A stretch of 6,021 bases of DNA from a virus: IMG/VR virus record IMGVR_UViG_3300031922_000088, positions 1 to 6,021 of that record. One strand, given 5' to 3'. Within the stretch, counting starts at the first letter, position 1; each line of letters starts with the position of its first letter. Shown here piece after piece: positions 1-6,021 of the stretch. The position numbers were made by a program, and so were the translations under genes. Below the pieces are notes generated by a model. The model was given only the letters and a program-made list of their open reading frames with translations. It was not told where the DNA came from and made no database searches.

Positions 1-55
1 AGGCCCGCACGGGACTTTTCCGCGCTCGAGCCGCAGGACAAGCGGCGCGGCCGCC
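1..55. repeat. Terminal direct repeat, copy 1 (circular-contig overlap)
   Basis: aggcccgcacgggacttttccgcgctcgagccgcaggacaagcggcgcggccgcc is identical to 5967-6021. Confidence 0.95.
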
Positions 56-57
56 CC

Positions 58-85
58 TCTGGCCCGAGTAGTAACACGGGCCAGA
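58..85 (+). other. Perfect 9-bp stem / 10-nt loop hairpin (tctggcccg-agtagtaaca-cgggccaga)
   Basis: 58-66 is the exact reverse complement of 77-85. The loop is A/T-rich in a very GC-rich context. The flanks GGCCCG...CACGGG recur without the loop at 2-13. Function is unknown; it may be an origin or Rep-recognition element. Confidence 0.3.
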
Positions 86-114
86 AGTGTCCCCCCAAGG
101 GTGCGAAAGGAGCC

Positions 115-1083
115 TTGTCCAGAGCCTTGATCGATTTCGTTTCCGTCACCTTCCCCAAGCATGCCGCCCGCATCTGGACGGCAGACGGCGATGCAGAGGA
201 CCGCCGCCGGTCCATCAAGGAGTTTTTCGACTTGCCCACCCTCCTGCATTGGATGTGCGGCTTCGACGATGCCATCCGCATCACCAAGCCAGAGGACAAG
301 GTGTGGCAGTTCTACCCTCAGTCCGGCTTTGTCCTGGACGACGAAGGCCAGAGCCTCGGGCGCTACGGCATCAAGGACGATGGCGACTTCCACCTGAGCT
401 TGTCCGGTGCGGGCTGTGCTCGGGTTGGCGACTGGAACCGGTTGTACCGCTTCATTGAGAAGGTCGGCGCGAAGATCACACATGTTGACATTGCTGTTGA
501 TGACCTCGCCGGCGAAATCTTCAGTTTCGAGAACATGCTCGAACACTGGCGCAATGGTCAGTTTAACGAAGGCGGGCGCAATCCGAATGCACAACTGATT
601 GATGACCTCGGCAGCAACAAGGGCCGATCTCTTACCATCGGCCAGCGTGGCCACAAACAGATTCAGGTTTACGAAAAAGGCAAGCAGTTGGGCGATCCGG
701 AAAGCAAGCGCATCCGTGTAGAAGTCCGCCTGTACGCCAAGCATCTGACGATCAGTCCAGAGGTGCTCGTGAACCCTGAACCGTACTTCCGCGGCTCCTA
801 TTCTCTGCTCGTTGAATACCTCGATGGCGTCATCGAGCGTTTCGATGTTCTTCGCGCCACTGCTGAGGCCAGCGGCAAGGCCATGCTTTCGTTCCTCGAA
901 CGTCAGGCCGGCCGTTCCATTGGTCTGCTTTTTGACGCCCTCGGCCGCGATGCTTGCGCGGCGTACCTCGAAACAAAGCTTGCCCGCGAAGGTCGCCCGG
1001 GCCGGTTCAAGTCATTCCATGGCGACCATGAAAACCTTGTCCGGTTCATCCGCGACGATCTCACGAAAGAGGCCCACCCATGA
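115..1083 (+). CDS. Rolling-circle replication initiator, Rep_trans-like (gII / RstA analogue)
   Basis: This is a 322-aa ORF. IDFVSVTFP at the N-terminus, HVDIAVDD, IQVYEKGKQ (candidate catalytic Tyr) and RVEVRL resemble, from memory, the Rep_trans family (pT181 RepC / CTXphi RstA). It sits directly upstream of the g5p-like gene with an ATGA overlap. The listed TTG start at 115 lies only 2 nt after AGGAG (108-112), so the start is uncertain (see 5964). Confidence 0.8.
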   Translation: MSRALIDFVSVTFPKHAARIWTADGDAEDRRRSIKEFFDLPTLLHWMCGFDDAIRITKPEDKVWQFYPQSGFVLDDEGQSLGRYGIKDDGDFHLSLSGAGCARVGDWNRLYRFIEKVGAKITHVDIAVDDLAGEIFSFENMLEHWRNGQFNEGGRNPNAQLIDDLGSNKGRSLTIGQRGHKQIQVYEKGKQLGDPESKRIRVEVRLYAKHLTISPEVLVNPEPYFRGSYSLLVEYLDGVIERFDVLRATAEASGKAMLSFLERQAGRSIGLLFDALGRDACAAYLETKLAREGRPGRFKSFHGDHENLVRFIRDDLTKEAHP

Positions 1084-1364
1084 TCCGTTTCGAAGTCTCT
1101 GCCGAACCCATCCAGACCCGCCGTATCACCAACAAGGCCACCGGCAACCAGGTCGAACTGCGCGAGCAATTCGTCTATGCCTACAACGGCTATTCCCACC
1201 CGATGCGCATGCGTTTCACCCTCGACCGCGACCAGGTGCCCTACGCCCCTGGCATGTACACCCTTGGTCCCCGTTCGATTGTTCAGGGCCAGTACGGTGA
1301 GGTTGCGATCGGTCGCAGCATCGAGCTTCTTTCGATTCCCACCACGGCCAGCAAGGCCGCTTGA
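1080..1364 (+). CDS. ssDNA-binding protein, g5p-like
   Basis: This 94-aa protein aligns by eye along its length with Ff gene V protein: MIRFEV vs MIKVEI, REQFVY vs NEQLCY, TLDRDQVPYAPGMYTL vs TLDEGQPAYAPGLYTV, QGQYGEV vs VGQFGSL. It has the right size and position, and its start overlaps the rep stop (ATGA). Confidence 0.9.
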   Translation: MIRFEVSAEPIQTRRITNKATGNQVELREQFVYAYNGYSHPMRMRFTLDRDQVPYAPGMYTLGPRSIVQGQYGEVAIGRSIELLSIPTTASKAA

Positions 1365-1367
1365 GCC

Positions 1368-1562
1368 ATGAAGGTCCTTGTTTGTATCGAGTGGGATCAG
1401 GCTGCACAGGTCTGCACTCGGGAAGCATGGACCGACCCAATGCCCTTCGGATTTCCGCCGCTGTCCGCAGGGGAGGGTGCAACCCTCGGCGCTGCCGTGT
1501 TCCTGCTTTTCGGCATCGCATTTCTTCTCAAGCGGCTTCGCAAGCATCTTGAACAACTCTAG
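1368..1562 (+). CDS. Small membrane protein, candidate minor coat protein (g7p/g9p position)
   Basis: The 64-aa product has one C-terminal hydrophobic helix (ATLGAAVFLLFGIAFLL) followed by a basic tail (KRLRKHLEQL), the inovirus coat-protein pattern. It lies between the ssb and major coat genes. The other two plus frames are also open here but encode non-hydrophobic Arg/Ser-rich sequence. Confidence 0.55.
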   Translation: MKVLVCIEWDQAAQVCTREAWTDPMPFGFPPLSAGEGATLGAAVFLLFGIAFLLKRLRKHLEQL

Positions 1563-1571
1563 GAGTTAATC

Positions 1572-1805
1572 ATGAACGTTCTCGCTCGTTTCAAGGCGAC
1601 CATGGCCGCTTTCGTGGCCATGGTCTTCGCCATGGTCGTCGGTTCCAGCACTGCTTTTGCCCAGGCTCTTGATCTGGCTGCTACGCAGGCTCAGGTGTTG
1701 GGCTACGTCGGTGCCACGATTACCTTCATCGTCGCCGTTGGTCTGGCTGTGCTGGGACTGGTCATGATCGCCAAAGCGATCAGGTGGGCCCGTCGCGCTG
1801 GTTGA
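1572..1805 (+). CDS. Major coat protein precursor, g8p-like
   Basis: AGGAG at 1561-1565 lies 6 nt before the ATG. The 77-aa product has a signal peptide ending AFA. The mature ~47-aa peptide has an acidic/polar N-terminus (QALDLAATQAQ), a hydrophobic core (ITFIVAVGLAVLGLVMI) and a basic C-terminus (KAIRWARRAG). Confidence 0.9.
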   Translation: MNVLARFKATMAAFVAMVFAMVVGSSTAFAQALDLAATQAQVLGYVGATITFIVAVGLAVLGLVMIAKAIRWARRAG

Positions 1806-1814
1806 TTCAAACTC

Positions 1815-1840
1815 GGTCGCGTCCTGGCGCGACCTTTCTC
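1815..1840 (+). terminator. Candidate rho-independent terminator/attenuator downstream of the major coat gene
   Basis: ggtcgcg (1815-1821) pairs with cgcgacc (1828-1834) across a 6-nt loop and is followed by tttctc. It begins 10 nt after the coat stop codon, the same position as the strong terminator after gene VIII in Ff phages. Confidence 0.55.
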
Positions 1841-1864
1841 AACATCGGGGGCTACGGTGATCGG

Positions 1865-3076
1865 ATGGATCGTTTTTATCATCATGTGCTGTGCGGCTTG
1901 GCTGTTGTTTTCGGACTGACAGTATCCGATTTGTTGAAAGCCACGAATATTCATCATCCGGATATTGGGCTTGCCCGGGCTGCATGCCATGCCGATCTAG
2001 CAGCTGCATCTGGCCGTTCACAACTCGATTGGAAAACTAACCCAACTCGCCAAGTTACATATGTCAGTTCGGCGGGACCACCGCCTTTTGATTGTGCTAC
2101 TCGCCGTTTTCATACACCCATCAATCTACACGGCTACACTTGCGGTGTTGTATGGACCAACACAGAAACAGGTTCTACAACAAATACTCGGTCTTGCATT
2201 AATGCAAACGCCGTTCTCAATAACAGCACTGAAATACATTTAGGTTCTCTCTCCTGCGTAACACGGCAACAAGAACAGTTTTCATGGCAAAATGGCAATC
2301 CCAATAATGTCAACATCTGTTTAGGAGGCTGTGAATATCAAGTCTCTGTTGATATGTGTGGTAGGAATTCAGACACCGAGCTATGGCAATGTACTGGTAC
2401 CGGTACACCTACAGGCCCAACTTGTTTAACGTTAGGTCAAAATCTACAGAATCCAACACCATTGCCTCCTTCTGACCCAACACAACCACCTGTTGACCCA
2501 ACACCACCTCCTGGCGATCCAACACCACCACCACCCGGATCAGGCGGAGGCGGCACCGCACCACCTGATGACGGTATCGATGACGGAGTTCAAGTTGTCC
2601 AAGGTCTTGGACCGCATTTGACAGCTATTGAACAAGCTGTATTAGGTCTAGGTCCTCGCATAGGTGCAGTGCAATCCGGCCTGACAGCCGCTATCAATCA
2701 TGGCACCAACGAGGCTAGGCCAAACGCAGGTCGCATAATCGTCGAGCTTGAAGCAATTCGTAACGCTATCGAGCATCCTAGCCAAGGAGGCCTTCTTCCT
2801 GGCGATGATGGCGGCGCATTGCCAACACGCGATGACATTATCGAGCGTGGCACCGCTGAGGAAATGATCAGCCGATTAGATACAGACGGCTTTGGCATGA
2901 CGAGAGGGTGTCCGGCAATGTCATGGCGTCAGACTTTCGATCTTGGTTGGGCTACTTTTCACATGGCCCAAGTGTCCACTATTATTTGTTGGGCGATAGG
3001 TTTGTTTGGGTGGATGATTGCACTTGCTGGATTCATCCAAGCATCTTACATCCTATCGAGGATCGGAGTACGGTAA
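1865..3076 (+). CDS. Adsorption / minor coat protein, g3p-like
   Basis: Start chosen at ATG 1865 (MDRFYHHVLCGLAVVFGLTVS, signal-like). The 403-aa product has a Cys-rich N-terminal region (10 Cys after the leader) and a Pro/Thr-rich then Gly-rich linker (DPTQPPVDPTPPPGDPTPPPPGSGGGG). It also has a C-terminal domain ending in a hydrophobic anchor (IICWAIGLFGWMIALAGFIQASYIL). This is the architecture and gene position of Ff g3p. Confidence 0.8.
   Translation: MDRFYHHVLCGLAVVFGLTVSDLLKATNIHHPDIGLARAACHADLAAASGRSQLDWKTNPTRQVTYVSSAGPPPFDCATRRFHTPINLHGYTCGVVWTNTETGSTTNTRSCINANAVLNNSTEIHLGSLSCVTRQQEQFSWQNGNPNNVNICLGGCEYQVSVDMCGRNSDTELWQCTGTGTPTGPTCLTLGQNLQNPTPLPPSDPTQPPVDPTPPPGDPTPPPPGSGGGGTAPPDDGIDDGVQVVQGLGPHLTAIEQAVLGLGPRIGAVQSGLTAAINHGTNEARPNAGRIIVELEAIRNAIEHPSQGGLLPGDDGGALPTRDDIIERGTAEEMISRLDTDGFGMTRGCPAMSWRQTFDLGWATFHMAQVSTIICWAIGLFGWMIALAGFIQASYILSRIGVR
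2474..2539 (+). repeat. Three imperfect tandem ~21-nt repeats encoding the DPTxPPx linker of the g3p-like protein
   Basis: gacccaacacaaccacctgtt / gacccaacaccacctcctggc / gatccaacaccaccaccacccgga, head to tail. Confidence 0.8.
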
Positions 3077-3372
3077 TGGGCGCATTACTTGCAGCATTTG
3101 TACCTTTCTTCATGGCTGCACTACGCTTATTCGTTCTTGCCAACATCGTCGGATTTGTAGTCCGTATTTTTGTCGGCCTCGGTGTTTATTTCTTGGTTAT
3201 GGAACCGCTTGGCGACGTTATATCTGACATGCTTAGCAATCGATTTCTCGGCCTTCCACCTGAAGTTGCTGGCTGGGTTGGTTTTATGAATGTCGATGTT
3301 TACGTTCAAGCAATCCTGAGTGCCTATGCAGTTGTTTGGGCATCGAATTTCGTTCTTCGGATGCGTCCATAA
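3076..3372 (+). CDS. Minor coat protein, g6p-like (hydrophobic; possibly DUF2523 family)
   Basis: ATG 3076 overlaps the g3 stop (TAATG), with GGAG 7 nt upstream. The 98-aa product is very hydrophobic, with 2-3 predicted helices. It lies between the g3-like and g1-like genes, as in other inoviruses. Confidence 0.7.
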   Translation: MGALLAAFVPFFMAALRLFVLANIVGFVVRIFVGLGVYFLVMEPLGDVISDMLSNRFLGLPPEVAGWVGFMNVDVYVQAILSAYAVVWASNFVLRMRP

Positions 3373-4559
3373 TGCCGATCAAGCTAGTTACCGGCACACC
3401 AGGAGCCGGCAAGACCCTTACTGCCCTGCAGGACGCATTGACGCAAGTTGGTGTTGATTTTGGCCTCTCCGATCCACTGGCAGAATGGGACCGTGGCACC
3501 ATACCCACACGCCCCGTTTATTTCTGCAACATTCGTGGCCTCGATCCTCGGCTACCCACGATTGAAACGCCATGGGATTGGGAGTCCTGTCCTGACGGAT
3601 CGCTGATCGTTGTTGACGAGGCGTGGGAGTTTTTCGGCAAGCAGTTGCGGAACGCGGACGATCCCCGCGTGCTCAACCTGGCCAAGCACCGCCATCGCGG
3701 CTTCGATTTCATCTGGACGAGCCAAGCGCCCTCGCAGTTGATTTCTGCGGTTCGTGACCTGGTAGGCTCGCATGTTCACGTAACAAGGAAGTTTGGCACC
3801 GAGACCACCATCCGCTATGAATGGCCGCATGTGCAGGAGTCACCCAACGGGCAGACTGCGAAGGCGCAGGCGATAGAACAGGTCTGGCGTTATCCGCCCA
3901 AACTGTTCCCGATCTACGAATCGGCGACCCTCCACACTGTCAAGCGCAAAATTCCCGCCAAGATCATCGCTGCCCTGGTACTGGCTGGATTTGTCCCTGT
4001 TCTCCTTGCTGTGTCCGGCTGGGCGCTCTACCAGGGCTTCGGCACGGCTGGCGTCGATCTGCCCTCACTCACTACCGAGACTGCCATCGCAGCTCAACCG
4101 GAAGGCGCGGCGCGCAGCGTAGCGAGCACCGCGCCGAGGGCCGGCACCAACAACGACGCACCGCAGACGGTCGAGGAGTTCATCATTGAACGAACTCCGC
4201 GCATCGATTGGGACCCTGCATCAGCACCCATCTATGATCGCTTCGAGGTCCAGGACTACCCGCGCATGTTCTGCATGATCTCGGGTGATCAGCGTATCGA
4301 GCGTGTGAGTTGTCGATGCCGAACTCAACAGATGACACCTATCCACGTGGACGACACCATCTGCATGCATATTGCTCTGAACGGCCGATGGGACCCGCGA
4401 CTTCCACCGATCGGGCACACGCCGAGGGAGGCCGACCGGACCCAGCTCCCGCCGATCGGCGAACAGTCGGCTATGCCATCAGCACCCATCGGCTTGGGTG
4501 GCTTTGACCGCTCGATCAGGCTTCCGCACGTTACGCCGGACGAAACCTCCCTTCGTTGA
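3372..4559 (+). CDS. Assembly NTPase, Zot / g1p-like
   Basis: ATG 3372 overlaps the previous stop (TAATG). Walker A GTPGAGKT lies at residues 8-15 and Walker B LIVVDEAW follows. A central TM helix (IIAALVLAGFVPVLLAVSGWAL) precedes a ~170-aa Cys-containing C-terminal domain. This is the typical Zot family (PF05707) layout. Confidence 0.9.
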   Translation: MPIKLVTGTPGAGKTLTALQDALTQVGVDFGLSDPLAEWDRGTIPTRPVYFCNIRGLDPRLPTIETPWDWESCPDGSLIVVDEAWEFFGKQLRNADDPRVLNLAKHRHRGFDFIWTSQAPSQLISAVRDLVGSHVHVTRKFGTETTIRYEWPHVQESPNGQTAKAQAIEQVWRYPPKLFPIYESATLHTVKRKIPAKIIAALVLAGFVPVLLAVSGWALYQGFGTAGVDLPSLTTETAIAAQPEGAARSVASTAPRAGTNNDAPQTVEEFIIERTPRIDWDPASAPIYDRFEVQDYPRMFCMISGDQRIERVSCRCRTQQMTPIHVDDTICMHIALNGRWDPRLPPIGHTPREADRTQLPPIGEQSAMPSAPIGLGGFDRSIRLPHVTPDETSLR

Positions 4560-4591
4560 TCCTGAATGGTCATTAACTCAAATTCTATACC

Positions 4592-4656
4592 CTATTGACA
4601 CGTAGCAACGGCGCGGCTCTCCGGGATTGTCAATAGTTTTTGCAACATTTGACAAT
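4592..4656. repeat. Three TTGACA-containing repeats forming two mutually exclusive inverted repeats in the AT-rich intergenic island
   Basis: A is ctattgaca (4592-4600), B is attgtcaatag (4626-4636) and C is ttgacaat (4649-4656). A pairs with B over 9 bp with a 27-nt loop, followed by ttttt at 4637-4641. B pairs with C over 8 bp with a 15-nt spacer. A CAATTG palindrome lies at 4653-4658. Confidence 0.6.
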
Positions 4657-4860
4657 TGATTGTTTTGATCGACCTCCGCCGTTATTTTTTTGGCGTGCCA
4701 CGGCCCAGCATCGCAGCCAAGGTCAGCACGCCACCGCGGGCCACATTGCGCCCCGCCAAACCGAGCAACAGGACACCCCAGCCCATCCCCGCACGGCCGC
4801 GCCCGGACCGCGCCAGCGGCCCGACGGGGCCCCCACGTAGTGGGGCAGGGAGGGCGACGC

Positions 4861-5127
4861 CTATGGCGTCGTCCAGCGGTTGTAGCGGGCCCGGAACGGC
4901 AGGATATTAGCTTCCTGCTTCCGCTTGCCCAGCTCGTCGAGCTGCATCACCGCCAGGACACGTTGCAGGCGAATCCTCCGCCGATCGGGTGCCACGAGTT
5001 CATCGCCGGCGATCCGCCAGCCGGCCCAATCGCCGAACAGCGGACCATTGCCGTAGACCAGCCAGTCATGCTGCCTACGCAGGCAGTCCGTGATGCCAAG
5101 TTTCTCGAAGCAGGGCGGTCTTTCCAT
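4861..5127 (-). CDS. Small protein, DUF3653-like; candidate XafT-type Xer recombination activation factor
   Basis: This 88-aa ORF has strong third-position GC bias typical of real genes in this genome. The segment GDWAGWRIAGDELVAPDRRRI matches my recollection of the DUF3653 core (W.GWR..G..L..P.G..I). It starts 85 nt from the dif-like attP. Only a weak RBS (GGA) is present, and its start overlaps the upstream ORF by 53 nt. Confidence 0.5.
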   Translation of the reverse strand: MERPPCFEKLGITDCLRRQHDWLVYGNGPLFGDWAGWRIAGDELVAPDRRRIRLQRVLAVMQLDELGKRKQEANILPFRARYNRWTTP

Positions 5128-5599
5128 CGGTCATTCCGTTTGAGGGGTTGCCCGGAATGCCGAAAGCCTCGTGCAAGAGCTGTTGCAGTCGTTTCAGCAG
5201 CACCGCCACAGTTCGCATAATGTATAGTCCTTCCTTCGTTGCCTGGTAGCCGCTGTCATGCGCTACCGCAGGGGCTGGGAAGCTACTCGACACCAGCACT
5301 GCCACTGCCATCAGTGCCAGCGCCTGCACTTTTTTTGCGAGACGTTGGAACGTCCGTCGTGAGCTCGCATCCGCGTTCGTTGCCTCTGCCATTGACTCGA
5401 ACAGCAGCACCGCGATCTCTTGGTCAGTCTTGCCCAGGTCGCGGGCCATGCGTTCGATCACGGCCGCATGCGCGTCCTTCCCGTTTCGCCAGTGCCCGGG
5501 GTTGCCGTTGGAGAGGCCGAGCGCCATACAGGCCTTTCGGTCACTTGTCAAGCCTTTGACAACCTTCCATTTCTCGAAAAGTTCGGCGGTTACTGGCAT
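5075..5599 (-). CDS. HTH DNA-binding regulator, phage repressor-like, with a predicted transmembrane segment
   Basis: Start chosen at ATG 5599 (GAGGG 8 nt upstream), giving 174 aa. LTSDRKACMALGLSNGNPGHWRNG resembles a Cro/CI-type helix-turn-helix. It is divergent from the replication/structural operon. A hydrophobic stretch VQALALMAVAVLVSSSFPAPAVA (residues ~91-113) follows a basic patch. Confidence 0.6.
   Translation of the reverse strand: MPVTAELFEKWKVVKGLTSDRKACMALGLSNGNPGHWRNGKDAHAAVIERMARDLGKTDQEIAVLLFESMAEATNADASSRRTFQRLAKKVQALALMAVAVLVSSSFPAPAVAHDSGYQATKEGLYIMRTVAVLLKRLQQLLHEAFGIPGNPSNGMTDGKTALLRETWHHGLPA
5210..5237 (+). other. dif-like attP for XerC/XerD-mediated integration (XerC arm + central region conserved, XerD arm degenerate)
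   Basis: AGTTCGCATAA-TGTATA-GTCCTTCCTTC was compared with E. coli dif GGTGCGCATAA-TGTATA-TTATGTTAAAT. The XerC arm matches 9/11, the central region 6/6 and the XerD arm 2/11. The 15-mer TTCGCATAATGTATA (5212-5226) is the reverse complement of the TATACATTATGCGAA core that I recall being reported for Xanthomonas filamentous phage attP/dif. Confidence 0.75.
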
Positions 5600-5665
5600 G
5601 TGCAAACCCTCTTGACTTGGTGAGCAAAGGCATTGTACGGTCCTGCTCGTGCAACCTGCTTGCAC
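5600..5665. promoter_or_regulatory. Divergent switch region: candidate operators and overlapping face-to-face promoters
   Basis: A perfect palindrome GTGCAA-cctgc-TTGCAC lies at 5649-5665. A related site GTGCAA-accctc-TTGACT at 5600-5617 abuts the repressor start codon. The leftward -10 TACAAT is the reverse complement of 5632-5637. The rightward candidate is TTGACT (5612-5617), an 18-nt spacer, then TACGGT (5636-5641). Confidence 0.4.
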
Positions 5666-5751
5666 ACCGGGGGCCAGGCTCCCGCACGCCGTCAGCGGCC
5701 TCTGCGGGTGCCCCGGTTTCCCCCGGCCCACCTCTCACCTGGAGAGCACGC

Positions 5752-5967
5752 ATGACCCGTACTCAGTGGATCCTCGACTACCGCCGCGCCCGGCTGGTCG
5801 CTCGCTTTGAAGATCGATTTGCCAGCGCTCTACCTAGCGCCTTGCTCTCGGTCGGCACCTACTCCTGCTCCCAAGCCGCCTACGCGGCGGCCCTTCGCTA
5901 CAAGTGGGACGCGCTGTCTCTGCCCTTGCTCAAGGGGTGTCCTCGCGTCTCTGGTGCCCGCTCATGA
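5752..5967 (+). CDS. Hypothetical 71-aa protein, first gene of the rightward operon
   Basis: GGAGAG at 5741-5746 lies 5 nt before ATG 5752. Third-position GC is high. The stop overlaps a possible rep ATG (ATGA). I recognise no motif. Confidence 0.5.
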   Translation: MTRTQWILDYRRARLVARFEDRFASALPSALLSVGTYSCSQAAYAAALRYKWDALSLPLLKGCPRVSGARS

Positions 5968-6021
5968 GGCCCGCACGGGACTTTTCCGCGCTCGAGCCGC
6001 AGGACAAGCGGCGCGGCCGCC
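5964..6021 (+). CDS. Possible true 5' end of the rep gene (continues through 1-114 into the 115..1083 ORF once the genome is circularised)
   Basis: ATG at 5964-5966 overlaps the TGA stop of the 71-aa ORF (ATGA), the same coupling motif as the rep/ssb junction at 1080-1083. The frame of the 115 ORF has no stop between position 1 and 115. Third-position GC is high, about 30 of 39 codons by hand count. Confidence 0.35.
   Translation, partial: MRPARDFSALEPQDKRRGR
5967..6021. repeat. Terminal direct repeat, copy 2 (circular-contig overlap)
   Basis: Exact 55/55 identity to 1-55. The window ends exactly at the end of the repeat. Confidence 0.95.

Follow-up and report, generated by a model that had tools for sequence, protein, structure and literature searches.

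An 88-amino-acid ORF on the minus strand of a small phage genome is a real, conserved gene under purifying selection, and it lies beside an attachment site that lacks a XerD arm. Based on profile comparisons, its product belongs to the DUF3653/XafT/XafV superfamily. The likeliest role of this product is Xer activation; that is, it would act as a phage-encoded Xer cofactor. The probability of this role is estimated at about 0.5.

The phage genome and its attachment site

The DNA analyzed here (the window) is a stretch of 6,021 nt. Its ends carry an exact 55-nt terminal repeat (1-55 is identical to 5967-6021), which shows that the assembly is circularly closed and that the genome measures 5,966 nt. 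The phage is an autonomous inovirus with a Xanthomonadales-type host. The initial annotation had described an inovirus of roughly 6 kb. Searches against cultured phages returned no match for the whole window by megablast and none for the 88-aa ORF by tblastn, and the pI protein is only ~30% identical to those of known inoviruses. The features of the window are as follows.

56-87, just upstream of the Rep gene: hairpin CCTCTGGCCCGAGTAGTAACACGGGCCAGAAG (DNA fold -12.2 kcal/mol, z = -5.65)
115-1083, plus strand: Rep_trans, by domain/gene annotation
1080-1364, plus strand: gV-type ssDNA-binding protein
1572-1805, plus strand: coat protein
Plus strand: pIII-like ORF and pVI-like ORF
3336-4559, plus strand: Zot/pI
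4790-4874, directly 3' of the DUF3653 ORF: structured non-coding element of ~85 nt with three hairpins
4861-5127, minus strand: standalone DUF3653 (Xaf/PSB15-superfamily) ORF, ATG start, 88 aa, MERPPCFEKLGITDCLRRQHDWLVYGNGPLFGDWAGWRIAGDELVAPDRRRIRLQRVLAVMQLDELGKRKQEANILPFRARYNRWTTP
5075-5599, minus strand: repressor-like ORF, 174 aa from an internal ATG (the mechanical ORF extends to 5731)
5210-5237, plus strand: dif-like attP AGTTCGCATAA/TGTATA/GTCCTTCCTTC, inside the 3' part of the repressor ORF

The repressor-like ORF and the DUF3653 ORF are the two genes on the minus strand. The repressor ORF ends at 5075 and overlaps the DUF3653 ORF by 53 nt in a different frame ((5599-5127) mod 3 = 1), just as the initial annotation had stated. 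It matches PHROG 638 (transcriptional regulator, E = 9.5e-12) and shows weak similarity to VGJphi ORF154.

The attP is composed of a perfect XerC arm (AGTTCGCATAA, 5210-5220), a center (TGTATA, 5221-5226), and a pseudo-arm that is not a XerD arm (GTCCTTCCTTC, 5227-5237). The site had been described as XerD-arm-less from the sequence, and there is indeed no XerD-arm consensus (TTATGT...) at 5210-5237. The pseudo-arm has neither a T at its first position (T1) nor a G at its fifth (G5). In the window clade, T1 or G5 is present in two of the eight pseudo-arms, and seven of the eight have a T at position 2. In other DUF3653-bearing inovirus clades, T1 or G5 is kept in 18 of 19 distinct pseudo-arms. 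The DUF3653 ORF lies on the XerC-arm side of the attP, with its start 82 nt from the first base of the XerC arm. The distance of 85 nt given previously is correct when counted to the conserved TTCGCATAA core.

The same arrangement is found in relatives of the phage. The free-form contigs L009, L010, L012, L013, L014, and L016 display the gene order of a repressor, an attP in its 3' part, and an overlapping DUF3653 ORF, with an overlap of 40-62 nt. Every free-form attP of the clade has the XerC arm (A/T)GTTCGCATAA and a 6-bp center but no XerD arm. Integrated forms were found three times: in L006 (a 561-kb contig of a Silanimonas MAG), in L007/L008, and in L015. In these prophages, the junction on the DUF3653 side is a complete dif (XerD arms TTATGTCGGCG, TTATGTAGAAA, and TTATGTCAAAG), and the junction on the repressor side is the pseudo-arm site, which in L006 is 6.4 kb distant. 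In other words, the relatives are integrated at the host dif with exactly this geometry.

A survey of 68 IMG/VR loci encoding family members, collected through a 20-sequence subset of an 87-sequence alignment, extends this picture. The pI/Zot gene is present in all of them except for two very short fragments (L037 and L047). A XerC arm facing the DUF3653 ORF was found 20-155 nt upstream of it in 50 loci, or ~50 of the 54 with enough upstream sequence; in most of the remaining loci the upstream sequence is missing. When these 50 loci are combined with the window, XacF1, and the contigs of the window clade, the resulting 59 ORF-side sites consist of 29 full dif junctions and 30 arm-less attPs. 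The layout of a repressor, an internal attP, and a DUF3653 gene occurs in ~60 inovirus contigs and also in XacF1 (ORF12/attP/ORF11), phiLf, and VGJphi (ORF154/attP/ORF136). DUF3653 genes have been located beside dif in 51 species, and the Xanthomonadales phages integrated at dif are all among them (Midonet 2019, PMC6744903). The statement in the initial annotation that other IMEXs likewise pair such attP sites with DUF3653 genes is thus borne out by the literature and by the survey. Because this association has been published since 2019, the ORF described here is a further case of it, from a previously uncultured clade.

Four chromosomal contigs (L002-L005) carry a 68-aa truncated DUF3653 remnant (P0012) located ~80 nt from a full dif and beside an IS transposase. 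L004 957-1272 is an example of such a locus, whose dif reads AGTTCGCATAA TGGATA TTATGTAGAAG. The remnant is apparently what a decayed IMEX has left behind at dif. In L011 (6267-6304), the attP region contains a tandemly duplicated XerC-arm core (AATTCGCATAAGTTCGCATAATGGATAC), which may be the scar of an aberrant or repeated Xer event. In L016 (11,381 nt), the phage is present twice, head to tail, and both copies have an arm-less attP; the contig is either a tandem form (replicative or prophage) or the result of assembly wrap-around. In some relatives, pI and the DUF3653 gene are separated by an additional gene of 128 aa whose product has a hydrophobic segment at its N terminus (L007 505-891; L011 401-787). 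The window is without this gene and has 300 nt of non-coding DNA at 4560-4860 instead.

Conservation and family membership of the 88-aa protein

Evidence that the ORF is a gene comes from its codon usage and from its relatives. GC content in its frame is 0.78 at third codon positions (GC3) and 0.46 at second positions (GC2). Most pairwise dN/dS values against seven orthologues lie at 0.11-0.35, and none exceeds 0.57. The codon bias of a real gene, which had been claimed from the sequence alone, is present. A word search retrieved 15 homologues, mostly from contigs of ~6 kb, and a profile search of 1.84 billion representatives retrieved 181 family members at E <= 1e-3. The start M-E/N-R-P-P-C and the length are conserved among the homologues. 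An AlphaFold2 model built on an alignment of 87 sequences has a mean pLDDT of 82.5, with helices at residues 7-10 and 14-25, a three-stranded sheet at 38-53 that bears the core G-x-W-x-G-W-R...P-D-x-x-R-I, and a further helix at 54-72. Fold and profile comparisons did not point to a function: the sequence profile had no match among PDB chains at E <= 10, Foldseek of the model found nothing in the PDB under E = 1, and the single Foldseek match in BFVD was a 98-aa viral protein that gave no functional lead.

The initial annotation held that the protein resembles DUF3653/XafT on the strength of the peptide GDWAGWRIAGDELVAPDRRRI, which is present in the ORF, and it named a Pfam DUF3653 search as the check. 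For the ORF alone this search falls short, as the score against PF12375 is 20.2 bits (E = 6.6e-4, residues 33-60 on model positions 8-35), just under the gathering threshold of 22.4 bits. XafV (20.3 bits) and XacF1 ORF11 (20.7 bits) are similarly below threshold. Through its relatives, the search is positive: PF12375 is matched by 15 of 16 close homologues (E <= 0.01, best 1.9e-6), and several homologues carry a precomputed PF12375 annotation. The conserved DUF3653 core is recognizable in the ORF as L30, W34, G36, W37, G41, L44, P47, and R51.

Comparison with XafT was made through the NCBIfam VC1465 model and VGJphi XafV, which served as stand-ins for the XafT sequence. Against NF040522 ("VC1465 family Xer recombination activation factor", XafT) the ORF scores 12.6 bits (E = 0.11), where the curated cut-off is 70 bits. 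The model is matched by 62 of the 87 wider family members (E <= 0.01, best 6.3e-8), all of them below the cut-off. The family profile aligned by hhalign with VGJphi ORF136 (XafV) at 94.7% probability (E = 6.4e-8, 61 columns) and with phiLf PSB15 at 93.5% probability over 37 columns only. Neither Pfam nor NCBIfam detected an HTH or another DNA-binding domain in the 88 aa; an HTH is encoded apart, in the upstream repressor ORF. The match of relatives to the DUF3653 and VC1465 models secures the membership of the ORF in the DUF3653/XafT/XafV superfamily at the level of sequence, and the earlier claim of a DUF3653/XafT-like protein is upheld to this extent. Because it has no HTH and scores 12.6 bits against a cut-off of 70, the ORF falls outside the narrow VC1465 family. 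V. cholerae dif1 was sought in viral contigs, without a match.

In one family member, P0057 (234 aa), DUF3653 is naturally fused to a repressor-type domain, DUF3693. XacF1 ORF12 and VGJphi ORF154 both belong to the DUF3693 family, and the fusion is a Rosetta-stone link between the two neighboring genes, the repressor and the DUF3653 gene. A programmed frameshift that would fuse the repressor to DUF3653, mimicking an HTH-DUF3653 protein, was considered and rejected because the frame offset between the two ORFs varies. The offset is 1 in the window, L009, L012, and VGJphi and 2 in L013, L014, and XacF1.

Candidate roles of the DUF3653 protein

What does the 88-aa protein do? The literature on its family is conflicting, as XafT and XafV are reported to be Xer activators and PSB15 is reported to be a packaging factor. 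XafT (TLCphi VC1465) raises the integration frequency and adjoins attP (PMC6744903). XafV (VGJphi ORF136) likewise adjoins attP and raises the frequency of Xer-mediated integration (bioRxiv 10.64898/2026.06.12.731946). The cellular counterpart of such an activity is the FtsK gamma domain, which activates XerD by direct contact (PMC6744903, PMC9226527), works at the septum, and depends on a canonical XerD arm (PMC9226527). If the ORF is an Xer cofactor, then FtsK gamma would be its functional analogue with no sequence relationship to it.

The ORF has the same geometry as XafV, since ORF154 carries attP in its 3' end and overlaps ORF136 on the same strand. The W, G, R38, P, and R51 positions are common to both proteins, and their DUF3653 scores are nearly the same (20.3 and 20.2 bits). 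The two systems differ in that XafV is a 136-aa protein with an N-terminal HTH, whereas the ORF encodes 88 aa with no HTH, and in that the VGJphi attP keeps recognizable XerD-arm bases, whereas the window attP is without any XerD arm. VGJphi integrates by XerC-first formation of a pseudo-Holliday junction, and XafV did not support TLC-type integration (bioRxiv 10.64898/2026.06.12.731946). With XafT, the ORF shares the DUF3653 domain, a position on the XerC-arm side of attP, an attP with no functional XerD arm, and integration at dif. XafT differs in consisting of an XRE-type HTH followed by DUF3653, and it comes from a Vibrio satellite, whereas the phage that encodes the ORF is autonomous and has a Xanthomonadales-type host. 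In addition, recombination driven by XafT in V. cholerae needed T1 or G5 of the pseudo-arm (PMC9226527), which are both absent from the window pseudo-arm; the 18 of 19 pseudo-arms of other clades that keep one of these bases conform to this requirement. By position and domain, the ORF is thus most like XafV or XafT, and it is a positional counterpart of PSB15 without the C-terminal functional parts of that protein.

Several lines of evidence favor a role as Xer cofactor. A helper appears to be needed because the free-form attPs have no XerD arm, and yet the prophages L006, L007, and L015 sit at dif. The ORF is homologous to the DUF3653/XafT/XafV family, and the residues Arg38 and Arg51 are found in XafV too. 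Its architecture matches that of VGJphi, the home of an experimentally supported activator, and the XerC arm faces the DUF3653 gene in nearly all informative loci (~50/54). Domain fusions, namely HTH-DUF3653 in XafT and XafV and DUF3693-DUF3653 in P0057, point in the same direction. Other results argue against this role. PSB15 occupies the same position and is reported to be dispensable for integration and required for assembly, PSB15-type proteins outscore the ORF on the VC1465/XafT model, the ORF has no HTH, and the window pseudo-arm has neither T1 nor G5. The initial annotation is therefore supported in part: homology, the XerC-arm side, and the relatives at dif agree with it, but a XerD activator that forms a self-contained, FtsK-independent integration module with attP is no more than a proposal, given the missing HTH, the score of 12.6 against 70 bits, and the counterexample of PSB15.

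In the favored explanation, the ORF is the standalone DUF3653 component of a conserved three-part lysogeny module of dif-integrating inoviruses, made up of the repressor, the attP in the 3' end of the repressor gene, and the overlapping DUF3653 gene. The episomal replicative form would express the protein along with the repressor, and the protein would contact host XerD and/or stabilize the XerC/XerD synapse. An attP bound by XerC alone could then recombine with the host dif, presumably with no need for FtsK. The crossover would create a complete dif next to the DUF3653 gene and a XerD-arm-less hybrid site at the repressor end, and the latter should resist FtsK-driven excision. For TLCphi, it has been argued that the arm-less hybrid site protects the prophage from such excision.

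The main rival is an assembly role like that of PSB15, and it is somewhat unlikely. Here the DUF3653 beta-hairpin would bind a packaging-signal hairpin on the plus strand and bring the DNA to the inner membrane for extrusion, and Xer integration would proceed independently. PSB15 (phiLf-UK ORF9; its counterparts are XacF1 ORF11 and SMA9 ORF2) resembles the ORF in being a standalone DUF3653 protein encoded on the minus strand, directly after the attP-containing repressor (as in phiLf and XacF1), in Xanthomonadales inoviruses of ~6 kb, and the ~65 family loci surveyed are all inoviruses. The phiLf-UK attP likewise has no XerD arm. PSB15 of phiLf-UK, the only standalone DUF3653 protein from this gene position with an experimental record, is reported to bind the packaging-signal hairpin and to be needed for packaging and virion assembly, not for integration (bioRxiv 10.1101/2024.03.19.585677). 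The genetic evidence in that preprint is that the lack of PSB15 causes a ~10^4-fold loss of virion yield while attL/attR formation is still detectable, and that packaging-signal mutants acquire allele-specific suppressors in the PSB15 hairpin (bioRxiv 10.1101/2024.03.19.585677). However, its integration test was an end-point PCR, which is non-quantitative (bioRxiv 10.1101/2024.03.19.585677), so PSB15 may have a quantitative effect on integration.

The likeness between the two proteins is itself limited. The hairpin motifs L-x-G, W-A-G-aromatic, and (S/T/A)-P-(D/E) align, with LTG, WAGFxF, and TPE in PSB15 corresponding to LFG, WAGWRI, and APD in the ORF (the 93.5% match above), but this likeness spans only 37 columns. 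The DNA-contact residue F15 of PSB15 corresponds to Ile39, and the family-conserved Arg38 and Arg51 correspond to Gly and Glu in PSB15. The PSB15 hairpin starts at residue ~6, whereas the ORF has a conserved 28-residue N-terminal extension (PPC...C...W). PSB15 is 108-127 aa long with a long basic C-terminal part, which makes it 20-40 residues longer than the ORF product; past the hairpin and the initial helix turns, nothing in the latter can be aligned to the C-terminal hydrophobic linker, basic helix 2, and tail of PSB15 (thioredoxin/cardiolipin binding). PSB15-type proteins score 21-37.6 bits on NF040522, more than the 12.6 bits of the ORF. Sequence closeness was dropped as a discriminator between an XafV-like and a PSB15-like protein because the residue pattern favors XafV but PSB15-type proteins outscore the ORF on the XafT model. 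A further argument against an assembly role is the presence of DUF3653 in elements that assemble no filaments, namely the TLC satellite and Vibrio double jelly-roll prophages (PMC6744903, PMC12715192).

Does the window contain a packaging signal on which such a factor could act? Two strongly conserved hairpin regions (56-87 and 4790-4874) are possible signals. Hairpin 56-87 is nearly identical in L006, L007, L009-L012, and L016. It contains GGCCCGTG on the complementary (minus) strand only, and this sequence fits the stem consensus of the Xanthomonas packaging signal, GGX(A/-)CCG(C/T)G. The hairpin could be a packaging signal or a Rep_trans nick-site origin, and it is explained equally well by the latter. 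The corresponding motif GGNCCGYG is not enriched in the window, where 6 copies were found versus 3.25 expected. The element at 4790-4874 is 81-91% identical in DNA to relatives over ~75 nt and shows compensatory changes in two base pairs, whereas synonymous sites of the adjacent ORF differ by ~50-65% and are thus less conserved than the element. Its last hairpin (GGGCGACGCC-TAT-GGCGTCGTCC, 4852-4874) overlaps the DUF3653 stop codon and is also found in L006, L009-L012, and L016. An Rfam search of the window, including this element, gave no credible match. The element could mark where the repressor/DUF3653 transcript ends, or it could act as ssDNA (as a minus-strand origin or a packaging signal). 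Elsewhere, the AT-rich intergenic stretch after pI (4592-4656) contains nested inverted repeats (CTATTGACA / TGTCAATAG; ATTGTCAATAGTT / AACATTTGACAAT) and the sole promoter-like matches within 4500-6021; it looks operator- or origin-like.

Another candidate role, an improbable one, is that of a lysogeny regulator. The protein would either assist or antagonize the neighboring repressor or act on transcription as a directionality factor, with no direct part in recombination or packaging. Such a role is suggested by the translational overlap of the ORF with the repressor in every relative and by the fusion to a repressor-type domain in P0057. VGJphi ORF136 is also annotated as a putative transcription regulator, and P15/XafT is termed "a transcriptional regulator" in a Vibrio study (PMC12715192). 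However, the 88 aa contain no detectable DNA-binding domain and gave no fold matches, and the action of XafT on XerD is reported to be independent of DNA binding (PMC6744903).

Finally, the explanation that the frame is open by chance, or is overprinted and yields no product, is already refuted by the conservation data. The small size of the ORF, the many mechanical ORFs on both strands of this GC-rich region, and the weak Shine-Dalgarno sequence in the window speak for it, but the conserved start and length, a dN/dS far under 1, the 181 family representatives, and the confident structure model leave it next to no chance.

Integration, the putative operon, and what the clade offers

The location of attP inside the repressor ORF has a consequence for both minus-strand genes. 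Integration would replace the last ~45 residues of the repressor with host-derived ones. In the Silanimonas prophage (L006 13897-14475), the repressor ORF crosses attR and continues for ~53 codons, and integration parts the DUF3653 gene from the upstream region of the repressor. A scan for consensus promoters found none between attP and the DUF3653 ORF and none for the repressor either; as the repressor promoter was missed too, the scan is uninformative on co-transcription.

Because attP lies inside the repressor gene and upstream of the DUF3653 gene, integration would cut the putative operon formed by the two. It is conceivable, though rather doubtful, that this cut serves as a one-way switch that silences the activator (or packaging factor) after lysogeny, so that the factor is made from the episome only. 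The repressor would gain a host-encoded C-terminus, and the DUF3653 gene would be moved to the far end of the prophage, beside the regenerated dif and away from its promoter. If true, this switch would be a general design rule of these IMEXs, as the same geometry is found in VGJphi, XacF1, and phiLf.

With these findings, the set of dif-integrating elements that have a DUF3653 gene next to a XerD-arm-less attP gains an uncultured clade of inoviruses, at least one member of which lysogenizes Silanimonas (Xanthomonadales). The clade is a test case for the conflicting reports on the DUF3653 family. Its protein is minimal (88 aa, no HTH), the pseudo-arm of the window attP is without even the residual XerD determinants that XafT needs, and free and integrated forms are both at hand for assay design. 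If the ORF has another role, its description would amount to routine annotation; if it activates Xer, the DUF3653 core alone would suffice for activation.

What the first reader, a model, noticed from the sequence alone, without database searches (positions are those of the whole stretch)
5075..5599. The attP core sits inside the repressor-like ORF, so integration would rewrite its C-terminus and detach the downstream gene
The 15-nt core is read on the minus strand as L125-Y-I-M-R-T130 of the 174-aa repressor-like ORF. Recombination with chromosomal dif would place residues 1 to ~129 at one prophage end, fused to host-derived codons. The last ~45 codons and the XafT-like gene would move to the opposite end, about 6 kb away from the repressor promoter. 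The episomal and integrated forms would therefore encode different repressor C-termini. The putative Xer activator would lose its presumed upstream promoter after integration. That could act as a built-in switch limiting re-excision or further tandem integration.
Basis: inference. Interest (0 to 1): 0.65.

Follow-up and report, generated by a model that had tools for sequence, protein, structure and literature searches.

The report
Phage attachment site inside its regulator gene
This small circular filamentous phage carries its chromosome-attachment site inside the end of its regulator gene, so integration cuts that gene and moves the next gene to the far end of the prophage; this layout was already described for the Xanthomonas phage XacF1, so it is a new example and not a new phenomenon.

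Summary
The 15-nt dif core (5212-5226) is read as L125-T130 of the 174-aa minus-strand ORF, and it is the only dif-like site in the window.

The structural predictions are confirmed by integrated relatives in at least five host contexts. The regulator ORF keeps its sequence through ...IMRT and then continues into host DNA, giving 128-181 aa. The last ~45 codons and the 88-aa DUF3653 gene sit at the opposite prophage end, next to a rebuilt host dif.

The layout is not new. The same architecture occurs in Cf1c, phiLf-UK and phiSMA9, and it was published for XacF1 in 2014 and 2017.

New here:
- The tail after the core is under little or no protein-level selection (dN/dS 0.79, against 0.21 for residues 1-124).
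- The last 17 codons are dictated by the overlapping DUF3653 frame.
- Relatives read the core in all three frames.

C-terminal rewriting is therefore probably neutral. Separation of the DUF3653 gene from its upstream gene is real, but its regulatory effect is untested. The "Xer activator" label is contested: phiLf-UK's DUF3653 protein PSB15 is a packaging factor that integration does not need. Tandem copies and integration/excision equilibrium in relatives argue against a strict lock.

Verdict: new member of a known kind, modest interest.

The parts
5210..5237 (-). 28-nt attP: XerC arm (5210-5220), central region TGTATA (5221-5226) and a degenerate XerD-side arm GTCCTTCCTTC (5227-5237). The 15-nt core named in the finding is 5212-5226.
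   Evidence: Exact match and the only site within 3 mismatches. Relatives carry the same XerC arm and central region at both prophage ends, with a host XerD arm (..ACATAA) only at the end next to the 88-aa gene.
5228..5599 (-). Body of the regulator ORF, residues 1-124: an XRE-type helix-turn-helix domain (about 1-72) followed by a conserved hydrophobic helix (about 90-107). This part stays intact, with its upstream control region, at one prophage end.
   Evidence: dN/dS 0.21. phrog_638 'transcriptional regulator' E 3.9e-12. hhalign probability 97.9% to the phiLf-UK/Cf1c/phiSMA9 HTH proteins. AF2 pLDDT 83-94 for residues 1-70. Foldseek matches to XRE-family HTH proteins at probability 0.9-0.99.
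5075..5209 (-). Tail of the regulator ORF, residues 131-174. Integration detaches it. Residues 158-174 overlap the start of the 88-aa ORF.
   Evidence: dN/dS 0.79 (0.55-1.15) for residues 131-157. In the overlap dN/dS is 53 in the regulator frame and 0.11 in the 88-aa frame. AF2 pLDDT is below 50 for 147-174. Relatives diverge exactly here in their integrated forms.
4861..5127 (-). 88-aa stand-alone DUF3653 gene, the counterpart of phiLf-UK PSB15/ORF9, Cf1cp7 and XacF1 ORF11, and XafT-like by domain. It starts 82 nt after the end of the XerC arm (84 nt after the 15-nt core). Integration moves it to the opposite prophage end.
   Evidence: Pfam DUF3653 E 6.6e-4. 15 of 16 members of the family alignment match DUF3653. 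15 homologues at 41-83% identity, the 11 closest of them 83-89 aa. hhalign to the PSB15 family E 3.3e-5 over the L-x-G-x-W-x-G-W/F motif. It sits at the far end of prophages L001, L003, L014 and L016.
5127..5163 (-). Candidate RNA hairpin whose 3' arm covers the GGAA/GGAG ribosome-binding site and the first base of the 88-aa start codon. It lies inside the translated tail of the regulator ORF.
   Evidence: It is part of the window's minimum-free-energy fold, but z is only -1.56. Across 10 relatives 84% of cells pair, against 29-48% in slid controls, with one compensatory pair. This is weak evidence and a lead only.
5600..5751 (.). Divergent control region between the regulator gene (minus) and the 71-aa ORF and Rep (plus). 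It contains GTGCAA/TTGCAC repeats that look like operators.
   Evidence: GTGCAA at 5600-5605 and 5649-5654 (+) and at 5660-5665 (-), the last two forming an inverted repeat. No consensus sigma-70 promoter was detected.
1..55 (.). Terminal direct repeat, identical to 5967-6021. It shows that the window is a circular (replicative-form) genome and not a prophage.

Best explanation
The window is the circular replicative form of a dif-integrating filamentous phage. It has the same module plan as Xanthomonas phages Cf1c/XacF1 and phiLf and Stenotrophomonas phage phiSMA9.

Its single double-stranded attP has a perfect XerC arm and central region and a degenerate XerD arm, as in TLC-phi. The site lies in the 3' part of an HTH regulator ORF, just after the protein's conserved body. 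The start of a stand-alone DUF3653 gene lies 82 nt beyond the XerC arm.

Shown from integrated relatives: host XerCD recombination with dif leaves regulator residues 1-130 at one prophage end, followed by whatever the host DNA encodes. The tail and the DUF3653 gene go to the other end, beside a rebuilt functional dif.

Inferred from substitution patterns: the tail is a read-through with little or no constraint on its own sequence. The regulator therefore probably works equally well with a host-coded tail.

Inferred and not tested: the real consequence of integration is that it splits a two-gene unit. In the free form the DUF3653 gene is read directly behind the regulator ORF, with no terminator or recognisable promoter between them, a conserved ORF overlap, and possibly a hairpin over its ribosome-binding site. 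In a single prophage the gene depends on host read-through or on a weak promoter of its own. Free circles and tandem arrays restore the unit. I put this regulatory step at about 0.35. I leave open whether the DUF3653 protein acts on XerD, on packaging, or on both.
For: Anatomy.

Integrated relatives:
- Alignment A1 diverges exactly after FIMRT/IHYAN.
- A complete prophage in a 561-kb Silanimonas contig has the 88-aa gene at 4072-4338 and the regulator at 10001-10546.
- Further host junctions appear.
- Both att sites were read in L001, L003, L014 and L016.
- Joining the prophage ends at the core restores ORFs of 165-177 aa.

Same layout in known phages:
- phiLf-UK has the annotated XerC/D core 5393-5407 inside ORF10 (5299-5844), followed by ORF9/PSB15.
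- Cf1c reads the core as LYIMRS and phiSMA9 as IHYAK.
- Three IMG/VR relatives place the core at codons 115-118 of ORFs of 156-163 aa.
- Homology: hhalign 97.9% for the HTH proteins; DUF3653 in 15 of 16 members of the 88-aa family.
- Published for XacF1: PMC4076744 and PMC5666396.

Selection: dN/dS is 0.21 for the body and 0.79 for the tail, and the overlap is governed by the 88-aa frame. The core is read in three frames across relatives.

Coupling: the HTH ORF overlaps the DUF3653 ORF by 4, 4 and 11 nt in known phages and by 41-62 nt in this lineage. No terminator or consensus promoter lies between them. A GGAG site is conserved, and there is a candidate hairpin.
Against: - No integrated copy of this particular phage exists in the databases searched. 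The closest relative of its regulator is 67% identical, so its own prophage junction is inferred from relatives.
- The DUF3653 gene has its own conserved ribosome-binding site. The promoter scan found nothing even for the regulator gene, so the absence of a promoter call is weak evidence.
- In L001 a host gene on the same strand ends about 27 nt before dif and could supply read-through. In L003 the neighbouring host gene points the other way.
- ORF openness of the tail is uninformative: an unselected frame is open in 9 of 10 relatives.
- The hairpin has only one compensatory pair, and the window's fold z-score is -1.56.
Confidence: 0.8

Rival explanations
1. The free and integrated forms make functionally different repressors because the C-terminus differs. 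The DUF3653 protein is a XerD activator that loses its promoter on integration, which locks the prophage in and limits further tandem integration.
For: The geometry is real. The attP is TLC-like, with a degenerate XerD arm and a DUF3653 gene beside the XerC arm, the side on which xafT lies in TLC-phi (PMC6744903). Deleting the 5' part of XacF1 ORF12 made the prophage unstable (PMC5666396). The position of attP between the two genes is conserved across distant lineages.
Against: The tail shows no clear protein-level constraint and is predicted to be disordered or low-confidence. Loss of phiLf-UK PSB15 left integration unchanged (bioRxiv 10.1101/2024.03.19.585677). XacF1 lysogens keep an integration/excision equilibrium (PMC5666396). 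Tandem or multiple copies at dif are seen (PMC6744903).
Confidence: 0.2
2. A neutral by-product of a compact genome. attP simply sits in the short spacer between two genes. The upstream ORF happens to run through it because G+C-rich DNA has few stop codons. The DUF3653 gene has its own expression signals, so integration changes nothing important.
For: Tail dN/dS is about 0.8 and the core is read in all three frames. Unselected frames are open in 5 and 9 of 10 relatives. The 88-aa ORF has its own conserved GGAG site. The dif core itself offers a weak -10-like CATTAT that would travel with the gene.
Against: In every lineage examined the HTH ORF ends at or beyond the DUF3653 start. In L016 and L024 compensating indels on both sides of the core keep the tail in the same frame relative to the 88-aa ORF. 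This looks maintained and not accidental. The attP position relative to the two genes is conserved between families that no longer share detectable DNA similarity.
Confidence: 0.35
3. The 88-aa protein is a PSB15-like packaging-signal-binding assembly factor, and not a Xer activator. Splitting it from the regulator gene on integration would silence virion assembly in single-copy prophages and restore it after excision or in tandem arrays.
For: It has the same gene position, strand and stand-alone DUF3653 architecture as PSB15. The L-x-G-x-W-x-G-(W/F) and P-(D/E) motifs are shared. PSB15's function was shown experimentally in phiLf-UK (bioRxiv 10.1101/2024.03.19.585677).
Against: The profile match to the PSB15 family is short (30 columns, probability 72%). 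The window's family carries a 28-aa N-terminal extension with conserved cysteines and lacks PSB15's long basic C-terminal tail. The PSB15 result comes from a preprint on one phage. A degenerate XerD arm still calls for some XerD activator.
Confidence: 0.3

Closest known systems
Xanthomonas phage XacF1 / Cf1c: ORF12 (Cf1cp8, 18-kDa regulator) containing attP, followed by ORF11 (Cf1cp7, DUF3653)
   Same: The same 15-nt core TATACATTATGCGAA lies inside the 3' part of an HTH regulator ORF, read as LYIMR in both. The protein has the same plan of an HTH domain followed by a hydrophobic helix. A DUF3653 ORF overlaps the stop codon. Integration is at dif, and splitting of the ORF on integration is stated in print (PMC4076744, PMC5666396).
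   Different: No detectable DNA similarity, and tblastn does not find the Cf1c protein. The ORF overlap is 53 nt, not 4 nt. The DUF3653 protein is shorter (88 aa against 127 aa) and has a different N-terminus. The relatives' hosts are Silanimonas-like, not Xanthomonas.
Xanthomonas phage phiLf-UK: ORF10 (HTH XRE) with the annotated XerC/D core, and ORF9 = PSB15
   Same: Same gene order and strand. The core is inside the HTH ORF, and the XerD-side arm is degenerate.
   Different: The core is read in another frame (IHYAN). PSB15 has its DUF3653 domain at the extreme N-terminus and a basic membrane-binding tail. PSB15 was shown to act in packaging and not in integration (bioRxiv 10.1101/2024.03.19.585677).
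Vibrio cholerae satellite phage TLC-phi (attP plus XafT)
   Same: Double-stranded attP whose XerC arm and central region match dif, with a degenerate XerD arm. A DUF3653 protein is encoded beside the XerC arm. Integration rebuilds a functional dif (PMC6744903).
   Different: XafT is a single HTH-DUF3653 fusion, and attP is not inside it. Here the HTH and DUF3653 parts are separate ORFs with attP between them. XerD activation was not tested here.
Stenotrophomonas phage phiSMA9: ORF1 and ORF2
   Same: It is the only phage in the INPHARED collection that tblastn finds with the window's regulator (31% identity over residues 1-86). The core is inside ORF1 at codon 118, and ORF2 is a DUF3653 protein overlapping ORF1 by 4 nt.
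   Different: The core is read as IHYAK. Integration of phiSMA9 was not examined here.

Membership tests
TLC-type IMEX (integrative element using host XerCD, Xaf-assisted) | A single double-stranded attP whose XerC arm and central region match the host dif | tested here: met
   There is one dif-like site in the window. In relatives, attP, attL and attR share an identical central region and XerC arm. The window's own host dif is unknown, but its central region TGTATA and XerC arm equal the dif core that the XacF1 and phiLf papers report for Xanthomonas (PMC4076744; 10.1101/2023.12.30.573655).
TLC-type IMEX (integrative element using host XerCD, Xaf-assisted) | A degenerate XerD-binding arm in attP, with a functional dif rebuilt on integration | tested here: met
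   The window's arm GTCCTTCCTTC matches about 2 of 11 positions of TTATGTTAAAT (sequence). In prophages of relatives, the host arm TTATGT.. is found only at the end next to the DUF3653 gene.
TLC-type IMEX (integrative element using host XerCD, Xaf-assisted) | Encodes a DUF3653 (XafT-like) protein near the XerC arm | tested here: met
   The 88-aa ORF starts 82 nt from the XerC arm. DUF3653 E 6.6e-4, below Pfam's cut-off, but 15 of 16 members of the family alignment match.
TLC-type IMEX (integrative element using host XerCD, Xaf-assisted) | The DUF3653 protein binds XerD and triggers XerD-first strand exchange without FtsK | not testable with these tools
   This needs pull-down and in vitro recombination assays. 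Contrary evidence exists for the nearest studied stand-alone DUF3653 protein, PSB15 (10.1101/2024.03.19.585677).
Cf1c/XacF1/phiLf-type lysogeny module (HTH regulator ORF containing attP, followed by a DUF3653 ORF) | HTH regulator homologous to the Cf1cp8 / phiLf ORF10 / phiSMA9 ORF1 family | tested here: met
   hhalign probability 97.9%, E 3.6e-13 over residues 1-87. tblastn to phiSMA9 E 3e-7. phrog_638 E 3.9e-12.
Cf1c/XacF1/phiLf-type lysogeny module (HTH regulator ORF containing attP, followed by a DUF3653 ORF) | The dif core lies within the 3' part of the regulator ORF, downstream of the hydrophobic helix | tested here: met
   Codons 125-130 of 174 in the window. The relative position is the same in phiLf-UK, Cf1c, phiSMA9 and L004-L006.
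Cf1c/XacF1/phiLf-type lysogeny module (HTH regulator ORF containing attP, followed by a DUF3653 ORF) | The regulator ORF is split by integration at dif | tested here: met
   Seen directly in relatives of the window's lineage. Not observable for this phage itself, because no integrated copy was found.
CTX-type IMEX | Two inverted dif-like sites that fold into a hairpin attP on the single-stranded genome | tested here: not met
   Only one site is found within 3 mismatches, on either strand.
PSB15 family (packaging-signal-binding DUF3653 protein) | N-terminal DUF3653 hairpin with LTG / WAGFxF / TPE motifs, followed by helices and a basic membrane-binding tail | tested here: inconclusive
   The window protein has related motifs: LFG, WAGWRI and APD. 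hhalign covers only 30 columns at probability 72%. The domain follows a 28-aa extension, and the C-terminus is much shorter.

The most novel reading that the evidence does not exclude
The conserved placement of attP between the body of the HTH regulator and the DUF3653 gene acts as a sensor of integration state. In free circles and tandem arrays, ribosomes reading the otherwise unconstrained tail open a hairpin over the DUF3653 ribosome-binding site, and the gene is also transcribed from the regulator promoter. In a single prophage the gene is cut off from both. The cell would then make the DUF3653 protein (XerD activator, packaging checkpoint, or both) only when an intact attP junction exists. 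This would explain why the ORF is kept open through attP in all three reading frames although its amino-acid sequence is free to drift.
Probability: 0.25. Interest if true: 0.55.

Novelty: new member of a known kind. Interest (0 to 1): 0.3.

Why it matters
If integration does switch DUF3653 expression, that would be a simple recombination-based way for dif-integrating filamentous phages to tell free from integrated DNA. It would bear on prophage stability, on virion production from lysogens, and on the use of phages such as XacF1 for biocontrol.

As things stand, the window mainly extends a published architecture to an uncultured lineage whose integrated relatives lie in Silanimonas genomes. 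It also adds comparative evidence that the gene arrangement is what is conserved, and not the C-terminal peptide.

Tried and rejected
- DNA searches of the phage collection with the whole genome (megablast) and with 4560-5966 (blastn) found nothing.
- tblastn with the 88-aa protein against phages found nothing.
- The metagenome-contig scan found no confirmed relative.
- The genome scan gave only two Silanimonas assemblies, so the window's own host and prophage form remain unknown.
- ORF openness as evidence that the tail is coding was rejected: unselected frames are open in 5 and 9 of 10 relatives.
- Promoter and terminator scans gave no usable call between the core and the 88-aa start. A lenient scan found only a 7/12 match that uses the dif core as its -10.
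- RNAalifold on the core-to-start region gave no convincing conserved structure overall (-8.1 kcal/mol, covariation -0.19). Only the hairpin over the ribosome-binding site is kept, as a weak lead.
- A sequence search of the PDB with the 88-aa family profile found nothing.
- Pfam gives no family for the regulator itself.
- Reconstruction of L003 failed because the N-terminal part of its regulator is poorly matched and possibly degraded.
- Contig L007 was considered as proof of tandem integration. It could instead be an assembly path through two variants, so it is used only as supporting evidence.
Full report
**What is in the window**

The 6021-base window is a circular assembly of about 5966 bp; its first 55 bases repeat at the end. 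It encodes a standard inovirus set on the + strand:
- Rep_trans initiator, 115-1083
- ssDNA-binding protein, 1080-1364
- coat proteins
- a pIII-like protein, 1784-3076
- a pVI-like protein, 3076-3372
- Zot/pI, 3372-4559

Two genes lie on the minus strand: a 174-aa ORF (5599->5075) and an 88-aa ORF (5127->4861).

The sequence TTCGCATAATGTATA lies at 5212-5226. It is the reverse complement of TATACATTATGCGAA, the attP/dif core reported for Xanthomonas phages. It is the only such site within three mismatches, against 0.04 expected by chance. It is read as L125-Y-I-M-R-T130 of the 174-aa ORF.

Read as a 28-nt site, it has a good XerC arm (AGTTCGCATAA), the central region TGTATA, and a XerD-side arm (GTCCTTCCTTC) that bears no resemblance to a XerD site. 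This is the TLC-phi type of attP described in PMC6744903.

**What the two genes are**

The 174-aa protein has no Pfam family. Other evidence identifies its N-terminal part:
- It matches PHROG 638, "transcriptional regulator" (E 3.9e-12).
- Its family profile aligns with the 18-kDa HTH proteins of phiLf-UK, Cf1c and phiSMA9 (hhalign probability 97.9%, E 3.6e-13, residues 1-87).
- AlphaFold2 gives a confident five-helix N-terminal domain (pLDDT 83-94 to residue 70).
- The rest of the model is low-confidence: a long helix that includes a hydrophobic stretch, a helix at 120-146, and a disordered end.
- Foldseek places the N-terminal domain among XRE-type HTH proteins at probability 0.9-0.99, though the E-values are only about 0.04-0.5.

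The 88-aa protein has 15 database homologues at 41-83% identity; the 11 closest are 83-89 aa. 15 of the 16 proteins in the family alignment (window protein included) match DUF3653; the window protein itself is just below Pfam's cut-off.

Homologues of the 174-aa protein fall into two groups. Proteins of 170-178 aa on contigs of about 6 kb align end to end. Others are identical or similar up to ...FIMRT (or ...IHYAN) and then become unrelated.

The second group sits at prophage-host junctions:
- A 561-kb Silanimonas contig carries a complete prophage. The 88-aa gene is at one end (4072-4338), the regulator is at the other (10001-10546), and host genes lie on both sides.
- Further junctions occur next to four other sets of host genes.

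Both att sites could be read in four prophages:
- The site beside the 88-aa gene is host XerD arm (..ACATAA), central region, XerC arm, and then the phage tail.
- The site at the end of the regulator is the phage's degenerate arm, central region, XerC arm, and then host DNA.

Prophage-form regulator ORFs are 128-181 aa, each with a different host-coded end. Joining the two ends of three prophages at the core restores ORFs of 165, 170 and 177 aa, like the free forms. No integrated copy of this phage itself was found; the best non-self hit is 67% identical.

**The layout is already known**

- In phiLf-UK (MH206184) the annotated XerC/D core (5393-5407) lies inside ORF10, the HTH protein (5299-5844). 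ORF9, a DUF3653 protein, overlaps its end.
- Cf1c's Cf1cp8 reads the core as LYIMRS and is followed by Cf1cp7, a DUF3653 protein.
- phiSMA9 ORF1 reads the core as IHYAK and is followed by ORF2, a DUF3653 protein.
[quoted passage not shown] - In 2017 they showed that deleting the 5' part of ORF12 delays integration and destabilises the prophage, while wild-type lysogens reach an integration/excision equilibrium (PMC5666396).
- Midonet et al. found DUF3653 genes in all dif-integrated phages of Xanthomonadales (PMC6744903).

The window is thus a distant new member of this group. It shares no detectable DNA similarity with the deposited phages.

**Is the rewritten C-terminus meaningful?**

I built a codon alignment of ten distinct free or reconstructed genes and measured substitution patterns.
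- Residues 1-124 give dN/dS 0.21 (bootstrap 0.16-0.27), and the shifted control frames give values above 1. This part is a selected protein.
- Residues 131-157, between the core and the 88-aa start, give 0.79 (0.55-1.15), close to the shifted frames (0.88 and 1.06).
- In the overlap the regulator frame gives 53 and the 88-aa frame gives 0.11. The apparently conserved "GTSxLLR" end of the regulator is simply the shadow of the 88-aa protein's MERPPCFE start.

Across relatives the core is read in all three frames: LYIMR, IHYA(N/K) and Y(T/A)LC(E/A). The DNA site is therefore what is conserved, and not the peptide.

The same regulator body also occurs with different tail-plus-DUF3653 modules. L001 and the second copy on L007 are 96.6% identical upstream of the core and 79.4% identical downstream. 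This fits exchange at the core.

I conclude that the different C-termini are real but probably neutral.

**Is the downstream gene really uncoupled?**

Points consistent with one expression unit that integration cuts:
- In every lineage the HTH ORF runs through attP and ends at or after the DUF3653 start. The overlaps are 4, 4 and 11 nt in the known phages and 41-62 nt in this lineage.
- In L016 and L024, indels on both sides of the core compensate, so the tail keeps its frame.
- There is no terminator-like site and no consensus promoter between the core and the 88-aa start.
- A hairpin at 5163-5127 would cover the ribosome-binding site and the start codon. It pairs in 84% of cells across ten relatives, against 29-48% in slid controls. 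It has only one compensatory pair, and the window's fold z-score is -1.56.

Points against, or limits on the evidence:
- The 88-aa gene has its own conserved GGAG site.
- The promoter scan is blind in this G+C-rich phage; it finds nothing even for the regulator gene.
- ORF openness is not informative.
- Host context varies. A same-strand host gene abuts dif in L001, and an opposite-strand gene does so in L003.

I rate the regulatory consequence at about 0.35.

**What the DUF3653 protein does**

TLC-phi XafT (an HTH-DUF3653 fusion) activates XerD, and its gene lies on the XerC-arm side of attP (PMC6744903). The degenerate XerD arm here argues for a need of that kind.

However, the nearest studied stand-alone DUF3653 protein is phiLf-UK PSB15. 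It binds the packaging signal and the membrane, and its loss did not change integration (bioRxiv 10.1101/2024.03.19.585677). The window protein shares the core motifs (LFG, WAGWRI, APD). It differs at both ends, and the profile match is short. Both roles remain open.

**The proposed lock**

Published and local evidence speaks against a strict block on excision or tandem integration:
- XacF1 reaches an integration/excision equilibrium (PMC5666396).
- Multiple DUF3653 genes lie beside dif in X. oryzae (PMC6744903).
- Contig L007 carries two adjacent copies. This could instead be an assembly path through two variants.

**Verdict**

This is a new member of a known kind, of modest interest. One testable idea is worth keeping: integration splits a regulator-DUF3653 unit whose upstream ORF is maintained for its position and not for its sequence.

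Noticed in passing
L018 3046-3432 and L019 (proteins P0018, P0020, P0022, P0023): In a more distant subgroup the regulator ORF runs into ...CTGAATATTATGTAATATG. That is central region TGAATA followed by a XerD-type arm (TTATGTAATAT), and the ORF stops at a TAA inside the arm. The attP seems inverted relative to the gene, so the regulator end of the prophage abuts the host XerD side. A PGAP1-like host gene is the neighbour there, whereas in L001 a PGAP1-like gene lies at the opposite, DUF3653-gene end of the prophage.
   Followed up: partly
L007 (11,381-bp JGI contig), cores at 751 and 6683: Two adjacent phage copies are 100% identical over 4212 nt (tail, DUF3653 gene and structural genes). Their regulator bodies are only 82% identical and their small upstream ORFs differ. 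This is either a real tandem of two immunity types joined at the core or an assembly path through two variants.
   Followed up: partly
window 5600-5665: GTGCAA/TTGCAC repeats in the divergent control region: GTGCAA directly next to the regulator start codon (5600-5605) and an inverted pair GTGCAAcctgcTTGCAC (5649-5665). They look like operators. The hexamer count over the whole window is not above chance (7 against 4.5 expected).
   Followed up: partly
window 4580-4680: An A+T-rich intergenic stretch after Zot carries repeated and palindromic ATTGACA / TTGTCAAT / TTTGACAATTG motifs. The only promoter-like hits in the region are here, on both strands (4626-4656). It could be a bidirectional promoter, a terminator zone or a packaging/origin element.
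   Followed up: no
attP central regions: window 5221-5226; L001, L003, L007-L017; L004, L027: Relatives carry different central regions: TATACA in the window (as in the Xanthomonas and Stenotrophomonas phages), TATTCA in the Silanimonas-associated phages, and TATGCA in L004 and L027. Each phage appears to track the dif of its own host. This implies that the window's host is not the Silanimonas species that hold the prophages.
   Followed up: partly
window 5279-5330 (regulator residues about 90-107): A conserved hydrophobic helix (ALALMAVAVLVSSSF, preceded by KK) follows the HTH domain. It is also present in phiLf-UK ORF10, Cf1cp8 and phiSMA9 ORF1, with dN/dS about 0.27. The regulator may be anchored in the membrane, which would be unusual for a phage repressor.
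   Followed up: partly
window 5044-5127 (first 28 residues of the 88-aa protein): The DUF3653 domain is preceded by a conserved extension, MERPPCFExLGxTDCLRRQHDW. C15 is invariant and C6 nearly so. PSB15 lacks this extension, and it is unlike the HTH of XafT. PHROG 25084 matches residues 3-70 at positions 143-212 of a 250-position profile, which hints at longer fused relatives.
   Followed up: no
L003 8001-8277: The regulator in the second Silanimonas prophage matches only residues 1-92 and could not be rebuilt in frame. The 90-aa DUF3653 gene at the other end is intact. The regulator may be decaying.
   Followed up: no

Follow-up and report, generated by a model that had tools for sequence, protein, structure and literature searches.

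The inoviruses CTXphi and VGJphi encode no integrase and integrate at dif through XerC and XerD, two recombinases of their hosts. The attP of CTXphi consists of two inverted dif-like sites folded from single-stranded DNA, and VGJphi-type sites, as reportedly defined by Das et al. in 2011 and 2013, have a usable XerD arm and central homology on the XerC side only. Holliday junctions in both systems are formed by XerC only and are resolved by replication (PMC6744903). In TLCphi, a satellite of Vibrio cholerae, a full and reversible crossover is started by XerD at an attP that binds XerD poorly, and XerD is activated by XafT, a fusion of an HTH domain with DUF3653 (PMC6744903). XafT broadens the range of usable XerD-arm sequences so that degenerate arms are tolerated, favors a T at position 1 and a G at position 5 of the XerD side during integration in V. 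cholerae, and is detected from replicative but not integrated TLCphi (PMC9226527). Once integrated, TLCphi lies between a crippled site on one side and, on the other, a regenerated dif (PMC6744903, PMC9226527). Genes for DUF3653 proteins, those of every Xanthomonadales dif phage among them, adjoin dif in 51 species, and the dif-integrating phages of this group have already been classed as TLCphi-like by Midonet et al. 2019 (PMC6744903).

Closest to the locus described here are the Xanthomonas inoviruses of the Coriovirus group, Cf1c, XacF1, phiLf and their relatives, which lack an integrase and integrate at dif. The attP of XacF1 is the 15-bp dif core TATACATTATGCGAA reported by Ahmad et al., which is common to Cf1c, Cf16-v1 and phiLf (PMC4076744), and the same 15-mer core is carried by phiLf, phiLf-UK (Lf-UK) and phiLf2 (Lf2) (bioRxiv 10.1101/2023.12.30.573655). 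Both attL and attR of XacF1 have been sequenced experimentally from fresh lysogens (PMC4076744). The XacF1 attP lies within ORF12, which is split by integration, and integration and excision reach an equilibrium (PMC5666396). In the XacF1 genome (NC_074762), we find the site ACTTCGCATAA TGTATA GAGGGTGGGTA at 6502-6529, inside minus-strand ORF12, which encodes an HTH/DUF3693 regulator. Directly downstream, ORF11 gives a weak match to DUF3653 (20.7 bits).

The DNA analyzed here, a stretch of 6,021 nt that we call the window, repeats its bases 1-55 at 5967-6021 and is therefore a circular inovirus genome, complete at 5,966 bp. A free 5,996-bp Logan contig from SRR1636513, the only match of a look-up with the ssDNA-binding protein, is the same phage. 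The window carries ten ORFs. Seven on the plus strand comprise Rep (115-1083), the ssDNA-binding protein (1080-1364), two small coat-type ORFs, a pIII-like ORF (1868-3076), a pVI-like ORF (3067-3372) and Zot/pI (3372-4559). The minus strand encodes an 88-aa protein assigned to DUF3653, the XafT/PSB15 family (4861-5127), and a 174-aa HTH regulator (5075-5599; phrog_638 transcriptional regulator, 3.9e-12), and a further ORF of 71 aa has no assignment. PHROGs and Pfam scans of all ten ORFs gave no recombinase or transposase match, in keeping with a prior sequence-only reading of this DNA that had found no integrase. Three tandem 21-nt repeats in the pIII-like gene (2465-2527) encode a proline-rich linker, PPSDPTQ/PPVDPTP/PPGDPTP. 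In the intergenic region that separates Zot from the DUF3653 ORF, an inverted repeat with perfect 8-bp arms, ATTGTCAA-N15-TTGACAAT (4621-4656), coincides with the sole promoter-like matches of a promoter scan, on both strands, and could be an operator or origin element.

Near and distant searches for the whole genome found no nucleotide match among 50,697 deposited phages. The Zot protein shares no more than 34% identity with its counterparts in inoviruses of Stenotrophomonas, Xanthomonas, Pseudomonas and Ralstonia, and only ∼30% with that of XacF1-type phages. Compared with the latter, the window genome is also smaller and lacks the TraX-like and DUF4124 ORFs.

The site of interest occupies 5210-5237 on the plus strand and reads AGTTCGCATAA TGTATA GTCCTTCCTTC. 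Scored against E. coli dif (GGTGCGCATAA TGTATA TTATGTTAAAT), the XerC-binding arm AGTTCGCATAA (5210-5220) agrees at 9 of 11 positions. The central strand-exchange hexamer TGTATA (5221-5226) is that of canonical dif at all six, and the segment in the XerD-arm position, GTCCTTCCTTC (5227-5237), agrees with TTATGTTAAAT at only 2 of 11 and thus contains no XerD-arm sequence. These scores and coordinates are the ones first given by the sequence-only reading. The XerC arm is identical to that of dif in at least 54 of 120 sampled genomes, and TGTATA is the central hexamer of dif in 118 of the 120.

Positions 5212-5226 are the exact reverse complement of TATACATTATGCGAA, the attP core of Cf1c, phiLf and XacF1. 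The resemblance to XacF1 extends to the surroundings of the core: in both phages, attP lies in a minus-strand HTH regulator ORF with the DUF3653 ORF directly downstream, the XerD side scores 2/11 (GAGGGTGGGTA in XacF1), and related peptides are encoded across the site (GLYIMRT in the window and PLYIMRS in XacF1). The proteins themselves are far more divergent. A BLASTP match between the window regulator and XacF1 ORF12 is not significant, and the window DUF3653 protein shares with ORF11 only a 30-residue motif, in which L.G.W.GWRIAG..L..P[DE] aligns with LTG.WAGF.F..TPE.

The 15-mer TTCGCATAATGTATA occurs once in the window. By chance, a genome should contain an exact match of this length 1e-5 times and one of 15/17 or better 9e-4 times; sequence shuffling predicts 0.09 occurrences per window when up to three mismatches are allowed. 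The sequence-only reading had noticed no second, inverted dif-like site, and our search of the window agrees, as the next best 28-mers reach 16/28, a chance level for which ∼3.5 are expected. In the predicted fold of plus-strand single-stranded DNA, the site is unpaired in the minimum free energy structure (z -1.26) and no stem surrounds it. With neither an inverted partner nor folding of the site, an attP of the CTXphi type is rejected. Elsewhere in the window, a XerC-arm-like 13-mer, CAGGTCGCATAAT, is present in the pIII-like gene at 2727-2739 in the same orientation as attP. This match is probably due to chance, because it is followed by CGTCGA and not by the dif central hexamer.

Related phages in IMG/VR and Logan (Zot 57-73%, Rep 72-81% and DUF3653 40-83% identical to the window proteins) carry [A/T/G][G/C]TTCGCATAA TG[T/A/G/C]ATA at the equivalent place, with TGAATA, TGGATA or TGCATA as their central hexamers. 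The TTCGCATAA segment is invariant in all relatives and in XacF1, and TTCGCATAATG-N-ATA is invariant in the relatives, while the flanks and the XerD side diverge. In an alignment of eight genomes that includes XacF1, the sole invariant block is 5212-5222 plus 5224-5226, and the flanks average ∼50% identity. The XerD sides of the window phage and ten relatives score 2-5/11 against TTATGTTAAAT and are unrelated to one another. A DUF3653 ORF adjoins the site wherever a relative carries it, with a start codon ∼65-85 nt from the XerC arm (83 nt in the window). One relative (L004; Zot 58% identical) is missing the site, the regulator and the DUF3653 ORF together, so the integration module seems to be exchangeable. 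At 3800-4900, this genome instead carries an 81-aa HTH ORF and a 253-aa ORF resembling a C5 DNA methyltransferase.

The location of the site within an ORF raises the alternative that the core match reflects coding constraint on the regulator, through the peptide LYIMR, or mere chance. The window, its relative L001 and XacF1 do all encode [LF][YF]IMR across the site. However, the eight genomes show no synonymous variation there, even though their regulators are barely alignable, and in L002, L003 and L005 the regulator crosses the site in another frame than in the window and L001. Conservation therefore acts on DNA and not on protein, and the expected frequency of an exact 15-mer given above leaves little to chance. 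We consider the probability of either explanation to be negligible, and both are rejected because prophage junctions fall exactly at the site.

These junctions come from three related prophages located at dif, two in Silanimonas MAGs (L008 and L096) and one in Logan assemblies (L010/L011). Each shows an attL, an attR or both. The attL sites consist of the XerC arm, the central hexamer and phage sequence, and the attR sites consist of the XerC arm, the central hexamer and a host side that in all cases starts with TTATGT; the central hexamers of attL and attR are identical to each other. The first prophage, on a 126-kb contig of Silanimonas MAG GCA_026005095.1 (L008; Rep 72% identical to the window protein), spans 5.9 kb between host HemN/ACPS genes and an AidB-like gene. 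It is bounded by attL at 9160-9187 (AGTTCGCATAATGAATA-GCTTGACCGGT) and attR at 15057-15084 (AGTTCGCATAATGAATA-TTATGTCTTGA), and its gene order is colinear with that of the window when the latter is circularly permuted at 5226/5227. The same attL is present in an assembly from another run (L009). The second prophage, in Logan assemblies of two samples (L010 and L011; Rep 73% identical), has an attL with 4 kb of host flank and the attR GGTTCGCATAATGAATA-TTATGTAGAAA (whole: GGTTCGCATAATGAATATTATGTAGAAA). The third (L096) emerged from a genome scan with the predicted dif; it has the attR GGTTCGCATAATGAATA-TTATGTCGGCG, and its phage side shares ∼75% nucleotide identity with window positions 4810-5226 (DUF3653 83%, Zot 71%) up to a point exactly after the central hexamer, where the homology stops. 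In these prophages, the N-terminal part of the regulator is found at attL and the portion past the site at attR. The N-terminal part in L008 (9265-9541) is matched as two overlapping pieces in different frames and is intact in the Logan copy L009; either a frameshift in this MAG or an error of sequencing may account for the split.

The sequence-only reading had anticipated phage copies integrated at dif with hybrid junctions inside 5212-5226. This holds for the relatives L008/L009, L010/L011 and L096, whose junctions map to the core and not elsewhere in the phage; for the exact window phage, look-ups in genome, metagenome, viral and Logan data returned no integrated copy. Among these look-ups, an exact one for Zot gave no match and a Rep protein scan of genome contigs yielded no relative. 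A search for flank synteny among L008, L010 and L096, and for an empty site to set beside them, produced only a weak ACPS gene match.

Several observations concern other dif-associated elements. A metagenome scan for TTCGCATAATGTATAGTCC recovered one unrelated element, on contig Ga0124846_1032641 (L137), whose site at 2131-2158, ATTCGCATAATGTATA-GTCCACGAAG, also lacks a XerD arm. This site is located at the 3′ end of an ORF for a DUF3693-like HTH regulator, whose reading direction is opposite to the site orientation; a ParA-like gene follows, and an IS3-type transposase is encoded upstream. The element may be an island or plasmid that exploits Xer and belongs to another class. Viral sequences scanned for GTTCGCATAATGTATAG-N6-C contained two unrelated contigs from IMG/VR, 18 and 45 kb long and without protein similarity to the window (L146, 1954-1981, and L147, 1357-1384), which carry GGTTCGCATAA TGTATA GGATATGCCCT, a dif half-site without a XerD arm. 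Neither scan recovered the window phage itself in integrated form or as a further copy. [quoted passage not shown] Finally, a truncated 68-aa DUF3653 ORF and an IS transposase are found beside the dif AGTTCGCATAATGGATATTATGTAGAAG in L141-L144 (for example, L143 957-1272), an arrangement that is present on 15 contigs and looks like a decayed IMEX remnant. The central hexamer of this dif, TGGATA, is unusual.

Multimers can arise from rolling-circle replicons, and a site of this kind might act only to resolve multimers of the replicative form, as the cer and psi sites of plasmids do, with no integration of the phage. One JGI contig (L139, 1-11381) indeed holds 1.9 head-to-tail copies of a related phage with a period of 5,932 bp and the attP form of the site in both copies; a tandem array, multimerization of the replicative form or an artefact of assembly could each explain this contig. 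The look-ups that found no integrated copy of the exact window phage are also compatible with multimer resolution, and count to that extent against an attP. Conversely, three related phages are integrated at dif through the same site, and the flanks of the window site are unconserved, whereas the resolution sites of plasmids retain the two arms together with accessory sequence of ∼200 bp (PMC6744903). We therefore regard a function confined to multimer resolution as very improbable.

Taken together, the sequence evidence indicates that the site is real, non-random and functional at the level of the phage family. Very probably, 5210-5237 serves as attP for an inovirus without an integrase, which inserts at the dif of its host by means of host XerC and XerD and is thus an IMEX of the Cf1c/phiLf/XacF1 kind. 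The sequence-only reading had proposed this use of the host recombinases, and its proposal gains support from three features: the core is a known attP, it is the sole invariant island of the locus, and the junctions of relatives fall within it. To judge from its arrangement, the window site is a new and very divergent case of the attP already described in Cf1c, XacF1 and phiLf, a TLCphi-like IMEX. Because the same arrangement is well described in Xanthomonas phages, it represents a new example and not a new kind.

The candidate attB, xGTTCGCATAATGTATATTATGT, is the canonical dif in at least 118 of the species scanned, among them Pseudomonas, Halomonas, Proteus, Erwinia, Steroidobacteraceae, Wenzhouxiangella, Lysobacterales (such as Coralloluteibacterium) and others. 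The predicted attB is therefore too widespread for dif alone to name the host. The relatives point to Silanimonas-like Lysobacterales, and the host of the window phage is likely to be a Lysobacterales bacterium. In contrast to the dif sites used by XacF1-type phages, those of the Silanimonas-like hosts of the relatives have non-canonical central hexamers: TGAATA or TGGATA is present at the prophage junctions, TGAATA being the hexamer of the host dif at L008 15057-15084, L096 4212-4239 and L011 6735-6762. The outer XerD arms of the host dif in this clade have also diverged (TTATGTCTTGA, TTATGTCGGCG). The phage hexamers TGTATA, TGAATA, TGGATA and TGCATA match the junction hexamers TGAATA and TGGATA, which suggests that identity of the central region is required and that position 3 of the phage hexamer tracks the host dif.

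On its double-stranded replicative form, the window phage carries a perfect XerC arm and the central hexamer of canonical gammaproteobacterial dif, adjoined by nothing resembling a XerD arm. XerC would bind the good arm, and XerD might be recruited by protein contacts and not by recognition of DNA. Identity of the central regions would allow a full and reversible crossover. If the window phage behaves as its relatives do, this crossover would take place inside the central hexamer or at its edges and create two junctions. In attL, phage sequence from 5227 would follow the XerC arm of the host and the central hexamer, and attR would comprise phage sequence to 5226 joined to the host XerD arm, so that a working dif would be regenerated. 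The expected junctions are positions 5190-5226 followed by TTATGT and, at the other end, a non-phage left flank and N-AGTTCGCATAATGTATA followed by 5227-5260. The absence of a XerD arm could protect the attL/attR pair from excision by FtsK-driven dimer resolution. Because attP lies inside the regulator ORF (5075-5599), integration would split the regulator at approximately residue 125. The prophage end nearest dif would then hold the DUF3653 ORF. Integration might also uncouple DUF3653 from upstream transcription, because attP separates its ORF from the 5′ part of the regulator, which is encoded on the same strand. A crude promoter scan found no sigma-70-type promoter for either ORF, including in the 83-nt gap between the XerC arm and the DUF3653 start codon.

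The sequence-only reading had also assigned the site to the TLCphi type and not to the folded single-stranded type of CTXphi. The anatomy agrees with this assignment: there is a single double-stranded site without a XerD arm, the hexamer is identical to that of dif, and a DUF3653 ORF adjoins it, a feature absent from that reading. TLCphi likewise has one double-stranded attP, in which a good XerC arm is paired with a XerD arm that is poor or absent, and a DUF3653-family gene adjoins it; the crippled site and regenerated dif that flank the TLCphi prophage are what we propose for the window phage. The likeness is one of sequence anatomy, from which XerD-first catalysis, at an arm that would be too degenerate for XerD to bind in the usual way, is inferred for the window phage. 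Other properties set the two apart. The window phage is an autonomous inovirus and not a satellite, its HTH and DUF3653 domains are encoded by separate overlapping ORFs with attP between them and not by a fusion, and its XerD side has neither the T at position 1 nor the G at position 5 favored by XafT.

The assignment of the 88-aa protein to DUF3653 derives largely from its homologues. Its own score against Pfam PF12375 (20.2 bits) is under the 22.4-bit cut-off; this family is matched by all nine aligned homologues (best E-value 3.5e-6), and a precomputed match exists for 6 of 15 database homologues. An AlphaFold model of the protein is mediocre (pLDDT 64), and a Foldseek search with this model against viral structures returned nothing informative. 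The protein may act like XafT of TLCphi and activate XerD (the D pathway), a possibility that we rate as somewhat less likely than not. Points against it are the match below the Pfam cut-off, the stand-alone form of a protein that in TLCphi is part of an HTH-DUF3653 fusion, and the absence of T1 and G5 from the XerD side. In addition, the DUF3653 protein of phiLf-UK, PSB15, is reported to bind the packaging-signal hairpin, to be needed for assembly and to be dispensable for integration, the efficiency of which did not change upon its loss (bioRxiv 10.1101/2024.03.19.585677, a 2024 preprint). Catalysis by the D pathway is contested for this reason.

The same attP could instead be used by the default pathway in which XerC acts first (the C pathway), as in CTXphi and VGJphi, with the DUF3653 protein serving as an assembly factor that binds the packaging signal and has no part in recombination. 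We give this possibility about the same weight as the D pathway, short of the probable. It is consistent with the findings on PSB15 and with the use of the C pathway by most IMEXs (PMC6744903), and the variable position 3 of the hexamer is on the XerC side, where exchange by XerC needs homology. It is also consistent with a stable, conserved hairpin, CTGGCCCGAGTAGTAACACGGGCCAG, at 58-85 of the window (DNA dG -14.2 kcal/mol, z -4.15), whose minus-strand arm, GGCCCGTG, fits the stem consensus of Xanthomonas inovirus packaging signals, GGX(A/-)CCG(C/T)G. Seven relatives (L006, L008, L011, L014, L015, L016 and L140) carry it ∼50 nt upstream of Rep, and L002, L003 and L005 have it in the opposite orientation. 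This hairpin is a candidate packaging signal and possibly a ligand of the DUF3653 protein. Against XerC acting first, however, the whole central hexamer is identical to that of dif, and not the XerC-side half alone, and DUF3653 genes are strongly linked to dif (PMC6744903). The equilibrium between integration and excision of XacF1 also fits a reversible full crossover (PMC5666396). VGJphi-type sites reportedly retain a recognizable XerD arm and share central homology on the XerC side only, whereas the window site scores 2/11 on its XerD side and 6/6 in the hexamer.

Integration at dif through host XerC and XerD, which we favor on either account of catalysis, leaves current understanding of these systems unchanged. 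A more specific proposal is that, among these Lysobacterales phages, the minimal, stand-alone 88-aa DUF3653 protein is a genuine XerD activator at an attP without XerD-arm determinants, that integration switches it off by separating it from its promoter, and that position 3 of the hexamer determines host range. We regard this combination as rather unlikely. If true, it would settle whether DUF3653 proteins outside Vibrio act as XafT or as PSB15, or would show that they have a dual role in packaging and recombination.

The finding adds an uncultured and very divergent lineage of inoviruses, whose relatives are prophages of Silanimonas-like Lysobacterales, to the elements that exploit Xer recombination. 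It shows the module formed by regulator, attP and DUF3653 in phages of plant pathogens to be much older and more widespread than protein similarity suggests. The clade also appears to offer a natural series of attP hexamers matched to variants of host dif, with XerD sides that seem fully unconstrained, and this series could help to test recombination at sites without a XerD arm.
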